Source of the DNA: Escherichia phage UGJNEcP3 | Sequence record: OV876907 | DNA: 64,000 nucleotides | Reading direction: 5' to 3' (one strand) | Part shown: positions 1 through 64,000 of the stretch, in pieces | How positions within the stretch are numbered: the stretch's first letter is position 1 | Layout of the letters: the number at the start of each line of letters is the position of its first letter | The notes under the pieces: generated by a model | Database searches by the model: none | Told to the model about the DNA's origin: nothing | The model's input: the letters and a program-made list of their open reading frames with translations, nothing else | Position numbers and translations under genes: made by a program

Positions 1-2
1 TT

Positions 3-338
3 TCTCGCTCCGGTGGATATTCTGATTATACCTACCGAAACGGATTTGAAGAAGCTGATAGATTAGTTACTATGGCCCAATACGATGGCTATGCCCATTG
101 TAAGGTATATGGTAACTTTGAACTAACTCCAGGTGATAAGATTAATTTCTATGACCCTAAAAACCAATTCCAATACGATTTTTATGTAGACGAAGTTATT
201 CATGAAGTGAGTAACAATACATCAATTACAAACCTTTATATGTTTACTAATGGTAAGCCTATTAAGATTGAAGAACCACCGAAGGTTAAAAATGAACTTA
301 AAACTGATACTCCCGATCAAGAAAATAACGCTGGGTGA
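3..338 (+). CDS. 27: baseplate hub subunit gp27, C-terminal part (5-prime end outside window)
   Basis: Frame is open from the window edge to the stop at 336-338; sits directly upstream of the 28-29-48-54 block as in T4. Confidence 0.5.
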
Positions 339-819
339 CAAAGAGATTTCCATTCCTAAATTGGGTCTTAAACACCAGAAATTGGTTAAAGATGAAAAGG
401 ACCCTTACAAGGCTCTTCATATATTAATGAATTCCATTTATAAAGGTTTATCCGCGGCAGAGACTGATTTTGCCGCTCTCCACCTTTTAGAATTCAATGG
501 AAGATTAAAAAGTAAAGTAACCAAAGACGGGTTTACTTATAACTTAAATGACCTTTATATCTGCCAGCGACTTGAATTCCAATTCCAAGGTAAAACATTT
601 AAATTTAAATCACACGAACCATTTCAAACATTTGGGCCTGTTGATAGTGTATTACAATCCCTTTACCTTGGCGATAATGTACCAGATTTTCTGGATATGC
701 CTGCCTTTGTTGCTACATGGGCCGACGATATAACTTCTACTATAGCTATCCCTGGTCCTAATGGTCCTATCAAAGGATTGCTTAAAATCATGGATATCTT
801 AAATGAAGAACGAATCTAA
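292..819 (+). CDS. 28: baseplate hub distal subunit gp28
   Basis: Track ORF 250-819; the ATG at 292 gives about 175 aa, close to T4 gp28 size, with minimal overlap of the gp27 stop. Assigned by synteny. Confidence 0.55.
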
Positions 820-2539
820 TCAGAATAGTTTTCGTCGCAATAAACTGATTGAAGAAATGGCTCCTCAGCGTCGTGCTGAGGCGCTAGCCCAAACTCAGAA
901 CGACGAATTAGGAAATATATCAGATGTTTTATCCGATTCCCAGGCGGCGTCTGAATTGCTCTCTGAAGTTGTTGAGACAAAGTCTAACCAGATTATTAAT
1001 TCTGTAAACCGAGTAGACAAAAGCGTCCAAGATGTTGTCGCTGGAACAGAATTAACGGCCGAAGCTATATCAGAACAAACCCAACAGTCTAAAGCTCTTT
1101 CGGATGCATTAAACGAAAAGATTAATAAGCTTTCTAATATGTTGGAGGCTAAATTTTCTGGTATTTCTATTCCACCGGAAGGGGGTTCATTAAAGGTTAT
1201 TGAAGACTCTATTCCGGAAGAACCTAAGGCCGAAACCCCTAAAGTTCCTGCTGTTGTTGAAGATATTCTTCCACCTGAAGATAATAAACCTGACGCTGAA
1301 TTTATGCCTGAGTCTCCTAAAAATTCAGATGAAGGTAAAGAAGGTGATAAGACTTCTCTTTCCGAGAAAATCGAAGCCCTTACTAAAATAACTGAAAAGG
1401 GATTTAAAGCTTCTATAGGCGTCGCTGATAGAATTTCAGGCATGCTTTTTAAGTATACCATTACCGCTGCCGCTGAAGCTGCTAAACTCGCAGCAGGTTT
1501 AGTCCTTTTAATATTTGGTATAGATGCCATTCGCGTATACTTCCAATATTTCATGGACCAATTTGAGTCAGGGTGGAAAGAATTTAACGATAAGTTTAAA
1601 GAGTGGGGACCATTACTTGAAGGGCTAATGACATGGGCCAAGAATGCTGAAGCCATGTTTAGTGAAGGAAACTGGTTAGGTCTGGCTGAAGCTATTATTC
1701 GTGGTATGGTTAATCTTACCAAAAATATGGCACAACTTTTAATGCTTGGTATTTCTAAGTTGATTTCTGCTATTTTAAGCAAAATACCTGGTATGGGTGA
1801 GTTGGCCGAAAACGTAGAGGCTTCCGCCTTAATGTCGTATCAACAAAATACCGGAGCCACTTTGGACGATGAAGACCAAACTAAAGTGGCCAAGTACCAT
1901 GATAGACGTTCAGCCGAGGCTTTAGAAACAGCCGAGAAAATGAATAAGAAGTATAAGGATAAACCTGAGCTTATAAACCAGGCAGAGAAATACGGTAATC
2001 TTACTAAAGAACAAGCCGACCAATTACGCGCCGGTGGAATTGACACAAGCTTCCGTGACCTCCCTGAAGAAGAACGTTTAGAGTATTTCAAGAAACGTGA
2101 TAAAGCTCAGGCTGATATTATTCGTTTGACACAAACCGCTGATAATATAATGAAGCCTGATTCTAAAGATATCGAAAATGCTAAAGCATTTAAAGCTGAT
2201 ATCGAGAAACAATTGGCTGACCCTATTATGGCTAAAGGTGGAGCACCGAAGGACCTTAATATCCAGCAATTACTCGATAAGATGAATAAATCTTTAGAGA
2301 AATTTAATGAAGCTGAAAAGCCTAAACCTGCTTCTGTAGCGGAATCTCCTGAAAATACCCAGGTTAAAAAGGTTGATGAGCAAATGAGAGCAAAGGAAAA
2401 TGCTAAATATAGTCAGCAAGCTCCAACTCAAATAAATCAGCAAACGAATATCAAGAAAACGAGTAAGACAAGCTATAATATGCCTCCACAGTCCTCTACT
2501 CCTGCTCCTGGTATGCGTCAAGCTACTAAAGTTAATTAG
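803..2539 (+). CDS. 29: baseplate hub / tail length determining protein gp29
   Basis: 578 aa ORF with extended Ala/Glu/Lys-rich regions and a central hydrophobic segment; position between 28 and 48; T4 gp29 is of similar size. Confidence 0.7.
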   Translation: MKNESNQNSFRRNKLIEEMAPQRRAEALAQTQNDELGNISDVLSDSQAASELLSEVVETKSNQIINSVNRVDKSVQDVVAGTELTAEAISEQTQQSKALSDALNEKINKLSNMLEAKFSGISIPPEGGSLKVIEDSIPEEPKAETPKVPAVVEDILPPEDNKPDAEFMPESPKNSDEGKEGDKTSLSEKIEALTKITEKGFKASIGVADRISGMLFKYTITAAAEAAKLAAGLVLLIFGIDAIRVYFQYFMDQFESGWKEFNDKFKEWGPLLEGLMTWAKNAEAMFSEGNWLGLAEAIIRGMVNLTKNMAQLLMLGISKLISAILSKIPGMGELAENVEASALMSYQQNTGATLDDEDQTKVAKYHDRRSAEALETAEKMNKKYKDKPELINQAEKYGNLTKEQADQLRAGGIDTSFRDLPEEERLEYFKKRDKAQADIIRLTQTADNIMKPDSKDIENAKAFKADIEKQLADPIMAKGGAPKDLNIQQLLDKMNKSLEKFNEAEKPKPASVAESPENTQVKKVDEQMRAKENAKYSQQAPTQINQQTNIKKTSKTSYNMPPQSSTPAPGMRQATKVN

Positions 2540-2547
2540 GATTAATA

Positions 2548-3636
2548 ATGAAAGTAAAAGAACTTGACTTTGATGTAGCCTCCTTGTTTAAAGGAGGTTC
2601 AAAGACCTCCGCAGGTCAATCTAAAACACCACCAATAAAAACCACGGTAACCGCTCAGTACCCAGCTGAGCGTGCTTCAGGTAATGATACCTCAACCGAT
2701 ATGGTATTAAACGACCTCTATAAAAATGGATTGCTTTTTACTGCATATAATTTTAGTTCTCGTGTATCTCCGGATTTGCGTAACGACCGTTCGAGTCAAA
2801 TGACTAAAAAGTTCTCAAAAGCTGCTAGTAAACTTACCGGCAATACCGGAGGATTCAGCGCGGTTAAAAACTTGTTTAGTAATAACTCTAAGGGAGTTAA
2901 ATTTGACAACCAAGCTTTGGCAAATATTTTACTCCCACGTTCTAAATCTGACGTAGATTCAGTGTCGCATAAATTTAATGATGTCGGTGAATCATTAATT
3001 ACTAAAGGTGGCGGTACTGCTACAGGTATTTTAAGTAACGTTGCAAGTACTGCGGTATTTGGTGCATTGGAATCTGTAACTAATGGCGTAATGGCTGATT
3101 CAGGTGAACAGATATACACCACCGCCCGTAGTATGTACGCCGGCCCGGATAACCGTACTAAGGTATTCACTTGGGAAATGACCCCACGAAACGCCCAAGA
3201 CCTTATCCAGATTATTAAAATATACGAAATCTTTAATTACTATTCTTATGGTGAAACCGGCAACTCAGCTTTCGCTGGTGAATTAAAAGAGAAGATTGAT
3301 ACCTGGTATCGTTCTACGTTTAAAAAAGAAGCTATTGACAAGTTTGACGGTAAGCTATTAGGGGAAAGTATTACAAGCTTCCTTTCTAATGTTATTGTGG
3401 TAAGTAACCCGACCATTTGGTATATCCGAAACTTTGGCGATAGTAGTTCATATGATGGTCGTGAAGATATTTTTGGTCCATGCCAAATCCAGAGTATCCG
3501 TTTTGATAAAACCCCTGATGGCCAATTTAATGGATTGGCTATTGCTCCTAACTTACCATCTACGTTTAGTTTAGAAGTTACTTTCCGTGAAATTATTACT
3601 CTGAACCGTGGCTCACTTTATACGGAAGGATTCTAA
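2548..3636 (+). CDS. 48: baseplate tail tube cap gp48
   Basis: 362 aa, synteny 29-48-54, size matches T4 gp48. Confidence 0.7.
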   Translation: MKVKELDFDVASLFKGGSKTSAGQSKTPPIKTTVTAQYPAERASGNDTSTDMVLNDLYKNGLLFTAYNFSSRVSPDLRNDRSSQMTKKFSKAASKLTGNTGGFSAVKNLFSNNSKGVKFDNQALANILLPRSKSDVDSVSHKFNDVGESLITKGGGTATGILSNVASTAVFGALESVTNGVMADSGEQIYTTARSMYAGPDNRTKVFTWEMTPRNAQDLIQIIKIYEIFNYYSYGETGNSAFAGELKEKIDTWYRSTFKKEAIDKFDGKLLGESITSFLSNVIVVSNPTIWYIRNFGDSSSYDGREDIFGPCQIQSIRFDKTPDGQFNGLAIAPNLPSTFSLEVTFREIITLNRGSLYTEGF

Positions 3637-4589
3637 TGTATACTTTACAAGAATTTCAGAACCAGGCAATTAATATTGACCTACAGAGGAATAACCTGTT
3701 TAGTGTAGTATTTGCTACAGTTCCTTCTTCTAAATCCCAGGCGCTCCTCGACCAGTTCGGTGGAGCTTTATTTAACAATATCCCATTGAATACCGATTTG
3801 TTTGGTATTACACAAGGAGAGTTGACCCAAGGTGTTACGACATTAGTGACAGCGGGCACTCAGAAGTTGATTCGTAAGTCAGGCATAAGTAAATATCTGA
3901 TTGGAGCTATGTCATCCAGGGTTGTGCAGAGCTTACTAGGAGAGTTTGAAGTAGGTACATATCTGATGGATTTTTTCAATATGGCCTATCCTACGGCAGG
4001 TCTTTTAGTCCACGCCGTTAAAATCCCGGATAATACTTTGAACTACGAAATGGATTTGAACCATAACTCACCTAACATCAAAATTACTGGAAGGGAATAT
4101 TCCCCATTGGTATTAAGCTTCCGTATGGATTCTGAAGCTGCTAACTACCGTGCTTTTAATGATTGGGTCAATAGTGTCCAAGACCCTATTACACAATTAA
4201 GAGCATTGCCTGAAGATGTTGAAGCTGACATCCAAGTCAACCTTCATTCTCGTAATGGATTGCCACATACAGTAGTAATGCTTAATGGATGTGTTCCTGT
4301 AGGTGTTTCATCGCCGGAATTATCTTATGATGGCGATAACCAGATTGCTTCGTTTGATGTTACATTTGCTTATAGAAGTGTACAGACGGGTGCAGTTGGT
4401 AAACAAGCTGCTTATGAATGGCTGGAAGATAAAGTCCTTAAAGGCGTAGCAGGCATAAGTGAGAGTAACTCATTAAGTTCTTCTGTAGCTAAATTAAGTA
4501 GACTTTCAGGAGCTTCTAGTGGATTGACCGGATTGGTTAATACGTTTGGTGGGCGTGCTATTAATAATGGAATATCGAGGTTGCTATAA
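3636..4589 (+). CDS. 54: baseplate tail tube initiator gp54
   Basis: 317 aa, start overlaps the gp48 stop, last gene of the late baseplate operon as in T4. Confidence 0.7.
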   Translation: MYTLQEFQNQAINIDLQRNNLFSVVFATVPSSKSQALLDQFGGALFNNIPLNTDLFGITQGELTQGVTTLVTAGTQKLIRKSGISKYLIGAMSSRVVQSLLGEFEVGTYLMDFFNMAYPTAGLLVHAVKIPDNTLNYEMDLNHNSPNIKITGREYSPLVLSFRMDSEAANYRAFNDWVNSVQDPITQLRALPEDVEADIQVNLHSRNGLPHTVVMLNGCVPVGVSSPELSYDGDNQIASFDVTFAYRSVQTGAVGKQAAYEWLEDKVLKGVAGISESNSLSSSVAKLSRLSGASSGLTGLVNTFGGRAINNGISRLL

Positions 4590-4597
4590 CAAAAAAA

Positions 4598-4615
4598 GGA
4601 GAGCGTACGCTCTCC
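4598..4615. terminator. bidirectional intrinsic terminator hairpin between convergent genes
   Basis: Perfect palindrome GGAGAGCGTACGCTCTCC flanked by an A7 run upstream and TTT downstream, between the gp54 stop and the stop of minus-strand ORF 4625-4915. Confidence 0.6.
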
Positions 4616-4624
4616 TTTAGGGGT

Positions 4625-4915
4625 TTATTTACGGAACGAAATGAAACCTGCTGTGGTCATTAGTGGTTGCTTTTTAACAAACACCGTGACCGAAATAGGA
4701 GCTTCAGATTCGAGTTGTCCTGTCACTACACCGTTAAAAATGTTTTCGGTTTGTTCTGGATAAGAAAAATTCTCAACAGGTCGGATATCAAACTGTTTGT
4801 CTTCACCAAAAACTCGACGTAATTCATTACCTACGGCACTGTCAAACTCTTCGGAAGCAGGGATAACGTTTTCAACTACCAGTTCTTGACCATTAAAACG
4901 GAATGCAGATTTCAT
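4625..4915 (-). CDS. hypothetical early protein downstream of the alt cluster
   Basis: 96 aa ORF with its own GTTTAC-N18-TACTAT promoter module and GAGGAGA RBS. Confidence 0.5.
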   Translation of the reverse strand: MKSAFRFNGQELVVENVIPASEEFDSAVGNELRRVFGEDKQFDIRPVENFSYPEQTENIFNGVVTGQLESEAPISVTVFVKKQPLMTTAGFISFRK

Positions 4916-4933
4916 AATGTTCTCCTCATGTTT

Positions 4934-4963
4934 GTGTAAGGTAATAGTACCACATCCTTGTGG
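4934..4963 (-). promoter_or_regulatory. T4-type early promoter (GTTTAC -35, TACTAT -10)
   Basis: Minus strand reads GTTTAC, 18 nt spacer, TACTAT, then a leader with GAGGAGA RBS before the ATG at 4915. Confidence 0.45.
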
Positions 4964-4972
4964 TGTTGTAAA

Positions 4973-7096
4973 CTACATTTTGAATTTATTTGATAAAGAA
5001 GAGATATCCAAAGACGCGGCAAGGATTTCCATAGCTTCATTGCTTTCAGAAATGGATTCACTAATCAAGAACTGACTGAATCCATCCATCAGGCGAACTT
5101 CGCCAGTTTCCATCAAATGGTCACCATCGTAAACAGATTCGCTGAGCTCTGAAGGAGGTGTTACGGTAGCTTCCATAAGGTATTTGTGAGATACTCTATC
5201 ATTCATGGCAAAAGACGCTACTTTATCAACCTTCAACAATAATCCACGCGGAAGGATAATTTCTGCTTCTTCAGCATATTCTGTAAGGTCGCCAGGAGCG
5301 ATAACTTTAACTGCTTCAGCACCTCGAATAACCATACCAATTTCAGCAATTCTATCCGCAGGGCCTTCAGGTGCAATTGGATTACCAAACTCGTCTTCTT
5401 CCCATTCCACCTCTTCGTCATCGACTTCACCCACATCAGATGAACTACCACTAGCCAATTTAAACAACTCATCGGCTGAGGATAAAGAACCTTCATCACC
5501 AACAAAAACTGCTTGGTTGTCGAGGGCCATATAATTTTTACCAAATTCGCCAAAGATGTTAGGCTTTAATGAGGCCGACACAAAGTTCTTAAAGTAAAAT
5601 GTTTTGTTATCGATATTATGACGCAGAATTTTGTATGGTAAATCCTGACCACGATACAAAATAGTACCCTTAGGAAGTTTAATACCCTTAGTAAATGCTG
5701 AGTCTAAATCCTTAATCAATTTAATAGCCGTTGTATTGTTTTCGGATTCAGGTTTACCTAAAAGGAATAAGTTCATAGGAGCATATTCAGCTGCGCAATA
5801 TTCAATAATAGCATTGCTTTCGTCTTTGGTTAAGTCCTTAGGTTTAATGAGCTCACCTGAATAAGCATATGCATCACTAATAGAATCGTTAATTAGTTTA
5901 TAAACGGCTTCCATAGCGAAAGCAATTCGAGAGGCCTTTTCTGAAGGGGAGCCTTTAAAACGAGCGCTCAAGTTATTAACAATTTTCTTAATAATATCCA
6001 GACTATTGGTGGTATTGATTTGCGAAAGGCCACTTAAAAGTCTATCGACTTCTGTATTAAAAAATGCCATATTATTAGAGTAAATTTCAAACCCTTGTTT
6101 ATCTCTATTAGCATAATTTAGTTTAAATTTACTATCAGTCATTAAAGCGTGTGTGAGAGCAATAGTGTATCTAAAGTTGGCAAGGTCCTCGCTCTTAGAT
6201 TTAAACTGAGAAGCCTGGCGCATTTTGGTAATAGCACCTTTTTTAAAGTTCTGACTAATCTGTTCAATACCTTCATTCTCAGGGCCTTCAGCCGTGTGAA
6301 CCGGTACAGAAGCTTCAAACTCGTTATAAACCTGCAATTCTTTAGGGGACAAAGTTTCAGGCTCAGCAGTAGAATACTGCGCGGCCGCTGCCATACGACG
6401 CGAAATCTTAGTACGAGTAATGACAGCCTTATCAGTACGTTTCTCTTCAACTTGTGCAATAGATGCCGCTACGGCTTCTACTTTACTTACGGCCTGGCCG
6501 GTTTTCTTAGAAACATACACTTCGCCAACTTTAGACTCGACTTTAGTATAAAGATTGGCATCAATTTCAGGCATACCCTTGATATCTTCAATATTAGCAC
6601 CACGACGTACTAAAAGAACGTAGGTATGTTTTCCGCTGAATTGGAACATGTGGTCAACAACTTTAAACTTACCACCGGTACGGGCCATAGCCAAACGAGC
6701 TAATACGCGCTGAACGGTAGGGCCTTTACCTTTCATTTTCTTAGTAGGGAAACGGAATAAAACCGCGTCCATTTTAAGTTTGTTTATTTGTTCATATATG
6801 GTATCGAAAATGGTGTTCAGTGTACCGAGTGGATCGGTACCCAAACCACCCTTGAGTTCTGCCGGAGCGCCTTTAGCAGATAAACTCATTAAGATAACAT
6901 GGACGTACTTATCGCCATTTTTAACCATCTTAATAGCGTCGCCTTCAGACGCATAAGATACCATACGCGCTACTAAATTGTCATTACCAGGAGCATGTAC
7001 CGCAAAAATCTGCGGTACGCCTGAGCCAGGTTTAAGATTTGTTACCGGATAGTTTTTAGCGGAATCGCTATCAAAAACTTCGTTTAAATTTTCCAT
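4973..7096 (-). CDS. alt: Alt-like ADP-ribosyltransferase paralog 1 (variant catalytic motif, divergent C-terminus)
   Basis: 707 aa. N-terminal ~230 aa nearly identical to the two neighbours. ART region reads FYFKNFVSAS ... EAEIILPRG: Lys where the R-S-EXE class has Arg, and SAS instead of STS. Confidence 0.75.
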   Translation of the reverse strand: MENLNEVFDSDSAKNYPVTNLKPGSGVPQIFAVHAPGNDNLVARMVSYASEGDAIKMVKNGDKYVHVILMSLSAKGAPAELKGGLGTDPLGTLNTIFDTIYEQINKLKMDAVLFRFPTKKMKGKGPTVQRVLARLAMARTGGKFKVVDHMFQFSGKHTYVLLVRRGANIEDIKGMPEIDANLYTKVESKVGEVYVSKKTGQAVSKVEAVAASIAQVEEKRTDKAVITRTKISRRMAAAAQYSTAEPETLSPKELQVYNEFEASVPVHTAEGPENEGIEQISQNFKKGAITKMRQASQFKSKSEDLANFRYTIALTHALMTDSKFKLNYANRDKQGFEIYSNNMAFFNTEVDRLLSGLSQINTTNSLDIIKKIVNNLSARFKGSPSEKASRIAFAMEAVYKLINDSISDAYAYSGELIKPKDLTKDESNAIIEYCAAEYAPMNLFLLGKPESENNTTAIKLIKDLDSAFTKGIKLPKGTILYRGQDLPYKILRHNIDNKTFYFKNFVSASLKPNIFGEFGKNYMALDNQAVFVGDEGSLSSADELFKLASGSSSDVGEVDDEEVEWEEDEFGNPIAPEGPADRIAEIGMVIRGAEAVKVIAPGDLTEYAEEAEIILPRGLLLKVDKVASFAMNDRVSHKYLMEATVTPPSELSESVYDGDHLMETGEVRLMDGFSQFLISESISESNEAMEILAASLDISSLSNKFKM

Positions 7097-7099
7097 TAT

Positions 7100-9148
7100 T
7101 TACCCTTGGGTGAATTTTTCTGGGGTTTCGTCAAAATTAATACATGAAGCTAAAATAGGCATTATATCCACCTTGGTCGATTTGACGAATGAATCAAAAG
7201 ACACACGGTTGTCGGTCTCTGTTTCTACGCCTTGGTAAACAACCAATTCGCCGGTTTCCATCAATGCATCACCATCATAGATAACCGCATTTTCTGCTAG
7301 TTGGTCTGTGGTCTGGATATCAGCTTCCAATAATTTGGTGTTGTAGTTTCCTTTATATGAGGCATCTGTAATTTTAGTAATCTTAACAGTAGTTCCACGT
7401 GGAAGAATAACCTCTTGTTCTGTTGGAGAACCTGACAATTCACCGGGCACAATTACGTTAATAGAGTCTGCACCGGAAATTTTCCAACCGATGTTCATCA
7501 TTGTATTTTCGGAACTCGTCAGCATACTTGGAAGAACAATTTCATTATTGCCTTGGAAAGATGTCCCAGCGCGATAGTCCTGATGAACTGCGGCCATTGC
7601 GACGTTTGATACCCAGCCGCCAAAGATAATCGGCTTAAGGGACGTTGATACATAGTTCCTGAAATAAAACAATTTTGAGTGTTTGATTTTATCAAAAGTG
7701 TTAACATTTAAATATTGACCACGCCAAAGTGTAATATCAGGTGGCAATTTATGGCCAATTTCAAATGCCGCATCCATATCATTAATTACTTCAATTACAC
7801 GATAACTATCAATAAATTCTGCATCCTCTTCATAATAATTACCCAACAAATAATTATTAACATCGGTATAATATTGGCCACAATAAGAAGAAATAGCCTC
7901 ACGCTGCCCATACTCAAATCGATTATCGCTATAACTGGCTGTAAAATGCATAACACTTTCTGACGCTTCATTAGCAAAGTCGGTAACAGCAGCACTTATA
8001 CGTTGAGCATACTCTTGTTCCCAAAGCTCTGCTGCATATTCTGCCGCATCCATATTAGGAGGAGCCTCATTCATTTTTCTTTCGATAAATGCAGCTTTGC
8101 GAAGGTTAAGAACCTCTGCACATGATTCGGCAAAAATCTGCATCTGCTTCATACTGCCGACAGGAGCACGTTTAAGTTCACGATGCATACGGTTAAAAAT
8201 TGGGTCAGAGTCTTCGACTCGAATTTCTTCTTTCCAAACACCGTTTGCTCGCATAGCCATATCTGCCGCGCGCATACGCTCCATAGTATTCGTTTCAGAA
8301 GGCTGAATAAAAATTTCCAGTTCTTCATAATCATCGATAAGTTCTGCTGTTGCTGGGGCACTAAATTTTGATGCCTCTGCATCAATCTCATTCCAACCTT
8401 CCGGAACTTCATCTCGAGGAGAATACTGGGCTGCGGCTACAGCACGCCTAGAAATCTTGGTAGTAGTAATAACGGCCTTATCCGTACGTTTTTCTTCGAC
8501 TGCCGCTATACTAGCAGATAGTGCTTCTATTTTGGTTACCGATTGGCCTGTTTTCTTGGATACATAAACCTCACCAACTTTAGACTCAACCTTAGTGTAA
8601 AGGTCTGCATCAATTTCAGGCATACCTTTTATGTCCTCAATATTAGCTTGTTTACGGACCAGTAAAACGTATGTATGTTTGCCTGTAAATTGATACATAT
8701 CATCGACAACTTTAAACTTGCCGCCAGTACGAGCCATCGCCAAACGTGCCAATACACGTTGAACAGTAGGACCCTTACCTTTCATTTTCTTGGTAGGGAA
8801 CCGGAAAAGAACTGCATCCATTTTAAGTTTGTTTACTTGTTCGTATACAGTATCAAAAATGGTATTCAGCGTACCAAGTGGGTCAGAACCTAACCCACCT
8901 TTCAACTCGGCTGGGCTACCCTTAGCAGACAAACTCATCAAAATAACATGAACATATTTGTCACCCGGCTTAACCATTTTAATAGCGTCTCCTTGAGACG
9001 CATAAGATACCATACGAGCAACCAGATTATCATTACCTGGTGCTTGGATAGAGAAAATCTGTGGAATACCGGGACCCGGTTTAAGATTTGTTACTGGATA
9101 GTTTTTAGCGGAATCACTATCAAAAACCTCATTTAAATTTTCCATCAT
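7100..9148 (-). CDS. alt: Alt-like ADP-ribosyltransferase paralog 2
   Basis: 682 aa. R-S-EXE signature FYFRNYVSTS ... EQEVILPRG; C-terminal tail ends PEKFTQG like T4 Alt; start 3 nt after the paralog 3 stop. Confidence 0.8.
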   Translation of the reverse strand: MMENLNEVFDSDSAKNYPVTNLKPGPGIPQIFSIQAPGNDNLVARMVSYASQGDAIKMVKPGDKYVHVILMSLSAKGSPAELKGGLGSDPLGTLNTIFDTVYEQVNKLKMDAVLFRFPTKKMKGKGPTVQRVLARLAMARTGGKFKVVDDMYQFTGKHTYVLLVRKQANIEDIKGMPEIDADLYTKVESKVGEVYVSKKTGQSVTKIEALSASIAAVEEKRTDKAVITTTKISRRAVAAAQYSPRDEVPEGWNEIDAEASKFSAPATAELIDDYEELEIFIQPSETNTMERMRAADMAMRANGVWKEEIRVEDSDPIFNRMHRELKRAPVGSMKQMQIFAESCAEVLNLRKAAFIERKMNEAPPNMDAAEYAAELWEQEYAQRISAAVTDFANEASESVMHFTASYSDNRFEYGQREAISSYCGQYYTDVNNYLLGNYYEEDAEFIDSYRVIEVINDMDAAFEIGHKLPPDITLWRGQYLNVNTFDKIKHSKLFYFRNYVSTSLKPIIFGGWVSNVAMAAVHQDYRAGTSFQGNNEIVLPSMLTSSENTMMNIGWKISGADSINVIVPGELSGSPTEQEVILPRGTTVKITKITDASYKGNYNTKLLEADIQTTDQLAENAVIYDGDALMETGELVVYQGVETETDNRVSFDSFVKSTKVDIMPILASCINFDETPEKFTQG

Positions 9149-11236
9149 TTACCCTTGGATGAATTTTTCTGGGATGCCATAGAGGTCTATGCATGAAGCC
9201 AAAAGAGACAGTACATCAACCCGTGTAGATTTAACAAATGAATCAAAAGATACAGGGCTTTCGGAAGTATCGAAATCATCTTGATATACGACCAACTCAC
9301 CGGTTTCCATTAGTACGTCACCATCATATACCACAGATTCTTGAAGCTCATCTGATGTCATAACTTCAGCTTGAATAAATTTATTGTTAGACACCGTCCC
9401 GGAACCAGTATTGGCTGATGCATCCACGATTTTATCTATTTTTACAAGTAGCCCGCGTGGTAAAATTATTTCCTTTTCGTTGGCATGCATGCTTAATTGG
9501 CCAGGATAAATCACGTTAACCTTATGAGCGCCACTAATAGCCCAGCCAACATCAACACGGATTTGATCCGGCGCATACATATGTGTACGCACTTGACTAT
9601 CAGAGATGGTAACGCCTTCGTCATTATTATCAATGTTTAATTCTTTTCGAACATCATCGGAAGCAAGACCAATAGCCGCATTCTCTTTAAAGCCACCAAA
9701 AATGATTGGAGCTAATGAGGTTGAAACATAGTTTCTAAAATAGAATACCTTATTTTTAACTAATGCTTCGTAGATAGGCGCGCGCAAAGATTGTGCTCTA
9801 TAAACCATTATTCCTTCAGGTAAACGGTCTCCATTTTTAAAGGCAGAATCCATTCCATCAATAGCACGTTTAACTTCGCTTTCGTCCAAAACTTCATAAA
9901 AGCCTGGTTTATAACGACCAAGAAGGACATTGTTAATATCAATATAAGCTGAAGAGGCGTATTCTCTGATAGCTCGTTTTTCTGCAAGTGTATATTGTTT
10001 AGGGTCTCGAGATGTTGTTATATTAAGAATTTCTCTAGTTGATTCTATAGCGTATGTATACATTATCTTAGACAAGAATGAAGACTTACGTTGTTTCCAT
10101 ACTATTTCACTGTTTTCATTCAATATCTCTTTTTCCAAATGGAAATTGTCTTTTCTATAATCTTCAAACCAATCACTTTTAATAGATTCTGCGATTTCAT
10201 TAGCAACTTCAACAAAGGCAGCTAAAGCTTTAACTGACGTGGTTTTTTCATTTTTAATTTTTTTGACAAATGTTTCTAAAGAAGAGTTAATTTTATCACC
10301 GTAAGAAACTTCATCCGCAAATTTAAATGAATCATCCATAGTATTATAAATTTTAAAATCAATAGCCGTAGCCAACTTATCCTTAGCTGTTTCAGATGAT
10401 AACGATAGTTCAACTTCGGCCGCTTGTGGAATTAATTCTGCCGTAGCAGGCGCACTGAACTCACTAGCAGTTTGCTCGTATTTCTGAAACAATTCACCTT
10501 CATTACGATCTGATTCTAATGACTGGCTTGCTGCAATAGCACGTCGCGAAATCTTAGTCTTGGTTATAACCATTTTATCGGTGCGACGTTCTTCAACCTT
10601 AGCAATACTGCCGGCAATAGCAGTTTCTTTAGTAACCTGCAGGCCTTCTTTTTTAGAAATATAAACTTCACCAACATCAGAATCTACCTTAGTGTATAAT
10701 TCGGAATTAATTCCTGGCATACCCTTAATATCTTCAATGTTAGCTTGTTTACGAACTACTAGGATGTAAGTATGTTTACCGGTAAATTGGTACATAGCCG
10801 GAACTACTTTAAAACGTCCACCTGTTTTCTGTGCTACCAAACGTTGGATAATCCGTTGAACAATAGGCCCTTGACCTTTCATTTTCTTAGTAGGGAAACG
10901 GAACATCACTGCATCCATACGAAGCTTTTTAACTTGGTCATAAACCACATCAAAAATAGTATTAATCGCATCTACGGGAGTAGGGCCAAGGCCACCCTTA
11001 AGTTCGGCTGGAGTACCTTTAGCTGAAAGGCTCATAAGGATAACGTGGGCATATTTATCGCCTAATTTAACTTGTTTAATAGCATCACCTTCAGAAGCGT
11101 AGGATACCATACGCGCTACTAATTGGGATTCTGCATCGCCAATCTTCCAAATCTGAGGTACTTTAAGTTTTGGGTTCAAGTTTACTGTAGGCAGAGTGCC
11201 TTCGGACTCAAACACTTCATTTAATTGTTCGGTCAT
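9149..11236 (-). CDS. alt: Alt ADP-ribosyltransferase (copy most similar to T4 Alt)
   Basis: 695 aa. FYFRNYVSTS ... EKEIILPRG ... PEKFIQG; central region recalls T4 Alt more closely than the other two copies. Confidence 0.8.
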   Translation of the reverse strand: MTEQLNEVFESEGTLPTVNLNPKLKVPQIWKIGDAESQLVARMVSYASEGDAIKQVKLGDKYAHVILMSLSAKGTPAELKGGLGPTPVDAINTIFDVVYDQVKKLRMDAVMFRFPTKKMKGQGPIVQRIIQRLVAQKTGGRFKVVPAMYQFTGKHTYILVVRKQANIEDIKGMPGINSELYTKVDSDVGEVYISKKEGLQVTKETAIAGSIAKVEERRTDKMVITKTKISRRAIAASQSLESDRNEGELFQKYEQTASEFSAPATAELIPQAAEVELSLSSETAKDKLATAIDFKIYNTMDDSFKFADEVSYGDKINSSLETFVKKIKNEKTTSVKALAAFVEVANEIAESIKSDWFEDYRKDNFHLEKEILNENSEIVWKQRKSSFLSKIMYTYAIESTREILNITTSRDPKQYTLAEKRAIREYASSAYIDINNVLLGRYKPGFYEVLDESEVKRAIDGMDSAFKNGDRLPEGIMVYRAQSLRAPIYEALVKNKVFYFRNYVSTSLAPIIFGGFKENAAIGLASDDVRKELNIDNNDEGVTISDSQVRTHMYAPDQIRVDVGWAISGAHKVNVIYPGQLSMHANEKEIILPRGLLVKIDKIVDASANTGSGTVSNNKFIQAEVMTSDELQESVVYDGDVLMETGELVVYQDDFDTSESPVSFDSFVKSTRVDVLSLLASCIDLYGIPEKFIQG

Positions 11237-11258
11237 AATAATTCCTCTTTAATAACCT

Positions 11259-11266
11259 TATTTATG
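11259..11266 (-). promoter_or_regulatory. candidate late promoter (CATAAATA) for the alt cluster
   Basis: Minus strand reads CATAAATA about 20 nt upstream of the alt ATG at 11236; one mismatch to TATAAATA. Alt is a packaged late protein in T4. Confidence 0.35.
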
Positions 11267-11270
11267 CCAG

Positions 11271-11286
11271 AAAAGGCCCGAAGGCC
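11271..11286 (-). terminator. C(UUCG)G-type hairpin with U-run
   Basis: Minus strand AAGGCC-UUCG-GGCCUU followed by UUUCU, between ORF 11291-11473 and alt. Confidence 0.5.
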
Positions 11287-11290
11287 TTTA

Positions 11291-11473
11291 TTAAAGTACT
11301 AACAACGTACGGTACACTTCAAATTTAGGACCCTTTTCATAGCGGTCGAAATTATCTTTGAAATCGGCGAACGCGATTTCATTTTCAAATTCAAGGACAA
11401 TTTGGGACACTGCGGTGGAGACATCGCCACCTTCTTTATATCCAATAACCACGGTTTCTAAATAAACTTTCAT
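11291..11473 (-). CDS. hypothetical protein (start re-set from track ORF 11291-11572)
   Basis: Internal ATG at 11473 lies 1 nt after the ligase stop (11475-11477), suggesting translational coupling; about 60 aa. Confidence 0.4.
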   Translation of the reverse strand: MKVYLETVVIGYKEGGDVSTAVSQIVLEFENEIAFADFKDNFDRYEKGPKFEVYRTLLVL

Positions 11474-11474
11474 A

Positions 11475-12995
11475 TTATAACCCAGTTTGAGACCAATCAC
11501 CGAATACATCTTCAAATGTATCAGCTTCTGTTTTATCGAAACGCCAACCTTTAATGATAAGTAAGAAAACACCTACAGTATCGGTACGCCCTTTAGAATG
11601 AACCCAACCATTACATTCACAATCAGCGATACGTCCAATCAATTTACCTTCACGTGCTTCCTTCATCAGTCGTTCACGGTCCATATCAGGACGGTCTTCT
11701 AAAGGAATCAATATTTTCTTTTTAGTCTTAAAGTCTTTAGTGTGAGTTGTGTCTTTAAAGCCTGAACCACAGTCACTTGTAATTCGACGACACCGCGATA
11801 CTAACTCAACACCACCAATCTTGTTAGGGTCTTTAGAGTGTTCATAATAACCTACTACTTCTAAAGCGATATCGATTACTTCTTTGAACTTGATAAGATT
11901 CTTAGAACGGCGGTTTTCCCAATAGGAGTCCATGTTCTTAAGGATAATGCCTTCCAGACCTTGGTCGACATATTTCTTATAAACTTCACGAGCTTCTTTA
12001 AGATTATAGACCCATTGGTTTTCAATTGCTTCAACACGAGTTTTACCATGCAATACGACATTATGCCCTACCATATGTTCTAAGGCGGCAAAACGTACGT
12101 CGTATTTCTCGCCTTTAATTTTACCTTCAGAGTACACCACTTCAAGAGGAACATAGTCCCATGCCTGAAGAACCATACCAGCGGCTTCAGTAGCTGAAAT
12201 AGTACCATTCAGGGATTTGTTAGCTAATCCGTTTGAAGTGCTACGGTCTACAGCGAATTCTTTAGCCTTGCTTAGTTCAGGCATGTCTTCTTCAAACATA
12301 CTAAACAAGTCATTAGCTTCAGGTTGCTTAACCACCGGTTCATGGTAAACTAATTCACCATCAATTAATACGCCACCGGGATGTTTCTGACGTGCATCTT
12401 CAGTCATAACCATGAGCTCTTCAGCCAATAGATTAAGCCCTTGATATTCGTTACCGCCACGTGTAAGGAATGTTACGCCGTCGTTACGAACTTCAGCAAA
12501 ACATCGAGCCCCATCAGCTTTTAATTGAGCGAACGCTGGCCATTTAATATTTTTCTTAATCAGAGCTTCGTCATAAGAACTAGCCAACATTTGAGGTTGT
12601 TCAGGGATTAAACCTTTCCAAACCTTGTTAGCAATAGAAATTGATGCGCCACATTCAAGGTCACGCATCATTACGCGACGTAATACCTCAGCGTCCGGAC
12701 CTTTAGCATCAGCAATGATTTGGGCTAGTTCTTCAATAGCCGCATTACCTGTAATCTTACGGGTGGCTAGTGTGAACTCAGCGAAATCAAGAAGGTCTTC
12801 AAGTGTAATCATACCAAAGGATTGAGACGTAAATCCAGGTTCTGGCCACTTTTTAATGCCGTAATTCAGACGACGGGTATAGGCCATACGATAAACACGT
12901 TTCAGAAGCTCATTGTCCTTTTCACGAGCAATAATAGCTTCTTTAGCTTTAGTAGAATCAATAGCAGCAATTTCGTTTAAAATATCTAAAATCAT
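11475..12995 (-). CDS. 30: ATP-dependent DNA ligase gp30
   Basis: 506 aa; N-terminus MILDILNEIAAIDSTK... and the C-terminal FEDVFGD...TGL segment match recalled T4 DNA ligase closely. Confidence 0.9.
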   Translation of the reverse strand: MILDILNEIAAIDSTKAKEAIIAREKDNELLKRVYRMAYTRRLNYGIKKWPEPGFTSQSFGMITLEDLLDFAEFTLATRKITGNAAIEELAQIIADAKGPDAEVLRRVMMRDLECGASISIANKVWKGLIPEQPQMLASSYDEALIKKNIKWPAFAQLKADGARCFAEVRNDGVTFLTRGGNEYQGLNLLAEELMVMTEDARQKHPGGVLIDGELVYHEPVVKQPEANDLFSMFEEDMPELSKAKEFAVDRSTSNGLANKSLNGTISATEAAGMVLQAWDYVPLEVVYSEGKIKGEKYDVRFAALEHMVGHNVVLHGKTRVEAIENQWVYNLKEAREVYKKYVDQGLEGIILKNMDSYWENRRSKNLIKFKEVIDIALEVVGYYEHSKDPNKIGGVELVSRCRRITSDCGSGFKDTTHTKDFKTKKKILIPLEDRPDMDRERLMKEAREGKLIGRIADCECNGWVHSKGRTDTVGVFLLIIKGWRFDKTEADTFEDVFGDWSQTGL

Positions 12996-13279
12996 TTTAC
13001 CGTCCTTACAGTTTGTGTACTTCTATTATAAGCTACTTCATCTAAAAGCTCATTTAAAGTTTTGTGATACGATATAATACGCTTATCTTTAATATCGTAT
13101 TCAGTAACATACATAAATCCACGCCGAACACATTGGATAAAGATATCTTCATCTTTGGCTTGGAAATATACAGGGTTCAATCGAAGGAATTGTCTAACGT
13201 TTCCATAATCATGGGATTTAGGGGTCCCATCAGTAATTGTATGAACAACAAACATATTAACCTCGTGCAACCCATTCAA
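12992..13279 (-). CDS. hypothetical protein
   Basis: 95 aa ORF whose stop overlaps the ligase start; no recognised motif. Confidence 0.4.
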   Translation of the reverse strand: MNGLHEVNMFVVHTITDGTPKSHDYGNVRQFLRLNPVYFQAKDEDIFIQCVRRGFMYVTEYDIKDKRIISYHKTLNELLDEVAYNRSTQTVRTVK

Positions 13280-13895
13280 CAGCCGTATTATTACGAAGGG
13301 ATTCTATAGCTGCAATATCGTCCCATGAATTAACCTTTACTGCCAAATTGGGTTTAAAGTCGCGTTCACCACGGGCTAACCAATAAACTTGGATATCCAT
13401 GAGAACATTAGATGCAGCATCACAGTGGTGGGCCAAATCATCAACATAAAACTTAATATGTTTGCCATACGTATTTTTAGCTCTTATGAACAGGTCTTCT
13501 TTTGATTCTGAATGACCACACATCAGAATCTCTTTGAATGCGCCAGGGAACAAAGCATTCAAATTGAATTGTCTATTCAGCAGAGCATCAATTGAGTCGC
13601 CTAGCGCAGTCACGGCTACAAAATCGAAGTCTTTTTTGAGCTTGTTGATGTGTTTTAATGCGTCCATGTAAGGAGACAGATAACGAATGAAATCTGACTG
13701 GTTATATTTCTCAATTAAACGAGCGCCTAATTCATTATCACAATTAAACAGCTCGCCAGGAGATAAGAAACGTTCGTCCTGAATCATATTCAAAATATGT
13801 TCTAAAGGCAAATTATATTTCTGTGCGAAATAAGGCAAGCCGGACTGCCAACTTAAACATACTCCATCGATATCTGTTAAGATAACTGGTTTCAT
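13257..13895 (-). CDS. HAD-superfamily phosphatase-like protein (possible 5-prime(3-prime)-deoxyribonucleotidase type)
   Basis: 212 aa; N-terminal motif LTDIDGV (HAD motif I, DxDG) and a downstream YVDD acidic motif. Confidence 0.5.
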   Translation of the reverse strand: MKPVILTDIDGVCLSWQSGLPYFAQKYNLPLEHILNMIQDERFLSPGELFNCDNELGARLIEKYNQSDFIRYLSPYMDALKHINKLKKDFDFVAVTALGDSIDALLNRQFNLNALFPGAFKEILMCGHSESKEDLFIRAKNTYGKHIKFYVDDLAHHCDAASNVLMDIQVYWLARGERDFKPNLAVKVNSWDDIAAIESLRNNTAVEWVARG

Positions 13896-14359
13896 AATAA
13901 ATCTCTCAATTTGTTTAGGATGTCGATAAACTCTTTTTCAGTTAGTATTGTATCACATTCTGTAAGGTGGCTCGCCGTTGAATGCTTTAAAACCTTACCT
14001 TTAGTGGCTTGTAAAGCTTCTCGGAATCCTTTGTTCTGGAGCGCTGCTTCAAAATATGCACTTGTATACAACTCTTTCCATGATTCAGAGTATCTTGAAA
14101 AGGGAACTCCCATCCAAAAGAGGGTCCCACGGTCTTGAGCTCTTGCATAAGTTCGTCCAGCTTGCATTGCGGCCAATCCGGAGAGGCTAAATATACGTTT
14201 TTGTTGTTCATGATTTCTCACCTTACATCCTTGGAGGAATCCTTCGAGTCCACCAAATTGGATACTATCCATAACGAAAGGCCATTTAGCAAAGTTACTT
14301 AATGCACATGATGGCCATGGGAAATTACTTCTTATCTCTAACTCAGACATCTTTAACAC
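13892..14359 (-). CDS. NADAR-like domain protein (YbiA family)
   Basis: 155 aa; LSNFAKWPF ... LEGFLQGCK ... FREALQATKGKVL pattern recalls the YbiA/NADAR signature (SNFa.WP ... sEhyfQaqK); start overlaps the HAD-like gene stop. Confidence 0.5.
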   Translation of the reverse strand: MLKMSELEIRSNFPWPSCALSNFAKWPFVMDSIQFGGLEGFLQGCKVRNHEQQKRIFSLSGLAAMQAGRTYARAQDRGTLFWMGVPFSRYSESWKELYTSAYFEAALQNKGFREALQATKGKVLKHSTASHLTECDTILTEKEFIDILNKLRDLL

Positions 14360-14555
14360 TTATAATGTCAACATCAGCCCAATGGCCATAAGCAGGTAGA
14401 CGGTCTGCAATGGATAAACCGCCATCATATTTCAACATTTTAATTGTTTTAGTATACGGTTCAACATTTCGGGCCCATGGACTTACATCAGTCACACGAT
14501 ACGTAACTTCAACCATTTCTGTACCCAACAATTTCTGAATTAATTTCTTAAACAT
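14343..14555 (-). CDS. hypothetical protein
   Basis: 70 aa ORF in the early gene string. Confidence 0.35.
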   Translation of the reverse strand: MFKKLIQKLLGTEMVEVTYRVTDVSPWARNVEPYTKTIKMLKYDGGLSIADRLPAYGHWADVDIISVKDV

Positions 14556-14556
14556 G

Positions 14557-14751
14557 TTATCCTCGACGGAGCATTTTAATTAATGAAAGCTCTTCAGCCA
14601 TACGTACATCTTCAGTACCATCTACCCATAAAACTGCATAGGCTTCTTTAATTACTTTACCGTTAATTTTAAAAGCAGGTAACACCTTAGAAATCATTCC
14701 TGGGATACCTATACCTTTTAGCTGAACGGTTTGAGATAAGAATAAATGCAT
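14557..14751 (-). CDS. hypothetical protein
   Basis: 64 aa ORF in the early gene string. Confidence 0.35.
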   Translation of the reverse strand: MHLFLSQTVQLKGIGIPGMISKVLPAFKINGKVIKEAYAVLWVDGTEDVRMAEELSLIKMLRRG

Positions 14752-15038
14752 TAGAACCTCATCTGAAATCCATGTGATTTAACATTACCACCGTAGATGT
14801 CAGAAGTATTGACTTCGCGGGCAGCGCTAGGGTCGATATTAATATCATGGTTGAGCTTAGTGATTGCTAGGGTGTCACGACCATTAACTGTACGGAATTC
14901 TACCGGACAAACCACATCAGCATAAGCCTTAATGGATTCGCGAGTAGGCTGTTTGTCAGCAGGAACATCTTTACCTGCCTTAGAGAAAACAACTTCACAG
15001 AAATTTTTACGAGTATCGAAATAAGTGGTCATAAACAT
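14751..15038 (-). CDS. hypothetical protein (start re-set to the ATG with GAGGAAAATATT context)
   Basis: Track ORF extends to 15071 through the hairpin; the ATG at 15038 has a canonical RBS. Confidence 0.45.
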   Translation of the reverse strand: MFMTTYFDTRKNFCEVVFSKAGKDVPADKQPTRESIKAYADVVCPVEFRTVNGRDTLAITKLNHDINIDPSAAREVNTSDIYGGNVKSHGFQMRF

Positions 15039-15053
15039 AATATTTTCCTCAAT

Positions 15054-15069
15054 GGAGGCCGAAGCCTCC
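15054..15069 (-). promoter_or_regulatory. GGAGGCUUCGGCCUCC hairpin immediately upstream of an RBS
   Basis: 16 nt perfect palindrome with UUCG loop, then AUU, GAGGAAAAUAUU, AUG. An identical copy is at 52433-52448. Confidence 0.5.
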
Positions 15070-15079
15070 ATTTTTAAGA

Positions 15080-15445
15080 TTAGATATCAAATTCGTTAAG
15101 AACTACATCAAAGATTGCTTCCAGGTGTTCAGGTTTAGCACGGTTGCTCAGGATGTGACGAATCCAAGTTTTAACCAGAAGCTTACGATTATCGCCGTTC
15201 CAGCAAGGATGGGTACCTAAATCACGTTGACGGAAATCGTCATCTAAAGCGATTTTAAAAGTAGAACCTTCCATAGTGATTGAAACCGTAATACCATTTT
15301 CAAAGCGCATGTAAACGTAGTTAGGAGTCATGCACTGTTCGATTTCACACACTGTACCGTTTTCGTGTTTCCACAGGCAAATAACTTCGGAAGAACCAGC
15401 GATACCGTTAGAAACATATTTACGTTCGAAGTTGATGTAGTTCAT
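15080..15445 (-). CDS. hypothetical early protein
   Basis: 121 aa ORF preceded by a promoter-like module at 15446-15518. Confidence 0.45.
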   Translation of the reverse strand: MNYINFERKYVSNGIAGSSEVICLWKHENGTVCEIEQCMTPNYVYMRFENGITVSITMEGSTFKIALDDDFRQRDLGTHPCWNGDNRKLLVKTWIRHILSNRAKPEHLEAIFDVVLNEFDI

Positions 15446-15518
15446 TTTATTCTCCAGTTTGTTTTCGTATTATTTGGTACAGGTCTATAATAACACAACC
15501 TGTACCAAAGTAAAACAT

Positions 15519-15851
15519 TTATTTCACAACATTCCAATTTTTCATATCAAGTTTACCAACTTTTTTCATCTGAGCAATCAGACGTTCAGCACGTTTGCGG
15601 GCATTAACATAATAGAATTCACCAATTTCGTTTTCTTCAATACGGCCGGTAATTACAGTTTTCAGTTCATAAATCCAACCTGTAAAGAAGTTATGAAGCT
15701 CGATGGTAAAGGTGAAATCGGTACCCATACCTTCTGTTGTTTCAACTTCGATGATATCACCTTCAACTGCAGTCAGGACCCACATGGTTTCTTGATATTC
15801 ACCGTTGAAACATTTAGCTTTAACAGATGCATTCAGGTTTACAGTTTTCAT
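15519..15851 (-). CDS. hypothetical early protein
   Basis: 110 aa ORF preceded by a promoter-like module at 15852-15920. Confidence 0.45.
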   Translation of the reverse strand: MKTVNLNASVKAKCFNGEYQETMWVLTAVEGDIIEVETTEGMGTDFTFTIELHNFFTGWIYELKTVITGRIEENEIGEFYYVNARKRAERLIAQMKKVGKLDMKNWNVVK

Positions 15852-15949
15852 TTTATTCTCCGGTTTGTTTTCGTATTATTTGGTACATGTCTATAGTATC
15901 ATGCCTACCGGAGATGTACACCCTTTTTTTAAGATTTAGAAACAAAAAT

Positions 15950-15967
15950 GGGACTCCGAAGAGTCCC
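15950..15967 (-). terminator. C(UUCG)G hairpin with U-run
   Basis: Minus strand GGGACUC-UUCG-GAGUCCC followed by AUUUUUGUUUCU, just after the stop of small ORF 15973-16134. Confidence 0.5.
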
Positions 15968-15972
15968 ATAAC

Positions 15973-16134
15973 TTATACAATCACTTTACCGAAGCAAGCA
16001 GCATCTGCACGCAATACTGCACGAGCACGAGCTTGAAGCTTATCAACTACCTGATTGATACGCTTGTTAGACGCACGCTTGTAACCAGCGCGTTTAGAGG
16101 TACCGTCAACTACTTTAACTTCTTTCTTAGCCAT
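15973..16134 (-). CDS. small basic protein, 53 aa (absent from ORF track)
   Basis: ATG at 16134 to TAA at 15973-15975; Lys/Arg-rich (MAKKEVKVVDGTSKRAGYKRASNKR...); followed by a terminator hairpin. Confidence 0.4.
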   Translation of the reverse strand: MAKKEVKVVDGTSKRAGYKRASNKRINQVVDKLQARARAVLRADAACFGKVIV

Positions 16135-16392
16135 TTTTAAATCTCTTAAATTAGGATGCAGGACTTATTGGCGTTGCCTGCGCAAGCCCTCAAGGGAACA
16201 TAGGTTTTGGATATTTAACGACAGGATAACCATAAACCTCGTCATCATACCAACCACGACTTAGACAGATAACCTTTTTCTGACGCGTGATAGTACAAAA
16301 TACATTCAAGAGGTACACCGTAAAACTGCCGGGGTCTTAAAACTATAATGATTCGCAAATCATTAATCAGACAGTTCGACGGCTCCTCGATT

Positions 16393-16641
16393 TTACTTCA
16401 GGGTAATAATAAAATGACGTACTGCTTTACGAGCTGCTGAAGCCAAAGGCTTAGCATATTTCAGTTCATCTTTTGCTTCCAGTTCAGCCGCCAGTGTGGC
16501 CTGTGCTGGGTTCAGATGTTTGAAATAACGCAGGATTTCCAGTGCTTCGGCTTCAACATCAATAGATGCGCCGTAGTTTTCATGACCGTTGTTCCAAGCG
16601 TTGCGTTGCAGTTCAAGAGCGTGATTCAGTTGTTTGTTCAT
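16393..16641 (-). CDS. rIII: rIII lysis inhibition accessory protein
   Basis: 82 aa; MNKQLNHALELQRNAWNNGHENYGASIDVEAEALEILRYF... is near-identical to recalled T4 RIII. Confidence 0.9.
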   Translation of the reverse strand: MNKQLNHALELQRNAWNNGHENYGASIDVEAEALEILRYFKHLNPAQATLAAELEAKDELKYAKPLASAARKAVRHFIITLK

Positions 16642-16779
16642 TTTAGTTTCTCAATTCGAGATAAAGATTGGTGGACACGTTCTTCTGAATTTCACTTCCT
16701 TTCGGCAAGTCTCTCAGTTGTAGTCCACCGCTTAGGATTCTCCGGTTAACTAACTAGTCCGGCAGCCAATCCATATTAT

Positions 16780-16787
16780 TATTTATA
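16780..16787 (-). promoter_or_regulatory. late promoter TATAAATA upstream of rIII
   Basis: Exact TATAAATA on the minus strand directly after the gene 31 stop, with a ~140 nt leader to rIII. Confidence 0.45.
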
Positions 16788-17111
16788 TCACTTATAAAGA
16801 CACGGAATTGCCTTGTAGTGACAAGTAACGAATTTTTGTTTAATTTCTTTAGGTTGTTTAATACCCAATGCAACCAACGGATGAGGCACGTTAGCAATCT
16901 TACCAACAGGAAGTGGAGTCAAATCGCCTACTTCACAAAAATCTTCAGGGACATCAGGTCCTACAGAATAAATTTCACAAAGTTCAGGGATTTCACCTTG
17001 ATGAAGTTTGCCAATAACGATACCAGATGCAGTAGTTTCTTCATCACCAGCTTGTTTTGGTTCGGAAACGAGAATAACATATTCTCCGACCGCTTTAATA
17101 GGAAGTTCCAT
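16788..17111 (-). CDS. 31: co-chaperonin gp31 (GroES analogue)
   Basis: 107 aa; [12 protein letters not shown]...VGPDVPE...[15 protein letters not shown] matches recalled T4 gp31. Confidence 0.9.
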
Positions 17112-17141
17112 ATTTAATCCATATTGTTTTGTTGATAGATT

Positions 17142-17168
17142 AATAATAACACGCTATTCTTAAAGCAT
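17142..17168 (-). promoter_or_regulatory. candidate MotA-dependent middle promoter for gene 31
   Basis: Minus strand ATGCTTTAA (MotA-box-like), 12 nt, TATTAT, about 30 nt upstream of the gp31 ATG. Confidence 0.35.
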
Positions 17169-17169
17169 A

Positions 17170-17469
17170 TTACAGGACAAGCAGAGTTTCAGTCTGGAGC
17201 CCGTTAATAGAAATCAGTTTATCGAAACGGAACGAGCGCCAGTCATTAACCTTGGTATCAAATACACGAATATAATTAACCGGTTCTTTATTAGCTTCTG
17301 GGCCAGGTGCTTGAATTTCTTTATACGGGAGGAGGTCCAGGTCGCGAGTACAAGTCATACGACGAACGCTACCATCCGTCTTTTCAAACAGAACTTCGTG
17401 AAAGCCTACAGACAAGATAGTCTTGACTTTTTCACGGAGCCGAATAGTTTCTTGTTCAGTTAAAATCAT
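17170..17469 (-). CDS. hypothetical protein
   Basis: 99 aa ORF between 31 and cd. Confidence 0.4.
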   Translation of the reverse strand: MILTEQETIRLREKVKTILSVGFHEVLFEKTDGSVRRMTCTRDLDLLPYKEIQAPGPEANKEPVNYIRVFDTKVNDWRSFRFDKLISINGLQTETLLVL

Positions 17470-17471
17470 AA

Positions 17472-17705
17472 TTATTCCAGGATAGTTTTAATAGTGGTTG
17501 CATTACGCTCTTTTAGAGCTCTTAATAGGCTATGGCAATTATCAAGAATAGGTACTGTTTTGTAATTCATGTTGGCATAAACCCACTCGGATTTATAGTA
17601 CGATTTCCATCGAGAGAAAAAGTACTTTTTGTATTCTACTGAATAGGCTACTAAGCTTTCACCTTTTGAGTTCAGACCTGAAAACTTAACTAGTCGAAAT
17701 TTCAT
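17472..17705 (-). CDS. hypothetical protein
   Basis: 77 aa ORF between 31 and cd. Confidence 0.4.
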   Translation of the reverse strand: MKFRLVKFSGLNSKGESLVAYSVEYKKYFFSRWKSYYKSEWVYANMNYKTVPILDNCHSLLRALKERNATTIKTILE

Positions 17706-18250
17706 TATTCACCACAATAGTTTTGAATTGATTCCCAGTTCAGAGAACGGAGGCCAGTACGGTTATACTGGATAACTTCAATGCCTGATTCGCGGAGGAT
17801 ATCATCCCATCCTTCAGGATTTCGGTCATAGAGTTCAGCATAAACCAGCGTTTTAATTCCGGACTGCGCAATAGACTTAGCACAATCTGCACACGGGGAC
17901 AGTGTCACATACATCGTAGCGCCGTCAATAGAACTTCCTGTACGAGCTGCGAACAGGATAGCATTCAGTTCGGCATGGATTTCATTTTTGGATGACCATG
18001 CGGCATGAGCCATACGATGTTCTTTAAGAAGAATCGATTTATGGGTCATTCGTGCTGGGTCATACACAACACGAGTCCAGTCCTGTTCCACAGCGTGGTC
18101 ACAACAGTTAACACCGCCGGATGGTGAACCGTTATACCCTGTAGAAATAATGCGGCCATTCTTTTCAATAACCGCGCCTACTTTCCATGAACAACATTTT
18201 GATTCCTGAGAAATCAGATAGGCAATCTGAAGATATGTGCTTGCTTTCAT
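17705..18250 (-). CDS. cd: dCMP deaminase
   Basis: 181 aa; HAELNAI and PCADCA zinc-binding deaminase motifs; T4 position between pseT and 31. Confidence 0.85.
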   Translation of the reverse strand: MKASTYLQIAYLISQESKCCSWKVGAVIEKNGRIISTGYNGSPSGGVNCCDHAVEQDWTRVVYDPARMTHKSILLKEHRMAHAAWSSKNEIHAELNAILFAARTGSSIDGATMYVTLSPCADCAKSIAQSGIKTLVYAELYDRNPEGWDDILRESGIEVIQYNRTGLRSLNWESIQNYCGE

Positions 18251-18480
18251 TCTACGTACACTCGCTGCGCTTCGACCAGACCATCAGAACCAAGTTTTAA
18301 CTGGGTAATCTGGTCCCCATCTTTAGGGTTGACAATCACCAGCACTGCCCGTGGTGTTTCCTGGATTACTCGCAGAGTTGCATCAGGAAAACGTACAGAA
18401 ACCTTATTAATCAGGGCCTGAGCAAATTCTTTAACTTTAACTTGGAACTGCTCTACAGTAATAGGTTGTTCGCTCAGCAT
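18247..18480 (-). CDS. hypothetical protein
   Basis: 77 aa ORF whose stop overlaps the cd start. Confidence 0.4.
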   Translation of the reverse strand: MLSEQPITVEQFQVKVKEFAQALINKVSVRFPDATLRVIQETPRAVLVIVNPKDGDQITQLKLGSDGLVEAQRVYVE

Positions 18481-19034
18481 TAGATGGTCTCCAACTTAAG
18501 TTGTTTGGTAGTGGTAGCTTGGGTAACGTCGCCTTTAACAATATAACACACTTGTTGGAACGAACTGGTCAAAAGCTCTTCGGCTTGTCGATCGGCTTGT
18601 TCCTTTGTGTTATGGCGAGAATGAACTTCAATCTTACCATTTTTAACAATAAGCACTTTCCAATCGGCTGTAGCTTTTACTGGCTTAGGTTCGTCATTTT
18701 CAGGAATACTTACCGATACCAGTGGACGTACTACTTCAATAAAGTATTCGAATTCATGGCCAAAAAAGCCTGATGAATTAAAAAGAACACTATTTGCATC
18801 ATCAGGATTGCCTGTGAGTTTGCTCGGGTCCACAAACATCATCTCGTCATATACACGAATTCGGCTTACGCGTTCGCGCCCATTATGGTAATCAATTTCA
18901 ACTTCAAATGGGTTCATACCTACATACTTGGCAAAAGCTGTATTGAGGCCATAAGAGCCGTTATTAGTGAATTTGTTTTTAGTGTATTCACTAATGAACT
19001 TGTAAAACTTACGCTCTTCAAAGAACTTACTCAT
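18480..19034 (-). CDS. hypothetical protein
   Basis: 184 aa ORF with an early promoter (GTTTAC ... TATGAT) at about 19065-19094. Confidence 0.45.
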   Translation of the reverse strand: MSKFFEERKFYKFISEYTKNKFTNNGSYGLNTAFAKYVGMNPFEVEIDYHNGRERVSRIRVYDEMMFVDPSKLTGNPDDANSVLFNSSGFFGHEFEYFIEVVRPLVSVSIPENDEPKPVKATADWKVLIVKNGKIEVHSRHNTKEQADRQAEELLTSSFQQVCYIVKGDVTQATTTKQLKLETI

Positions 19035-19102
19035 TTCGATTTCCTCATTTGTTTCGGTAAGGTCATCATATCACCGTCCTTGGTGAAAGTAAACACCTTT
19101 TT

Positions 19103-19381
19103 TTAAATTGCTTCGACAACCACCGTTTGTTTCTGGAAGTCCATTTTGCATGAAATAGCCAAAATGTGGTTATCAATTTTAAATGGAACGATTGCAAATG
19201 CTGCACCTGGCGTGAGTTGAACAGTGATTGCATCAACTGCATCAGGGAACATGATTTCCAGAATAGCAGACAAACGACCATGCACCTTTAGTTCAGTCGA
19301 CACGTCGACGGGTTCGTATAGGTAATCAGATACAATCTGACTAAAAATGGTTTTAACAATTTCAGAATAAGTAGGGAACAT
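19103..19381 (-). CDS. hypothetical protein
   Basis: 92 aa ORF. Confidence 0.35.
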   Translation of the reverse strand: MFPTYSEIVKTIFSQIVSDYLYEPVDVSTELKVHGRLSAILEIMFPDAVDAITVQLTPGAAFAIVPFKIDNHILAISCKMDFQKQTVVVEAI

Positions 19382-19388
19382 AATTACC

Positions 19389-19604
19389 TCAGTGTACTGT
19401 ATGGACCTTCACGTTAACAATAAACCGGTCAACGACTTCAGTCAGAGGAACGAACTCAACATAGTACTCGCCTTTGTAACGTTCATTGAGGTCATTACGA
19501 AGGGCCGCTAGTGAGTTAATGAGGGTAGGAGACATATTCTGACCTACCAGTTTCTGAAGCTCTTTATAAGCTTCTTCTTCAACTTCATGGTGTTTGTTAT
19601 ACAT
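19389..19604 (-). CDS. hypothetical protein (start re-set)
   Basis: Track ORF 19389-19709 overlaps the upstream ORF by over 100 nt; the ATG at 19604 is more plausible. Confidence 0.3.
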   Translation of the reverse strand: MYNKHHEVEEEAYKELQKLVGQNMSPTLINSLAALRNDLNERYKGEYYVEFVPLTEVVDRFIVNVKVHTVH

Positions 19605-19793
19605 AGTGTTCTTCCAAGAAGGCAAGGAGTTCAGGAGCGGATTTAAAAATACCACCATCGACCTTGTCTTCATCTTTATAGTCCATAACATCCAGGCCAA
19701 TACGTCCATCAGTTAAAGGCCATACGCCGAAGAAAAAGCATTTACGTTTTTCAATTTCTTCGATTGTACGAAAAATCTTTTCGATATTATTCA

Positions 19794-19794
<1 letters not shown>
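19597..19794 (-). CDS. hypothetical protein
   Basis: 65 aa ORF immediately downstream of pseT. Confidence 0.35.
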
Positions 19795-21012
<1,218 letters not shown>

Positions 21013-21016
<4 letters not shown>

Positions 21017-21495
21017 ACACCAAGCTCCTTATAAAGTTCTTCGCGACAGGTTTTCAGAAGTTTACCACTTTCATATGCTGATTTTTCATCAACATCACCT
21101 AAAGCCACAGCTTGCTGCATCTGGCCGTGGCGTTTAGCTGCGTATTCAAAACTTTTTACTAGCTCACGAATACGTTCTTTTTCATTGTACTCTTCAATGA
21201 ATTCAGGGTATTCCCAAACAGGTCGCATCATACGATACCACTGTTGGATGGTAATATAATTACTTCCGTTCAAATTAATAATCTGTGAAGGCTCAATAGA
21301 CCCTGGAGCATAAAAAGTTACCTGTCTTACTACATCAATACCGTCCACAATAGCCCAAGCAAAATCGAAAGTTGCCTTCTTTTCAATAGGAGTGCTTGCA
21401 CAGGACCCTAGTTTAAGGAGCTTTTGTAATACAGGAGATTTAATACTTGAAATGTATTCTGGCTTAGCCACAAAACTGTTATCACGTAATGTCAT
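21013..21495 (-). CDS. hypothetical protein (start re-set to the ATG with GAGGAAATTATT context)
   Basis: Track ORF reaches 21531; the internal ATG at 21495 has the recurrent RBS context. Confidence 0.4.
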
Positions 21496-21659
21496 AATAA
21501 TTTCCTCAATTTTTATAATCCGTAGGAGCATTATACTCTGCTCCCAAGAGTTTGTAAACTACTTTCCGAAAAGACCTTGGACACATAAAGTGGCCGCAAT
21601 TCCAAAACAAAAACAGAATGCACCAAATCTAACAATACCCCAACCAAGACTACACTCAA

Positions 21660-21950
21660 TCATTTGCACTTCTCCTCTTTCAGCCCGGAACGATAATAAC
21701 ATACCATAGATTTCTGGTCTTGTACATATCTTTTTACGTCATTCAACCAAATACGATGTTCTTGGGAATCTTCAAATGGCATTCCAACCCAGGCCTTACC
21801 ATCGATAACCTTAACCTGCCATTTAACCGAATGTTCGGCAATAGGTTGCGGCCATGAAGGGTGGAGTTGTTGTTTAGGCACTACAGGAACATCCTGGGCA
21901 CACCCAACTAACAAGCCAATAGATAACATTACTGCAGACAATTTAATCAT
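21660..21950 (-). CDS. outer-membrane lipoprotein spanin (o-spanin, Rz1 equivalent; T4 pseT.2 position)
   Basis: 96 aa; signal peptide with lipobox LLVGC, Pro-rich mature part, C-terminal Cys residues; start overlaps the upstream i-spanin stop by 4 nt. Confidence 0.6.
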   Translation of the reverse strand: MIKLSAVMLSIGLLVGCAQDVPVVPKQQLHPSWPQPIAEHSVKWQVKVIDGKAWVGMPFEDSQEHRIWLNDVKRYVQDQKSMVCYYRSGLKEEKCK

Positions 21951-22300
21951 TCTGTGATGCTCCTGAAGTCTTTGGCAAAGGAATCGAAGGACTTGTTGAT
22001 TTGTTTTTCGACCAATCCTGGCTTACTTGCCACCACGTGCGCCTTCTTCGAATCTTTACGGAGCTTTTCATTTTCTACCTTAATTTTATCCATTCGGGCA
22101 TTCATTTCAGTAGTACGGAATTCAATATCTGAGTATTGGCCACGAAGGTCATCAACAGCTTCAGCGTTCTGTTTAGCCGTTTGCTGGGTTGTTTTAAGTT
22201 CTTCAGTTAATGTATCAATACGGCTTGATTGATATGAAATCAGACCATAAGCACCTACTGCAAGAGCTCCGGCTAAAAGGTAAATACTTAATTTAGACAT
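21947..22300 (-). CDS. inner-membrane spanin (i-spanin, Rz equivalent; T4 pseT.3 position)
   Basis: 117 aa; N-terminal transmembrane segment LSIYLLAGALAVGAYGLI followed by a charged coiled-coil-like region. Confidence 0.6.
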   Translation of the reverse strand: MSKLSIYLLAGALAVGAYGLISYQSSRIDTLTEELKTTQQTAKQNAEAVDDLRGQYSDIEFRTTEMNARMDKIKVENEKLRKDSKKAHVVASKPGLVEKQINKSFDSFAKDFRSITE

Positions 22301-22788
22301 TTGGTAATAATCTCGATGATATCATCACGTGACAGGGAATTAATAAGAACCGTTTTAGGGTTTTCACACTGAATTTTATACGTTTCAAACATAAAACATA
22401 ATTCTTCAGCGGTATGGTAAGGACTTGAAATGCCGAGGCGATTAAACTTGTCGCTTAATGGGTCGCAAATCAAATAGAAAGTGATTCCTGAGATTTTAAC
22501 ATTAGGCTGACTGATATTAATGAACACCTCGGCATCATACTTAGAAAGGTTGTTTTGGAGAAACTCTACCATAGAGTTAACAGCTTCAGGCATGGCTTCA
22601 CGCTTTTCTTCTGCATAACGGGTAGAGTATTCTTTTTGCTTGATTTTCTTTTTAGCATTTTTAGCTAAAGTAACACGAAGATCGGTCAGGTAACCTACTG
22701 CACGGGAACCTTTAAAAACTTGGATACCGTCAGTAGAATCACCAAAAGCTTTAACAACCATTTCGTTAGTAATCATTTGCATATTCAT
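22288..22788 (-). CDS. hypothetical protein; possible Alc by size and position next to gene 63
   Basis: 166 aa ORF between rnlA and the spanins, with its own early promoter module. T4 Alc is about 167 aa at this position; sequence identity not confirmed from memory. Confidence 0.35.
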   Translation of the reverse strand: MNMQMITNEMVVKAFGDSTDGIQVFKGSRAVGYLTDLRVTLAKNAKKKIKQKEYSTRYAEEKREAMPEAVNSMVEFLQNNLSKYDAEVFINISQPNVKISGITFYLICDPLSDKFNRLGISSPYHTAEELCFMFETYKIQCENPKTVLINSLSRDDIIEIITKCLN

Positions 22789-22818
22789 TTTGTTTTCTCC
22801 TCATTAGTTGGTAGGTCT

Positions 22819-22847
22819 ATACTAACACATCATGAGGAGATGTAAAC
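22819..22847 (-). promoter_or_regulatory. T4-type early promoter
   Basis: Minus strand GTTTAC, 17 nt, TAGTAT, then leader AGACCTACCAACTAATGAGGAGA before the ATG at 22788. Confidence 0.5.
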
Positions 22848-23995
22848 TACTCTATCACAATTTCTTTCAAATATTTTTCAGGGATTTGGGCCTTATGATT
22901 TTTCAAGAACACAGAGTTAATCTGGTCTACGACCGTATCATAATTAATGCCGCCCACGTACGCCTGCATAAGAATAGAGAACAACCCTGGGAAGTCCTTA
23001 AGGATTAATTGACCTGTAACGGCGTAGTCCTTACGGTCCCGGCCCTTGAGCTGAGAATATGCTGCTTCTAACAAAGCCAGTGATTGTTCTAAGTAATCTA
23101 AATGGATACGTTCAAAGGCATCGATTTTCTCGATAGCAAACGAATCCGTACTGAACAGACCACGAAGGTCATCAGTTCCGCCAGCCACTACAACTTCAAA
23201 CAAACGTTCGTTATTGTTAATGGAATCTTTGGTATGATGTAGTGCACTGTACCATGCAGTTTTGAGTTTAAAGAACGTACCATCTTTCAGTACAAAGATA
23301 AAACCTTCAATAGCCTCTTGTTTACGAATGTTTTCTACGAAATCACCCTCGGTGAGGTCATAGCTTTCAACCAAATGCTTACGCAGGGCGCCGTCCTTAA
23401 ACAATTCCGCATACGGAATATATTCACCCGTTTCATTATTACGAACGTTCAACAGGATAAGGTTTGTTTCTTGGTAAGCCAGCACTATACGGTTGGTAGG
23501 TGCAACATATTCAAGGTTACAGGTGTACCCGGCTTTGGTGATTTCTTCCAGTCGAGCAGCAAAAGCCTCGTTCTCAGGGAGACGAAGGAAACGTAAAGAA
23601 TCATGCACCATTGACGAATGGATAGAGCCTTTAGATTTAACAGAAAGATACTGTCGGTCCATGAATGTAGAAATCAGAGAACCGTCTTCCTTAGCCATAA
23701 CCAAGTCAATATTTTCTGGTGACAAATCTAGACCGATGGTCAACGGGTTTTCATCGAGATTAAAGAACTTTTGCATAGGACGAGCCGCGATACGTACAGG
23801 ACCGTTCTCGTCCATTTCAAACATAATGCCTCGGCACTCTAGGGCGCCGTCTTCCAACCAATCACTGTACGATGCATAGTTATAACTAAAGATGCGATAG
23901 TTGACTCCTAGCGCACTCTGGAAGTCTTTAAAGAAGAACTTAGATTTAGTTGAGTTTTTAACCAAAGTCATCAAGTTATCATATAATTCAATCAT
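22847..23995 (-). CDS. rnlA: RNA ligase 1 (gp63)
   Basis: 382 aa; RIFSYNYASYSDWL...ALECRGIMFEMD... and nucleotidyltransferase lysine motif KEDGSL; near-identical in blocks to recalled T4 Rnl1. Confidence 0.85.
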   Translation of the reverse strand: MIELYDNLMTLVKNSTKSKFFFKDFQSALGVNYRIFSYNYASYSDWLEDGALECRGIMFEMDENGPVRIAARPMQKFFNLDENPLTIGLDLSPENIDLVMAKEDGSLISTFMDRQYLSVKSKGSIHSSMVHDSLRFLRLPENEAFAARLEEITKAGYTCNLEYVAPTNRIVLAYQETNLILLNVRNNETGEYIPYAELFKDGALRKHLVESYDLTEGDFVENIRKQEAIEGFIFVLKDGTFFKLKTAWYSALHHTKDSINNNERLFEVVVAGGTDDLRGLFSTDSFAIEKIDAFERIHLDYLEQSLALLEAAYSQLKGRDRKDYAVTGQLILKDFPGLFSILMQAYVGGINYDTVVDQINSVFLKNHKAQIPEKYLKEIVIE

Positions 23996-23999
23996 TGCT

Positions 24000-24413
24000 T
24001 TATCCTTTTAATCGGTGTTGGGTATTCCAAGGTGGATTAAATTTCTTTATGAACATTGGCTCTTCAAGAGACATGGTCTCAACTGACATAGTTCCAAGTT
24101 CGTTAGTCATCGACAGATTAAAGCACTGCCGTGCATAGAACTCCACCTTTTTACCTGCCATTAATGCTTCATGAATCAGAATGGACTTAGTCGAATCTGA
24201 CGTTTGGTCCTTACGATTAATAGCGGTTCGGTAGTAGTTGATGCGCTTACGAAGATTTTTAGTCTTCCCGATGTAGACTAGTATATCATCGACCGCTATA
24301 GCATATATGACATTTTGTTTATTTGGTACTGTGAGCGGAGCTATGGTGGCGTCATCTTGGAGTTCTAGGGTGACGTACTTGATAAAGCTAAATTCGTCTG
24401 CGATTTCTTTCAT
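24000..24413 (-). CDS. denA: endonuclease II (GIY-YIG family)
   Basis: Start re-set to MKEIADEFSFIKY...; VIYAIAVDDILVYIGKTKNLRKRINYYRTAINRKD matches recalled T4 EndoII. The track M1 at 24437 reads through an upstream hairpin. Confidence 0.8.
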   Translation of the reverse strand: MKEIADEFSFIKYVTLELQDDATIAPLTVPNKQNVIYAIAVDDILVYIGKTKNLRKRINYYRTAINRKDQTSDSTKSILIHEALMAGKKVEFYARQCFNLSMTNELGTMSVETMSLEEPMFIKKFNPPWNTQHRLKG

Positions 24414-24440
24414 AGCAATAAGGGCCCGAAGCCCCATTCC

Positions 24441-25649
24441 TTAAAAATATTTCTTGTACGATGCCATTACTTTTTCATCAACATCGTTATCAATTTGTGC
24501 TACAAGGTAAGAACTGATTTCCACTTCCTGAGGAGCAGCCTGTACAGAATCAGAGTTCAGGTATTCGCGAATCCAAGGATATGGGTGGCGAGTAGGGGCA
24601 TCAGTAATAGGACACGGTAAGCCACATTGCTTCATACGAGAAACTGTCAGGTAATCGACAAAAGCACCCATGTTCTGAGTATTTAATCCAGGGCAAGTAC
24701 CATCTTTGAACAGGTGAGCAGCCCATTCTTTTTCTTGACGGTTAACTTCCATGAAAATATCAACTGCTTCTTGTTCACACTCTTGAGCAATTTTAACCCA
24801 TTCGTCACCGTCAGTACCAAGTTGGAGTTGACGAATAATGTACTGAGTACCTTTAAGGTGAAGCTGTTCATCACGTGCAATGAACTTCATAATCTTAGCA
24901 TTACCTTCCATGATTTCCATGTTTTTATGGAAGTTAAAGGTGCATGCGAAAGATACATAAAAACGAATAGCTTCCAATGCGTTGATTACATGAAGGCAAA
25001 GGTAAAGGGATTTCATTAGCTCACGCTTCCAATACATCTCATGCTCAATAGCATCTTCAATATCGTCTTCGTCTGCATTAATTTCTTTTTGGTATTCGAT
25101 ATCAGCTTTAGCATTCTGCCAATAGCGAGTTTTCTCAATAACGTCGTCGTAATAACGACCAATAGATTCAGCACGTTTCATAATAGCGTCATCTAACAGA
25201 ATTTCATCAAATACCTTTGATGGGTCTGTATAGAGGTTACGCATGATATGGGTATATGAACGAGAGTGAATAGTCTCACTAAAGGTCCATGTAGCCACCC
25301 ATGTATCAAGGCTAGGGTCTGAAATCAAGGCTTGAAGTGCAGCAGAAGGAGCACGTCCTTGGATACTATCCAGAAGTGATTGATACTTCAGGTTATTGGT
25401 AAAAATATTTTGTTGGAATTGTGGAAGCTTATTAAATTGAGCAGCATCCATCATCAAGTTGACTTCTTCTGGACGCCAGAAAAAACTCAACTGCTTTTCA
25501 CAAAGCTCTTCGAATACTTTATGACGTTGGATATCATAACGAGCAATACCCAATCCTGAACCAAAGAACATCGGTTCGGCTAAAACATCAACTGGGGTGG
25601 TATTAAAAACTGTAGACATGTTATTCTCATTTGTTAGTGACTCATCCAT
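24441..25649 (-). CDS. nrdB: ribonucleotide reductase small subunit
   Basis: 402 aa continuous ORF (no intron); T4 order denA-nrdB-nrdA. Confidence 0.75.
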   Translation of the reverse strand: MDESLTNENNMSTVFNTTPVDVLAEPMFFGSGLGIARYDIQRHKVFEELCEKQLSFFWRPEEVNLMMDAAQFNKLPQFQQNIFTNNLKYQSLLDSIQGRAPSAALQALISDPSLDTWVATWTFSETIHSRSYTHIMRNLYTDPSKVFDEILLDDAIMKRAESIGRYYDDVIEKTRYWQNAKADIEYQKEINADEDDIEDAIEHEMYWKRELMKSLYLCLHVINALEAIRFYVSFACTFNFHKNMEIMEGNAKIMKFIARDEQLHLKGTQYIIRQLQLGTDGDEWVKIAQECEQEAVDIFMEVNRQEKEWAAHLFKDGTCPGLNTQNMGAFVDYLTVSRMKQCGLPCPITDAPTRHPYPWIREYLNSDSVQAAPQEVEISSYLVAQIDNDVDEKVMASYKKYF

Positions 25650-25672
25650 GAGTCAATTATAATCAGATTTTA

Positions 25673-27928
25673 TTAAAGCTTACAAGCTGCACAATCGTCG
25701 GCTTTAGGAGTTTCGATTTCATAGTCATCAGTACCAGAGCCATCACGGGTATTATGATAGTAAAGGTTCTTACCACCGTAGTACCAGAAATACAGCAGGT
25801 CATCAAGCATTACCGACATCGGAACTTTTCCTTTTGGAAAAATCTGTGGGTCATAATATGTATTAGCTGATGCCGATTGACACACCCATTTCAACGCTAT
25901 TGCCACTTGGGTAAGATAAGGTTTATTACCTTTCTTAGCGAGGCTCCAAGCGTAATCGTAGAGTCCTTGGTTATGTTCTACATTAGGAACTACCTGACGG
26001 AAGTTACCTTCTTTAGATTCTTTAATACTTACCGGACCGCGCGGAGGTTCGATACCGTTTGTAGAGTTGGAAACCTGGCTGCTTGACTCGCATGGCATAA
26101 GTGCTGATAATGTGCTATTACGGATGCCATGTTTAGCCAGGTCTTCCCGCAACGACGACCAGTCACAAACGTAGTTCGGAGCTGCGATTTGGTCAATTTT
26201 TTTATTGTACCAGTCGATAGGAAGCTCGCCTCGAGACCAACGAGTGTCTGAATAATACTCGCAAGGTCCTTTTTCTTCGGCCAACTTGATTGATGCTCGG
26301 ATAAGTCCATACTGTAATCTCTCAAACAGTTCGTGAGTTAAATCGTTTGCGTCTTCATAAGAAGCAAAGTTGCTTGCCAACCAAGCGGCGTAGTTCGTAA
26401 CACCAACACCCAGGTTACGACGTTTCTTAGCCTTCAGAGCTTCAGGAACAGGATAATCTTGGTAGTCTAACAAGTTATCAAGTGCACGGACTTGTACTTC
26501 AGCGAGCTCGTTAATTTTGTCTTGGTCTTGCCAATCAAAGTTATCTAACACAAATGCAGACAGCGTACACAATCCAATTTCAGCGTCCGGACTATTCACA
26601 TCAGTAGTCGGGATAGCAATTTCACAACACAAGTTGCTCTGGCGAATAGGAGCTTTCTCACGAATAAATGGTGTGAAGTTATTAGTGTTATCAACGAATT
26701 GAGGATAAATTCGTGCAGTGCCTGAACGTTCGGTCATGAACAATTCAAAGAGGTCACGTGCTTTAATACGTTTCTTACGAATACTAGGGTCTTTTTCTGC
26801 GGCTTCATACAATTCACGGAAACGGTCTTGGTCTTCGAAATAAGAATAGTAAAGCTCACCACCCATTTCATGAGGACTAAACAACGTGATGTAATCATTT
26901 TTACCGAAACGTTCCATCATAAGGTCGTTCATCTGGATTCCGTAGTCCATATGGCGAATACGGTTCTCATCGACACCTTTGTTGTTTTTCAGAACGAGCA
27001 GATTTTCAACTTCCAAATGCCAAATAGGATAATAAGCAGTAGCAGCGCCGCCACGGATTCCACCTTGTGAACATGATTTAACAGCAGTCTGGAAATGTTT
27101 CCAGAATGGAATAACGCCGGTATGTTTGACTTCACCCATGCCAATACGAGAACCTTCAGCACGAATCATACCAACGTTGATACCAATACCTGCTCGTTTA
27201 GAAATGTATTCAATTATTGAGTTAGCAGTTTTGTTAATAGATTTCAGCGAGTCGCCTGCTTCAATAACCACACAAGAACTAAATTGACGGGTTGGGGTAC
27301 GTGCTCCAGCCATAATAGGAGTAGGCAACGAAACCTGACGAGTACTTACGGCATCATAAAAACGAATAATATGTGCTAAACGATTACCTGGCTCGTCTTG
27401 GTGTAAGGCCATACCAATACACATGATAGCGAACTGAGGAGTTTCGTAGATTTTACCGGTTGTTTTATCTTTAACCAGATATTTCTCTTTCAGCTGCATT
27501 GCACCGGCATAAGTCAATTCGAAATCGCGTTCATGCTTGATATGAGATTCTAAGAAAGTAATTTCTTCTGCAGAATATCGAGATAACAATTCAGGGTCAT
27601 ATTTACCTTCGTTAACACAATAGGAAATATGGTCGATAAAACTGCGTGGTTCAAACTGCCCATAAACTTCTTTACGCAGTGCAAACATCAATTCTTTTGC
27701 CGCTACGTACTGGTAATCAGGTTCTTCAACTGAAATAAGGTTAGCCGCAACTTTAACAGTTAGATTCTGGATATCTTTGGTAGTCATACCATCACGAAGG
27801 TGGGGTTTAATTTCTTCGTATAATTCATAGGGGTCGATTTGGGTTCCTTCACATCCCCAAGTCAGAACTTTAATAATTTTTTGTGCGTCAAAATCTTGGG
27901 ATACACCACTACTCTTTTGTACTTGCAT
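25673..27928 (-). CDS. nrdA: ribonucleotide reductase large subunit
   Basis: 751 aa; C-terminal paired-Cys tail (DCAACKL); size and synteny match T4 NrdA. Confidence 0.8.
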   Translation of the reverse strand: MQVQKSSGVSQDFDAQKIIKVLTWGCEGTQIDPYELYEEIKPHLRDGMTTKDIQNLTVKVAANLISVEEPDYQYVAAKELMFALRKEVYGQFEPRSFIDHISYCVNEGKYDPELLSRYSAEEITFLESHIKHERDFELTYAGAMQLKEKYLVKDKTTGKIYETPQFAIMCIGMALHQDEPGNRLAHIIRFYDAVSTRQVSLPTPIMAGARTPTRQFSSCVVIEAGDSLKSINKTANSIIEYISKRAGIGINVGMIRAEGSRIGMGEVKHTGVIPFWKHFQTAVKSCSQGGIRGGAATAYYPIWHLEVENLLVLKNNKGVDENRIRHMDYGIQMNDLMMERFGKNDYITLFSPHEMGGELYYSYFEDQDRFRELYEAAEKDPSIRKKRIKARDLFELFMTERSGTARIYPQFVDNTNNFTPFIREKAPIRQSNLCCEIAIPTTDVNSPDAEIGLCTLSAFVLDNFDWQDQDKINELAEVQVRALDNLLDYQDYPVPEALKAKKRRNLGVGVTNYAAWLASNFASYEDANDLTHELFERLQYGLIRASIKLAEEKGPCEYYSDTRWSRGELPIDWYNKKIDQIAAPNYVCDWSSLREDLAKHGIRNSTLSALMPCESSSQVSNSTNGIEPPRGPVSIKESKEGNFRQVVPNVEHNQGLYDYAWSLAKKGNKPYLTQVAIALKWVCQSASANTYYDPQIFPKGKVPMSVMLDDLLYFWYYGGKNLYYHNTRDGSGTDDYEIETPKADDCAACKL

Positions 27929-28056
27929 AATTTCCTCAATATGTTAGGTTCTACAATTATTCTATCATAGAACCTGTTAAGCATGGACTGATATTTATAG
28001 AATGAAATTCAGTCCGACCATAATAACCAAAAACAGAGTACAGATTATTTGAATTT

Positions 28057-29507
<1,451 letters not shown>

Positions 29508-29837
29508 TTAACTGCATTTTTTAATTGCGGTAAAATCTTTGCGAATATCAAGAACCAATTTGTAAAGATGTTTAATGGTATCAGTATCAAAATAAGCGAC
29601 GGCACAACGTGATTGGCGAATATCTTCTAATGAATATTTGCTTTCGCTAGACCCATATCCAATGATACCACTAATGCACTTGTCATTAAGCGTATATTTC
29701 TGTGGGCCATCAATATTATTTTTAGGATAGATGTAAAGGCTCCAATCAAATTTTTGTTCAAGCGTATTAACCTTAACTTCAAGAATCAGTTCAGGATGTG
29801 GATCATCTTTGGCAAAGCAAGTGTATTCAGTAAGCAT
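29508..29837 (-). CDS. hypothetical protein (start re-set)
   Basis: ATG at 29837 is preceded by GAGGAAAATATA; the track M1 at 29978 overlaps the upstream gene. Confidence 0.35.
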   Translation of the reverse strand: MLTEYTCFAKDDPHPELILEVKVNTLEQKFDWSLYIYPKNNIDGPQKYTLNDKCISGIIGYGSSESKYSLEDIRQSRCAVAYFDTDTIKHLYKLVLDIRKDFTAIKKCS

Positions 29838-29847
29838 TATATTTTCC

Positions 29848-30087
29848 TCACGCTTTCTTAGCGACTTTCCAGTCAGCTTTAAATTGGCCGACATCAGAGT
29901 GGTGAATCCAGAAACCAGATGAGCTACCATCTTCATAAAGAGGACACCCGTCGCACTCATCTTTCCAACCCATTTCACACAAAGCTTGTTCGGCTTTTTC
30001 TAAAGCTTCCGGATTGTTACCCTGGATTGTGAAGTACCATTTGCCTTTAACTTCAGAATCGTTGATTGATTCTCGTTGTAATTTCAT
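29848..30087 (-). CDS. hypothetical protein (start re-set)
   Basis: ATG at 30087 is preceded by AAGGAGAATAAA and lies downstream of promoter module 30113-30142. Confidence 0.4.
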   Translation of the reverse strand: MKLQRESINDSEVKGKWYFTIQGNNPEALEKAEQALCEMGWKDECDGCPLYEDGSSSGFWIHHSDVGQFKADWKVAKKA

Positions 30088-30112
30088 TTTATTCTCCTTA
30101 GTTGGTAAGGCT

Positions 30113-30142
30113 ATAGTATCACTACCATAGCCTGGTGTAAAC
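30113..30142 (-). promoter_or_regulatory. T4-type early promoter
   Basis: Minus strand GTTTAC, 18 nt, TACTAT, then conserved leader. Confidence 0.5.
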
Positions 30143-30144
30143 AC

Positions 30145-30372
30145 TTATTTTTGAATTAAGCCCATATAAAATTTAGTGTCTTCCGGGTGCATACCGTCAC
30201 AATACTCGACAGCCATAAAGCGGGTAAGGTCTTCAAGAGGACCCTGGACTTCAATTTGCATACTACAGAATTGAGTATCTTTAATATGGGTCATAACTAA
30301 AGAAGGATAACGATTACGGATAACTTCGTAAGTGTATTCAAAATCAACGATATCAATATTAACCTTAGCCAT
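30145..30372 (-). CDS. hypothetical protein (start re-set; track M1 is the leader ATG)
   Basis: MAKVNIDIV... start with GAGGAAAATAAA RBS; the upstream ATG sits inside the conserved leader CAACTAATGAG. Confidence 0.4.
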
Positions 30373-30404
30373 TTTATTTTCCTCACTCATTAGTTGATAG
30401 GTCT

Positions 30405-30433
30405 ATAGTATCATGTCTACAGACCTTGTAAAC
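30405..30433 (-). promoter_or_regulatory. T4-type early promoter
   Basis: Minus strand GTTTAC, 17 nt, TACTAT, then AGACCTATCAACTAATGAGTGAGGAAAATAAA and ATG. Confidence 0.5.
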
Positions 30434-30434
30434 A

Positions 30435-30695
30435 CTATTTTTGAATTTTATCGAGCCATTTACCAAGTTTAATCATTTCTTTGGTAGCTTTTTCCATACT
30501 TCTGAATTTAACCAGTAAAGGTTGTGCATCAACACCCATAACCAAAGTGGTTACAAGACTATGCTCGCCTACAAGCCATAACGAATACGTTTGAATATCG
30601 AGCCCGTAATTTCTGTCTTTATGGACTCGTACACCCATCACTTCAAATTTCTCACTGGCTTTTTCTACTGCATCCAGGAAATCGTCTTTAGTCAT
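30435..30695 (-). CDS. hypothetical protein (start re-set)
   Basis: Track ORF overlaps the upstream gene; the internal ATG at 30695 is adjacent to the upstream stop. Confidence 0.35.
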   Translation of the reverse strand: MTKDDFLDAVEKASEKFEVMGVRVHKDRNYGLDIQTYSLWLVGEHSLVTTLVMGVDAQPLLVKFRSMEKATKEMIKLGKWLDKIQK

Positions 30696-30696
30696 A

Positions 30697-31086
30697 TTAG
30701 GCCTTAAAAGTTTTTTGCAAAAGTTCAATGATTTGGTCAACGTTCTGTTCGGTGACAATGCAATGGATTTGGGTCACGCCGGCCTTAGCAATAGGCTCAT
30801 CGATTTCTTTATCTTCCACAACATATTCACGGAAGCAATAGAACTCGTCTTCATGCAACTCAAAATAATTTGGCACCAACCCAACTGCATTATAAATCTC
30901 GCCGTTAGCGCATTCGATTTCAGTCACAAATTTGTCGCCATCCATAGTCAACATATCCTTTACTTCAAACCAACCACCGTTGTCTTGGATAAGGTCGACC
31001 ATGCTTTTATTATTTTCATATTCGTCCATTTCAATAAAGTCTTTAATGCATTCAGGACGAAGTTCATAAGTTTTACCGATTTCCAT
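30697..31086 (-). CDS. hypothetical acidic protein
   Basis: 129 aa ORF with promoter module 31116-31144; N-terminal MEIGKTYEL motif. Confidence 0.45.
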   Translation of the reverse strand: MEIGKTYELRPECIKDFIEMDEYENNKSMVDLIQDNGGWFEVKDMLTMDGDKFVTEIECANGEIYNAVGLVPNYFELHEDEFYCFREYVVEDKEIDEPIAKAGVTQIHCIVTEQNVDQIIELLQKTFKA

Positions 31087-31115
31087 TTTTATTTCCTCAT
31101 GTAGTGGATAGGCCT

Positions 31116-31144
31116 ATAGTATCACGTTTAAAGGCTTTGTAAAC
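31116..31144 (-). promoter_or_regulatory. T4-type early promoter
   Basis: Minus strand GTTTAC, 17 nt, TACTAT, then leader with GAGGAAATAAAA RBS. Confidence 0.5.
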
Positions 31145-31196
31145 CATTAAATACCAAAAAGGGAAGACCGAAGTCTTCCCATTATAAATCAATAAC

Positions 31197-32102
31197 TTAT
31201 AGACCAGCTAACAGGTCGTCCAGACCATCGTCATCAGAAGGACTTACTGATGGTTCAGGAGTGGTGGAACGAGCTGGCGTAGATGGTTTAGAGTCGTATG
31301 CATCGAGGTCTGCACTGAATGCGTCCAGGTCATCACCAATCTTATCAGCAGCTGCAGAAGCTTTAGCGGCAGCACCACCAAGAGCAGCAGTACCAACAAC
31401 TTTCTTAAACTTGGCTTCGTTAGTTTCAAACGATTTGAATTCGAGCAGTTTAGAAAGGTCGTGCATTTCTTCCATCAATTTAGCTTGGTAAGCTTCATCA
31501 TTGATGTTAGGAATTTCAGACTGACCCATGAATTTGGAATCGTCGTAGTTTTTGAAGTCGCCAACTTTCTTAGATTTCAGTACGAAGTTAGCACCATCAA
31601 ACGGACATGTTACATCAACCGGCACTTCACCAATATCGGTATCAACTTCAACCATTTGGTTGATTTTATCCATAATTTTCTGACCGAAACGGAATTTAAA
31701 CACTTTACCTTCGTTAGCAGGCACTGCACTATCCTTAATAACAAGGATGTTAGCCCAGAAGGAAGTTTTACGTTTCATCAGTTTGTATTCAGCGTTGTTT
31801 GTATTAAACGTATCGTTCTGGTTCATGTATTTACATACAGGACATGAATCGAAATCGCCGTGAGTAGACGTACAGTTTTCAATGTACCATTGACCATTTT
31901 TCTTAAAGCCGTGGTTAACGAGCTTAATGAATGGAGATGGATTTTCTTCGTTTTTCGAAGGTAGGAAACGAATTACCGCAGTACCAACACCATTGTCGTC
32001 TTTCAATTTCCATTCAGCTTTATCATCGGAAGAGAAAGAAGAACCACCTTTCATTGCAGACAGTTGAGCAGCCAGTTGGGAAGGGTCTTTACGTTTGAAC
32101 AT
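31197..32102 (-). CDS. 32: single-stranded DNA-binding protein gp32
   Basis: 301 aa; [14 protein letters not shown]...[11 protein letters not shown]...[15 protein letters not shown]... and acidic C-terminal tail match recalled T4 gp32. Confidence 0.9.
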
Positions 32103-32192
32103 ATTATTTACCTTAGCAGATTTTAGCAGTTGTATTTTATTAACAGTTTTTAACAGATTGAGTTAGTATATTAACACATTTGATATGAAGCA

Positions 32193-32846
32193 TTAAAACT
32201 TACAAGATTTGATAATTTCAATGAACAATTTACGAGCTTCTAAATTATCGATTATAAGAATTTTCTTATAAGCATTTAATTTAGTCGAATACTTAGACCA
32301 AACAAGGTCGTTGGTCTGTTCATCATGTTTATTTATTATATCCATAAATGAATCAAGCAAAATAAACGTTTCGAACGAAATAACATTCGATTGAAGGAGC
32401 TTAAAAATATAGCTCGAGTTAACTTTTTTATTATAATCAAAAATTTCAGAAAGCGCTTGAACTTCCACTTTCTTACTGAAATAATAGATGTTTTTGATAT
32501 CATCCTCAAAAACTTGTTTTATTCTTTTAAGTCTACCAATGTATTCTCGGTAAAAGACTAAGGCGTCAGCATCACTGATGTCGCCAATCCATGCGTCTTG
32601 GTTAGCTACCAAGTTACTCATGAAGATAAGAGCAAGCTCTTTCAAAGTGTATTTATCACTCAATTTCTCAAAGAAATATTTGTCGCGACGTTTTTGATAA
32701 GCCGTATCAGAGATTCGCATGACCCAGTTATATTTTATAACGTCGTATTTGGCGTTGAAGTGATGCTTTAACATCAAATATAGGGAATATACACTTTTGC
32801 CATTCACCATACGGTTATTGTTTGGTGGCATGCGAATCTTAATCAT
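32193..32846 (-). CDS. 59: helicase loader gp59
   Basis: 217 aa; KYDVIKYNWVMRISD...LVANQDAWIGDISDADALVFYREYIGRLK is near-identical to recalled T4 gp59. Confidence 0.9.
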   Translation of the reverse strand: MIKIRMPPNNNRMVNGKSVYSLYLMLKHHFNAKYDVIKYNWVMRISDTAYQKRRDKYFFEKLSDKYTLKELALIFMSNLVANQDAWIGDISDADALVFYREYIGRLKRIKQVFEDDIKNIYYFSKKVEVQALSEIFDYNKKVNSSYIFKLLQSNVISFETFILLDSFMDIINKHDEQTNDLVWSKYSTKLNAYKKILIIDNLEARKLFIEIIKSCKF

Positions 32847-33145
32847 AACAAGAAATCCAGAGTATTAGTTTTTTGCGTTCGAGCCATTGAAGGTCGAAGC
32901 AAGTTATCATCAATGGCTTCGTTCATAATTTTATCAATAATTCCTGCAGGCAAATAACGAGCAAAGTTACCTTCAGGGATGCTGTTCTCTTCCAACCATG
33001 CTGTAGCCGCTTCGAGGTAACTACAACCTTCAGCTTCAACAAAGGCCTCAATATCAAGGCCATTCTGTTGTTTGTTTACCAATACATGGACAGGTTCAGA
33101 AGCGGTATTAACCGCTCCATCAAAATCATTCAAAGATTGTGTCAT
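32843..33145 (-). CDS. 33: late transcription co-activator gp33
   Basis: 100 aa acidic protein in the T4 position between 59 and dsbA. Confidence 0.6.
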   Translation of the reverse strand: MTQSLNDFDGAVNTASEPVHVLVNKQQNGLDIEAFVEAEGCSYLEAATAWLEENSIPEGNFARYLPAGIIDKIMNEAIDDNLLRPSMARTQKTNTLDFLL

Positions 33146-33398
33146 ACAGTTCTACCACTTCAGTTTTTTCGTCTTCGAAACGTTCACGAGTGCCTTTATG
33201 GTACAGGGAGAACAGCTGGTTAAACATTTTACCGTCTACACCAAGTTCAGTCTTAGCACGGTCTTTGATATCTTTAATTTCGTCACCGTAGGCTTCCATT
33301 TTTAATTTAGTATCAGAAGCAGACTTAATCAACTGAGCAAGGGTATTACCATGTTCTTCTTGATTGAATTCAATTTTCTCTTTAGCCATTATATTCAC
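33126..33398 (-). CDS. dsbA: double-stranded DNA-binding protein DsbA
   Basis: 90 aa in the T4 position between 33 and rnh. Confidence 0.6.
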   Translation of the reverse strand: MNIMAKEKIEFNQEEHGNTLAQLIKSASDTKLKMEAYGDEIKDIKDRAKTELGVDGKMFNQLFSLYHKGTRERFEDEKTEVVELYDTIFE

Positions 33399-33399
33399 C

Positions 33400-34347
33400 T
33401 TAATAAAAATCAGCTACTGTAGCAGTTAGTTTAGACAAACCAGATTTAACGAAATAAGGATAGACTTTGGATTTCGAAGGTTTGTTATACGTATTATATC
33501 TTTCAGTAATTAAAGCAACAATATCATCTGGAATAAAGTCCATATCAATTAAGATTTGGTTTTCACAGAAACGTTCATATTGTTCTTCAGTAAGAAGTGT
33601 TTTAATTATATCATGGTCGTAATAATTCAGAGCAATCGCTTCAAGTTCCTTGGCACGAGTGCTAGGAGTACGTTCGCCTTCAACCATTGTCAACCAGTAA
33701 TCACCACGAACTTTAATACTCGCAACGTTATCCTTGCGGTCGCCTTTAATAACCTTAGTTACACAATCAAGCAACGCATCACCAGATTTTGTTTTGACGA
33801 ATTTTTTCTGCATTGGAGACCATTGTTTCACCCCAGGGAATTTATGAAGTTGGGTAAAGTCACCATCAGAAGAACCAATCATAACGGGGTGACCTAAAGC
33901 CGTAAGGATACGAGTCAATACAGCAATATGGTCATCGGCCTCGATTGTGTCGATATTCATAACAATATAAGGCATGTTTTGTTCAAGCTCATCCACAATA
34001 ATATGCATTGCAGTGAATAAGCCTTCCCAATCAAATGGTGATTCGTCACGTGCCTTAGCACGGTTTTTCTTATAATAAGAAGAATAACGACGACGCCAAT
34101 AACCTGATTTAGAGTTATCAACACAAATGATTAGTTGGTTGTAACCTTGTTTTTTAAAGTCTTTAATGTTTTTCTTGATTGAATTCAAGACGAGATGTCG
34201 AAGCATTGCTGTTGTTACTTTAGGAAATCCGGCGTTCTCGCCAAACTCTTGGAAAGCCGCAGCCATAATGATTTGGCTGAAATCTAGGAGTAAAAACCCA
34301 TCTTTTTGTTGGTCTTCTTCAGGAAGTAAAAAATCTAAATCGTTCAT
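33400..34347 (-). CDS. rnh: RNase H (5-prime to 3-prime exonuclease / flap endonuclease)
   Basis: Start re-set to MNDLDFLL...; blocks CVDNSKSGYWRR, SSDGDFTQLHK, NVKQWSPM, ASIKVRGD match recalled T4 RNase H. Confidence 0.85.
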   Translation of the reverse strand: MNDLDFLLPEEDQQKDGFLLLDFSQIIMAAAFQEFGENAGFPKVTTAMLRHLVLNSIKKNIKDFKKQGYNQLIICVDNSKSGYWRRRYSSYYKKNRAKARDESPFDWEGLFTAMHIIVDELEQNMPYIVMNIDTIEADDHIAVLTRILTALGHPVMIGSSDGDFTQLHKFPGVKQWSPMQKKFVKTKSGDALLDCVTKVIKGDRKDNVASIKVRGDYWLTMVEGERTPSTRAKELEAIALNYYDHDIIKTLLTEEQYERFCENQILIDMDFIPDDIVALITERYNTYNKPSKSKVYPYFVKSGLSKLTATVADFY

Positions 34348-34374
34348 ATGAACCTCTGTCCAATTAGTGTAGAG

Positions 34375-34403
34375 GTTCATTATATCATGACCCTAGAAGA
34401 AGT
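34375..34403 (-). promoter_or_regulatory. T4-type early promoter for rnh
   Basis: Minus strand GTTTAC, 17 nt, TATAAT, then leader to the rnh ATG. Confidence 0.5.
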
Positions 34404-34414
34404 AAACACTTTGC

Positions 34415-34422
34415 TATAAATA
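34415..34422 (+). promoter_or_regulatory. late promoter TATAAATA for gene 34
   Basis: Exact TATAAATA about 33 nt upstream of the gp34 ATG, overlapping the divergent rnh early promoter region. Confidence 0.6.
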
Positions 34423-34454
34423 GTTCTATACCCTGAAAACGAAAAGGAAATAAA

Positions 34455-37400
34455 ATGGCCGATATTTTAAAACCTGCCTTCCGTGCTACATCCGGACTCG
34501 ATGCTGCAGGCGAGAAAGTTATCAATGTTGCCAAAGCCGATTACAATGTATTAGACGACGGCGTCAACGTTGAATTCTTTATAGATGAGAACACCATCCA
34601 GGCGTACGACAAGACGCGCGGATATAAGAAAGGGTTTGCCGTAATCCATGACCAACGTATCTGGGTTGCTCAACGTGATATCGATGCTCCATCAGGAGCC
34701 TTTGTACCAGGTTATTGGACTGCTACCCGTACTGACCCTAAATGGATTACTGTAGCGTCTCCTACACGCCAACTGGCTTCCGGTGAATATATTGCAGTGG
34801 ATTCTGCTGCTAGCTTTACTACATTTACCCTGCCTCCTAACCCTACAGATGGCGATACCGTTGTAATTAAAGATATCGGTGGTCGTGTTGGTTATAACGA
34901 AATAAAGGTTCAGTCCAGTTCTGCTCCTGGCGGCGGTAACCAGAAAATTGTTCGTTTTGGTAATCAGTTTACTGAGACCTTAATTACGAAGCCTTTTTCT
35001 TATAACATGCTTATCTTTGCTAACCGTCTTTGGCATTTCTGGGAATCAGGTAACGAAGAACGTGGTATCCGTGTAGAACCTAACACCGCTCAGTTCCAAG
35101 CCCAAGCTGGTGATAACATCCTCCGTCGTTATACTTCAGGTGCAGTAATTAAGTTTACTCTTCCTAAGTATGCGAACCAAGGCGATATTATTAAAACCGC
35201 TGATATCGATGGTTTAGGAAGTAAATTCCATTTAATCGTTGAAACGTTTGATGCTTCGTCTGCATTAGGTAAACCCGGACAGCATAGCATGGAATTCCGT
35301 ACCTCCGGTGATGGATTCTTTGTTTATAACTCTACCGAAAAATTATGGTATGTTTGGGACGGTGACCTTAAAACCCGTTTACGTGTAATTCGCGATGATG
35401 TTGAACTCTTGGCTAACGAAAGTGTTATTGTTTTTGGCCCTAATAATACAACACCGCAGACGATTAATATCACATTACCTACAGGCGTAGCCCAGGGTGA
35501 TGTCGTTAAGATTGCTCTGAACTATCTCCGTAAAGCTCAGACGGTAAATATTAAGGCCGCTGTAGGAGATAAAATAGCTTCTTCGGTTCAATTGCTCCAG
35601 TTCCCTAAACGTTCTGAATATCCACCGGAAACCGAATGGGTATTGAATGACGTATTGACCTTTAATGGCAATATAAGTTATACTCCGGTTATTGAACTGA
35701 GTTATATCGAAGACACCACTACAGGTGGTAAATATTGGGTTGTTGCCCAGAACGTTCCTACTATAGAACGTGTAGATTCTAAAGATGATTTAACTCGTGC
35801 TCGTTTAGGTGTTATTGCGTTGGCTACGCAGACCCAAGCAAACGTCGACCATGAAAATAATCCTGAAAAAGAACTTGCAATTACTCCTCAGACTTTAGCT
35901 AATCGTGTAGCGACTGAATCTCGTCGTGGTATTGCTCGTATTGCTACTACTGCTCAGGTGAACCAGGATACAACCTTCGCATTCCAGGACGATTTGATTA
36001 TTTCTCCTAAGAAATTAAACGAACGTACTGCAACCGAAACTCGTCGTGGTGTCGCTGAAATTGCTACGCAAGTTGAAACTGATGCTGGTATAGATGATAC
36101 TACAATCATCACTCCTAAGAAGCTACAAGCGCGGCAGGGTTCGGAAAGTCTTTCAGGTATTGTAACATATACCTCTACCGTAGGAACCACTCCTGCGACT
36201 GCTAGGGACACCGTAGGTACTAACGTTTATAATAAGAACGTAGGCAATTTGGTTATTTCTCCTAAAGCACTTGACCAGTATAAAGCTACTCAAGTTCAAC
36301 AGGGTACAGTATATCTTTCCAACCAGTCTGAAGTTAACGCAGGTCAAACTGCAAGTGGATTCGCCAATAGTGCTGTTTCTCCTGAAACATTACATGCTCG
36401 TGTGGCTCTTGATACTCGTACAGGGTTAATTGAAATTGCTACGCAAACAGAGACTGATACTGGAACAGATTATACTCGTGCGGTAACGCCTAAGACGTTA
36501 AATGATAGGAAAGCTACGGAAGGATTGACTGGTATTGCTAGAATTGCAACACAGGTAGAATTTGATGCAGGTGTATTAGATAATGTTATTTCAACTCCGT
36601 TGAAAATTAAAACAAGATTTAATGATACTGCTAGAACTTCTGTCTCAGCAGCCAGTGGTTTGGTTGAATCAGGAACCTTATGGAACCATTATACACTAGA
36701 TATTAGAGAAGCAAATGAGACACAACGTGGCACTGCTCGCCTGGCAACCCAGACCGAAGTCAACGTTGGTACCGATGATAAAACTATCGTCACTCCTTTG
36801 AAATTGCATTCTAAAAAATCTACTGAAAGTTCTGAAGGTATTATTCGTGTTGCAACCAATACCGAAACAACCGCAGGAACTTCTAAAGTTTTGGCTGTAA
36901 GCCCTTCTGGTTTAAAATATGTAGTACAGACCGAAACTACTTGGGAAGCTACTGCACTTCGTCGTGGATTTGTTAAATTAACCGAAGGTGCTTTAACCTA
37001 TTCAGGAAATAAAGTTACTGGTTCTGGTGTTAAATTCAACTCAGGTACAGGCCTTTATGAGAACGATGATACTGTTCTGAACGCAGCGAACTATCCTAAA
37101 ACGGGTTATGCGGTTTCATCTTACGAGATGAATAAAACTTTACAGAACTTTTTACCCATAAATGCTACGGCTGTGAACTCCGAGAAATTGGATGGCCTGG
37201 ATTCACTTCAGTTCATTCGTAGAGACGTCGACCAAACGGTTAATGGTTCTTTAACCCTGACCAAACAATTGAACCTGGCGGCTCCTCTGGTGTCTTCTAG
37301 TACTGCTAATATTACTGGCAATACTATTTTAGGTTCTCTGGAAGTAACTGGAAATTCTACTTTTAAAAATGATGTATCTGTTAGCTCAGGTAAATCTATT

Positions 37401-38504
37401 AAATTTGTAGGACCGCAGTCAGGTGCCGGTACTTGGAACTCTCAAGGAGATACTTTAGCTCCGATTTTTGCCGAGATAAATTCGACCCCAGATGCCAAGT
37501 TCCATCCTATTGTTAAACAACGTTTAGGGCAAGGTACATTCTCTTTAGGCACTGTAAACGACGGAACTCGTGATTTTAAAATACATTATCTTCCATCGCC
37601 GGGTTCTTTAGAATCTTCCTACTGGACCTTTAATACGACTGGTGACTTTGCTGTTAATAGTGGTTCCATTAGTATTTCTAAGAATGCTAATATCACAGGT
37701 ATAACCACTTCTAACGGTGTTTCTACAACCACACTAAATGCTTCTGCTCTGTCTTCATTGCAAAACGTAACTACTTCAGGTACTATCGTTTCCACCGGAC
37801 AGGTATCGGCAAATAATGGTTTGGTTGCTCAAAAATACGTTCGTTCTGTTGGTGTTAAACCTACATTAGCATCCCAGGCCCCTACTGCAGAAACAGTTGG
37901 CTTCTGGTCTGTTGATATCAATGATTCGGCTACATTTAACCTGTTCCCGGGTTATTGGACGATGAAAACTAAACGTCAGGTTAATATCGATACGGTCCAA
38001 ACTAAACCTGCCGGTGTTTCTGATGAGATATGGAATGCTTCTGGTTGGTTGACAGAAACGGGTGCATTTAGTTCTCCGGCTATTCGTTATCGTAACGAAG
38101 ACGGTAGTTTTGGTGACGAAGTTCTCAGTACGTCAGGTCAGAAATTACGTGGTACTTGGTTTGATTATTCTGTTCGTGATAAGGAAGTTAAATATCCTGG
38201 TACGTTAACCCAGTTTGGTAATACGTTAGATTCATGCTATCAAGATTGGGTGTGTTATCCTACAGGGCTGAATGGCGGTACTATCCGTTATACCCGTACC
38301 TGGCAGAAAAATAAAAACGCATGGACTACATTCTCAATGGTCTATACGGCAGATAACCCTCCTTCTGCAGAAGATGTGGGTGCATTGCCTGCTGATAACG
38401 CTACAATGGGTAACATTACAATCCTCGATTGGTTGCGTATTGGTAACGTTCGCATTATTCCTGACCCAGTCACTAAATCTGTCAAGTTTGAGTGGATTGA
38501 ATAA
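34455..38504 (+). CDS. 34: long tail fibre proximal subunit gp34
   Basis: 1349 aa; conserved N-terminus and C-terminus (PGTLTQFGNTLDS...GNVRIIPDPVTKSVKFEWIE) match recalled T4 gp34. Confidence 0.9.
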   Translation: MADILKPAFRATSGLDAAGEKVINVAKADYNVLDDGVNVEFFIDENTIQAYDKTRGYKKGFAVIHDQRIWVAQRDIDAPSGAFVPGYWTATRTDPKWITVASPTRQLASGEYIAVDSAASFTTFTLPPNPTDGDTVVIKDIGGRVGYNEIKVQSSSAPGGGNQKIVRFGNQFTETLITKPFSYNMLIFANRLWHFWESGNEERGIRVEPNTAQFQAQAGDNILRRYTSGAVIKFTLPKYANQGDIIKTADIDGLGSKFHLIVETFDASSALGKPGQHSMEFRTSGDGFFVYNSTEKLWYVWDGDLKTRLRVIRDDVELLANESVIVFGPNNTTPQTINITLPTGVAQGDVVKIALNYLRKAQTVNIKAAVGDKIASSVQLLQFPKRSEYPPETEWVLNDVLTFNGNISYTPVIELSYIEDTTTGGKYWVVAQNVPTIERVDSKDDLTRARLGVIALATQTQANVDHENNPEKELAITPQTLANRVATESRRGIARIATTAQVNQDTTFAFQDDLIISPKKLNERTATETRRGVAEIATQVETDAGIDDTTIITPKKLQARQGSESLSGIVTYTSTVGTTPATARDTVGTNVYNKNVGNLVISPKALDQYKATQVQQGTVYLSNQSEVNAGQTASGFANSAVSPETLHARVALDTRTGLIEIATQTETDTGTDYTRAVTPKTLNDRKATEGLTGIARIATQVEFDAGVLDNVISTPLKIKTRFNDTARTSVSAASGLVESGTLWNHYTLDIREANETQRGTARLATQTEVNVGTDDKTIVTPLKLHSKKSTESSEGIIRVATNTETTAGTSKVLAVSPSGLKYVVQTETTWEATALRRGFVKLTEGALTYSGNKVTGSGVKFNSGTGLYENDDTVLNAANYPKTGYAVSSYEMNKTLQNFLPINATAVNSEKLDGLDSLQFIRRDVDQTVNGSLTLTKQLNLAAPLVSSSTANITGNTILGSLEVTGNSTFKNDVSVSSGKSIKFVGPQSGAGTWNSQGDTLAPIFAEINSTPDAKFHPIVKQRLGQGTFSLGTVNDGTRDFKIHYLPSPGSLESSYWTFNTTGDFAVNSGSISISKNANITGITTSNGVSTTTLNASALSSLQNVTTSGTIVSTGQVSANNGLVAQKYVRSVGVKPTLASQAPTAETVGFWSVDINDSATFNLFPGYWTMKTKRQVNIDTVQTKPAGVSDEIWNASGWLTETGAFSSPAIRYRNEDGSFGDEVLSTSGQKLRGTWFDYSVRDKEVKYPGTLTQFGNTLDSCYQDWVCYPTGLNGGTIRYTRTWQKNKNAWTTFSMVYTADNPPSAEDVGALPADNATMGNITILDWLRIGNVRIIPDPVTKSVKFEWIE

Positions 38505-38512
38505 GAGGTATT

Positions 38513-39637
38513 ATGGAAAGATTTATGGCAGAATTTGGACAAGGATATGTCCAGGTTCCTACATTATCTGAAAACAATGCTGTAAGGTACAAACTTAGTA
38601 TAGCTGGTAGTTGTACTAAGTCTACCACAAAAGCATATGTTAAATTTCAAGATGGGGACTTCGGTCCCCAGAATTTTCAAAATGGATTAAATCTTATAGA
38701 AATAGACGTTAGTGCCGAACCTAAAGTGGTGGCTAACAAAACTTATAGTTTTACAAAAGATTTTGATGTTATCTCTGAAGCTTTTATTACTTACATAAAT
38801 TCAATACCTGCAAACAGAATAGTTTGTTTAGTATCTTCTGGTAGATTAAACGCTTCACAGAAACTTATTGATTGGTTCCGTGCAGCAGGAAGTACAGCAT
38901 TCCCGTCTAAATGGATGATAGAGCGATTTGAGCCGTCTTATTCGGCCTTTTACGTTTCTGGTAGAAATACCATAGTGATGGAACACGTCCTTTATAATGA
39001 TGGGGTGTTTGTTGAAGATGTTTCTACACCATTAGAAGTCGTTTTTGACGATATCAGTGATGTCGGCGGTACCGGATATCCTATAAGAATAGTAGAAGAT
39101 GAAAATACTTATCTAAGTAATGGTGGGGAGGAAATAAAACGTTTCCCTACGGATTCTCCTACCACTCCTTGTGCTGATTATAATATGAAGCCTGGGGAGT
39201 TCTTTTATCTTAAATTCCAAATGATGTGCGACCAGGAATTAAAAGATTCAGAAGGGACTTCTCAAATGTCTGTTAGATTTTTTGATTCTAATAGTGCTTT
39301 GACCGGTACTGTAAATATGGAAATCCCGACTAATTTCCCTGCCGGGTCTTGGATGACTTTTGAGCGAGTAATTGAAGTTCCTGCTAATACAGAAACATTT
39401 ACATTGTATGCAAGAAAAACAGTGGCCAGTGGAGGTGGTGGTGTACGCAATGTGATGTTTGGGGAAGTATCAGAGCCGGAATCACAACCTAAATCAGCTG
39501 AATTTGGTGTAAATGGTATTCGTATGAATTTCGGTACCGAAACTAAGAATATGGGTATTACTATAGCCCAGTTATACGATAAAACAGGTACTAAACCGGG
39601 GCAGGTTTGGGTATCTGAATTTAGAGAAAAATATTAA
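38513..39637 (+). CDS. 35: long tail fibre hinge gp35
   Basis: 374 aa, synteny 34-35-36-37. Confidence 0.75.
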   Translation: MERFMAEFGQGYVQVPTLSENNAVRYKLSIAGSCTKSTTKAYVKFQDGDFGPQNFQNGLNLIEIDVSAEPKVVANKTYSFTKDFDVISEAFITYINSIPANRIVCLVSSGRLNASQKLIDWFRAAGSTAFPSKWMIERFEPSYSAFYVSGRNTIVMEHVLYNDGVFVEDVSTPLEVVFDDISDVGGTGYPIRIVEDENTYLSNGGEEIKRFPTDSPTTPCADYNMKPGEFFYLKFQMMCDQELKDSEGTSQMSVRFFDSNSALTGTVNMEIPTNFPAGSWMTFERVIEVPANTETFTLYARKTVASGGGGVRNVMFGEVSEPESQPKSAEFGVNGIRMNFGTETKNMGITIAQLYDKTGTKPGQVWVSEFREKY

Positions 39638-39660
39638 GGAACCTTCGGGTTCCTTTTTCG
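39638..39660 (+). terminator. C(UUCG)G hairpin terminator after gene 35
   Basis: GGAACC-UUCG-GGUUCC followed by UUUUUCG. Confidence 0.6.
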
Positions 39661-39671
39661 TTTTCTACGGC

Positions 39672-39679
39672 CATAAATA
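39672..39679 (+). promoter_or_regulatory. candidate late promoter (CATAAATA) for gene 36
   Basis: CATAAATA about 33 nt upstream of the gp36 ATG; one mismatch to consensus. Confidence 0.35.
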
Positions 39680-39712
39680 TATAAAAGGCTATAACTCCCA
39701 AAGGAAACTCAA

Positions 39713-40360
39713 ATGGCAGATTTAAAATTAGGTTCTACAGCAGGAGGTTCGGTATTATGGCACCAAGGTAATTTCCCCTTAACGCCTGTATCAAATGACC
39801 TTCTTTATAAAACATATAAAGTTTACACCGAGTATAATAAACCACAAGCAGTTGATAATGATTTCGTTTCAAAAGCCAACGGCGGTAATTATAAGAACAA
39901 CGTGTATTTTGAAAAAGGTTTGACCTTTAATGATACTAATGGATATGGTATTAAATTAGGAGCAAGAACAGCCGGAGCCCCGTTTACAGCTTCTTTCCGT
40001 ATTAAAGGTGCTTTTGGATACGAAACGGAAGACGGTACCCCGTTTATGATATTTGACCCAAATACAACAGTTGGTGCTAAACGTCTTACCGTAATGGGTG
40101 ATTCATTATTCCGACAAGTATATGATGAATCAGGTCGTGTATTCAGCCCAGGCAACACCCCTACTAAAGCACAAATTGGATTGCCGTTAGTAGATAACGC
40201 AAAACAGGTCCAAATAAATAATACTAATATGCAAACAATGACTGGAGTACTTGCGGCTCCTAACTTCATTTCATTAAATCCGGCCTCTGACGCAGGACAT
40301 GTTCCCCGTTTCGACCAGATTGTTATTAAAGATTCTATCCAAGATTTTGGTTATTATTAA
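39713..40360 (+). CDS. 36: long tail fibre distal connector gp36
   Basis: 215 aa; MADLKLGSTAGGSVLWHQGNFPL... and C-terminal HVPRFDQIVIKDSIQDFGYY match recalled T4 gp36. Confidence 0.85.
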   Translation: MADLKLGSTAGGSVLWHQGNFPLTPVSNDLLYKTYKVYTEYNKPQAVDNDFVSKANGGNYKNNVYFEKGLTFNDTNGYGIKLGARTAGAPFTASFRIKGAFGYETEDGTPFMIFDPNTTVGAKRLTVMGDSLFRQVYDESGRVFSPGNTPTKAQIGLPLVDNAKQVQINNTNMQTMTGVLAAPNFISLNPASDAGHVPRFDQIVIKDSIQDFGYY

Positions 40361-40368
40361 GAGGCATT

Positions 40369-43300
40369 ATGGCTACTTTAAAACAGATACAATTTAAAAG
40401 AAGTAAAGTAGCTGGTGTACGTCCTACGCCAGCGCAGTTGGCTGAAGGCGAGCTGGCTATTAACTTAAAAGACCGTTTGTTATTTACTAAAGATGATACC
40501 GGCGCCATCATCGACCTTGGCTTTGCTAAAGGCGGTAATATTGACGGTAACGTAGTTCATAAAGGAAATTATAATCAAACCGGTGATTATACCTTGAATG
40601 GTACTTTTACCCAAACAGGTGATTTTAATTTAACTGGTATTGCCAGAGTAACCCGTGACATAATTGCGGCAGGTCAAATTATGTCTGAAGGTGGCGAGCT
40701 TATTTCTAAGAGTTCTTCAACTTCTCATTTGAGATTCTTTGATGGTGCATCACGTGAACGTGGTATTATCTTTTCTCCTAATAATGCAGGTTTGACAACT
40801 CAGGTAGTTAATATCCGCGTTCAAGATTATGCTGCAGGAAGTGAAAGCACTTACGCGTTTTCAGGCAACGGCCTATTTACTTCACCTGAAGTATCAGCAT
40901 GGAAATCTATTTCGTCTCCACAAATTCTGACCGATAAAGTTATTACAAATGGTAAGAAAGAAGGTGATTATGATATCTATTCAATGGCCGATAATACTCC
41001 TTTGGCCGAAAGTGAAACAGCAATTAACCACCTACGTGTTATGCGAAATGCGGTAGGAGCTGGTGTATTCCATGAAGTAAAAGATAATGACGGTATCTCA
41101 TGGTATGCAGGCGATGGACTCGATGCATATCTTTGGTCGTTCACCTGGTCCGGTGGATTGAAAGCGGGTCATTCTATTGCTGTCGGTCTTCCGCACGGTT
41201 CTAAAAATTATTCAGAAATGGGGCCTGGCTCGATAGCTTTAGGTGATAACGACACCGGATTAAAATGGCACCAAGATGGTTATTTCCATACAGTAAACAA
41301 TGGGACAAGAACTTTCATCTACGGACCAGAAGAAACGCAAAGCCTTAGAAAAATGGTTATGGGTTATTCTCCGGATGGGATTAATATGACAGTCCCTCCA
41401 ACAGAAAACTATGCCCTGGCAACTGTAGTTACTTACCATGATAATAACGCCTTTGGTGATGGCCAAACTCTTTTAGGATATTATCAAGGTGGTAAGTACC
41501 ATCACTATTTCCGTGGTAAAGGCGCGACGAACATTAACACCGCTGGCGGTTTGTTAGTTACTCCAGGCAATATCGACGTGATTGGCGGTTTAATTAATAT
41601 CGACGGTCGCAGTAATGCTTCAACCTTACTGTTTAGTAGCTATACGTCTGGACAAAGCTCTGTCGATAATATGAATATACGCGTTTGGGGCGATACTTTT
41701 ACTACTGTAGGTGGTACTCGCAAAAACGTAATGGAAATATCTGATGCCACTAGCTGGATGCAATATATTCAACGAACAACTGCAGGTAAAGTCGAATCGG
41801 TTCTAAACGGCACCCAGATTGTTAATGAAAACTTGACCGTAGTAAAAAATGCTACATTTGATGGTACAATCAGCGCAGCAGGTGAAATCGCAACAAATGC
41901 AGTAAATGGCCTTCGTATTTGGAACGATGATTACGGTGCTATTTTCCGTCGTTCAGAAGGAAGTCTTCACATTATTCCTACTGCTTTTGGTGAAGGTAAA
42001 ACCGGAGATATTGGTCCACTTCGTCCATTTAGTATTGCTTTAGATACCGGTAAAGTTGTTATTCCTGACTTGGATTTATCCCATACCACTTTTGCAGAAA
42101 ACGGTTATATTAAATTTGGCGGACACGGCGCTGGTGCAGGCGGATATGATATTCAATACGTCCAAGCAGCTCCTATTTTCCAGGAAATCGATGATGATGC
42201 CGTAAGTAAATATTACCCAATTGTTAAGCAGAAATTCTTACAAGGAAAGGCTGTTTGGTCTTTAGGTACCGAAATTAATTCAGGGACATTTGTTATCCAT
42301 CATTTAAAAGAAGATGGGACCCAGGGCCATACCTCAAGATTTAATGCCGATGGTACAGTTAATTTCCCTGATAACGTGCAGGTTGGCGCTGGTGAAGCTA
42401 CTATTGCTCGTAATGGTAACATCTTCTCTGATATTTGGAAAGTATTTACCTCTGCCGGTGATATAACTAACATTCACGATGCTATTGCCTCTCGTGTTGC
42501 TAAAGAAGGCGACACGATGACTGGAAAATTGACTATTGCCGCTGCGGATGATGCTTTATTGATTAAAGCCCCAAATGCCAATAATAGTTCTCATATCCGT
42601 TCAGAAGTCGCTGGTGCTAATAGCTGGTTTGTTGGTAAAGGCGGTGAAAGTGATACGGTATCTTTTTATAACTACAAAACATCAACCGGTCTAGATTTGA
42701 GTGATAATGGAGTAATTTCATTTAATCCTAAATCATTTAATTTAGCTCAAATGAGTGAAAACCGTCTGTGGATTAATGGAACAAGATGGGTTGCTACAAA
42801 TCCAGGCGCTATTAGCGGACAATTCGCACTTGAGGCTCCTTTATTTGTAGAACACGGTGACCTGAATGGTAACGTTTATTATCCGATTGTTAAAGGCCGA
42901 AGTTCTTCTGCTGGGTTTGGGTACACGTCCTCCGTAGAGCTAGGTACTTTACGTTCAGGTACCGCAGCCTGGGCCACCGGTTGTATAATTGTTCGTTCAG
43001 CTGAAAATACACCAGAACAAGGACATCCTGCCGCGGTTTATCAATTTTTGTCCAACGGGCAGTTTAGTGCTCCCGGAAGAATTGTTTCTGGTTGGGCTGG
43101 TATTGGTGTTGGTGTTGAACCAGCTTGGACCACGCCATGTATTTCTATTGGTGACGCTGATACTGGTATCGTATGGGAATCCGATGGTATCTACAACCTT
43201 TATGCGAATGGACAAGGTGTATTCAGTATTCGTGCTGGACTTGCTCAAACATTCGGTAACGTAGCATTACACGTTAACGCAGGTATGTATGTTCGTGATA

Positions 43301-43647
43301 ACATTGATGTTAACGATGTTTATATCCGTTCTGATATTCGTTGTAAGTCAGAAATTAAGCTTATTAAGAACGCTCAAGAGAAATCTAAACTCTTAGGCGG
43401 CTATACTTATCTGCTTAAAAACTCTGTTACAGACGAAGTTAAACCATCTGCAGGTTTAATTGCTCAGGAAGTTCAAGAAGTATTACCTGAACTTGTTTCT
43501 GAAGATAAAGAGACCGGACTGCTTCGTTTGAACTATAACGGTATTATTGGTTTAAATACAGCTACTATCAACGAGCATACTGACGAAATCAAGGAATTGA
43601 AATCCGAAATTGCTGAGTTGAAAGCATTAATTAAATCATTATTATAA
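40369..43647 (+). CDS. 37: long tail fibre distal subunit gp37 with C-terminal intramolecular chaperone domain
   Basis: 1092 aa; N-terminus [36 protein letters not shown]...; C-terminus [10 protein letters not shown]...GGYTYLLK...[16 protein letters not shown] has the intramolecular chaperone (peptidase S74-like) signature. Confidence 0.85.
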
Positions 43648-43651
43648 GAAA

Positions 43652-43665
43652 GGGCCTTCGGGCCC
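43652..43665 (+). promoter_or_regulatory. C(UUCG)G hairpin between genes 37 and 38, directly upstream of the gene 38 RBS
   Basis: GGGCC-UUCG-GGCCC followed by UGGAGGUUUUU and the gene 38 ATG. Confidence 0.45.
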
Positions 43666-43676
43666 TGGAGGTTTTT

Positions 43677-44456
43677 ATGGCAGTAGTAGGAATTCCTGGT
43701 TGGATTGGGACTTCGGCCGTCGCTGAAACCGGGCAAAGATGGATGTCGGCCGCTTCGAGGGAACTTCGTTTAGGAAACCCTTCATGGATGTCCCAATTCG
43801 CCGGCCGCTCAAGAGAAATTATTCACACACTTGGAGCAGACCATAACTTTAACGGTCAATGGTTTCGTGACCGTTGTTTTGAAGCCGGTGGTGCTCCTAT
43901 AGTGTTTAATATCACAGGCAACTTAGTATCATATACTAAAGATGTTCCGTTGTTCTTTATGTACGGTGATACCCCTAACGAATATGTTACTTTGAATATT
44001 CATGGTGGCGTTCATATGTGGGGCCGAGGTGGTAATGGTAGCGTAAATGGAAGCCCAGGCACTAATGGTGGCGACGTAATCCAAAATGATATTGGCGGAA
44101 GACTTCGCATTTGGAATTATGGTGTAATAGCCTCCGGTGGTGGTGGAGGTGGTGCAGTATCATTACAGAATAGTTGGCCTGCAAATTCTACCGCAGGTGG
44201 TGGAGGCGGTCGACCATTTGGTCTCGGCGGTGGTGGCGTTAATTGGCCTGGCGGCAATGCTAGTTATGACGGCCCAGGTGGTGGTGGTAATACAAGTCAA
44301 TTTGGCGGTGGTAATGGAGGTGATGCAGGTGGCGCTGGTGGCGACGGATGGGGCAATCACTTATCTAGATCTGGGGGTGGTGCTCCTGGTAGAGCAGTAT
44401 TCGGTTCCTCCCCATCATGGGGTTCTACAGGCACTATCTACGGCTCTTGGTTATAA
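43677..44456 (+). CDS. 38: T2-type tail fibre adhesin gp38 (glycine-rich motifs)
   Basis: 259 aa; N-terminus [24 protein letters not shown]...[26 protein letters not shown]; C-terminal half has multiple poly-Gly blocks separated by short variable segments. Confidence 0.8.
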
Positions 44457-44472
44457 TACGAAAGTATTAAAT

Positions 44473-44480
44473 TATAAATA
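44473..44480 (+). promoter_or_regulatory. late promoter TATAAATA for holin gene t
   Basis: Exact TATAAATA about 19 nt upstream of the t ATG, with AGGAG RBS between. Confidence 0.6.
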
Positions 44481-44498
44481 TCTTTAAAGGAGAAAAGT

Positions 44499-45152
44499 AT
44501 GGAACCAAAAGTAGGATTTTCATTATCAGACCTACTTTTTGGACTTCTTGATAGAATTTTTAAAGATACTTCTTCCGGGAAAGTAGTTTTTTCCCGGGTC
44601 CTAGTCGTAATATTATTGTTCTTTATGGCATTAATTTGGTATAAAGGCGAGCATATTCTAAACTTTTACAAAGAGACAACTTATGCCTCTTATACTGAAA
44701 TGATTAGACAAGACCAGGACAATAGATTTAAAATTGCGGCTATCGAGCAGCTCCGAATAGTGCATTCTTCTTCAGGCGCAGACTTCACAGCAATATATTC
44801 TTTTAGACCAACCAACATGAATTATTTTGTGGACATGGTGGCTTATGAGGGTAAATTACCGGAAACGGTAGACGCAAAAAATACGGGAGGATTTCCGATT
44901 GACAAAACGTCAGTAGAGTATATGGCGGGAGTTAACGGGAACTATTTTGAATCAAGTACAGAAACTGTGTTCCTTCCTACAAAGAAGAAAACCCAATTCA
45001 CGTATATGTTCTCATGCCCGTTTTTTAATTTGGATAACATCTATGCCGGCTCGATATCATTATATTGGTATGATATCAAACCGGATTTAGGATTTCCTAG
45101 ACTTTCGTCTATGTGTGGTCAGGCCGGGAGGACATTAGGTCGAACTCGTTAA
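44499..45152 (+). CDS. t: holin T
   Basis: 217 aa; single N-terminal transmembrane segment and large periplasmic domain; blocks SDLLFGLLDRIFKD, VVILLFFMA, YEGKLPETV match recalled T4 T. Confidence 0.9.
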   Translation: MEPKVGFSLSDLLFGLLDRIFKDTSSGKVVFSRVLVVILLFFMALIWYKGEHILNFYKETTYASYTEMIRQDQDNRFKIAAIEQLRIVHSSSGADFTAIYSFRPTNMNYFVDMVAYEGKLPETVDAKNTGGFPIDKTSVEYMAGVNGNYFESSTETVFLPTKKKTQFTYMFSCPFFNLDNIYAGSISLYWYDIKPDLGFPRLSSMCGQAGRTLGRTR

Positions 45153-45424
45153 AAATTGGAGGTATACATCATTAGATAACGGTGTATATCTTCATACCCT
45201 TCATTAAATTGCTCAATAAGAGTATCACGTTCGTCTTCAGTTAAAGACTTAAAGAGTTTATTAAAAGATAAGCCGTTAAGTTCCTTTCCATGTTCATTAC
45301 GAATACCTAACTCATTCAAAAAGGCAATAAACTCATCACGACGTTGCATGATGTCTTCACAATCTGTTTTAATCAAAATAGAAACAATAGTAGCAATTTC
45401 GGAAACGATTTCAATTTTAGTCAT
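45149..45424 (-). CDS. asiA: anti-sigma70 factor AsiA
   Basis: 91 aa; ASILIK...FIAFLNE...LIEQFNEGYEDIHRYLMMYT matches recalled T4 AsiA. Confidence 0.9.
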   Translation of the reverse strand: MTKIEIVSEIATIVSILIKTDCEDIMQRRDEFIAFLNELGIRNEHGKELNGLSFNKLFKSLTEDERDTLIEQFNEGYEDIHRYLMMYTSNF

Positions 45425-45464
45425 AATATTCTCTTCAATTCAGTACGTCATTATCTGATAGGGC

Positions 45465-45494
45465 TATATTAACATATCCTTAGGGATTGTAAAC
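45465..45494 (-). promoter_or_regulatory. T4-type early promoter for asiA
   Basis: Minus strand GTTTAC, 18 nt, TAATAT, then leader with GAAGAGAATATT RBS. Confidence 0.5.
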
Positions 45495-45638
45495 ATGTTC
45501 TTCATTCATTTTAACATATTCCTGATACATTTCTTCGATAGGTTCCTGGAACTTAAAATCAGCTCCTAGGAATTCCTCAAAGCACTCCTGCTCACGTGTA
45601 CGCATACCTGTTACGGTGTTCTCTAAGTTATGACTCAT
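45480..45638 (-). CDS. small hypothetical protein, 52 aa (absent from ORF track)
   Basis: ATG at 45638 with AAGGGAAAAGG upstream; its stop overlaps the asiA promoter -35 region. Confidence 0.3.
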   Translation of the reverse strand: MSHNLENTVTGMRTREQECFEEFLGADFKFQEPIEEMYQEYVKMNEEHVYNP

Positions 45639-45727
45639 AGCCTTTTCCCTTATGTTTCTGCTTACGCTTGGACTCTTTAAAATTTTTCTTCTTGTCCTTA
45701 TGAACAGAAGCCTTATTGAAATCGTGC

Positions 45728-46009
45728 TTAGCTACCAGATTGTTCACGTAATTTCCTTAATTGATATTCAAGAGAGCTTATAATTTCTTTATTAGTCGCA
45801 ATATACATATCACGTAGGAATGGCTTCAACCCTTCCATATTTCCATGGATTGTCTTAGAACTAATATTCTTTATATATTCATGGTCTAATGCATCCCAAG
45901 CCGGCTGGTTGACATATGTTCCCCAGTTATCTTCTACCATAGCATTCAGACGTTTAATATGGTTGATATGGGCTTCGATTGCATCAATCTGGAGTTGTTT
46001 AAGATTCAT
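45728..46009 (-). CDS. hypothetical protein (Arn-like position and size, unconfirmed)
   Basis: 93 aa ORF between motA and asiA, where T4 carries arn. Confidence 0.35.
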   Translation of the reverse strand: MNLKQLQIDAIEAHINHIKRLNAMVEDNWGTYVNQPAWDALDHEYIKNISSKTIHGNMEGLKPFLRDMYIATNKEIISSLEYQLRKLREQSGS

Positions 46010-46506
46010 TAGTAAAGGTCCTCAGAGTAAAGTTCTTTTTCACTACCACCGCGTTCAATACGAACTTGATTAGCATACGTTGCAATAATCATTGCTTCTT
46101 CACGAGTCCAATAATTTGAATATTGGTCAATAAAACCTTGGTCGTCACCACAAACATGGTCGGACACAAGTTTATCACTTACTTGGTCAAGCACTTCTGC
46201 CATATCTTTGGAATAATGACGTGCACCCGGAATAATAAGTGTTCCACCGTCTTTTAACTTAAAGCGATTGGCTGCACATACAATTCGACGTTGGTATTTT
46301 TCATTGTTATTCCAATGTGCAATCTGCCAACAGATTTCAGGAACCTCTTCTAAAACATCCTCTTCCGAATATTCAGTGTAATCACCGTAGGCTCGTAATT
46401 TAGCTGCAAGACTTTCAGGTGTCTCACGAGAAAGGGCTTTATCCAACAAGGCCATACGGTCTTTAAAGGATAATTCTTTACCTTTTAATGGATTCATTTG
46501 AACCAT
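46009..46506 (-). CDS. hypothetical protein
   Basis: 165 aa ORF. Confidence 0.4.
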
Positions 46507-46823
46507 CCTTTAACACGTTGCCATAAAGTTTTCTGTTGGGCTTTGTTAACACCTATTGAACGAATAACTGGTTGTGATTCCTGGTATTCTTTGTAGTCTG
46601 CTTTATAGACTTCATAAGCGGCAGGAACAAAAGTGCTGATTGCGGCCATGAAATTCTTGCGAATTCCCATAGAAGCTTCAGAACCACCACGGATGATTAG
46701 GTATTTACCCGCTTTAATCTTAACAATAGTGCCGAGATAAGCGCCGTGGTACCAAATATCCCAACCTTCTTGAGTAGGTTCTACACAACGACGAAGTTCA
46801 TTAACAATATTCAGCTTGTTCAT
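46494..46823 (-). CDS. hypothetical protein
   Basis: 109 aa ORF directly downstream of motA. Confidence 0.4.
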
Positions 46824-46837
46824 AATAATTTCCTCAG

Positions 46838-47473
46838 TCAGATAATTGCGTTGGTTACGGTTTTGATAACTTCAGATGATACGTTTTGGAAGTCGATATA
46901 AGTATTCTTACCACCAGTCTTAATCTTAACATCAAGATTCAAGGAAGTAAACACTTGTTTTTCTTTATCAGTCATATTATAACCGAAAATACGCATCATT
47001 CCATCACGACGGACTTCGATTTGACGAATACCATTGGTACGTTTAGCGAATCGAACTTCAAGGTTGCTACGGTTTTCAGCAATTTCACGAATCTCGATAC
47101 GGTCTTCTAATAAAGCTTTAACTTCATCAGCCAGTGTTACCATTTCAGGAGTAACACCACGTGAACTGCGCGTTTTACGTTTTTCCAACATCTCTGGAGC
47201 ATTTTCAGAAGCGAACAGGTCTGCAGCTTTTTGAACGAGGTCCATTGCTTCACCTGTAGCCACTAAACCATCACCGGATTTTTCGATGAATCCTTTCTTA
47301 ATCAATACACCGATGTTAGAGTTAACTACCGCAGCACTAAATTGCTCATTCAGGGCTTCACGGACTTCGCCTGAAGTGATGAAGTTATGCTTGATGATAT
47401 GTACTAAGATTGAAGCAGTTTTTTCATTCAGGGCGTCTTCAGAAGCTTTGATGATATAAGTAATTTTAGACAT
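46838..47473 (-). CDS. motA: middle transcription activator MotA
   Basis: 211 aa; MSKITYIIKAS...NSNIGVLIKKGFIEKSGDGL...TNGIR...MRIFGY matches recalled T4 MotA. Confidence 0.85.
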   Translation of the reverse strand: MSKITYIIKASEDALNEKTASILVHIIKHNFITSGEVREALNEQFSAAVVNSNIGVLIKKGFIEKSGDGLVATGEAMDLVQKAADLFASENAPEMLEKRKTRSSRGVTPEMVTLADEVKALLEDRIEIREIAENRSNLEVRFAKRTNGIRQIEVRRDGMMRIFGYNMTDKEKQVFTSLNLDVKIKTGGKNTYIDFQNVSSEVIKTVTNAII

Positions 47474-47508
47474 TTTGTATCTCCGATAACCATTTATTTG
47501 ATAGGTCT

Positions 47509-47537
47509 ATAGTATCATGTTTAAAGCAGATGTAAAC
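47509..47537 (-). promoter_or_regulatory. T4-type early promoter for motA
   Basis: Minus strand GTTTAC, 17 nt, TACTAT, then AGACCTATCAAATAAATGG leader. Confidence 0.5.
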
Positions 47538-47560
47538 ACTTTTTCACTAAACCCAAAAAA

Positions 47561-47576
47561 GGAACCCGAAGGTTCC
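47561..47576 (-). terminator. C(UUCG)G hairpin terminator
   Basis: Minus strand GGAACC-UUCG-GGUUCC followed by UUUUUUGGGUUU. Confidence 0.6.
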
Positions 47577-47681
47577 TTACTTTTTAAAGTGAGCTGCTAT
47601 TAAACCTATAGCTAGGCCTGTGGCCAGGCCTAGGATAATAGCAAAGATACAGAGTAACAAGAACTCGACTCCAAGGCTCAT
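47577..47681 (-). CDS. small hydrophobic peptide, 34 aa (absent from ORF track)
   Basis: ATG overlaps the gene 52 stop (ATGA); sequence MSLGVEFLLLCIFAIILGLATGLAIGLIAAHFKK is a single predicted transmembrane helix. Confidence 0.4.
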   Translation of the reverse strand: MSLGVEFLLLCIFAIILGLATGLAIGLIAAHFKK

Positions 47682-49057
47682 AGAGACTCCAAATCTTTAA
47701 CATACTCAGTTACAACATCAGTGGTTTTCCAATATTGATGCTCTTCTTTCTTAGCCTTGGCTTCGAGGGCCAGTTTCTTGGCTTCGTCAGAAGTGATATG
47801 GAAAATGTTCATGGCCACTAGTTTATCGGCATATTCGCCATAGACTTTATTACCGGTCAATTCTTCGGTTAAAACCTTACGGGTCTTACCTTGGATAACC
47901 ACTACACCATCAATAACATCTTTGATAAATGTGGCTTTAGCCAATGCTAGTTTGAAAGCTTCTTCGGTTTCGATGATTTTACCATCAATACGTTTTTGTA
48001 CAAAGGTCTTACGGACCTCAACGAAATCACGAATCAGTTCAACTACATCTTCGTAAACCTTAAGTTTACCTTTTTCATTAATGACGGTCAGGTTTTGTGA
48101 ACGACGTTCGATTAACCCGAAGTCCTTCATGAGTTTTTCGTGTTTCTTATCTTCATCGGTAGGCAATTCATATTCTTTACGAATCTTAACCTTGAAGCCA
48201 AAACCGTTCTCGTCACAGTCATCATCATATGTGATGTACCCTTTGTCTTCCAGAGGGTCTAATACCTTAGCCACATATGTTTCACGGTCATATTTGTATG
48301 GGATTTCCGTGATATGCATTTGGGTTCGAGATGTGAACTTATACGTTCCACGAATCTCATAACTACCTGGTTCAATTTCAACAACTTCACCTCGGAATTC
48401 AGGATAAGCCACTTTAGGCTTGGTTACTCGTTTTTCCTGAAGAACTTGCAATACAGCTTTCTTAACAGAATCAAAACTATGAGGAAGAATATTAGTTGCA
48501 TAACCAGTTGCAATACCGGAAATACCATTAAGAAGAACAGTAGGAATAATAGGCAGATAAAAAGCCGGTGGCTTATGTTCGACATCCGCATGAACCGGAG
48601 CATATTCTGTGTCCTTATAAACTTTTGCAAAGTTACTTCCGATACGAGCAAAAATATAACGAGAGGCTGCAGCCTTTTGAACCAATCGAGAACCGAAGTT
48701 ACCTTGACCGTCTAACAATGGATAGTTGTTGTTCCATGTGTTAGCCATCAAAGCCCCTGCTTCCTGAGCAGAACCTTCACCATGGTGATATCCAAGGTCG
48801 GCTACGCCACCAGCAATAGAAGCTAGTTTGTGGAATTTTTCTTTATTACCACGAGCCATATCAAGACAACGAGCAACTACAAAACGTTGTACAGGTTTAA
48901 AGCCGTCAATCATATTTGGAATGGCTCGGTTTTCGACAGTATACATTGCATAAGCCAATGCTTCGTTGTCGATAATACTTTTTAAGTCACGACGAGTGAA
49001 AGAATCATCGTAAACATCTAAAGCCTGTTTAAAAAGGGTATCAATTACATCAGCCAT
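47678..49057 (-). CDS. 52: DNA topoisomerase II medium subunit gp52
   Basis: 459 aa; T4 position between ndd and motA; GyrA/ParC-like N-terminal region. Confidence 0.75.
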   Translation of the reverse strand: MADVIDTLFKQALDVYDDSFTRRDLKSIIDNEALAYAMYTVENRAIPNMIDGFKPVQRFVVARCLDMARGNKEKFHKLASIAGGVADLGYHHGEGSAQEAGALMANTWNNNYPLLDGQGNFGSRLVQKAAASRYIFARIGSNFAKVYKDTEYAPVHADVEHKPPAFYLPIIPTVLLNGISGIATGYATNILPHSFDSVKKAVLQVLQEKRVTKPKVAYPEFRGEVVEIEPGSYEIRGTYKFTSRTQMHITEIPYKYDRETYVAKVLDPLEDKGYITYDDDCDENGFGFKVKIRKEYELPTDEDKKHEKLMKDFGLIERRSQNLTVINEKGKLKVYEDVVELIRDFVEVRKTFVQKRIDGKIIETEEAFKLALAKATFIKDVIDGVVVIQGKTRKVLTEELTGNKVYGEYADKLVAMNIFHITSDEAKKLALEAKAKKEEHQYWKTTDVVTEYVKDLESL

Positions 49058-49061
49058 AATT

Positions 49062-49202
49062 TTACCATACTAGTGAATGAATAGCCATAATAACATCGGA
49101 AATAAAAAGCACAACTTGGATAAGTCCGAACATTACTCCATAATACAGTGCTACTAATAAAGCAGCAAGGGCTACTGAGTAGCCCAAGATTTTCTTAATC
49201 AT
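49062..49202 (-). CDS. small hydrophobic peptide, 46 aa (absent from ORF track)
   Basis: ATG overlaps the stop of the upstream 53 aa ORF; TAA lies 4 nt before the gene 52 ATG; predicted membrane helix. Confidence 0.4.
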   Translation of the reverse strand: MIKKILGYSVALAALLVALYYGVMFGLIQVVLFISDVIMAIHSLVW

Positions 49203-49356
49203 TTTTAATCATCTTAAGTAAACCGACAGAAGTAGAAAGAACCCAGCCAATAAACAGAAAACTTAAGAATACCGGACCAGGGGCCCACACACCTAAAAAG
49301 AAGCAAACTGAACAGACTATAGCCATAATAAGTTCAATAAAAACTAGGATAACCAT
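49195..49356 (-). CDS. small hydrophobic membrane protein, 53 aa (absent from ORF track; Ac-like size and position)
   Basis: GAGGAAAATATG start context; MVILVFIELIMAIVCSVCFFLGVWAPGPVFLSFLFIGWVL...; T4 has the 51 aa membrane protein Ac just upstream of 52. Confidence 0.4.
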   Translation of the reverse strand: MVILVFIELIMAIVCSVCFFLGVWAPGPVFLSFLFIGWVLSTSVGLLKMIKND

Positions 49357-49443
49357 ATTTTCCTCATTAGCGTCCGAAGACGCCTTTAGTTTTAAGATTG
49401 TTACGATAGAACTGCATCACATGCTCGTTATGGAAATTACTCA

Positions 49444-49893
49444 TTAGTATGCCTGCAGAATGAATTTAAAGTTATCAGCCAACATGCGGTTCATTTCTTC
49501 CAGTGTCTGGAGGTCGGAACTATGATTGCGGGTGAAAGCCATTGCAATTTGACCCTTACCAAAACCGGTGGTCAGAGGTTTCATCTTAGAAGCTGGTACA
49601 TAAAGAACTTCATACACAACACCGTTCACTGCCATGGTGCGAGCTGATTGAGAACGTTTCTTACGAATGTTAGCCACGATGCCATCAAGACCTTGGGCCG
49701 AACGTTGATTACCGACATAAAAACGAGCAGCTACGACACGAGAATCAGCTCCACCTTTAACAAAGAAGTAGAAGCCTGGCTGAGCAGAGATTTCTTTAGA
49801 AGGTTTACCATTTTGGTATTCACCGTTCTTAACATAAGCAACAGTAGTAGCACCAGCAGACAGAACGTTACGGCGAGTCATATAAGTATTCAT
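49444..49893 (-). CDS. ndd: nucleoid disruption protein Ndd
   Basis: 149 aa; [10 protein letters not shown]...[15 protein letters not shown]...AFTRNH...[20 protein letters not shown] is near-identical to recalled T4 Ndd. Confidence 0.9.
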
Positions 49894-49970
49894 ATCAATT
49901 TCCTCAGTAGATTAATGTTTTGTTATCCGGTCAACGAGAACCATTATAACATGATTCTCGAGGTTGTAAA

Positions 49971-50339
49971 CTATTTTTGTAGCTGTTCTAAAATAAATCC
50001 GCTCGTATAAAAAGAAGCATTATAAACCTTGTTCAGCGGGTTCAAAGCCTGTCCGTAAGTATCACGTAGTTCTTTGATAACATTTTCATAGCTTACATAA
50101 TAACCACTATGATAATACGGGTCCATACTCATACGAAATTTAATAAACCGATAAAATCCTGTTTCTGGGTCTTGAACGAAAACGAAATCGGCACCCATCA
50201 TAATTTTTGAATCTACGCCAGGAATCATACTTTGATTGAATGCCACCGATGCATCCTGAAGGCTGAGTTGTTTAAAGAACATTACCTTAGCATTACCAAA
50301 AAAGATTTTAGACATGATAATTTCCTTATTCAGCGTCAA
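49971..50339 (-). CDS. hypothetical protein
   Basis: 122 aa ORF upstream of ndd. Confidence 0.4.
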   Translation of the reverse strand: MTLNKEIIMSKIFFGNAKVMFFKQLSLQDASVAFNQSMIPGVDSKIMMGADFVFVQDPETGFYRFIKFRMSMDPYYHSGYYVSYENVIKELRDTYGQALNPLNKVYNASFYTSGFILEQLQK

Positions 50340-50538
50340 CAGAAATAGCCATCAGTTCATCAACAGTAAGACACTGTACACTAGGTCCTACACAAAAGCG
50401 CTTAGTTGAATCATAAAGGTCCGTGGCATTAACAGGTTGTAATTCGGTCCCAACTTGCAAAGGAGAAATGCGAATCAGTTGTTGACCGTTATGTAATACA
50501 AAGCTCTCGCCGACTACCACATCTTTAAAAAGTTTCAT
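50326..50538 (-). CDS. hypothetical protein (start re-set to the ATG with GAGGAAAATATT context)
   Basis: The track M1 at 50580 overlaps the upstream small ORF. Confidence 0.4.
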   Translation of the reverse strand: MKLFKDVVVGESFVLHNGQQLIRISPLQVGTELQPVNATDLYDSTKRFCVGPSVQCLTVDELMAISVDAE

Positions 50539-50548
50539 AATATTTTCC

Positions 50549-50659
50549 TCAGAAGTTAAAGAATACACGTACATGGTCAATCATAAAAACGATTGGGAAA
50601 ATGCTCAATACCATTAACAACACAAACATGTTCCAAATTGCTTTAAGTAAGTTTTTCAT
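50549..50659 (-). CDS. small hydrophobic peptide, 36 aa (absent from ORF track)
   Basis: MKNLLKAIWNMFVLLMVLSIFPIVFMIDHVRVFFNF; first gene after promoter module at about 50671-50700. Confidence 0.35.
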   Translation of the reverse strand: MKNLLKAIWNMFVLLMVLSIFPIVFMIDHVRVFFNF

Positions 50660-50804
50660 AATCATCTCCATTAGTTGATAGGTCTATAGTATCATGATTA
50701 ATGGAGATGTATACCGATTTATGCCAATTTCCACAACAATAAACTAAAACATACGCAAATCACTGGGATACAGGCCATCCAAATAAGGCACCACGTTTTG
50801 CTAC

Positions 50805-51071
50805 TCAAAACACCACCTCTTTTATCTCAATCAATCCCCTGTACAATGCAGTGCGGAGGTCATAAAGAATATCTATGCCGTCAACATTATCCAGTTTTCC
50901 ATCAATAAGCTTTTCTAAATCTTCCTTTGATGCGATTAAAGGACGGAGAAATTTACATTCAGAAAGAGATAACTCTGTAGTAACATCATCACCTTCACCT
51001 GACGCGTCATACATAGCGGCAACAACCATGCCTGTAACTTTGTGTTTAGCGTAATATAATTTGATATCCAT
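50805..51071 (-). CDS. hypothetical acidic protein (start re-set; track M1 lies in the promoter leader)
   Basis: ATG at 51071 preceded by GAGGAGAACAAA; upstream promoter module. Confidence 0.4.
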   Translation of the reverse strand: MDIKLYYAKHKVTGMVVAAMYDASGEGDDVTTELSLSECKFLRPLIASKEDLEKLIDGKLDNVDGIDILYDLRTALYRGLIEIKEVVF

Positions 51072-51127
51072 TTTGTTCTCCTCATTAGTTGATAGGAAGA
51101 TAGTAACACCATCCATGGCATTATAAC

Positions 51128-51355
51128 TTAAGCAATGGAATGTTTTGGATGCTGTTTAGCCCAACCTACTAAAAATTCCCAATACTTTTCGATAGAACCG
51201 TAAAGATTAATTACCGTAGGAGTGGTAACTTCAGTCCAATCTTTTTGAACATTACCTGTTTTAATATTGGTAAGCTTGTGAAACACTTTACCGTTCTCAA
51301 ATTTATATTCTTCGATTTTACGATTGATTGCTTTAACAGAAGTAATAGAAGTCAT
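51128..51355 (-). CDS. hypothetical protein (start re-set)
   Basis: ATG at 51355 preceded by GAGAGGAAAATATT; upstream promoter module at about 51375-51415. Confidence 0.4.
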   Translation of the reverse strand: MTSITSVKAINRKIEEYKFENGKVFHKLTNIKTGNVQKDWTEVTTPTVINLYGSIEKYWEFLVGWAKQHPKHSIA

Positions 51356-51431
51356 AATATTTTCCTCTCGTGTAGTTGATAGGAAGATAGTAACACCATC
51401 CATGGCGTATGTAAACACTTATTTTAAAAAA

Positions 51432-51950
51432 TTATAAGGCGAGATACCAGCCGTTGTAATTGCTCTTACGGACTAGCTTTGTGATGGCTTCTCTGTCGCC
51501 AGAGAACTTAGGAGTGAACAGGACGTCGCCTGCCTCATTTACTGAAGTGTCGAATATAATTATACAGTCTGCAACTTTATGATTCAAGAGCGGTCCCAGG
51601 TTAATCCCTGTTCCATAAGGGAAGTCACCGGAGTATCCTGTAGTACAGGAAATCCACTTAGAATCTGATTGATGGGTCTTGACCTCTACACGTAGTCCAC
51701 AATACATAGGATGAGCTAAAACATCCCATGCATAGGTATAAGGGTCGTCATGGTCTTCCAGACCACTGTTAACATATCCTTTCAACCAATCAGCCACCAT
51801 ATACTCGGCATACGTTGCAATGACACACCGAGTCAATACTTCTTTCTTATCTTGGGACGGGTCTTGGCTTAAGGAATACAGTACGGTATCCTTAATCTTA
51901 ACCTTCATTTCGCCTGTTAAATCAGATGTCTTCAGGGTAAATGTCGGCAT
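51432..51950 (-). CDS. hypothetical protein (possible DenB-region gene by synteny; start uncertain)
   Basis: Track ORF of 193 aa overlaps the upstream gene; internal ATG at 51950. Lies between rIIB and ndd where T4 has denB; identity not confirmed. Confidence 0.3.
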   Translation of the reverse strand: MPTFTLKTSDLTGEMKVKIKDTVLYSLSQDPSQDKKEVLTRCVIATYAEYMVADWLKGYVNSGLEDHDDPYTYAWDVLAHPMYCGLRVEVKTHQSDSKWISCTTGYSGDFPYGTGINLGPLLNHKVADCIIIFDTSVNEAGDVLFTPKFSGDREAITKLVRKSNYNGWYLAL

Positions 51951-52230
51951 CGCTGCCAATCGGAGTAGTCCCGGGTTCGTCTTCACCATAAATGCCTCGA
52001 ATATGAAGTTCACCGTAATAAATTCGGTCGTCGGGTTCTAAAGTATCAGAATCCGCTAAAGGAAACTCGCCTTCGACCACCTCATCGCATTCTAAAAAAG
52101 CGTAATGAACATCGCCAGGGTGTTTAACGAGCTTAGCACAATAAACAGTACCTGCTTTATGGAACCCGCGCAAATTAGAAATCTTGATATCACGTTCACC
52201 GACATTCAGGTAATTAATCATTTTACTCAC
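51922..52230 (-). CDS. hypothetical acidic protein
   Basis: 102 aa ORF. Confidence 0.4.
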   Translation of the reverse strand: MSKMINYLNVGERDIKISNLRGFHKAGTVYCAKLVKHPGDVHYAFLECDEVVEGEFPLADSDTLEPDDRIYYGELHIRGIYGEDEPGTTPIGSDADIYPEDI

Positions 52231-52420
52231 CGAAATAAGAAATACGAACCTCTAAACAATGAGCATAAGCACCCATCGCGTCCAGTTGTGCAATCAGTAA
52301 CCCTTGTTGACGGATATCAAGAGTTTCAAAAACACTACCTTCAATAAAGGTTTCTAGTGCATTAATTTTAAGAACTAACTGGTCGTATTCTTCAACTACA
52401 CGCGCTTGAAAACCTAACAT
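52223..52420 (-). CDS. hypothetical protein
   Basis: 65 aa ORF directly preceded by hairpin plus GAGGAAAUU RBS. Confidence 0.4.
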   Translation of the reverse strand: MLGFQARVVEEYDQLVLKINALETFIEGSVFETLDIRQQGLLIAQLDAMGAYAHCLEVRISYFGE

Positions 52421-52432
52421 AATTTCCTCTTA

Positions 52433-52448
52433 GGAGGCCGAAGCCTCC
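52433..52448 (-). promoter_or_regulatory. GGAGGCUUCGGCCUCC hairpin immediately upstream of an RBS
   Basis: Identical 16 nt palindrome to 15054-15069; 10 nt after the rIIB stop and 3 nt before GAGGAAAUU-AUG. Confidence 0.5.
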
Positions 52449-52458
52449 GTTTATTGAT

Positions 52459-53490
52459 TTAGTATTTGTATTCGTTTGCGAACTGTTCAGTGACGTCTTC
52501 CAGAACTTCATAATAACATACACGCATTTTAGCATCACCGTAATCGACCGGGATACTAACAACATCACGTGGGTTAACTTTACATGAAACTACTTTACAG
52601 CTTGAGTTACCAAAATGACCGATATAGCTACGAGAGCAAACGTGCAGACCACTTGAACAAGTTACTTCATCATCGTCATTTACACGAGAACGTGGCATTT
52701 TAACCGGTTTGCCTGGTGAGTTATCAAACGTACCGGTACGACAGTCGGTGTAATCAGAGTTAACTACCTTCCACGTAATAAAGTGGCCATCTTCAGTAAT
52801 TTTGATGTCGTTTGCCACCAGGAAGTCGAACAGACGCTGTACAGCTTTTTCGCTTGGGTTTTCTAACAGGTTTTCAAGGAACGGCAGGTAGAATTCGAAG
52901 TCTTCACCATTTTCCATTGAAGTGATAATACGGTCAATCAGCCCTGAACGCAATTCAATGCCTTGGTAAACCAGCCGTCCACCTTCAATACGAACGTTAC
53001 CTTTAACAAATGCTTTAACAGCTTCTTTAATAGAAATCAGTTTAATTGCATCATCGAAACGGGATTCTTTAAGAGCCTGTACGATGGCATCGAAATGTTT
53101 ATTCTTATTAGTAGTGTTCCATACTGTACGACCTTCAGTGATGGATACGAATTTAGAACTGGCATTCCAAATAATTTCAGGACGAGAACCACCAATAGTG
53201 GCTTCAACAGGAACAACCAGCAGGTTAGGAACTGTTACCGTAACATTTCCGGTAATAACCACTTCTGTTGGGGCGTTAAGAGGTACAGTAGGTGCTTTTT
53301 TAAGAGATTCGGCCATAGAATTAGCCACTTGAGAACGTTTAGCTTCTTCAGCATTTTTCAGGACTTTACGAATGGTATCAACCGAAACACTGTACCAATC
53401 GGCTAGTTCTTGCTGGGTATAATTACCAGATTTATAGAGGGAAACTACTTGCTCTTGTTCAGATTTAGCCAGACACTTAATATTGTACAT
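52459..53490 (-). CDS. rIIB: rIIB protein
   Basis: 343 aa; N-terminus MYNIKCLAKSEQEQVVSLYKSGNYTQQELADW..VSVDTIRKVLKNAEEAKR matches recalled T4 rIIB. Confidence 0.9.
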   Translation of the reverse strand: MYNIKCLAKSEQEQVVSLYKSGNYTQQELADWYSVSVDTIRKVLKNAEEAKRSQVANSMAESLKKAPTVPLNAPTEVVITGNVTVTVPNLLVVPVEATIGGSRPEIIWNASSKFVSITEGRTVWNTTNKNKHFDAIVQALKESRFDDAIKLISIKEAVKAFVKGNVRIEGGRLVYQGIELRSGLIDRIITSMENGEDFEFYLPFLENLLENPSEKAVQRLFDFLVANDIKITEDGHFITWKVVNSDYTDCRTGTFDNSPGKPVKMPRSRVNDDDEVTCSSGLHVCSRSYIGHFGNSSCKVVSCKVNPRDVVSIPVDYGDAKMRVCYYEVLEDVTEQFANEYKY

Positions 53491-53504
53491 AATATTTCCT
53501 TAGA

Positions 53505-55715
53505 TTAAGCCGCTTCCACGGCTTTCATGAATTTAACGATTTGAGCTACAGAAGCCTCGGTAATGGATGTTCCACGACGATACATGTAGTCCGAAACTAA
53601 ATGGTAATCAGATTCAAACTGTACAGTCATTTTATCATTGTTGCTTGAAGCATTATTGGTTAACGTATTAAACGTATTGTTACAAATTCTCTTGGTGATA
53701 TTCAATTTATCATCAGTGATATAACCATGGAAATTCGTATAACGGAATATATCATAGAAATTACTCAGACGAGTATATGCTTCAGACACAGGCTTATCAC
53801 TGAAATACTTGGTCATGAAACCGAGCTCAGGGAACTTAGCAATGATTTCAAGATAATACCTTGCACGGGTATTACTGCCAATATAATCATCAATATCTAC
53901 AGCATCTAATGCTTCAGCATAAGCTTCTAACGTGGTTTCCATCAAGCATTCGCACTGGCCTAACTTTTTAATCTTTTTAGCAATCTGAGGGCGAATGATA
54001 TGGAATTCGGTAACACCAATCAAATTAGCCATACGACACATGGTAGTGGTATTGATGTCAAAGATACCATAAGCTTCGTCCATTCCCATAATATCAGAAC
54101 GACTGCCAAACAGGACATAACCGGTAATTTCTTCTGCTTCAGCGGTGGTCAAATACATGGTCTCTGTTTGCCAGCGCCCGTCTTTAATGAACCAACGATA
54201 AGCACTTGGTGTTTTAGGACGAGGTTCTGATGAACGAACAGTAACCGGAATCCATGGCTTAACAATTTTATTCAGTTCAGAGACTTTATAAAAATGAATT
54301 GTGTCACCTTTAAAAAGTTCTTTAACCTTTTCAAGTTGTTGCATTTGCAACATTGAATTCGGGTCGACAAAAATAAGGTCAGTTCCGTATTTAGGAATAT
54401 TATGCTCTTTAACAACTTTCTTGGCTGAAGCACTGTTGTCCATTGCCAGAGCCCAAAGTCCTCGAACTAATGGCACACGACCCTTTTCGTCGTCATAAAC
54501 AACATGGATTTCTTTCTTATTAATGCCTAATAAACTACTAAGTCCTGCTACCGAAGAAGTATTACCACTTGACTTAATTCGTTTCAAACGTGGGTCTGAA
54601 ACGACTTCGTAAACAACGCCTAAATTAAGAAGGTCGTTTTGAAGTGTATATTTTTGATACAGTTTTTCAAAGGTCAATTTTTCTGTAGTAAACAGGCTAG
54701 TTCCACCTTTTTTGGTAAGATAGTCACGAGCACTGTAACCAAGGTTAGAAAGGTCACGATAAACATGACGTGGGTTATCAGATTCAACCCATTCACGGGT
54801 ATCATTTTTAAAGACTACCGCATCCAGTGCTTCGATACGAGTTGCAATATTTTCCATCGTACGTTTATCAAGAGACAACACTTCACGAGACGGAGCAATA
54901 TCCAGTGAACCCATAGGGAACTTAATATAAACTACATCATGGCGAGTACGCATCCATGTGCCTTTAATATAAGCTGAATCCAATGGATAAACAATACCAC
55001 CATAAACGGCATAAAGTCCTGAACGTTCGAAATCTCTGTAACCGCTATCTGTTACAGCATAGTAGTCATCAAACTCAGGGAAATAATCAATTTCAGCCCC
55101 ATCGACATCACCAAGACCAATGAATGGACGCATGATATAACGAACTTCAGTTTCAAACTTACGGAAATCTTCTTCATCCACAGGAACTGTGATTTCGATA
55201 CCTGTTTTATCACCTGGCTGCATAGGTTCTACGAAAGTAGGTTTAATCTGTGGTCCGTCACCATCCATATAAGCTACATAACCACGAACTTCGCCATTAT
55301 GCCATGAGGTAATATTAAACGTTTCGGTATAACTGAACGGAGATTTTGAACCAAGGCCAAAGCCGCCGATGAAATCATTAGAAGCCGTTTTGGACGACGC
55401 GAAATAAGAGTTATACAAACCTGTTTCGTTTTCATCACCACGAATTTGGAAATCGCTCATACCCGGCCCGAAGTCACGGCATACGAAACGAGGGTCCAGT
55501 TTACCAGGGACCTGTACTTTCCAACGTTCTTTATTACCATTCAGAATATGGGCGTCAATCATGTTGGTAATTAGTTCACGGACTACAGCGCGCACCTTAT
55601 TACTATAAAGGTCTGATGACAGAATTTTAAAGACCTTAGGCGATGCCTGGATAGTAAAGCCTGTGGACTTAGCACCATTACCAATGATTTGTTCTTTTTC
55701 GGTTTCGATAATCAT
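53505..55715 (-). CDS. rIIA: rIIA protein (GHKL-type ATPase fold)
   Basis: 736 aa; MIIETEKEQIIGNG..., N-box VVRELITNMIDAH, G-boxes DFGPGM and GGFGLGSKS; near-identical in blocks to recalled T4 rIIA. Confidence 0.9.
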   Translation of the reverse strand: MIIETEKEQIIGNGAKSTGFTIQASPKVFKILSSDLYSNKVRAVVRELITNMIDAHILNGNKERWKVQVPGKLDPRFVCRDFGPGMSDFQIRGDENETGLYNSYFASSKTASNDFIGGFGLGSKSPFSYTETFNITSWHNGEVRGYVAYMDGDGPQIKPTFVEPMQPGDKTGIEITVPVDEEDFRKFETEVRYIMRPFIGLGDVDGAEIDYFPEFDDYYAVTDSGYRDFERSGLYAVYGGIVYPLDSAYIKGTWMRTRHDVVYIKFPMGSLDIAPSREVLSLDKRTMENIATRIEALDAVVFKNDTREWVESDNPRHVYRDLSNLGYSARDYLTKKGGTSLFTTEKLTFEKLYQKYTLQNDLLNLGVVYEVVSDPRLKRIKSSGNTSSVAGLSSLLGINKKEIHVVYDDEKGRVPLVRGLWALAMDNSASAKKVVKEHNIPKYGTDLIFVDPNSMLQMQQLEKVKELFKGDTIHFYKVSELNKIVKPWIPVTVRSSEPRPKTPSAYRWFIKDGRWQTETMYLTTAEAEEITGYVLFGSRSDIMGMDEAYGIFDINTTTMCRMANLIGVTEFHIIRPQIAKKIKKLGQCECLMETTLEAYAEALDAVDIDDYIGSNTRARYYLEIIAKFPELGFMTKYFSDKPVSEAYTRLSNFYDIFRYTNFHGYITDDKLNITKRICNNTFNTLTNNASSNNDKMTVQFESDYHLVSDYMYRRGTSITEASVAQIVKFMKAVEAA

Positions 55716-55722
55716 ATTTTTC

Positions 55723-55926
55723 TCAATTCAGGTTACGTTTAAAAAGATCTGCCACTTCAAGGAGCTCGTCCTTAGTAGCGATGTCGTTGAGTATTTTATA
55801 TCTGATTTCTTTAAAGCGTTCTTTAAAATCCTCAGCCGCATTGATATCAAAAAATCTCTGGATTAACCTGAATTCTTTATGGACGGCTTTATCAAACAAA
55901 TCAATATTCACTTTAAAGTTTGTCAT
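55723..55926 (-). CDS. hypothetical protein
   Basis: 67 aa ORF directly upstream of rIIA. Confidence 0.4.
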   Translation of the reverse strand: MTNFKVNIDLFDKAVHKEFRLIQRFFDINAAEDFKERFKEIRYKILNDIATKDELLEVADLFKRNLN

Positions 55927-56236
55927 TTTTAACTACCTCATGTTGAACATATTCTCTGGTAGAACCTAGTTCAGCCAGAATTCTTCTCATAGAACCCATT
56001 GTACTTTTGTGCTCTCTGTGGCGATACATTATCTCTAAAACCTTTTCCTGGACAACAGGAGAGAGCGCCTGGTTATCTTTAATCTTTAAGGCAATAGATT
56101 TTACAGCCTTAAGGTATTCAAGTCCCTTACCGCTTGTAGTCACTATTCCTTCATCTTTACAGTTACGAATAGCCGTTTCCATAAAGGATAAAGCCAGGTT
56201 GCCCGTATTCACTATACTGTTATCTTGCATAATCAT
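55913..56236 (-). CDS. hypothetical protein
   Basis: 107 aa ORF. Confidence 0.4.
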   Translation of the reverse strand: MIMQDNSIVNTGNLALSFMETAIRNCKDEGIVTTSGKGLEYLKAVKSIALKIKDNQALSPVVQEKVLEIMYRHREHKSTMGSMRRILAELGSTREYVQHEVVKNDKL

Positions 56237-56292
56237 ATTCTCACCTCTTAGAGAATCGTATCATACTTTTAATCAGTTGTAAACCCCGAAAA

Positions 56293-56306
56293 GGGCCTTG
56301 CGGCCC
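56293..56306 (-). terminator. GNRA-loop hairpin terminator
   Basis: Minus strand GGGCC-GCAA-GGCCC followed by UUUUCGGGGUUU. Confidence 0.5.
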
Positions 56307-56309
56307 TTA

Positions 56310-56471
56310 TTAGTTACTTGAATCGACCTTATAGACTTGCCCGCGGGTTTGGTAAACTTCGCCGTCCCATGTTTCAACTGTGATAGTAACGTACTCTGCA
56401 AAAAGAGGACGTGTATCTGTCCAGAGATAACCATATTCACCTGTGACGAGCGTAACCCAGTACTTTCTCAT
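56310..56471 (-). CDS. hypothetical protein (start re-set; track M1 overlaps gene 39 end region)
   Basis: ATG at 56471; about 53 aa; followed by a terminator. Confidence 0.3.
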   Translation of the reverse strand: MRKYWVTLVTGEYGYLWTDTRPLFAEYVTITVETWDGEVYQTRGQVYKVDSSN

Positions 56472-56515
56472 AAAGTCTCCTTTTGTATGGCACCAATTAG
56501 TACCATACATATTTA

Positions 56516-58333
56516 TTACGACATCCAGGCCTTACGGAGTTGGGGGTCATTACCAAGGAGCATTTCGAACTGTTCTTTCCAATCTTCAGGTAATTGAACA
56601 ACATCAAATTTAGGGTCTTGAATCATTCGGCGGTATTCAGCTTTCTCAAGAGAACCTAGTCCTTTGATATACCGAATAGAATGTTTTGGTAGAGAGTCCT
56701 TAGCTTTGGTATAACTAGGAACATCATAGAACCATTCCTGTTCTTTACCGACCTGGGCAATAATTACCGGAGTTTTACAGAAACGTACTCGGCCTTGTTC
56801 GAACAATTCAGGCCATTGGCTAAAGAAGGCTAGCAATGATGGATAAATCGAACCAGTACCATCCACATCGGCATCAGTCATAATAGCAATATTACGATAG
56901 TTAGTTTTCTCTGCAGGTTCACCAATAATCAATCCAGTGATTGCACAGATATCAAATAGTTCCTTGTTCTTCATGATATCTGTTGCTGTCATTCCCCAGG
57001 TATTCATAACCTTACCACGTAATGGATAGCCACCTTGAAGGTCTTTATTACGGACTTCAATGAAAGGACCCATAGCGGAATCACCTTCGGTTAGGAACAG
57101 GGTTGTATCAGCATCTTTGCCGTATAGGTTAGCTTTAATATGCTTATGGACCTTGGCTTTAGAAGCTTTCTTAGCGGCTTTAGTTTCGGCAGCCTTTTCG
57201 GCTGCTAATTTACGTGCTAAAGCAGCTTCAACGATAGGCATAATCAACCCATCAACTTTAAGAATGGCTTGGGCAATTTTCTTGGCATCAATTTGGATAT
57301 GATTACGAATCTCACCAAACGGAGATGTTAAGCGCTCTTTAGTCTGGGAATCAAAACGCATGTTGCTCATATCACGAATGAACATCACCATCGTAAGGCA
57401 TTCTTTAACACGAGCTTTAGTTACTTCAATTCCACGGTATTTCTTTTTAATACCAGGCAGAAGATGTTCACAGATATCATCGAACACACATTCAACGTGG
57501 TGACCACCATTCTTGGTATGGATATTGTTTACATACGTCAGTTGACGGAACCCGTCCGGAGAAGGAGTAAATGCCATCGAAACATTATCAGTTTCCTGGA
57601 TTACAAAGTCTTCACCAAATTGCTTAGCATACTTTTTAAAGTTGCCATCTACTTTTTTACCATTAAAAGTAAATTGGATATCTGGATAAATTACAGCTAG
57701 TGTTTGAAGTCGGTCTAATGTAATATCCAGATAAATTTGGGACAGGCTATTTTCTTCGAAATGGTTAAAGTCCGGAGTGAATATAACCGAAGTACCCTTA
57801 CCTTTAGATTTCTTAGTAGACCAACCTTTGTTTTCCATTCCGTTTGAACAGTTAACAGTAATCTCATTCTCACCATCAGAGGTGATGCCTGTGAACAAAA
57901 CAGAGAAGATATTAGTTAAACTACTACCGACACCATTCATGCCGCCTGTCTTACGCTCAGCGTCATCTCCAAAGTTACCACCTGCCTTTGGAATAGTCCA
58001 TGCAGCTACAGGACCTGGAATTTGTTCACCATTTTGGTCGGTGACCATTGCTTGTGGAATACCACGACCATTATCAGAAACTGAAACCTGGTTATTCTTA
58101 ATTTGAACATCAATTTTATTTGCGAATTTAAAATTGGTACGAATAGCTTCATCGACAGAGTTATCAATGATTTCGTCAATTAATTTAACCAGTCCAGGAA
58201 CATAGTTTACCTGTGTAAAATTACCAAACAGGAATCGACCGTGAGCTTCATTAGCACTGGAGCCAATATACATCCCACTACGTTTTTTGATATGTTCAAT
58301 GTCGGACAGTACTTTAATTTCATTCTTAATCAT
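56516..58333 (-). CDS. 39: DNA topoisomerase II large subunit gp39, full length (includes the region encoded by gene 60 in T4)
   Basis: 605 aa; GHKL ATPase region (IDNSVDEA, DNGRGIP) plus Toprim region (TEGDSA, IMTDADVDG) in one uninterrupted ORF. Confidence 0.85.
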   Translation of the reverse strand: MIKNEIKVLSDIEHIKKRSGMYIGSSANEAHGRFLFGNFTQVNYVPGLVKLIDEIIDNSVDEAIRTNFKFANKIDVQIKNNQVSVSDNGRGIPQAMVTDQNGEQIPGPVAAWTIPKAGGNFGDDAERKTGGMNGVGSSLTNIFSVLFTGITSDGENEITVNCSNGMENKGWSTKKSKGKGTSVIFTPDFNHFEENSLSQIYLDITLDRLQTLAVIYPDIQFTFNGKKVDGNFKKYAKQFGEDFVIQETDNVSMAFTPSPDGFRQLTYVNNIHTKNGGHHVECVFDDICEHLLPGIKKKYRGIEVTKARVKECLTMVMFIRDMSNMRFDSQTKERLTSPFGEIRNHIQIDAKKIAQAILKVDGLIMPIVEAALARKLAAEKAAETKAAKKASKAKVHKHIKANLYGKDADTTLFLTEGDSAMGPFIEVRNKDLQGGYPLRGKVMNTWGMTATDIMKNKELFDICAITGLIIGEPAEKTNYRNIAIMTDADVDGTGSIYPSLLAFFSQWPELFEQGRVRFCKTPVIIAQVGKEQEWFYDVPSYTKAKDSLPKHSIRYIKGLGSLEKAEYRRMIQDPKFDVVQLPEDWKEQFEMLLGNDPQLRKAWMS

Positions 58334-58387
58334 GTTATTTCCTCATGTAGTAGGAGAATATTATCCCATTTCACTTAAAGCATAAAA

Positions 58388-58399
58388 GGGCCGAAGCCC
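58388..58399 (-). terminator. C(UUCG)G hairpin terminator
   Basis: Minus strand GGGC-UUCG-GCCC followed by UUUUAUGCUUU, directly after the stop of ORF 58400-58660. Confidence 0.45.
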
Positions 58400-58660
58400 T
58401 TAATCAAATCGAATGGTCGACTTTTTAAAGAATAGCCCAGAACAAACTGTTCCTTCAACCCTTTTACCTGTCGGACCTACAGCAATAAAGCCTGTACGTT
58501 GGAAATCATCTTCAGAGCAGCCAAATAGGTTGTATCCCGTGATTTGGATTTGTTCATAGCCATTTGCATCCAATACACGGGTAGCATTATCAGCATCAGT
58601 ACATCCAACCAGTGAAACTGCTAATACGAGAGCTGCAATAGAACGATTAATATATTTCAT
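58400..58660 (-). CDS. predicted lipoprotein of unknown function
   Basis: 86 aa; signal peptide with lipobox LVGCT (MKYINRSIAALVLAVSLVGCTDADN...); three further Cys in the mature part. Confidence 0.5.
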   Translation of the reverse strand: MKYINRSIAALVLAVSLVGCTDADNATRVLDANGYEQIQITGYNLFGCSEDDFQRTGFIAVGPTGKRVEGTVCSGLFFKKSTIRFD

Positions 58661-58850
58661 AATTTCTCACTTAGTCAGTAGGTCGTAAAACCCGCCATTA
58701 ACATGTTTAGGAGCCGAGACTAACCGAACAGCCAGCCGTTGGCAATCAGGACAAACATCATTATCTCTTTCAGATATTTTCTTGATTTTTTTCGTATTCT
58801 TTTGCACAGTCTTCTGATTGGCATTTATAATCATAAAGTGGCATCTTCTA

Positions 58851-59222
58851 TTATTCCTTAAAGTGGGCTTTCAACATCTGGTAAACTGTCCAGGCTTCAG
58901 AATTATTAGAGATAGTGATTTTAGTCAAAGGGAATTCGCTTGGCTCAGATGGAGCCGCGTCTTCGCATTCATCTTCGGTATCGTCATCTTTTTCTTCTTC
59001 AAAGAAACGACGCTCATCTTTCTTTATGAATAGGCTCGTAAATTCACCAGTTGATAATTCCATTTTATACACATCACCATCTTCAATTCTGACTGGTCTA
59101 AATCCCTCGCCATTGATTATAGTATCGGCTATATTATCATTATCTGTACATAACAAACGGAATTTGCTTTCGGCATCATTATCTTTAAAATAATACCACT
59201 TATCGGTTTCAAATTTGGTCAT
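58851..59222 (-). CDS. hypothetical acidic protein (start uncertain)
   Basis: Track ORF 58851-59315 overlaps the upstream gene; internal ATG at 59222; acidic C-terminal tract. Confidence 0.35.
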   Translation of the reverse strand: MTKFETDKWYYFKDNDAESKFRLLCTDNDNIADTIINGEGFRPVRIEDGDVYKMELSTGEFTSLFIKKDERRFFEEEKDDDTEDECEDAAPSEPSEFPLTKITISNNSEAWTVYQMLKAHFKE

Positions 59223-59433
59223 TATAATTCTCCTTCCAGAATTCAGTGCCTTCAGCAGTGATTTCACGGAACACTGCATAGATAGGGGTTTTATCACCCT
59301 GATTTTCGTATACATAAACCGACGATAAATGAGAAAACGTATCAGAATATTCCTTTTGAACCACGATTAAATCAGGGTTGAACAGAACATCTTCAAATTC
59401 TTCACGAGTCGAGTTCACAGTAACTTTAGCCAT
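59209..59433 (-). CDS. hypothetical protein
   Basis: 74 aa ORF with promoter module at about 59464-59493. Confidence 0.4.
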   Translation of the reverse strand: MAKVTVNSTREEFEDVLFNPDLIVVQKEYSDTFSHLSSVYVYENQGDKTPIYAVFREITAEGTEFWKENYNDQI

Positions 59434-59506
59434 TTTATTTTCCTCTCATTTGTTGATAGGGTAATAGTATCACACTACTACCCTGTTGTATACCACTTTT
59501 TAAACT

Positions 59507-60058
59507 TTATGCAAAATGAATATCAGCATACTCAACAATAAAACTTTCAGGAACTACTTTAAAGGTGCCAAGGAACACGATGTTATACAGCTTAACACCT
59601 TCTTCAACCCATTGGTCTGTGATATAACCGGACATGCTGGTAGTTTCGTAAGTGGGGCCATACTTGCAATTGTATTCAAACGGTTTAGGTGAAACGAAAA
59701 AGACACCTTTACCTAATTTCCATTTAAAATCAACACCAACATGAGATCGGTCAATAGTTTCAACGTCTTGAGCTACTACGCCACGGATATCATTGCTTTC
59801 ACATACATACCCATCATGGGATTCAACTTCTTCAACTACAGGAGCGATGTATCCGGTAAATTCAGTAGATTCCAAGAATTTAGCACGCACATATCCGAAT
59901 TGAGTTTCGGTCTGGCCATTTTTAGGAATAATACGCACTTTAACTTCTTTAATTCCACCTACTAAATTGGTACGAATACCTGCAACTTCAACTAAACTGC
60001 CCGCAGCTTTTGAACGAGACTTTTTGGATACACGAACAATTTCACCGATAGTAATCAT
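59507..60058 (-). CDS. hypothetical protein, paralog A of a tandem pair
   Basis: 183 aa; C-terminal block GYITDQWVEEGVKLYNIVFLGTFKVVPESF shared with ORF 60132-60680. Confidence 0.45.
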   Translation of the reverse strand: MITIGEIVRVSKKSRSKAAGSLVEVAGIRTNLVGGIKEVKVRIIPKNGQTETQFGYVRAKFLESTEFTGYIAPVVEEVESHDGYVCESNDIRGVVAQDVETIDRSHVGVDFKWKLGKGVFFVSPKPFEYNCKYGPTYETTSMSGYITDQWVEEGVKLYNIVFLGTFKVVPESFIVEYADIHFA

Positions 60059-60131
60059 AATTTTTCTCTCTTGGTTAAAGGATTATAATCCATAAGAGCC
60101 ATTATAACATGGCTCTCGATAAAGTAAACTA

Positions 60132-60680
60132 TTAATTCAATACATTAACCACTGCACTACGAGGTACTACGCTAAAATCACCAGCATGTACAACGTTCAG
60201 GAGTTCAACACCATCTTCAATCCACTGGTCTGTTACCCAACCACAGATAGGATTATCAAAAGGACGACGGATAGCCACAGCAGCACACAACAGGTCGGTA
60301 GGGCCTTGTTCTTCAACTTCTTGGAACAGGATGAACTCATCTTCATAAACCAGGTTTTTCTCTATTTTGTTATTATCTAACCGGCGGCCGTGGATGACGT
60401 AAGATTTGTCAAACCACTCACTTTTGGCGAATTCTTCAACAATAAATTCGCCTTCGCCAAAAACATCAGTCAGAGTTTTATAACCAGAAATCAAGGCCTT
60501 AATTTTAATTTCAGGTTCAACCAGTTTGTAGGTTTTGCCGATTTCGATAGTCTGAGTAGTCATAGTGGTTTCCTTAATTTCCAGTGGTTTAACAGGGCAT
60601 ACATAAGTGCTTAAAACATCAAAATCAATCAGTTTAGCTGCCGGATTCGGGGTGTATTTAGGGTTGTAATTAAATTTCAT
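60132..60680 (-). CDS. hypothetical protein, paralog B of a tandem pair
   Basis: 182 aa; C-terminal block GWVTDQWIEDGVELLNVVHAGDFSVVPRSA; start overlaps the upstream stop (ATGA). Confidence 0.45.
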   Translation of the reverse strand: MKFNYNPKYTPNPAAKLIDFDVLSTYVCPVKPLEIKETTMTTQTIEIGKTYKLVEPEIKIKALISGYKTLTDVFGEGEFIVEEFAKSEWFDKSYVIHGRRLDNNKIEKNLVYEDEFILFQEVEEQGPTDLLCAAVAIRRPFDNPICGWVTDQWIEDGVELLNVVHAGDFSVVPRSAVVNVLN

Positions 60681-61186
60681 ATTGTTCTCAATTCAATAAA
60701 ATCTACGAGTTCGGCATAAGATTTGCGGAACATTACTTGGCGGCCACCGATGACAACCTCATCTTCTGGTATTTCGTAAACAGCAAGATAGAATCCTTTA
60801 GAAGATAATTCTTTACGCTCTTCACGAGTGAACCAGCGCATCATATCATACTCACTGGCAAAAGCAAAATGGTAGAGGTTAACAAACCAGCCTGGAATAT
60901 AATCGTCGCAGCCTTCATAATCAGGTCGTTTCCACTTAGTTCTAATGGTTTTATTAGAATTTTCTACCAGCAACTTATCTTGACTTGGTAGTGGGATATT
61001 TTTATTAATGCTATGATGATGTCTAAAAATAGGTCTGTCTAAACCTACTTCTAATAACCAGCCTTCACTCCATGAGTCTGTTGTACTTCTATACGGGGTC
61101 ATTTGAGTACAGAGGTCTCGTCGTATTGTGATAGTGTTTCCATCATCTAAGATACTGAACGATGACTCAACTCGATAAATTTTCAT
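60677..61186 (-). CDS. hypothetical protein
   Basis: 169 aa ORF with promoter module 61214-61242. Confidence 0.45.
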   Translation of the reverse strand: MKIYRVESSFSILDDGNTITIRRDLCTQMTPYRSTTDSWSEGWLLEVGLDRPIFRHHHSINKNIPLPSQDKLLVENSNKTIRTKWKRPDYEGCDDYIPGWFVNLYHFAFASEYDMMRWFTREERKELSSKGFYLAVYEIPEDEVVIGGRQVMFRKSYAELVDFIELRTI

Positions 61187-61213
61187 TTTGTTCTCCTCAT
61201 GTTGATAGGGTAG

Positions 61214-61242
61214 ATAATATCATGTCATGAGGAGAAGTAAAC
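61214..61242 (-). promoter_or_regulatory. T4-type early promoter
   Basis: Minus strand GTTTAC, 17 nt, TATTAT, then leader CTACCCTATCAACATGAGGAGAACAAA and ATG. Confidence 0.5.
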
Positions 61243-61246
61243 ACTT

Positions 61247-61921
61247 TTATCGATTTTTTACACTTAATGGGTCTGGATTCTCAGGAACATCTTCTAGGCT
61301 CAAGGCATACCGTTGAGCGTATTTCAGCATCAAGATATCCTTGGCGCAGTCATGGATGGAGTCATGGGCTACAAAGCCATTCAATGTTCCGTTAGGCAGA
61401 GGGCACATGCTTAATCCACGCGTCAGTGAATAGGCTTCAATGGCCGTACGGATATCGCGTTGGTTCCAGAATTTAACCGGTTCCAACTTAGTGGTATCGA
61501 CTTCGTTCTCAGGAACACCTTCAGAACGATAAGCATCACGAATAAGGTCCACTAAGATCGGAAAGTCAAAGGACATTCCGCGGCACCACATCTGGGATTT
61601 CCATTGGTCCACTTCGTTTTTACGACAGTATTCCAGGAAATTACCAATGCCGATAGAAGTACTCACATCAATTTCGGACGGAGCCAGGTTTTTACGTGCT
61701 TCAGGTCCTTGTTCTTTCCACCACTGCAATGTGCTTTTAGAGAACAGACGTTTATCGCGTTGAGAAGCCAAATCGAATTTAATACGAAGGCCGCGTTGAG
61801 TAAGCTCTTCAAACGATTCTACTACCTCTGGATTGGGGTCATAAGCAATTACGGCGAGGTCTATAACTGCTGCATTTTGGGTAGTGGCAAAGGTTTCGAA
61901 GTCAATAATTATATCTTTCAT
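61247..61921 (-). CDS. dexA: exonuclease A
   Basis: 224 aa; IIDFETF...AAVIDLAVIAYDPNPEVVE...GFVAHDSIHDCAKDI.MLKYA matches recalled T4 DexA. Confidence 0.85.
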   Translation of the reverse strand: MKDIIIDFETFATTQNAAVIDLAVIAYDPNPEVVESFEELTQRGLRIKFDLASQRDKRLFSKSTLQWWKEQGPEARKNLAPSEIDVSTSIGIGNFLEYCRKNEVDQWKSQMWCRGMSFDFPILVDLIRDAYRSEGVPENEVDTTKLEPVKFWNQRDIRTAIEAYSLTRGLSMCPLPNGTLNGFVAHDSIHDCAKDILMLKYAQRYALSLEDVPENPDPLSVKNR

Positions 61922-62208
61922 TTAACGTACCTCATAAGGTCTCGGATTTGGCCAACGGTATAGTCTTCAATATAAACCGAAGAGATATTGTCGTCCATCA
62001 GTTTTTGCACTGCAATAAAATCACTTTCAATCTCTTTAAGTGAATGCAAGACCTTATGAGCCTTGCCACGGATATTTGTATCGTCTGGGTTGACCTTAAT
62101 AATATATTCCGTCTCGAATTTCAACTTATAAAATTGGTCTTTAGTTACTTTAATCATATTTTCCTCAAACATAATAGGCATCAGTACGAGCACGGGTAAT
62201 ACTAACAT
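61918..62208 (-). CDS. hypothetical protein
   Basis: 96 aa ORF between dda and dexA. Confidence 0.4.
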   Translation of the reverse strand: MLVLPVLVLMPIMFEENMIKVTKDQFYKLKFETEYIIKVNPDDTNIRGKAHKVLHSLKEIESDFIAVQKLMDDNISSVYIEDYTVGQIRDLMRYVK

Positions 62209-63496
62209 AAGCCAGCTGTGAAGCTAAATTGGCATCTGCCATGTGCATGCACGGAGTATAGATGAAACTGTTTTGGACAGTAAGACCCTGTGATTTATGA
62301 ACAGTGCTCACCGGAAGAGCTCGAACCTTAGTGAACATTCGCTTAGCTTTCCAGAAATCAGCCCACTTAGGTTTCTTACCAGTTCCACGCATAGCCTTGT
62401 ACTCAGTAGCCACCTTAGCCAAGAAATAATGGAACTTCTCAACTGAAGCCTCATCAATAACTTTCAAGTGTTCTACATAGTACTCGTCATCCTCATCAAC
62501 AGATTCAACCTGGAGGTCCCAGTAATTAATCATCTGGCGAGTGCCTACATCCTTGGCAGACAAAAACAATGAGGTGTGGTTCACATCTAAAATACGAACC
62601 ATCTGGCCGTTATTAAAAATGGTTTCAGAGAATTTCTTACCGTCGTATTCAAGTTCCTTAATAAAAGGCTCTTGCATCACGAGGATTTCACCCTTAATAT
62701 AAGGCGCATCGGTTTCATAAAGCTTTTTACGAATAATACTATTCAGCTTTTCAACTGATTTATTTGTATAAGCAAACATCCTATTCTCAAACAAGGCATC
62801 TGCGTCTTTTACGATGGAAAAATAATTCATCATAAAATCTTTTAAAGCAGTCTGAGATTTAAAACCATGGACACCGTGTCCTTCGAATACACAATCTCTA
62901 AACCATCCACCATTACGGATTTCAGTAGCCACCTCAATGATAGGAGCATTACTACGCATCACTTCAGTCAAATGCAATTGCTTTATTTTTGGATGCGTAA
63001 AGAATGGAGACAACTGAGGACTACCATCACTTCCAGGTTCCACAGGCTGTAGCTGAGCTCGGTCACCAATCCCTAATACAGTACACCATGGTGGCACGGA
63101 AGACTCAATAATCTTAAACAACTTACCGTCAATCATTGAGCCTTCATCAACAACTAACACATTACACTTGCTCAAGTCAGGAGCTTCTCGTTGTTCAAAG
63201 ATATCCTGGTCTTCGTATGTAGTAGGGTTAATCTTTAAGATTCGATGAATTGTCGATGCTTCTTGGCCTGCGAGTTTAGACAATACCTTTTTGGCTGCAT
63301 GTGTAGGTGCAGTCAAAATAACTCCGAGTTCACCATTCTTGACCAAGTGGTCAAGGATAAATTTAGTAAGGGTTGTTTTACCTGTACCGGCAGGACCGTT
63401 CAATGTAATCCATTCGCCCTTACGTCGTTTAATAGCTTCAATGATTTCTTTAAAGGCCGTCCTCTGGCCGATGTTCAAGTCTTCAAATGTAATCAT
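62165..63496 (-). CDS. dda: DNA helicase Dda (SF1B)
   Basis: 443 aa; Walker A GPAGTGKTT, blocks APTHAAKK, FTNKSVEKLNSIIRKK; near-identical in blocks to recalled T4 Dda. Confidence 0.9.
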   Translation of the reverse strand: MITFEDLNIGQRTAFKEIIEAIKRRKGEWITLNGPAGTGKTTLTKFILDHLVKNGELGVILTAPTHAAKKVLSKLAGQEASTIHRILKINPTTYEDQDIFEQREAPDLSKCNVLVVDEGSMIDGKLFKIIESSVPPWCTVLGIGDRAQLQPVEPGSDGSPQLSPFFTHPKIKQLHLTEVMRSNAPIIEVATEIRNGGWFRDCVFEGHGVHGFKSQTALKDFMMNYFSIVKDADALFENRMFAYTNKSVEKLNSIIRKKLYETDAPYIKGEILVMQEPFIKELEYDGKKFSETIFNNGQMVRILDVNHTSLFLSAKDVGTRQMINYWDLQVESVDEDDEYYVEHLKVIDEASVEKFHYFLAKVATEYKAMRGTGKKPKWADFWKAKRMFTKVRALPVSTVHKSQGLTVQNSFIYTPCMHMADANLASQLAYVSITRARTDAYYV

Positions 63497-63792
63497 GCCA
63501 ATTTTACTCGCTTAACATATAAAGTGTCTAAAACTAATTTAAGTTCTCGGGCTCGTTCTTCGGTAGGATATACTGTTTTAGTTTCCCACTTATCAAACCA
63601 CCATTTTCTTGGCGTGCACACTGTTTCAAGGCGTCCAAGCTGAAGATATCTTTTTGTTGAGATTTCATAAGCCTCTAAAGCAGTGTCGGCTCCAATCTTT
63701 GTCGAATACAAAGTCACTTCACCGGCATCTTCTAATGGAATTTCGTACCCGTCTTTGTCCTTGTGAACTAATACGTATGCATAGTACATCAC
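63493..63792 (-). CDS. hypothetical protein
   Basis: 99 aa ORF whose stop overlaps the dda start. Confidence 0.4.
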   Translation of the reverse strand: MMYYAYVLVHKDKDGYEIPLEDAGEVTLYSTKIGADTALEAYEISTKRYLQLGRLETVCTPRKWWFDKWETKTVYPTEERARELKLVLDTLYVKRVKLA

Positions 63793-63793
63793 G

Positions 63794-63997
63794 TTAACCT
63801 CTAATCAGTGAAAAAATTGAAGCATTCAGCGGAAGACCTTTTTTCAACTTCAATTTGTCAATAAAAGAAAGGTGTTCTAAACGCTCCAGACCTTGAATAA
63901 TTTTATCATACATATCGTAACGCGTTTCTGCTTCAGACAATTTAAACTTGACACGCCAGTCAGGTCCACCAATTAAAGATTTAAGACCTTTTTCCAT
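63794..63997 (-). CDS. hypothetical protein
   Basis: 67 aa ORF near the window edge. Confidence 0.3.
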   Translation of the reverse strand: MEKGLKSLIGGPDWRVKFKLSEAETRYDMYDKIIQGLERLEHLSFIDKLKLKKGLPLNASIFSLIRG

Positions 63998-64000
63998 AGT

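Follow-up and report, generated by a model that had tools for sequence, protein, structure and literature searches.

Locus and gene products

What recognizes the host cell at the distal end of the long tail fiber of Escherichia phage UGJNEcP3, the C-terminus of gp37 itself or a separate gp38 adhesin, and which outer-membrane protein would serve as its receptor? We addressed this question in a window of 64,000 nucleotides (OV876907), the whole stretch of DNA analyzed, in which the two genes occupy positions 40369-44456. This region is 100% identical to that of the Dhakavirus Escherichia phage UGJNEcP4 (OV877765.1), of which we found no mention in the literature. In OV877765.1, the genes are annotated as long tail fiber distal subunit and host-specificity tail fiber protein; the gp37–gp38 module is of a known kind that had been annotated in GenBank beforehand, namely the receptor-recognition tip of a T-even-like coliphage. 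Both open reading frames were found exactly where the preliminary description had placed them, and the gp37 strings quoted there were located at residues 988-997, 1010-1017 (GGYTYLLK), and 1028-1043.

40369..43647, + strand, gene 37, long tail fiber distal subunit precursor of 1092 aa and 117.1 kDa (open reading frame; PHROG 1699; annotation in OV877765.1)
43677..44456, + strand, gene 38, assigned as monomeric tail-fiber tip adhesin of 259 aa (Pfam, PDB match, AF2 model, Foldseek)

Gene 38 directly follows gene 37 and precedes the holin gene t (44499-45152), an order that is equal in 11 reference phages. The DNA encoding the glycine-rich part of gp38 has a GC content of 0.50 with a GC skew of 0.32, compared to about 0.40 GC in the flanks.

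Transcription and translation signals

39636..39655, + strand, terminator-like C(UUCG)G hairpin with T-run, immediately following the stop codon of gene 35 (sequence)
39672..39679, + strand, candidate late promoter of the T4 type, CATAAATA, differing from TATAAATA at one position (weak, by consensus only)
43651..43666, + strand, C(UUCG)G hairpin after the stop of gene 37 and ahead of the Shine-Dalgarno sequence of gene 38 (sequence)
43667..43671, + strand, Shine-Dalgarno sequence GGAGG, spaced 5 nt from the ATG of gene 38 (read from the sequence)
44473..44480, + strand, T4-type late promoter TATAAATA of the holin gene t (sequence match)

The hairpin after gene 35 has an 8-bp stem, a TTCG loop, and a TTTCGTTTTC tail, and a terminator is annotated at the matching position of Yersinia phage fPS-2. 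The annotation of fPS-2 also includes a late promoter TATAAATA at the place homologous to 39672..39679, where the candidate promoter could possibly serve a g36-g37-g38 transcript, and another late promoter at the place matching 44473..44480, which marks the 3' boundary of the fiber transcription unit. The intergenic hairpin between genes 37 and 38 was present in 12/12 phages compared, with differing stems that carried compensating changes.

gp37 ends in a predicted self-cleaving chaperone domain

PHROG 1699 matched gp37 over its full length (E=0), and three regions of the mature fiber could be assigned:

41719..42036, + strand, gp37 aa 451-556, domain common to the gp34 trimerization domain (Pfam Gp34_trimer, E=9e-10)
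42553..42750, + strand, gp37 aa 729-794, gp37 trimerization region (Pfam gp37_trimer PF20744, E=1.2e-6)
43132..43329, + strand, gp37 aa 922-987, tip at the distal end of the mature fiber and predicted gp38 docking surface (6F45_A alignment)

The first of these lies within a stretch (aa 420-567) that matched the T4 gp34 structures 4UXE/5NXF in a PDB sequence search (E~1e-13), and the PF20744 match, at 28.9 bits, exceeded its cut-off of 21.7. In the same type of search, aa 922-1091 aligned to S16 gp37 in 6F45_A (E=2.5e-28). With full-length gp37 (E<=0.01), only S16 gp37 and T4 gp34 were found and the receptor-binding tip of T4 gp37 was absent from the matches, so that gp37 showed no detectable similarity to that tip.

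43330..43644, + strand, gp37 aa 988-1092, intramolecular chaperone (IMC) domain of 105 aa and 11.6 kDa, whose release is predicted to follow trimerization (Peptidase_S74; 6F45_A)
43327..43347, + strand, predicted autoproteolytic site R987/S988, R-SDIRCK (conserved motif; MyRF alignment)
43534..43641, + strand, gp37 aa 1056-1091, C-terminal amphipathic helix, presumed trimeric coiled coil (heptads; fragment model)

The chaperone signature that the preliminary description had seen at the gp37 C-terminus indeed belongs to the endosialidase-type family, as indicated by the Pfam profile Peptidase_S74 (PF13884; aa 988-1043, 45.5 bits, cut-off 22), by the match of the domain to S16 gp37 in 6F45_A (E=1.3e-23), and by an invariant dyad of Ser and Lys(i+5). 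The motif S-D-x-R-x-K with Ser988 and Lys993 was invariant in 12/12 gp37 proteins compared, T2 and S16 among them, and aligned to the MyRF ICA site (S587A)-D-L-R-A-K592 in 7DC3. The corresponding dyad of endoNF is S911/K916, MyRF is cut at P586/S587 (PMC8326128), and T5 pb1 is cleaved at the Thr1263/Ser1264 bond with Lys1269 (PMC4690869). By analogy, S988 is predicted to be the nucleophile and K993 the general base of a cut at R987/S988, which would free a 105-aa fragment.

For the coiled-coil ending that had also been proposed, the last ~35 residues have a heptad pattern, with 73% L/I/V/M at a/d in the best register, and one long helix is predicted at residues 1056-1091 (fragment residues 87-122; pLDDT 78-89, in a single-sequence AlphaFold model with an overall pLDDT of 44). 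This helix presumably forms a trimeric coiled coil like those in the structures of T5 pb1 and MyRF (PMC4690869, PMC8326128). [quoted passage not shown] R976 and R987 precede S988 in gp37, but no arginine position was conserved across the 12 aligned gp37 tips, and a placement of the sensor would require a trimer structure.

Compared to the IMC/ICA family (K1F endoNF, T5 pb1, MyRF), gp37 has a profile match above the curated cut-off, the Ser-x4-Lys dyad at the domain start, the core motif GxIAQEVxxxLPE, and a predicted C-terminal helix. It differs in its very low identity to the solved IMCs (phmmer gave E=0.025 for MyRF and did not detect endoNF and T5) and in that the region ahead of the domain is a predicted surface on which a separate adhesin docks, where those proteins carry an enzymatic or self-binding tip.

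gp38 is predicted to have the fold of a tail-fiber tip adhesin

Pfam assigned gp38 to GP38 (PF05268; 275.3 bits against a cut-off of 25, E=5.5e-82) and its residues 1-42 to Gp38_N (PF21721; 74.2 bits against a cut-off of 25, E=7.9e-21), and PHROG 2056 matched with E=1e-108. Because of the strength of the two gp38 profile matches and of the 45.5 bits obtained with Peptidase_S74, the features of the module are not due to chance. PDB sequence matches were PP01 gp38 (9V85, E=3.3e-74) and S16 gp38 (6F45_D, E=3.5e-51). The AF2 model of gp38 (pLDDT 86.2, pTM 0.80) has an N-terminal helical bundle, a beta-helix, and a polyglycine-II sandwich. Foldseek aligned it to 9V85_C with a TM of 0.93 (normalized to target) and 1.3 A over 216 aligned columns, and to 6F45_D with a TM of 0.80-0.84; all other Foldseek matches in the PDB had E>1.

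43677..43811, + strand, gp38 aa 1-45, helical domain for attachment at the N-terminus, containing W9, W22, and W37 (Pfam Gp38_N; conserved Trp)
43812..44021, + strand, gp38 aa 46-115, conserved core of the beta-helix, which aa 244-259 complete (low entropy; AF2)

The beta-helix strands were modeled with a pLDDT of 93-96, whereas the first 14 residues had low confidence, as expected in a model that lacks gp37. The conserved attachment domain of the preliminary description could be confirmed by the Gp38_N match and by the three Trp residues, which occur in 90/92 (W9), 91/92 (W22), and 75/92 (W37) of the gp38 homologues; in the S16 structure, three Trp serve gp38 attachment (PMC6851490). Profiles, the two crystal-structure sequence matches, and the predicted fold all agree with an adhesin of the T2/S16 type. 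The earlier label "T2-type" is correct for the architecture and less so for the sequence: identity to T2 gp38 reaches only 52%, and the protein groups with the OmpF-type alleles of RB51, Bas38, Bas46, and Bas47.

The glycine content of gp38 is 26% overall and rises to 37% in aa 116-259; there are six stretches of 3-6 consecutive Gly. [quoted passage not shown]

44040..44066, + strand, HVS1, gp38 aa 122-130, SVNGSPGTN (entropy peak, 92 homologues)
44154..44195, + strand, HVS2, gp38 aa 160-173, flanked by G154-159 and G174-178 (entropy)
44232..44309, + strand, HVS3, gp38 aa 186-211, including Q208 (entropy; RB51 alignment)
44340..44375, + strand, HVS4, gp38 aa 222-233 (entropy)

HVS2 was the run with the highest entropy (2.66 bits), and aa 161-170 formed the block with the lowest pLDDT (63) among aa 41-259 of the AF2 model. 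In the alignment, Q208 of HVS3 is the equivalent of RB51 Q206, the OmpF/OmpW switch residue. HVS4 is identical to that of OmpF-typed adhesins and is replaced in the gp38 of Bp7.

Comparison with known systems and proposed mechanism

Phage S16 (PDB 6F45; Dunne et al. 2018, in PMC6851490) shares the gene order 37, 38, t and a gp38 with three attachment Trp, a beta-helix, and a polyglycine-II sandwich, and its gp37 likewise ends in an SDxRxK chaperone domain. However, S16 gp38 is only 48% identical and has different HVS loops, S16 binds Salmonella OmpC, and its gp37 comprises 749 aa instead of 1092 aa. The closest solved structure is PP01 gp38 (PDB 9V85; PMC12892980) with 61-64% identity, which binds O157 OmpC and diverges in HVS2-HVS4. 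T2 also combines a processed gp37, with RSDIRLK at 99 residues from the C-terminus, with a gp38 adhesin some 260 aa long, although T2 gp37 has 1341 aa. T2 uses OmpF and FadL as receptors (Trojet 2011). The OmpF-type gp38 proteins of RB51, Bas38 (AugustSocin), Bas46 (ChristianSchoenbein), Bas47 (AlbertHofmann), fPS-2, and FL31 have all GRMs identical to those of the present gp38 and a length of 259 or 257 aa, but these phages belong to Tequatrovirus or Mosigvirus and not to Dhakavirus. The gp38 of Dhakavirus Bp7 is 95% identical over aa 1-209, which includes the N-domain, the beta-helix, and HVS1-3, and has another GRM4, HVS4, and C-terminus.

Genes 37 and 38 very probably encode a distal half-fiber and a separate tip adhesin that are arranged as in T2, T6, and S16 and function as follows. 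gp37 would be made as a 117-kDa precursor whose C-terminal 105 residues act as an endosialidase-type intramolecular chaperone, with the terminal helices nucleating the trimer. Once the triple beta-helix has folded, Lys993-activated Ser988 would cut the R987-S988 bond, and the chaperone would depart and thereby expose the fiber tip. A single gp38 monomer would then dock on the threefold gp37 tip via its N-terminal three-helix domain, with W9, W22, and W37 entering three equivalent pockets. The remainder of gp38 would form a beta-helix bearing the polyglycine-II sandwich of glycine-rich motifs, and the HVS (aa 122-130, 160-173, 186-211, and 222-233) would be distal loops that touch an outer-membrane porin and set the host range. 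We infer the cleavage of gp37, the incorporation of gp38 into the virion, and receptor binding, the first two from homologues.

As many GenBank homologues are labeled "long tail fiber assembly chaperone/catalyst", and as T2-type gp38 is said to aid fiber assembly as well before it stays attached (PMC7917993), one could suppose a T4-type system, in which gp38 would serve solely as an assembly chaperone without entering the virion, and receptor binding would fall to the C-terminus of gp37. We regard this as extremely improbable: the labels are names inherited from T4, Pfam gives gp38 only PF05268 and PF21721 and no Tfa-like chaperone family, gp38 matches crystal structures of virion-tip adhesins, and the C-terminus of gp37, for which the full-length PDB search did not return the T4 receptor-binding tip, is a removable chaperone domain by profile. 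Hardly any more probable is that the chaperone domain stays uncleaved, as a degenerate or retained IMC, with gp38 binding elsewhere or nowhere. The poor IMC model (pLDDT 44) and the lack of a conserved sensor-arginine position across the 12 aligned tips would fit such a scenario, but none of the 12 phages departs from S988, K993, and the surrounding SDxRxK motif; S16 is one of them, as is T2, for whose gp37 processing has been reported (PMC3157838). Moreover, retention would occlude the very tip with which the gp38 N-domain co-varies, and in T5 the uncleaved chaperone blocks receptor binding (PMC4690869).

This co-variation was seen in pairwise comparisons, which are not phylogenetically independent: the identity of gp38 N-domains tracked that of the 40 residues with which mature gp37 ends (Spearman 0.72-0.74), whereas the identity of gp38 C-domains did not track that of the gp37 tips (Spearman -0.24 to 0.21). 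Bas46/fPS-2 and RB51/FL31/JS10 have differing gp38 N-domains, each matched to differing gp37 tips. The IMC and the gp38 N-domain form a cassette that is common to Mosigvirus and Tequatrovirus phages and lies here within Dhakavirus flanks.

OmpF is the most likely receptor

The receptor domain of gp38 (aa 116-259) is 91.7-92.4% identical to the adhesins of six OmpF-dependent phages, which were typed in the BASEL supplement (Bas38, Bas46, and Bas47), in PMC7917993 (fPS-2), in PMC12032242 (FL31, with an OmpF dependence of one log only), and in bioRxiv 10.64898/2026.04.02.716166 (RB51). As this domain is ~92% identical to those of the six adhesins, and with Q208 and the entire HVS4 kept as in them, OmpF is most likely the receptor. 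To every OmpF-typed adhesin, there are 11-12 differences per 144 residues, eight of which are in HVS1-3 (T122S, N126S, A168P, P169A, A171S, A199G, A203G, and Y205N), and Y205N is three residues from Q208. This HVS2/HVS3 sub-allele (HVS2 WPANSTA) is common mainly to the Dhakavirus phages NC-G, VR5, pEC-M719, and ABTNLsp5, for which we found no receptor data in the literature, and occurs in whole or in part also in Tequatrovirus ESh24.

With the same module, the sub-allele could target something other than K-12-type OmpF, with OmpW, OmpC, LamB, FadL, or a restricted subset of OmpF loop variants as candidates, an alternative that we consider unlikely. The eight substitutions separate gp38 from all six OmpF-typed adhesins, a single HVS3 change, Q206L in RB51 gp38, is reported to switch the receptor from OmpF to OmpW (bioRxiv 10.64898/2026.04.02.716166), and ABTNLsp5 was isolated on Salmonella. 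In addition, Bp7 gp38, which is like the OmpF-typed adhesins at HVS1-3, reportedly uses LamB and OmpC with its different HVS4 and C-terminus (PMC10987938, citing Chen et al. 2020). On the other hand, the domain shares 92% of its residues with the OmpF set, including all of HVS4 and Q208, and closely related gp38 proteins share their receptor in published analyses (PMC12032242). Position 220 is R or W among OmpF binders, and the scaffold therefore tolerates change. JS10 combines an OmpF-type HVS3 with the HVS2 of the present phage, which suggests that HVS segments may be interchangeable within one specificity group. That the sub-allele is non-neutral and redirects the fiber, either toward another porin or toward a separate group of OmpF loop variants, seems rather improbable to us.

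Implications

Conceptually, there is nothing new in this module, as the self-cleaving chaperone of gp37 and the polyglycine adhesin gp38 are well described structurally and genetically, and the cassette-like exchange of the IMC and the gp38 N-domain across genera is a further case of the modular shuffling for which this locus is known. What is gained in practice is a receptor prediction, OmpF, that can be tested in a phage without published characterization. As the gp37–gp38 module decides which bacteria are adsorbed, work on phage therapy or diagnostics should read or engineer this part, and the residue map indicates how this could be done: HVS1-4 would be swapped, and the gp38 N-domain kept matched with its gp37 tip. 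If the sub-allele were indeed non-neutral, it would represent another natural receptor switch via few loop substitutions beside the residue corresponding to the Q206 switch.

The gene 37 and gene 38 locus

[quoted passage not shown] The preliminary description had proposed a module of this type; the observation was confirmed and the interpretation supported, and its coordinates for both ORFs were exact. Genes 34, 35, and 36 lie upstream, and the holin gene t (44499-45152) lies downstream.

Features of the locus (window coordinates)
40369-43647, + strand: gene 37, ORF of 1092 aa (gp37)
43677-44456, + strand: gene 38, ORF of 259 aa (gp38)
39636-39655: terminator-like C(UUCG)G hairpin after gene 35
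39672-39679: candidate late promoter CATAAATA after the gene 35 hairpin
43651-43666: hairpin with a C(UUCG)G tetraloop, after the gene 37 stop and before the gene 38 Shine-Dalgarno sequence

Escherichia phage UGJNEcP4 (OV877765.1, genus Dhakavirus) matches 40369-44456 with 100% identity, and the second-best record across all of this stretch reaches only 87% identity. OV877765.1 labels gp37 'long tail fiber protein distal subunit' and gp38 'tail fiber protein; host specificity'; a full-text literature search for UGJNEcP4 found nothing. By coordinate arithmetic, with the gene 37 start at window position 40,369 and at position 159,470 of this linear record of 170,590 bp, the window overruns the record end from about 51489 and therefore continues into the record start, as it should in a circularly permuted genome. 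For 50500-53500, only one record matched at 99% or more, and it is absent among the four matches listed, as would be the case for a match divided between the record ends.

The whole 64-kb window contained no tRNA genes and no Rfam families at the gathering threshold. NCBIfam gave zero matches to gp37 and gp38, which is uninformative because this library was built for bacterial and archaeal annotation. In gene 35 (38513-39637), aa 57-130 matched the Pfam family ILEI (PF15711, interleukin-like EMT inducer) with 29.1 bits, barely over the cut-off of 27, an unexpected family name for the gp35 hinge connector of a phage fibre. The glycine-rich part of gene 38 has a GC content of 0.50 and a GC skew of 0.32, with flanks at about 0.40 GC, and the source of both values is the GGN codons (GGT 36, GGC 19). 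Two alternate-frame ORFs over this part (44137-44487, + strand, 116 aa; 44163-44360, - strand, 65 aa) arise from the GGN codon runs and are not genes.

Exact T4-type late promoters (TATAAATA) were located upstream of gene 34 (34415) and of t (44473), and none between genes 37 and 38. As the window shows no enrichment of the motif (4 found, 6.9 expected), we base the promoter assignments solely on position and on the annotation of phage fPS-2, which lists a terminator and a late promoter at positions matching the 39636-39655 hairpin and CATAAATA. With these signals after gene 35 and no exact promoter between genes 37 and 38, genes 36, 37, and 38 are probably co-transcribed. The position of the hairpin between genes 37 and 38 is occupied in 12 of 12 phages, with different but compensating stems (GGGCC/GGCCC, GGGGC/GCCCC, GGGGG/CCCCC, GAGCC/GGCTC). 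It is this conservation that supports the hairpin, as its stability is unremarkable relative to shuffled sequence (z=-1.05 in a 61-nt context). In total, the window contains 11 C(UUCG)G hairpins with perfect stems. Probably, these are the stable hairpins that are known to lie between cistrons in T-even mRNAs.

gp38 is a T2-type adhesin

Sequence profiles and predicted fold agree in identifying gp38 as a T2-type adhesin. Pfam assigned both GP38 (PF05268, E=5.5e-82, aa 47-259) and Gp38_N (PF21721, E=7.9e-21, aa 1-42), and PHROG 2056 matched with E=1e-108. The closest PDB sequences were the receptor-binding domain of PP01 gp38 (9V85, E=3.3e-74) and S16 gp38 (6F45_D, E=3.5e-51). An AlphaFold2 model built on a 92-sequence alignment (mean pLDDT 86.2, pTM 0.80) recovered the same two adhesins in a Foldseek search of the PDB (9V85_C, TM 0.93 normalised to the target, 1.3 A; 6F45_D, TM 0.80-0.84), beyond which all matches had E>1.

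In S16 gp38, three Trp residues at the apices of N-terminal helices insert into the gp37 trimer at three equivalent pockets, according to the S16 authors' CASP13 summary, from which we took the S16 structural details (PMC6851490). The equivalent residues W9, W22, and W37 are all present here and are kept in 90, 91, and 75 of the 92 homologues, respectively, which together with the Gp38_N match bears out the conserved attachment domain noted earlier. The glycine richness is likewise evident (26% Gly overall, 37% in aa 116-259, six Gly runs of 3-6 residues). Column entropy over the 92 homologues showed that variation is concentrated at aa 122-130, 160-173, 186-211, and 222-233; glycine-rich blocks containing invariant Gly lie between these four segments, so that the proposed variable segments between poly-Gly blocks could be mapped. 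This layout is the scheme of five conserved glycine-rich motifs (GRM) and four hypervariable segments (HVS) that Trojet et al. introduced (PMC3157838) and that later collections upheld (PMC12032242; bioRxiv 10.64898/2026.04.02.716166).

gp37 ends in a predicted self-cleaving chaperone

The three gp37 strings quoted as an intramolecular chaperone signature lie at aa 988-997, 1010-1017, and 1028-1043, and this reading is upheld by Pfam Peptidase_S74 ('chaperone of endosialidase'; aa 988-1043, 45.5 bits, cut-off 22) and by the match of aa 922-1091 to the S16 gp37 construct of 6F45 (E=2.5e-28). In this chaperone family, a Ser is activated by a Lys at +5 and the bond N-terminal to the Ser is broken (PMC4690869, PMC8326128): T5 pb1 is cut between Thr1263 and Ser1264 with Lys1269 as activator (PMC4690869), endoNF has the dyad S911/K916, and MyRF is cut between P586 and S587 with K592 (PMC8326128). 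The corresponding site here is R987-S988-D-I-R-C-K993. Its S-D-x-R-x-K motif is invariant in 12 of 12 aligned gp37 proteins, including T2 and S16, at 99-117 residues from the C-termini, and phmmer placed it onto the MyRF ICA crystal sequence (S587A)DLRAK592 (7DC3, E=0.025). By analogy, gp37 would cleave itself into a mature protein of aa 1-987 (105.5 kDa) and a chaperone of 105 aa (11.6 kDa). The final ~35 residues contain heptads and are modelled with confidence as a single helix; the single-sequence AlphaFold model of the chaperone domain is otherwise poor (pLDDT 44), and we used this helix alone from it; from solved homologues, we infer that the terminal helices form a trimeric coiled coil.

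Farther upstream, gp37 aa 420-567 (41626-42069) match structures of the proximal-fibre protein gp34 of T4 (4UXE, 5NXF; E~1e-13) as well as Pfam Gp34_trimer; thus, the distal and proximal half-fibres share a domain. A 303-aa protein labelled E. coli, from outside the window, carries Peptidase_S74 and both gp38 Pfam domains. In this protein, either the chaperone end of gp37 has been read through into, or fused to, gp38, or the start was miscalled on a contig of prophage or contaminant origin.

The T4 arrangement, in which gp38 is a Tfa-like chaperone and the gp37 needle tip binds the receptor, is not supported: Pfam gives adhesin families only for gp38, and a PDB search with full-length gp37 found S16 gp37 and the T4 gp34 domain only and did not match the T4 gp37 tip. 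An uncleaved chaperone domain was also considered and rejected. In many GenBank records of relatives (Shf125875, Bp7, JS98, PhAPEC2, OLB35, and others), the adhesin is named 'long tail fiber assembly chaperone/catalyst', a label that is inherited from T4 and wrong for T2-type gp38.

The gp38 N-domain co-varies with the gp37 tip in a mosaic locus

We aligned gp37 and gp38 of 11 reference phages with the window. The ten phages with the receptor-domain type of the window fall into three gp38 N-domain types, each with its own type of gp37 tip and chaperone domain.

N-domain types of gp38
Type A: window, NC-G, Shf125875, Bas47, Bas38
Type B: Bas46, fPS-2
Type C: JS10, FL31, RB51

Pairwise identity of the N-domain follows that of the C-terminal 40 residues in mature gp37 (Spearman 0.72-0.74) and identity of the C-domain does not (-0.24 to 0.21), although p-values are not literal because the pairs are phylogenetically non-independent. 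Docking of the N-domain on the gp37 tip, with a C-domain that functions on its own, would produce such a pattern, and the pattern agrees with the experiment in which PP01 gp38 needed the N-terminal 113 residues of T2 to function on T2 gp37 (PMC12892980).

Sliding-window DNA identity showed that genes 36 and t, compared over the flanks 39713-40360 and 44513-45112, are 96-99% identical to Dhakavirus NC-G and JS10 but share only ~60% identity with phages of Mosigvirus and Tequatrovirus. Conversely, 43313-43912, which covers the chaperone domain and the gp38 N-domain, is 90-96% identical to Shf125875, Bas38, and Bas47 (Mosigvirus/Tequatrovirus) and only 59-77% identical to Dhakavirus JS10, and the gp37 shaft is patchy even against NC-G (65-97%). 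Within its Dhakavirus-like flanks, 43313-43912 thus looks like an inter-genus cassette exchange. Bp7 gp38 is 95% identical to window 43677-44303 over aa 1-209 and then has a different GRM4, HVS4, and C-terminus, which marks it as a natural recombinant with a breakpoint after HVS3. Recombination at conserved motifs of this locus has been described (PMC3157838), and the cassette, the patchy shaft, and the Bp7 switch are instances of it.

OmpF is the probable receptor

In its receptor domain (aa 116-259), gp38 shares 91.7-92.4% identity with the adhesins of six phages whose dependence on OmpF was shown experimentally, as compared with 56% for T2 and 48% for S16. OmpF dependence of Bas38, Bas46, and Bas47 is recorded in a BASEL supplementary table, which was our source for Bas46 as a full-text search for its name ChristianSchoenbein found nothing. 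For fPS-2, it comes from ompF and LPS-core mutants (PMC7917993); for FL31, it is weak, at one log (PMC12032242); RB51 is OmpF-dependent, and a Q-to-L exchange at Q206 is reported to switch it from OmpF to OmpW (bioRxiv 10.64898/2026.04.02.716166). HVS4 and Q208, the equivalent of RB51 Q206, are identical to these six, and 11-12 positions in the receptor domain differ.

Differences in the receptor domain (six OmpF-dependent phages to window)
HVS1: T122S, N126S
HVS2: A168P, P169A, A171S
HVS3: A199G, A203G, Y205N
Other: R/W220A, A250S, I259L

Most of these differences are common to NC-G, VR5, pEC-M719, and ABTNLsp5 and partly to ESh24 and JS10, and S250 is the sole residue among them that is unique to the window. 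For carriers of this HVS2/HVS3 sub-allele, we found no receptor data. LamB and OmpC are the reported receptors of Bp7 (PMC10987938, citing Chen et al. 2020), and per this case a changed HVS4 alone is associated with different receptors. Judged by its sequence, the gp38 analyzed here probably recognizes OmpF; we put it no higher because of the differences of the untyped sub-allele and the Bp7 HVS4 case, and a different or narrower specificity appears unlikely.

To a module known from T2 and S16, this analysis adds a residue-level map of the predicted cleavage site, the attachment Trp residues, and the HVS/GRM boundaries, a description of the chaperone domain and gp38 N-domain as an apparent cross-genus cassette, and, with the caveat of an untyped sub-allele, OmpF as the probable receptor.

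Follow-up and report, generated by a model that had tools for sequence, protein, structure and literature searches.

Three small open reading frames (ORFs) that flank gene 52 are probably genuine accessory genes that encode very small proteins of the inner membrane, carried in a T-even early transcription unit with the gene order ndd, stp, a 53 aa gene, 52.1, 52 and a 34 aa gene. The window analyzed here, a stretch of 64,000 nucleotides from Escherichia phage UGJNEcP3 (OV876907), is 100% identical in sequence to Escherichia phage UGJNEcP4 (OV877765.1), a Dhakavirus. All three ORFs lie on the minus strand exactly where an earlier note had placed them, at 49195-49356 (53 aa), 49062-49202 (46 aa) and 47577-47681 (34 aa), and this placement matches the slots of Ac, 52.1 and MotA.1, respectively, in T4. 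The strong hydrophobicity ascribed to the products was also borne out, with GRAVY values of 1.76, 1.75 and 1.80 in the same order. When all six frames of the whole window were considered, 8 of the 198 ATG-initiated ORFs of 30-59 aa had a GRAVY of 1.5 or more, and these three are the only ones among the eight that are located outside ORFs of at least 80 aa. The hydrophobicity and placement of the three ORFs exceed what is expected by chance.

The three reading frames are kept as proteins in related phages, and records of such phages annotate all of them. That they are genuine small-protein genes is supported by codon-position patterns and pN/pS ratios for the 34 and 46 aa ORFs, and, for the 53 aa ORF, by a frame that stays open and gapless down to 31% identity and holds a fixed motif. 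A rival explanation is that AT-rich intergenic DNA contains these frames by chance and that they are never expressed. Their very short length would fit, as would the lack of any reported proteomic detection for the counterparts in T4, where the transcripts of motA.1, 52.1, ac and stp belong to the early class and LC-MS did not detect the proteins (PMC9697503, supplement). Conservation, codon positions, family membership and signals all speak against this explanation, which is effectively refuted by the comparative data and to which we give practically no weight. The ORFs had been described as unannotated, which is true for the 46 aa ORF, absent from OV877765.1, and not for the 34 and 53 aa ORFs, which are listed there as hypothetical proteins. 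Judged by their family matches, all three fall into families that had been catalogued before in T4-like phages, and the finding is ordinary rather than new, since the 46 aa ORF corresponds to T4 gp52.1 and the 53 and 34 aa ORFs match phrog_9347 and phrog_16377 over their full length and are annotated in GenBank.

The extent of the transcription unit was deduced from promoter and terminator assignments, which, like the Shine-Dalgarno (SD) assignments, are consensus matches only. An early-type sigma-70 promoter-like site (TTTACA-16-TATAAT with TG; 49943..49970, minus strand), which with 11 of 12 matching positions is the best in the scanned region, is located upstream of ndd and presumably marks the start of transcription. 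The first gene of the unit is ndd (49444..49893, minus strand), annotated as encoding an Ndd-like nucleoid disruption protein, followed by the 25 aa gene stp (49367..49444, minus strand), whose ATG overlaps the ndd stop codon (ATGA) and lacks a good SD (-2.5 kcal/mol). The stp product scored 72.1 bits against PF08133 (cut-off 25) and is identical to residues 1-25 of T4 Stp. This gene, 10 nt upstream of the 53 aa ORF, is absent from the OV877765.1 annotation as well as from the earlier note. At the other end an intrinsic terminator-like hairpin, AAGGAACC-TTCG-GGTTCCTT and then a T run (47553..47578, minus strand), begins inside the stop codon of the 34 aa gene, and an early promoter-like site for motA (TTTACA-16-TACTAT with TG; 47509..47536, minus strand) is again a consensus match. 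The genes from ndd to the 34 aa ORF appear as a single early unit flanked by a promoter-like site and a terminator-like hairpin.

The promoter-early stem-loop (PeSL) cassettes (PMC2839356) likewise combine a terminator hairpin with an early promoter, and a cassette of this kind is formed here by the hairpin and the motA promoter-like site directly after the 34 aa gene, and extra ORFs of 71-75 aa are inserted at this PeSL-like site in JS10, L006, L008 and L041. As in the hyperplastic regions of T4-like genomes (PMC2839356), genes are swapped cassette-wise between genera. The swaps on the upstream side, where Ac, the 53 aa gene or others are found, appear to join at the conserved start of 52.1 (ATGATTAA) and at stp rather than at a PeSL. 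Searches of NCBIfam and PADLOC gave no meaningful matches.

The 46 aa ORF (49062..49202, minus strand) matched PF24129 (DUF7396) with 79.9 bits (cut-off 27) over residues 1-46 of 46 and phrog_3595 over its full length (E = 1e-25), and it shares 44 of 46 residues with T4 gp52.1 (UniProt P18922). It is of equal length to the T4 protein, and its gene is separated from gene 52 by 4 nt and overlaps the upstream gene by 8 nt, exactly as in T4. By these matches it is T4 gene 52.1 itself, with no difference of substance, merely missing from the OV877765.1 annotation. Toward the C-terminus it carries the conserved motif VLFISDVI..SL[VI]W, and an alignment of 34 distinct sequences contains the family motif LF(I/L)xDV(I/M)....SL(I/V)W. 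For 52.1, which had been taken earlier for a single transmembrane helix, a single-sequence AlphaFold2 model gives one helix of 44 residues, which is compatible with more than one membrane topology.

The gene was found in 891 phage records, and in more than 40 related loci, where gp52 identity goes down to about 63%, it directly precedes gene 52 on the same strand, at a distance of 4-11 nt. Its pN/pS ratio is 0.16 in frame against 0.69 and 3.3 off frame, values which indicate that 52.1 is under strong purifying selection. Across Dhakavirus, Tequatrovirus and Gaprivervirus types it is more conserved than gp52 (96% against 78%, and 85-87% against 65-67%). Also the synonymous divergence between window and T4 is lower for 52.1 (pS 0.33) than for gene 52 (pS 0.70), which hints at some constraint at the nucleotide level. 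A Mot-box-like candidate for a middle promoter (TGCTTTA-N12-TATTAT, a consensus match; 49140..49164, minus strand) is located inside 52.1. The pattern occurs 18 times in the window against 5.6 expected, and the site in 52.1 is present in some relatives including T4 and absent from many. This candidate could give rise to a separate gene 52 transcript that is unable to express 52.1. A search of the available literature found no functional study of 52.1 or motA.1.

The 53 aa gene (49195..49356, minus strand) has its own SD (GAGG) and matched phrog_9347 over residues 1-53 of 53 (E = 3.4e-25). The single transmembrane helix previously proposed for its product does not agree with our prediction, which is a two-helix membrane hairpin (H2-22 and H28-52). 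The predicted turn carries a G22-x-W24-x-P26 motif in which G22, W24 and P26 are invariant in 11 sequences with 22-89% identity to the window protein, and Glu8 in helix 1 is conserved in the closer homologues. The gene was found in 76 records, and the homologues give near-gapless alignments at 22-58% identity; a search for homologous proteins with the 53 aa query returned only 4 near-identical clusters. For the distant group pN/pS is 0.40 in frame against 1.1-1.65 off frame. Within Dhakavirus the in-frame value of 0.64 is not separable from those of the off frames (0.28-0.58), and coding support for this frame therefore rests on the distant homologues. A PDB profile search with the family gave only designed “Pizza” propeller repeats, which we regard as spurious, no stretch passing alone, and the hairpin model had no Foldseek match in BFVD at E <= 0.001.

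The earlier note had pointed at the T4 membrane protein Ac as the equivalent at this position. Like Ac (51 aa), the 53 aa protein is of near-equal size, ends in ..ND* overlapping 52.1 and is predicted to form a two-helix hairpin in the same slot. The equivalence fails at the level of sequence, as the 53 aa ORF had no match to phrog_2501, the Ac family, at E <= 1, a profile that both T4 Ac and NC-G Ac matched. Remote homology between the two families was rejected as well (hhalign probability 0.3%), and the signature motifs differ, being G-x-W-x-P in the 53 aa family and TGE[TS]SV.SQA in Ac. Because the two genes occur together in JS98-type Dhakaviruses, with co-occurrence seen in NC-G, JS98, IME281, L008 and L019, the 53 aa gene is not the Ac orthologue, and the analogy is one of size, position and predicted fold only.

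A functional replacement of Ac by a non-homologous protein would be another matter. Expression of Ac sensitizes E. coli to acriflavine, and a block of AcrAB-TolC has been proposed (bioRxiv 10.1101/2025.06.30.662393); the 53 aa protein might similarly be a membrane hairpin that alters drug efflux or permeability and sets acridine sensitivity. The likenesses in slot, length, 8-nt overlap and predicted fold are in line with such a replacement, and so is the lack of both Ac types in the window and of the NC-G type in the genome. We nevertheless regard it as rather unlikely, given that the protein has no sequence or profile similarity to Ac and that the presence of both genes in JS98, NC-G, IME281 and others argues against redundancy.

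The 34 aa gene (47577..47681, minus strand) has an SD (GGAG) within the end of gene 52, and its product is predicted to be a single hydrophobic helix, as was originally proposed, with an acidic N-terminal end in which E6 is invariant and a basic C-terminal end (HFKK). It matched phrog_16377 over residues 1-34 of 34 (E = 2e-21) and no other PHROG, and a 32 aa form of the Gaprivervirus type also matches phrog_16377 (E = 1.7e-9). The in-frame pN/pS ratio of 0.07 compares with 0.72 and 6.2 in the other frames, and of the 16 variable sites 11 are third codon positions whereas no second position varies. An overlapping 39 aa ORF in an alternative frame (47584-47703) was rejected, having off-frame pN/pS values of 0.7-6.2 and a GRAVY of -0.25. 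With tblastn the 34 aa peptide had no match in the phage collection, which we ascribe to the short query and the low-complexity filter; once the filter was switched off, a local tblastn located it in every Dhakavirus locus. An exhaustive HMMER search returned a single cluster among 1.84 billion representatives and reached no distant homologue. From these searches the family is a narrow one, comprising Dhakavirus and the 32 aa form of the Gaprivervirus type.

As T4 MotA.1 (49 aa, phrog_3487) does, the 34 aa ORF starts with an ATGA on the gene 52 stop codon, encodes a hydrophobic protein, and closes the unit ahead of the terminator, with motA coming next. It differs from MotA.1 in being shorter, with one helix, and unrelated in sequence, and a relationship between the two families was rejected (hhalign probability 0.45%). 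A hydrophobic ORF is present on the gene 52 stop codon in 34 of 50 loci, and these ORFs fall into about seven sequence-dissimilar groups as judged by eye.

The overlaps and close spacings described earlier were found at all three junctions: gene 52 and the 34 aa gene share an ATGA, the 46 aa stop codon and the gene 52 ATG are 4 nt apart, and the end of the 53 aa ORF runs 8 nt into the 46 aa ORF (AATGATTAA). Also the initiation context pointed out before the 53 aa ORF, GAGGAAAATATG, proved to be strong, the SD/anti-SD energy of -6.3 kcal/mol being in the top 7% of the ATGs of the strand. In comparison 52.1 has no SD (-1.4 kcal/mol), and that of gene 52 (47678..49057, minus strand; topoisomerase II medium subunit, 459 aa) is weak (-2.8 kcal/mol). 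The same pattern is seen in 43 loci, where the median SD energy is -6.2 kcal/mol at the upstream ORF and -9.3 at the downstream ORF, compared with -1.4 at 52.1 and -2.8 at gene 52, and the layout in these loci is conserved, with overlaps of -8, -4 or -1 nt and gaps of 4-11 nt before gene 52. Since a good SD is found at the 53 and 34 aa ORFs and not at 52.1 or gene 52, the latter two appear as a coupled chain. The translational coupling to gene 52 that had been suggested is supported by this SD pattern together with the overlap geometry, and from the junctions we infer that it would take place by reinitiation, such that 52.1 would be translated mainly, and gene 52 partly, by ribosomes passed on from the 53 aa gene. 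A point against this is the Mot-box-like candidate in 52.1, from which gene 52 could be transcribed separately.

One may ask whether the small ORFs act chiefly in cis, as translation devices that bring ribosomes to the SD-poor gene 52 or cover the terminator, with peptides that are irrelevant. The lack of SD sites at 52.1 and gene 52 in most loci, the conserved overlaps and spacings, the terminator that begins at the 34 aa stop codon and the low pS of 52.1 mentioned above would all fit this explanation. [quoted passage not shown] Furthermore the 34 aa gene is located downstream of gene 52 and feeds no ribosomes to it, and the 53 and 34 aa genes have good SD sites of their own. We find it improbable that translation is the main purpose of these ORFs.

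The peptides could also be tied to the topoisomerase itself, either because the 53 aa, 52.1 and 34 aa products insert into the membrane co-translationally and thereby tether the mRNA, or because they bind gp52, so that the T4-type topoisomerase II would be synthesized or kept at the membrane. The close spacing of 52.1 and gene 52 in more than 40 loci is consistent with this, as are the hydrophobic ORFs of dissimilar groups on the gene 52 stop codon and the conservation of 52.1 above that of gp52 across coliphage genera. Against it, a T4 deletion of the GT7 type (165,257-168,510) that removes ac and stp and truncates 52.1 leaves the phage viable (PMC9712115), and no hydrophobic mini-ORFs adjoin gene 39, encoding the large topoisomerase subunit, in the window. 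Moreover the downstream ORF is missing from many loci, and small hydrophobic ORFs are common elsewhere in the early regions of T4 (ndd.2-ndd.6). A tie to the topoisomerase is in our judgment doubtful. Equally doubtful is the broader idea that the flanks of gene 52 are a conserved docking site for coupled hydrophobic micro-proteins, composed of a hairpin protein with an SD, the SD-less 52.1, the SD-poor gene 52 and a tail peptide with an SD on the ATGA, the tail position having been occupied independently by the seven or so dissimilar groups. If such a docking site were functional, co-translational insertion of the peptides would bring the synthesis or assembly of gp52 to the membrane. Another possibility is that 52.1, whose sequence is more conserved across coliphage genera than that of gp52, serves the topoisomerase as a partner in the membrane.

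Collectively, we prefer to see the three products as accessory modulators in the inner membrane. The peptides would insert into the inner membrane of E. coli early in infection, the 34 aa protein with its N-terminus out and its C-terminus in according to the positive-inside rule, and the 53 aa protein as a hairpin whose two termini face the cytoplasm. Rather than being enzymes they would bind or perturb host envelope proteins, as has been proposed for T4 Ac, and the three genes would be dispensable in the laboratory and swapped as cassettes between T-even genera. Parts in host takeover, exclusion or drug sensitivity, as suggested earlier, are plausible.

The practical upshot is annotation repair. 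The UGJNEcP4 record lacks genes 52.1 and stp, which should be entered, and its two “hypothetical proteins” can be named small membrane proteins of phrog_9347 and phrog_16377. For a T4 specialist the result holds no surprise; the features of note are that 52.1 is conserved to an unusual degree and that a chain of coupled starts leads into gene 52. Dhakaviruses that carry the 53 aa gene alone (UGJNEcP4) or together with an Ac-like gene (JS98, NC-G) constitute a clean natural experiment on the role of T4 Ac and its neighbors, and because both gene combinations occur within the group, acridine sensitivity and effects on efflux would be directly comparable.

The genes discussed here are all carried on the minus strand and are transcribed in the order ndd (49893-49444), stp (49444-49367), a 53 aa ORF (49356-49195), a 46 aa ORF (49202-49062), gene 52 (49057-47678), a 34 aa ORF (47681-47577), a hairpin terminator and motA (47473-46838). 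An earlier note had proposed the three ORFs as unannotated genes coupled to gene 52, and we confirmed both their positions and their junctions: the start of the 34 aa ORF and the gene 52 stop overlap as ATGA, gene 52 begins after a 4-nt spacer that follows the 46 aa ORF, this ORF shares 8 nt (AATGATTAA) with the 53 aa ORF, and GAGGAAAATATG stands before the latter. Escherichia phage UGJNEcP4 (OV877765.1; Straboviridae, Tevenvirinae, Dhakavirus) matches the region 47400-49500 at 100% identity, and other Dhakaviruses (e.g. JS10, WG01, E33, NC-G) match it at 94-97%. The stp gene, which the earlier note missed, overlaps the ndd stop as ATGA, matches PF08133 with 72 bits and encodes 25 aa identical to residues 1-25 of T4 Stp, which is annotated as activating PrrC, an anticodon nuclease of the host.

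The three-ORF observation is correct and not a product of chance. The GRAVY values are 1.76, 1.75 and 1.80 for the 53, 46 and 34 aa ORFs, and a value of at least 1.5 was found for only 8 of the 198 ATG-initiated ORFs of 30-59 aa in six frames of the whole window; outside ORFs of at least 80 aa, these three were the only ones among the eight. Among 36 small ORFs in gaps between larger ones, the few other hydrophobic examples are a 40 aa ORF near ndd (50549-50671, minus strand; GRAVY 1.40), at about whose position OV877765.1 has an annotated hypothetical protein, and two of about 21 aa. One 21 aa ORF in such a gap (27995-28060, minus strand) reaches 2.19. Immediately upstream of gene 39, an 86 aa ORF (58400-58660, minus strand) opens with a lipoprotein-like signal (..LAVSLVGC..).

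Judged from codon-position and pN/pS patterns, together with the conservation of distant 53 aa homologues, all three ORFs are protein-coding, the evidence being strongest for the 34 and 46 aa ORFs. Among eight distinct Dhakavirus alleles of the 34 aa ORF, 11 of the 16 variable sites fall in codon position 3 and none in position 2, and pN/pS is 0.07 in frame compared to 0.72 and 6.2 off frame; this pattern also rules out an alternative, overlapping 39 aa frame. The corresponding values for the 46 aa ORF are 0.16 in frame and 0.69 and 3.3 off frame. Within Dhakavirus the 53 aa ORF gives a weak signal (pN/pS 0.64, no better than off frame), but its homologues, 46-54 aa long, are encoded by phages of Enterobacter, Edwardsiella and Kosakonia, a Gaprivervirus and a Mosigvirus. 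They align nearly gap-free with the protein of the window, at 22-58% identity and with G22, W24 and P26 invariant, and for these distant relatives the pN/pS values are 0.40 in frame and 1.1-1.65 off frame. The reading frames are conserved in related phages.

By sequence the 46 aa ORF is T4 gene 52.1: 44 of its 46 residues are identical to T4 gp52.1, and it matches Pfam PF24129 (DUF7396) with 79.9 bits (cut-off 27) as well as phrog_3595. The gene is present in 891 phage records, and 43 fetched loci carry a hydrophobic ORF with a poor Shine-Dalgarno (SD) sequence 1-11 nt 5' of gene 52, mostly a recognizable 52.1 homologue. Compared with T4, 52.1 is 96% identical and gp52 78% (pN 0.029 versus 0.13; pS 0.33 versus 0.70), and in Gaprivervirus-type loci the identities are 85-87% and 65-67%, while Enterobacter and Klebsiella-type phages show the reverse (33-57% versus 63-78%); the loci compared include L005 (T4), L022 and L055. 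The lower synonymous divergence of 52.1 may reflect recent exchange or nucleotide-level constraint. The 459 aa gp52 of the window carries a 17-residue N-terminal extension relative to T4 (MADVIDTLFKQALDVYDD...; 48998-49057, minus strand), and other Dhakaviruses (loci L007, L008 and L036, and Bp7) have a 442 aa form starting MELN.., giving two start variants in one genus.

The earlier note placed the peptides at positions equivalent to those of T4 small membrane proteins, which holds for the slots (motA.1, 52.1 and ac, and stp as well) and not for the identity of the outer two genes. T4 ac (51 aa) also overlaps 52.1 by 8 nt, but T4 Ac and the Ac-like gene of NC-G belong to phrog_2501, to which the 53 aa protein, a full-length member of phrog_9347, has no match. 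We rejected the 53 aa protein as Ac, since profile-profile comparison of the families gave a probability of 0.3% and both genes coexist in NC-G, JS98, IME281 and loci L008 and L019. No Ac homologue was found within the window, and the source phage is not among the 38 records with NC-G type Ac. The single-sequence AlphaFold2 model of the 53 aa protein (pLDDT 83) is a two-helix hairpin (H2-22, turn at W-A-P-G-P, H28-52), and therefore not the single transmembrane helix that had been assigned to each ORF; 52.1 is modelled, also from a single sequence, as one continuous 44-residue helix (pLDDT 94), which may either span the membrane once or fold back. Shared ..ND* ends, an apparent copy of the 52.1 start, and 52.1 and stp remnants at the junctions suggest that a cassette was inserted by recombination at short conserved junctions. 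The ..ND* ending on AATGATTAA is common to three unrelated upstream genes, namely T4 ac, the 53 aa gene and a 46 aa relative, and the junction into 52.1 (A[T/C]GATTAAAAATGATTAAGAAA; 49195-49215, minus strand) resembles a tandem copy of the 52.1 start. In an NC-G ORF (L004 1459-1566) the start of 52.1 (MIKK) is joined to what is left of stp, and JS98-type loci (L008/L019, about 2055-2123) keep a 52.1 fragment (aa 4-24) 3' of the Ac-like gene.

T4 motA.1 (49 aa) likewise overlaps the gene 52 stop as ATGA, but it belongs to phrog_3487, to which the 34 aa protein has no match, and with a profile-profile probability of 0.45% we rejected their identity. Over its full length the 34 aa ORF falls in phrog_16377; it is found in every Dhakavirus locus and, in a 32 aa form, in Gaprivervirus-type phages (annotated in EAWsc9). 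Searching 1.84 billion representatives exhaustively yielded one cluster, and the family is therefore narrow. In 34/50 related loci a hydrophobic ORF of 23-77 aa starts at the gene 52 stop or no more than 10 nt from it, mostly with an ATGA overlap and a strong SD, and these ORFs form, by eye, about seven sequence-dissimilar groups. This repeated filling of the slot, the close proximity of 52.1 to gene 52 and its better conservation than gp52 relative to T4 speak for a rival, less probable reading in which the peptides would be functionally tied to the topoisomerase; against this, hydrophobic ORFs are absent beside gene 39, encoding the large subunit, and a T4 deletion (165,257-168,510) that removes ac and stp and truncates 52.1 is viable (PMC9712115). 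A purely cis-acting role of the small ORFs in translation is weakened by their strong amino-acid constraint and by the fact that unrelated occupants of the slots are all hydrophobic.

An early-type promoter-like site (TTTACA-16-TATAAT with extended TG, 11/12 match; 49970-49943, minus strand) lies upstream of ndd. At the 34 aa stop codon begins a GC-rich hairpin of 8 bp with a T run behind it (47578-47553), 3' of which lies a second early promoter-like site, for motA (47536-47509); in several lineages including T4 the hairpin follows the last small ORF by 0-6 nt. This arrangement (47509-47578) is similar to the PeSL cassettes reported from T4-like phages, and here JS10, L006, L008 and the T4-like L041 carry additional ORFs of 71-75 aa as insertions. 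The SD/anti-SD energies are strong for the 53 and 34 aa genes (-6.3 and -5.9 kcal/mol, about the top 7% of the strand's ATGs) and weak for stp (-2.5), 52.1 (-1.4) and gene 52 (-2.8). Across 43 loci the medians are -6.2 for the ORF 5' of 52.1, -1.4 for 52.1, -2.8 for gene 52 and -9.3 for the ORF at the gene 52 stop, and the overlaps and short gaps are conserved, a pattern which supports, rather than proves, the proposed coupling as a chain of reinitiation that would run from the 53 aa gene via 52.1 to gene 52. Within 52.1, a candidate Mot-box-like site (49164-49140), shared by T4 and some but not all relatives, could provide a separate middle transcript for gene 52.

In T4 the motA.1, 52.1, ac and stp transcripts are of the early class and the proteins were undetected by LC-MS (PMC9697503, supplementary file 4); no functional study of 52.1 or MotA.1 was found in the literature searched. 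Ac renders infection acriflavine-sensitive, sensitizes E. coli to acriflavine and ampicillin when expressed alone, and is a predicted two-helix membrane protein proposed to impair AcrAB-TolC (bioRxiv 10.1101/2025.06.30.662393; repeated in PMC13250531). The analysis shows constraint on the coding sequences, the helical and hydrophobic nature of the products, an operon arrangement and the geometry of coupling; membrane insertion, topology and mode of action are inferred. Most likely the three products would be very small proteins of the inner membrane, made early and non-essential, that may, by analogy with the proposal for Ac, bind or perturb host envelope components. The 34 aa protein is probably N-out/C-in because of its acidic N-terminal end and C-terminal HFKK, and the 53 aa hairpin probably has both ends inside because of its C-terminal KMIK and short turn. 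Conserved polar residues in the hydrophobic stretches (E6 and C11 in the 34 aa product, E8 in the majority of 53 aa homologues, D36 of 52.1) are candidates for contacts. A 109 aa ORF adjoining motA (46494-46823, minus strand; annotated arn.4 in JS10) has matches in about 1000 phage records and, judged by length, position and genus range, may be the homologue of Gp94/Emp of Mosigvirus AV110, which was recently reported to perturb MreBCD-dependent cell-wall synthesis (bioRxiv 10.64898/2026.09.14.751387).

The earlier interpretation is correct in kind and not in novelty, the 46 aa ORF being T4 52.1 and the other two belonging to catalogued families with existing GenBank annotations. All three genes are annotated in E33, NC-G, IME540 and Bp7, and 52.1 in JS10; in OV877765.1 the 34 and 53 aa ORFs stand as hypothetical proteins, and "unannotated" applies there to 52.1. 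The practical outcome is a pair of annotations that this record lacks, 52.1 and stp, together with a testable prediction concerning acridine sensitivity in Dhakaviruses with versus without an Ac-like gene.

Follow-up and report, generated by a model that had tools for sequence, protein, structure and literature searches.

The question raised by this locus was whether a very short hydrophobic frame, lying among the small genes of a phage genome, is a gene at all and, if so, which one. The window (the whole stretch of DNA analysed, 64,000 nucleotides of Escherichia phage UGJNEcP3, record OV876907) carries an ATG at 50659-50657 of the minus strand, which opens the frame MKNLLKAIWNMFVLLMVLSIFPIVFMIDHVRVFFNF, and a TGA stop codon closing it at 50551-50549. 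According to the sequence and the list of open reading frames, the 36 aa hydrophobic frame was present exactly as a preliminary description of this DNA had given it. The surrounding 1 kb was 100% identical to Escherichia phage UGJNEcP4 (OV877765.1; Straboviridae, Tevenvirinae, Dhakavirus) and 90-97% identical to numerous other Dhakavirus genomes. All of the genes of the region are on the minus strand; rIIB and denB are followed by small ORFs, then by ndd, further small ORFs and gene 52 (topoisomerase), which is identical to the order in T4. In the annotated neighbourhoods of UGJNEcP4, QL01, T4 and Kanagawavirus, the position of the gene (rIIB - denB - ... - ndd.4 - ... - ndd - ... - gene 52, on one strand) was kept. 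The features discussed below are collected in Table 1.

Table 1. Features of the ndd.4 locus, with positions in the window.
Feature	Position	Strand	Remarks
ndd.6-like hydrophobic ORF, 29 aa, TTG start	50719..50808	-	phrog_8851 (T4 ndd.6 family), E 2.6e-16; ends 4 nt before the -35 element
-35 element GTATACA of a T4-type early (sigma-70) promoter	50708..50714	-	aligns with GTTTACA in T4, in relatives and in 4 other modules of the window
Extended -10 element TGaTACTAT	50686..50694	-	16-nt spacer from the -35 element
Conserved 5' leader CTATCAACTAATGGAG, including the Shine-Dalgarno GGAG	50664..50681	-	5 copies in the window; conserved in relatives
In-frame upstream ATGs (50671, 50665), alternative 40-aa call	50660..50671	-	probably untranslated leader; encloses the Shine-Dalgarno
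ndd.4 ortholog CDS	50549..50659	-	36 aa and TGA stop; predicted single-pass N-in/C-out inner-membrane peptide
Stop/start junction TGAGGAAAATATTATG	50536..50551	-	TGA of ndd.4 overlaps the GAGG Shine-Dalgarno of the next cistron
Downstream cistron, ndd.1 homolog, 70 aa	50326..50538	-	'ndd.1 gene product' in QL01; phrog_2183, E 4.4e-29

The frame had been taken to be unannotated, and this did not hold, since the UGJNEcP4 record (OV877765.1) contains a 111-nt CDS, UGJNECP4_00272, at exactly 50549..50659. The label in sister phages is "Ndd.4 predicted inner membrane protein", and the homolog is called (putative) inner membrane protein or Ndd.4 in QL01, 04086, dhabil, UPEC07 and others. When the peptide was compared with the T4 genome (AF158101.6) by tblastn, the match lay under the annotated ndd.4 CDS (AAD42620.1), with 61.1% identity across 36/36 residues and an E value of 1e-6; UniProt P39249 is listed for T4 Ndd.4 (PMC9697503 Table S2). 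A match to phrog_3098 was also obtained (E 3.6e-21), in which residues 1-36 of the peptide fell on positions 1-36 of the 37 of the profile. The Pfam family PF26889.1 was found precomputed on two close homologs (P0001 and P0002), and the search of the peptide against our copies of Pfam and NCBIfam returned no family, the Pfam copy apparently being without the PF26889 model. In one record, OM386655.1 (phage vB_EcoM_ESCO10), two labels are likely wrong: the ndd.4 homolog is called 'DNA-directed DNA polymerase', and the name 'immunity to superinfection membrane protein' is attached to the ndd.6-like region.

The resemblance to T4 concerned both the peptide and its surroundings. The two peptides are collinear over their full length, with 36-38 aa from a conserved ATG and a predicted single transmembrane helix; their C-terminal tails differ (HVRVFFNF versus VLNVYFGFM). 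Both genes occupy the denB/ndd slot, behind a promoter, leader and Shine-Dalgarno sequence and ahead of a TGAGGAAAATAT junction. The composition of the slot differs, however: in T4, the promoter is separated from ndd.6 by ndd.5, and ndd.4 from ndd.1 by ndd.3/2a/2, whereas in the UGJNEcP4-type locus the ndd.1 homolog comes directly after ndd.4. On sequence evidence, 50549..50659 is identified as the Dhakavirus ortholog of phage T4 ndd.4, a gene already known and already annotated.

Homologs were collected by tblastn on phage records, by scanning viral contigs for a DNA pattern and by exhaustive HMMER searching. Of the 596 phage records in which tblastn found the peptide, all but one covered at least 80% of its length; the matches spanned phages of Escherichia, Shigella, Yersinia, Salmonella, Enterobacter, Citrobacter and Edwardsiella. 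The frame was intact in 595 records and no disruption was seen in relatives, so that the conservation check that had been proposed for it came out in its favour. In the pattern scan, 7 of the 22 loci were chance matches without a homolog and were discarded. The HMMER search, covering 1.84 billion representative proteins, returned four clusters of 37-38 aa, one over-extended call (P0008, 80 aa, crossing the promoter) and one spurious repeat protein (P0003, a repetitive hydrophobic protein of 970 aa which was the best match, in 14 stretches); the last two were rejected. Since the genuine matches were just peptides of T4-like phages, the family is confined to enterobacterial T4-like phages. With the 40-aa form of the peptide as query, a homologous-protein search gave just 2 clusters.

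Selection on the frame was estimated from 12 distinct CDS of five lineages, in whose alignment the first 36 codons were free of gaps. Read in the annotated frame, these sequences gave a dN/dS of 0.06-0.22; for the two alternative frames the value was about 1-3. Among 13 distinct family members, 13 of the 36 positions were invariant (M1, K2, K6, I8, W9, N10, V17, L18, I20, P22, V24, I27 and D28).

The frame had been presented as the first cistron downstream of an early promoter, and by homology this was borne out, since it lies behind a T4-type promoter and a conserved leader (Table 1). The consensus of T4-type early promoters has been given as TTTACW-N17-TAYWAT (PMC4122927). In T4 itself, GTTTACA-N17-TACTAT followed by the same leader is found upstream of ndd.4, and relatives carried stronger elements (TTTACA, TATTAT, TATAAT) at unchanged positions. 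The promoter of the window matched 4 of the 6 positions in each hexamer, i.e., 8 of 12 overall, which is under the threshold of 9 of a generic sigma-70 scan. Going by the spacing only, transcription would start near 50680-50678. The T4 ndd.4 transcript belongs to the early class by RNA-seq (PMC9697503 Table S2). A T4 transcription-start map was sought in the literature and none was found; the promoter assignment therefore draws on homology and on this 'early' class only.

The leader motif occurs in 5 copies in the window versus 0.06 expected, each with -35 and -10 elements and located just ahead of an ATG. These copies, all on the minus strand, were at 22797-22814, 30383-30400, 50664-50681, 51078-51095 and 59442-59459, and their common layout consists of GT(T/A)TACA, 16-17 nt, TA(C/G)TAT, then CTATCAACTAATGAGGAG, then 6-9 nt and the ATG, a layout in keeping with the T4-type early-promoter consensus. 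It has been described that ndd.4/.5 of T4 are exchanged for other ORFs in phage PST by means of the PeSL (promoter-early stem-loop) modules of T4-like phages (PMC4122927). The position of ndd.4 behind an early-promoter/leader module recurring 5 times in the window resembles these cassettes; unlike them, the ndd.4 promoter has no adjoining terminator-like stem-loop. No terminator-like site was detected by a simple scan of the minus strand between 50680 and 50810, a stretch which is occupied by the ndd.6-like coding frame.

The start codon of the gene had to be decided between two calls, as annotated lengths vary among records: 36 aa in UGJNEcP4, QL01 and dhabil, 40 aa in 04086 and FB, and 42 aa in the T4 reference. 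The preliminary description had placed the start at ATG 50659, and a GGAG (50669-50666) lies 6 nt ahead of this codon. This downstream ATG, with GGAG(G) 6-7 nt before it, was invariant across the relatives compared. The longer product (MEMIMKNLL...) would start at ATG 50671, an in-frame codon with in-frame counterparts in T4 and in Kanagawavirus, and would agree with the longer annotations listed above. Nevertheless, five close T4 relatives have ACG in place of the upstream ATG, three Dhakavirus-related contigs have CTG, and in one further locus (L018) the codon is absent. Furthermore, the sole Shine-Dalgarno sequence (GGAG) would lie inside the extension, and the inferred transcript would have just about 8 nt before ATG 50671. 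The upstream ATG also falls within the leader motif CTATCAACTAATG(A)GGAG, which occurs out of frame before the gene at 51071; since 'AATG(A)GGAG' is out of frame in this sibling leader (51078-51095), the upstream ATG can be assigned to the leader motif. The 40-aa product was therefore considered quite unlikely.

Because the upstream ATG is not conserved and the downstream ATG with its GGAG(G) is invariant, the 36-aa start at ATG 50659 is regarded as the best-supported choice. For the same reason, the start annotated in the T4 reference is probably 5 codons too long: in locus L004, taken from the T4 record AF158101.6, ndd.4 is annotated at locus positions 1986-2114 (42 aa) and takes in the Shine-Dalgarno sequence, versus 2001-2114 (37 aa) from the conserved start.

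At the other end of the frame, the gap between the TGA of ndd.4 and ATG 50538 comprised 10 nt (GGAAAATATT). The preliminary description had counted 11 nt to the next gene, a figure that agrees with the 11 positions from the last base of the stop to the A of ATG 50538, the spacer itself being 10 nt. It had also regarded the next open reading frame as over-extended, and this was correct as well: the mechanical frame 50326..50580 (TTG, 84 aa) overlaps the 3' end of the peptide gene, and the UGJNEcP4 record starts the downstream gene at ATG 50538. In a comparison of homologous junctions (L004, L005, L009, L013, L019 and L024), TGAGGAAAATAT(T)ATG was conserved across genera though the gene following it varied (ndd.1-like, ndd.3 and several unrelated ORFs). 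Such a pattern suggests gene swapping right at the ribosome-binding-site junction. The preservation of the junction even where the downstream gene differs argues that it is part of the ndd.4 module, and it may be a recombination joint.

Two features of this arrangement, the overlap of the stop codon with the next Shine-Dalgarno sequence within a junction kept across genera and the position of the frame as first cistron behind the promoter, would also be expected if the frame were a mere translated leader, loading ribosomes for the downstream cistron and giving a peptide without function. Against this stand the purifying selection at the amino-acid level (dN/dS given above), the residues that are invariant across genera, and the fact that the peptide stays while the downstream gene changes. 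A translated leader of this kind was thus judged very unlikely, and a functional peptide is the preferred reading. Finally, a frame that is open by chance in AT-rich DNA between genes, or an untranslated non-coding RNA or regulatory element, for which the shortness of the frame, the failure of mass spectrometry to find the T4 protein and the T4 knockdown without a fitness effect might speak, has a negligible probability and is effectively refuted by the comparative data: the frame is intact at constant length in 595 records from several genera, substitutions are codon-periodic, the Shine-Dalgarno and ATG are conserved, the mRNA folded no better than shuffled sequence (z = -0.07), and an Rfam search of either strand gave no match. 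Protein coding is the sole supported reading of the frame, and 50549..50659 is, as judged from these comparisons, a genuine small hydrophobic protein gene.

The membrane topology of the peptide was addressed by prediction, as the preliminary description had proposed, and one transmembrane helix, N-in/C-out, was predicted. The hydrophobic core covered residues 7-27, with a mean Kyte-Doolittle value of 2.43. It is flanked on the N-terminal side by two or three lysines (charge +2/+3) and on the C-terminal side by a net neutral segment, so that by the positive-inside rule the N-terminus would be inside and the C-terminus outside, with a predicted aromatic periplasmic tail of 8-10 residues. AlphaFold2 modelled one continuous helix over residues 2-35 (pLDDT 93), and the summed free energy of insertion was marginally favourable (-0.7 kcal/mol, unweighted). 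The invariant residues were not significantly grouped on one face of the helix: 8 of the 11 within residues 6-28 fell in a 100-degree arc (permutation p = 0.10).

Additionally, other very small genes were observed near ndd.4. The ndd.6-like ORF MSSKTWCLIWMACIPVICVCFSLLLWKLA upstream of the promoter is cysteine-rich; its TTG overlaps the stop codon of the upstream gene and has GAGGTG upstream, and in some Dhakaviruses an ATG replaces the TTG at the same start. Its pN/pS was 0.08-0.19 in close lineages. This ORF is genuinely unannotated, with no CDS in UGJNEcP4, QL01 or dhabil. Directly after ndd, at 49367..49444 (minus strand), is a 25-aa ORF whose product is identical to T4 Stp except that it lacks the last of the 26 residues; Stp activates the PrrC anticodon nuclease of the host. 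This ORF is unannotated in the UGJNEcP4 record. At 49062..49202 (minus strand), a 46-aa homolog of gp52.1 (DUF7396, E 1.5e-22; phrog_3595), nearly identical to T4 gp52.1, is annotated in QL01 and absent from the UGJNEcP4 record. Several tiny neighbours (ndd.6-like, stp and 52.1) are missing from Dhakavirus annotations. The T4 genes ndd.6, ndd.3, ac, 52.1 and stp share with ndd.4 a length of 25-55 codons, early expression, dispensability, a mostly hydrophobic product and a place in this hyperplastic region, but they belong to separate PHROGs and their sequence relationship to Ndd.4 is undetectable. According to the T4 annotation, a phenotype is known among these tiny genes only for Stp and Ac.

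With regard to expression, T4 Ndd.4 was undetected by shotgun mass spectrometry, and likewise ndd.2 through ndd.6 (PMC9697503 Table S2); a hydrophobic peptide of 4 kDa would be expected to escape standard proteomics. Knockdown of T4 ndd.4 by CRISPRi-ART left fitness on the laboratory host unimpaired (score 'Not Fit'; PMC11879866 supplement). Taken as a whole, the ndd.4 ortholog is very probably a real early gene of the non-essential rIIB-denB-ndd-gene 52 region, coding for an inner-membrane peptide with a presumed accessory role.

In the most likely course of events, the host sigma-70 RNA polymerase would start an early transcript at GTATACA-16 nt-TGaTACTAT, about 20 nt upstream of the gene, and ribosomes would bind GGAG and initiate at ATG 50659 to produce the 36-aa peptide. 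Its hydrophobic helix (residues about 7-27) would enter the inner membrane, leaving the lysine-rich N-terminus in the cytoplasm and the short aromatic C-terminal tail in the periplasm. The terminating ribosomes would probably be handed over to the ndd.1 homolog through the overlap of stop codon and Shine-Dalgarno sequence, a coupling that we infer from the junction. Once in the membrane, Ndd.4 may serve as a dispensable accessory modulator which, as early takeover of the host proceeds, binds a host (or phage) protein of the inner membrane by a helix-helix contact; candidates for the contacting residues are the invariant W9, N10, P22 and D28.

The strength of purifying selection on a gene that is nevertheless dispensable points to a conditional accessory role of Ndd.4. 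A more specific proposal, advanced here only tentatively, is that Ndd.4 is a microprotein with a specific target in the host inner membrane, which might counteract a defence or exclusion system acting at the membrane, or else a transporter or a protease, and be needed only on particular hosts. Such a target would explain strong purifying selection despite dispensability on laboratory E. coli. Bacteria contain small inner-membrane regulators, such as AcrZ, MgrB and KdpF, of about 30-50 aa with a single transmembrane helix, and proteins of this type are presumed to act by binding a larger membrane protein. They are like Ndd.4 in size and in having a single helix, but without sequence similarity to it, so that the comparison is one of analogy only.

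The value of the locus as a discovery is small, as ndd.4 entered the catalogue of T4 genes decades ago and already has a PHROG and a Pfam family of its own. The gains are curatorial: the start codon of the family is corrected (36-38 aa, not 40-42 aa) and neighbouring microgenes are found to be missing from annotation. Ndd.4 is one of the well-conserved early membrane microproteins that T4-like phages encode and, given that its knockdown on the laboratory host is without phenotype, screens for host range or anti-defence activity could reasonably include it.

Follow-up and report, generated by a model that had tools for sequence, protein, structure and literature searches.

Llp of phage T5 and Cor of phages T1, phi80 and N15 are small, early, periplasm-facing phage lipoproteins of the outer membrane, encoded outside the lysis cassette, which block receptors; Llp has a disulfide, and both llp and cor are linked to receptor-binding genes. 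The o-spanins (Rz1, and PseT.2 of T4) are outer-membrane lipoproteins which are proline-rich, made late and paired with an i-spanin partner. The T-even phages also encode Spackle (gp61.3 of T4) and Imm, early, non-essential, envelope-targeting proteins that provide superinfection exclusion, and the action of Spackle, which is small and periplasmic, does not depend on the receptor. A protein encoded at 58400-58660 of the window (the whole 64 kb stretch of Escherichia phage UGJNEcP3 DNA analysed here) resembles each of these in part. Like Llp and Cor it is predicted to be a small, early, periplasm-facing lipoprotein outside the lysis cassette, with a predicted disulfide as in Llp, yet it has no sequence relationship to them, no linkage to receptor genes and a far wider host spread. 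It shares with Spackle and Imm the predicted features of an early, non-essential protein directed at the envelope, but would be lipid-anchored and has no similarity to either in PHROG or Pfam scans. With the o-spanins it shares the predicted outer-membrane lipoprotein character, and the o-spanin of the window also has an LVGC lipobox, but it is folded, early and without a partner.

Among known systems the closest is gp39.1 of T4 (PHROG 902). Time-resolved omics place the T4 39.1 RNA in the early class, whilst the protein is detected and belongs to the late class (PMC9697503, supplementary files 4 and 6). The 39-56 region of T4 can be deleted (PMC8262927; bioRxiv 10.1101/2021.01.19.427310), and knock-down of 39.1 with dCas13d was scored "Not Fit", i.e. 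without a fitness effect (PMC11879866 supplement). In the literature searched we found no functional study of gp39.1, of PHROG 902 or of T-even lipoproteins.

An orthologue of T4 gene 39.1

The first-pass annotation of the window had called an 86 aa open-reading frame on the minus strand, and the frame is present in the ORF list, with the translation MKYINRSIAALVLAVSLVGCTDADNATRVLDANGYEQIQITGYNLFGCSEDDFQRTGFIAVGPTGKRVEGTVCSGLFFKKSTIRFD.

58400-58660, minus strand: coding sequence, 86 aa plus stop, prolipoprotein, orthologue of T4 gene 39.1 (ORF list, DNA identity, PHROG 902, dN/dS)

The surrounding segment (57900-59500) matches Escherichia phage UGJNEcP4 at 100% DNA identity, against ~95% for JS10, JS98 and IME08, which are Dhakavirus phages, and in JS10 the same ORF is annotated as 39.1, placed between 39 and 39.2. 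The phrog_902 profile ("unknown function") matches residues 1-85 (E = 6.1e-35), and the protein shares 80% identity with gp39.1 of T2, T4 and T6 and 98-100% with its counterparts in JS10, JS98 and IME08. It has in common with T4 gp39.1 the 86 aa length, the position between 39.2 and 39 and a downstream hairpin, and differs from it by 17 substitutions in the mature domain, mostly at the surface, and one in the signal peptide, none of them affecting anything essential. The ratio dN/dS (Nei-Gojobori) is 0.035 against JS10 and 0.11-0.13 against T4, T2 and T6 (dS 1.15-1.38), values which indicate that the gene is under purifying selection. The ORF is an orthologue of T4 gene 39.1 and a real gene, and we consider it very probable that both this identity and the topology, that of a lipid-anchored envelope protein, are correctly assigned. 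The family is already catalogued, with members labelled "lipoprotein" in UniRef and in a few GenBank records and "hypothetical protein" in others, and 39.1 is an accessory lipoprotein without a characterised role rather than something new.

Gene 39.1 in the T4 reference record

In the T4 reference (NC_000866/AF158101; X06220, M89919) gene 39.1 is given as 65 aa starting from an internal ATG, without a signal peptide, and the sequence upstream of that ATG reads ...LINSTDAD followed by a stop. More than ten other T4 genomes, T4T included, have 93-94% identity to this stretch of the reference, over 138-140 bases compared with 141. The re-sequenced T4 genome MT984581 encodes an intact 86 aa lipoprotein with an LIGC lipobox, together with a gp39.2 of 58 aa; two single-base indels and several substitutions, all within ~110 nt, set it apart from the reference. 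Its 140-base, 94.4% match recurs in at least ten further re-sequenced T4 genomes. Because the other T4 genomes differ and the gene is intact in MT984581, we take the reference to be erroneous or to derive from an atypical stock. A T4 39.1 pseudogene, with a LINS lipobox and a frameshift, was considered and rejected, as that sequence is confined to the old reference records and MT984581 is intact.

NC_000866 thus misrepresents both 39.1 and 39.2, and this has been carried into PHROG assignment and guide design: the CRISPRi-ART supplement (PMC11879866) treats T4 gp39.1 as a PHROG singleton, and the 39.1 guides of that genome-wide knock-down screen target the false start and contain bases specific to the reference (PMC11879866 supplement). 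The negative knock-down result for 39.1 is therefore weak evidence, the guides having been built on the truncated reference ORF.

Gene order and transcription

The ORF had been placed next to gene 39, which agrees with the 605 aa topoisomerase II large subunit encoded at 56516-58333 (phrog_543, E = 1e-280). The order in the window, cef, goF-like, 39.2, 39.1, 39, is the same in JS10, T4 and T6, and the local order in JS10 reads rIIA, rIIA.1, 39, 39.1, 39.2, goF-like, cef, motB; the Cef neighbour in the window matches PF24050 (E = 3e-32). RB69 carries a different gene at the 39.1 position, and T6 has both genes. The genes from motB to 39.1 are close-packed on one strand, and the stop of 39.2 lies 6 nt ahead of the 39.1 start.

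58667-58844, minus strand: gene 39.2, FmdB-like zinc ribbon, upstream neighbour (profile matches, JS10 annotation)
60101-60128, minus strand: best sigma-70/early-type promoter match upstream, TTTACT, 16 nt, TG-TATAAT (10/12 matches, extended -10)
58386-58401, minus strand: C(UUCG)G tetraloop hairpin overlapping the 39.1 stop codon (6 bp GC-rich stem, conserved)
58358-58382, minus strand: MotA-box-like putative middle promoter for gene 39, TGCTTTA, 12 nt, TAATAT (pattern count)

The 39.2 frame of the window is split by one additional A (+1) in an A7 run.

The promoter match at 60128-60101 likely starts the unit motB-cef-goF-39.2-39.1, which we infer to be transcribed as a single unit, and 39.1 is likely the last gene of this early unit, which ends in the conserved hairpin. 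The first-pass annotation had credited the gene with its own terminator. A GC-rich hairpin is indeed present at 58401-58386 and is kept in JS10, T4, T2 and T6 with one compensatory C-G/G-C pair, but its U-tract is interrupted (UUUUAUGCUUUA) and overlapped by the MotA-box-like element, so that we regard the hairpin as a candidate terminator only, or possibly as a 3' stabiliser of the early transcript. Since the MotA-box-like element directly follows the hairpin, the apparent terminator tail would double as the middle promoter of gene 39. With the consensus of T4 middle promoters, the MotA-box plus minus-10 pattern occurs eight times in the window against 1.7 expected, seven of the eight on the minus strand.

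A lipoprotein signal and its predicted sorting

The N-terminus reads MKYINRSIAALVLAVSLVGC followed by TDADNATRVL..., with a lipobox at L17-V18-G19-C20 and Thr at +2.

58604-58660, minus strand: signal peptide, residues 1-19, an n-region MKYINR with two positive charges followed by hydrophobic SIAALVLAVSLVG (sequence, PS00013)
58601-58612, minus strand: lipobox L17-V18-G19-C20 (PS00013, Cys conserved in 296/308, LPAM_1)
58601-58603, minus strand: Cys20 codon, predicted lipid-attachment and cleavage site (lipobox rule)

The signal thus divides into MKYINR, SIAALVLAVSL and LVGC, with the Cys at position 20, and has a hydrophobic core of 11-13 residues (mean Kyte-Doolittle hydropathy of the h-region 2.45). 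A signal peptide and an LVGC lipobox followed by T had been read from the letters, and PROSITE PS00013 passes the protein. Applied across the entire window to every candidate start of the ORF segments of at least 50 aa (1234 starts, 399 segments), this rule passed two, those of the present ORF and of the o-spanin at 21660-21950, and for this reason we do not regard the signal as a chance match. Conservation across the family agrees with the lipoprotein signal: 296 of 308 aligned homologues have the lipobox Cys, and the Pfam model LPAM_1 matches 14 of 130 members. The remaining 12 homologues (~4%) lack the lipobox Cys but retain a hydrophobic N-terminus, which suggests either a membrane anchor or processing by signal peptidase I.

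In E. coli, Asp at +2 (Lol-avoidance) keeps a lipoprotein in the inner membrane. Across the family, 82% of members have Thr and 11% Ser at +2 (~93% together), followed by Asp or Asn at +3, and the 39.1 protein of the window has Thr at +2 and Asp at +3, with no Asp at +2. As +2 is Thr and not Asp, the E. coli +2 rule, taken alone, predicts the outer membrane, and the Lol system should place the 39.1 protein there. The ~4% of members without the lipobox Cys suggest that outer-membrane anchoring may be dispensable, which weakens the claim that the target is located at the outer membrane.

The annotation had further held the protein to be distinct from the o-spanin at 21660-21950, and BLASTP gives no alignment between the two at E <= 100. 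That o-spanin (96 aa) overlaps an i-spanin-like ORF of 117 aa at 21947-22300 and thereby forms the spanin pair of the window, whereas no membrane-anchored coiled-coil (i-spanin) neighbour of 39.1 was found at the locus. A spanin identity for 39.1 was rejected on the lack of an i-spanin partner, the folded domain (pLDDT 88) and the early RNA. Together these sequence data support a Sec/signal-peptidase-II lipoprotein encoded by a stand-alone gene and distinct from the spanin.

A small domain with a predicted disulfide

58403-58603, minus strand: mature domain, residues 20-86 (67 aa, 7.3 kDa, pI 4.85; AlphaFold2 model)
58517-58519, minus strand: Cys48 codon, predicted disulfide partner of Cys73 (co-conservation)
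58442-58444, minus strand: Cys73 codon, predicted disulfide partner of Cys48 (co-conservation)

Three cysteines in addition to the lipidated one had been counted initially, a miscount, as the protein has three in total (C20, C48, C73) and so two besides the lipidated Cys. In raw counts that ignore kinship, C48 and C73 occur together in 300 of 308 homologues, and four lack both. The four apparent single losses consist of two one-column alignment shifts, one truncated sequence and one that still stands as a single loss (P0098, with Tyr at position 48). A second, optional pair at positions 74/81 occurs in 36 members and never singly, again as raw counts with kinship ignored. From this pairwise co-variation we infer disulfides, and hence an oxidising, periplasmic location.

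Structure prediction yields a confident small folded domain: the AlphaFold2 model of the mature part, built on a 130-sequence alignment, has a pLDDT of 88.1 and a pTM of 0.75 (full-length pLDDT 80), and consists of one helix (residues 23-32; mature 4-13) and a four-stranded antiparallel sheet, with a single Pro in the whole mature domain. A spacer of three residues between lipidated Cys and helix leaves almost no linker, and at this length the domain must rest on the membrane surface. Near-invariant in the family are L30, G34, G42, D52, T56, F58, A60, G65, G70, V72, K79, T82 and R84. The alternation of residues along the strands points to two faces, a core face under the helix that would comprise F58, A60, V68, G70, V72 and I83, and an open face that would comprise T82, R84, C73 and the stapled 44-53 loop (D51, D52). 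The invariant polar residues D52, T56, K79, T82 and R84 may be mostly structural rather than a binding site, and partner specificity could be carried by the variable surface positions. This, along with the members that have no lipid anchor, is the chief reservation about reading the protein as a periplasmic binder.

Distribution of the family

A tblastn search of 50,697 phage records had matches in 1066, mostly T4-like phages of Enterobacteria, and a profile search of 1.84 billion representative proteins returned 2237 clusters at 50% identity (E <= 1e-3), with 1064 same-family clusters at E <= 1e-10 and nearly all family clusters at 80-120 aa. Homologues are also encoded by the Pseudomonas podophage YA3, by Rhizobium and Sinorhizobium phages, by a Serratia Ackermannviridae phage, by a Burkholderia jumbo phage and by Aeromonas phages, so that podo-, myo- and jumbo phages of unrelated hosts are represented. 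Every member that carries a name belongs to a phage or an uncultured virus, with zero bacterial names among the matches. A scan of bacteria, narrow in reach as it used a single peptide pattern (FKNSTIRF) and one genome per species, returned one locus, a 178 kb contig with T4-like gene order in a Flagellimonas marina assembly. This was rejected as a bacterial homologue: the contig is 98% identical to Pseudotevenvirus phages of Cronobacter/Enterobacter, and we therefore consider it a contaminating phage. As far as seen, the 39.1 family is confined to phages.

Searches of Pfam, NCBIfam and PADLOC with the single protein and with the 130-sequence profile found no family model for 39.1, only signal-peptide noise. 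A sequence search of the PDB gave no match, Foldseek of the model against the PDB returned nothing below E = 0.8, and a BFVD structure search returned only family members without a characterised function. Longer family members yielded no informative domain fusions, their extra length being due to mis-called starts or low-complexity tails. No conserved neighbour gene was found across seven unrelated phage contexts, in all of which the homologue lies within arrays of small, uncharacterised genes.

Possible roles at the envelope

The best overall explanation, to which we assign a probability of about 0.4, is that this 39.1 orthologue encodes a lipid-anchored accessory factor that conditions the envelope. 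[quoted passage not shown] We suggest, with low confidence, that it is a non-essential accessory factor. Its binding partner would be a conserved component, distinct from the phage's primary receptor, that lies on or close to the periplasmic side of the outer membrane, and such binding may condition or protect the envelope of the infected cell, for example by receptor-independent, post-adsorption exclusion of secondary phages or by shielding from outside damage. Receptor-independent envelope protection or exclusion is the mechanism that we favour, as a tentative proposal. A conserved, receptor-independent target is consistent with the near-identity of the protein in T2, T4 and T6, with the 2237 clusters and with the many Proteobacteria phages involved; as the family reaches far beyond T4-like phages, that target would not be a T4-type tail lysozyme alone. 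Speculatively, the family may be one of phage-exclusive, membrane-hugging, disulfide-stapled periplasmic mini-domains which neutralise one conserved Gram-negative envelope component, be it an enzyme or sensor of the host or a step that incoming phages exploit. Sequence, fold and literature searches returned no experiment or homology that links the family to a function.

Behind envelope protection or exclusion we would favour inhibition of a periplasmic enzyme, followed by anti-defence. For the former, the helix-on-sheet domain would block a conserved host enzyme of the periplasm or outer membrane (a protease, peptidoglycan hydrolase or nuclease), in the way that cystatins, PepSY propeptides and the colicin M immunity protein act as inhibitors; small alpha+beta domains of the Cystatin, PepSY and VirB8-like kinds bear a weak, generic fold likeness to 39.1 (Foldseek E > 0.8), profile scans found no cystatin, PepSY or VirB8 family signatures in it. 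We think the inhibitor role unlikely. An anti-defence or host-range factor, directed against an envelope-associated defence or a prophage-encoded exclusion system and of consequence only on particular wild hosts, would suit an early gene in a variable accessory locus (a different gene in RB69, both in T6), from a widespread, phage-only family, which is dispensable on laboratory strains (PMC8262927; bioRxiv 10.1101/2021.01.19.427310; PMC11879866). Conservation across very different hosts would however demand that the defence targeted be very widespread, no homology to PADLOC or anti-defence proteins is seen, and the literature searched reports no host-dependent phenotype; this role we consider doubtful. 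Masking of the Llp/Cor type, in which the lipoprotein inactivates the phage's own outer-membrane receptor from the periplasmic face, and which would block superinfection and stop the loss of progeny on debris, is suggested by a design resembling that of T5 Llp, a small, early, disulfide-bearing outer-membrane lipoprotein of a virulent phage, and by a weak PHROG match to Cor (phrog_1119, E = 0.068). That match however spans residues 8-47, mostly signal peptide, with no stretch that passes alone, and the PHROG scan gave no match to Llp. The receptors of T2, T4 and T6 are FadL/OmpF, OmpC and Tsx, yet T2 and T4 share the same mature gp39.1 and that of T6 departs from it by one residue, so that its sequence does not track the receptor. 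The gene moreover adjoins 39.2 and the topoisomerase gene 39, not tail-fibre or adhesin genes, and homologues are carried by unrelated phages that infect Pseudomonas, Rhizobium, Sinorhizobium, Burkholderia, Aeromonas and Serratia. The first-pass annotation had suggested superinfection exclusion or receptor masking by analogy with other small phage lipoproteins; masking of the phage's own receptor by the 39.1 protein is disfavoured, and we rate it improbable.

A role as an accessory to lysis, in which the protein would modulate outer-membrane integrity or the action of spanin, holin or endolysin late in infection, draws on the predicted outer-membrane lipoprotein character shared with o-spanins, on the late accumulation of the T4 protein despite its early RNA (PMC9697503) and on the homologue in Citrobacter phage Miller, which lies ~1.2 kb upstream of the endolysin gene. 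Linkage to lysis genes is nonetheless absent from most genomes examined, 39.1 is transcribed early, its domain is folded and neither proline-rich nor disordered, no i-spanin is adjacent or embedded, and a separate spanin pair is encoded in the window at 21660-22300, all of which makes the lysis role very improbable. A chance ORF or non-functional remnant finds nothing in its favour beyond the small size and lack of a known function, and is refuted by the dN/dS values (0.03-0.13), by the occurrence in 1066 phage records (tblastn) and 2237 clusters at 50% identity, by detection of the T4 protein in infected cells (PMC9697503), and by the cysteine co-variation and confident fold prediction; we attach practically no probability to it.

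Significance for T4-type phages

Gene 39.1 is one of many uncharacterised genes of T4-type phages, now with a clear prediction attached: an early, outer-membrane-anchored, disulfide-bonded periplasmic protein. If the speculative reading of phage-exclusive periplasmic mini-domains is true, the family would be a new, receptor-independent one of envelope-level exclusion or host-takeover factors that is present in T4 itself, where it would have been overlooked because the reference gives 65 aa without a signal peptide. As the family is very large, phage-restricted as far as seen, and absent from Pfam, thousands of phage genes would gain an annotation once a role had been established for the T4 or T2 protein. 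If a conserved envelope component is targeted, this could reveal a new way in which virulent phages protect or remodel the envelope of the cells they infect.

The T4 reference record and guide placement

Comparison of the T4 reference genome NC_000866 (positions 3590-3720 of the extracted locus) with the re-sequenced T4 genome MT984581 (positions 400-530) revealed several substitutions together with two 1-nt indels where genes 39.2 and 39.1 meet. As a result of these differences, the reference encodes a gp39.1 cut to 65 aa, lacking the signal peptide, and a gp39.2 cut to 45 aa, whereas MT984581 codes for an 86-aa gp39.1 and a 58-aa gp39.2. More than ten further re-sequenced T4 genomes show, as MT984581 does, a match of 138-140 bases at 93-94%. 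The CRISPRi-ART guides against T4 39.1 (T4 coordinates 5565-5605) were placed where the reference ORF falsely starts and include reference-specific bases, and their guide table gives T4p007 as a PHROG singleton (PMC11879866 supplementary files 8, 15, 25). Because of this guide placement and these bases, the published ‘Not Fit’ call on 39.1 (PMC11879866) may be unreliable.

Neighbouring genes and candidate promoters in the window

The genes close to 39.1, and the promoter patterns across the window, are:

56516-58333, - strand, gene 39, uninterrupted form, 605 aa
58667-58844, - strand, gene 39.2, FmdB-like zinc ribbon, counterpart of T4 NwgI
58786-58792, + strand, homopolymer T7 (the A7 run of gene 39.2)
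59507-60058 and 60132-60680, - strand, adjacent MotB and MotB.1-like ORFs, 183 and 182 aa
17143, 32168, 33493, 47394, 49140, 53629, 53910 and 58358, seven of eight on the - strand, MotA box plus -10 patterns

The frame of gene 39.2 is broken by one additional A, the run being A7 in the window and A6 in the relative JS10 and in T4, which places the first and second CxxC motifs in separate reading frames. The split may stem from slippage or mark gene 39.2 as a true pseudogene, or the UGJNEcP4 record may contain a sequencing error at this homopolymer. Gene 39 is a single ORF spanning what in T4 are the separate gp39 and gp60, and it carries neither the mobA/60.1 insertion nor the bypass element. 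The MotB and MotB.1-like ORFs share similar C-terminal segments (…TDQW(V/I)E(E/D)GV…VVP…), suggesting from sequence that they are paralogues in tandem. A search with the pattern TGCTTYA, 11-13 nt, TANNNT returned eight matches in the window against 1.7 expected, and these are candidate middle promoters of the phage.

Variation and distribution of gp39.1

Within the family alignment, ~4% of members (P0122, P0136, P0140, P0155, P0156, P0161, P0164, P0166, P0177, P0179, P0188 and P0214) have lost the lipobox cysteine and retained the N-terminal hydrophobic segment. An additional cysteine pair at positions 74 and 81 is present, with perfect co-variation, in 36 of the 308 sequences, and a single member, P0112, has the domain twice in tandem, its cysteines being degenerate. 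The one locus recovered in a single-peptide scan of one genome per bacterial species lies on a 178,077 bp contig of a Flagellimonas marina assembly (NZ_JBHSCL010000010.1). The contig matches a T4-like phage genome in size and includes a 7-kb stretch, with radical-SAM, endolysin and PhoH genes arranged as in T4-like phages, that has 98% identity to Cronobacter and Enterobacter Pseudotevenvirus phages such as JC03; it is almost certainly an enterobacterial phage genome contaminating a Bacteroidota assembly.

Among the T-even relatives, the loci compared (positions within each extracted locus) are:

RB69, 3048-3470, ORF005c (140 aa) between 39 and 39.2
T6, 1601-1972, region with 39.1 and an ORF005c-like gene
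T2 (PV648364.1), 288-674, 39.1 locus with an opposite-strand 128-aa ORF

In this T2 record the intact 39.1 is present yet unannotated, the opposite-strand ORF being annotated over it. RB69 lacks 39.1 at this locus and has ORF005c instead, while T6 has both genes. The 39/39.2 junction is a slot for variable accessory genes.
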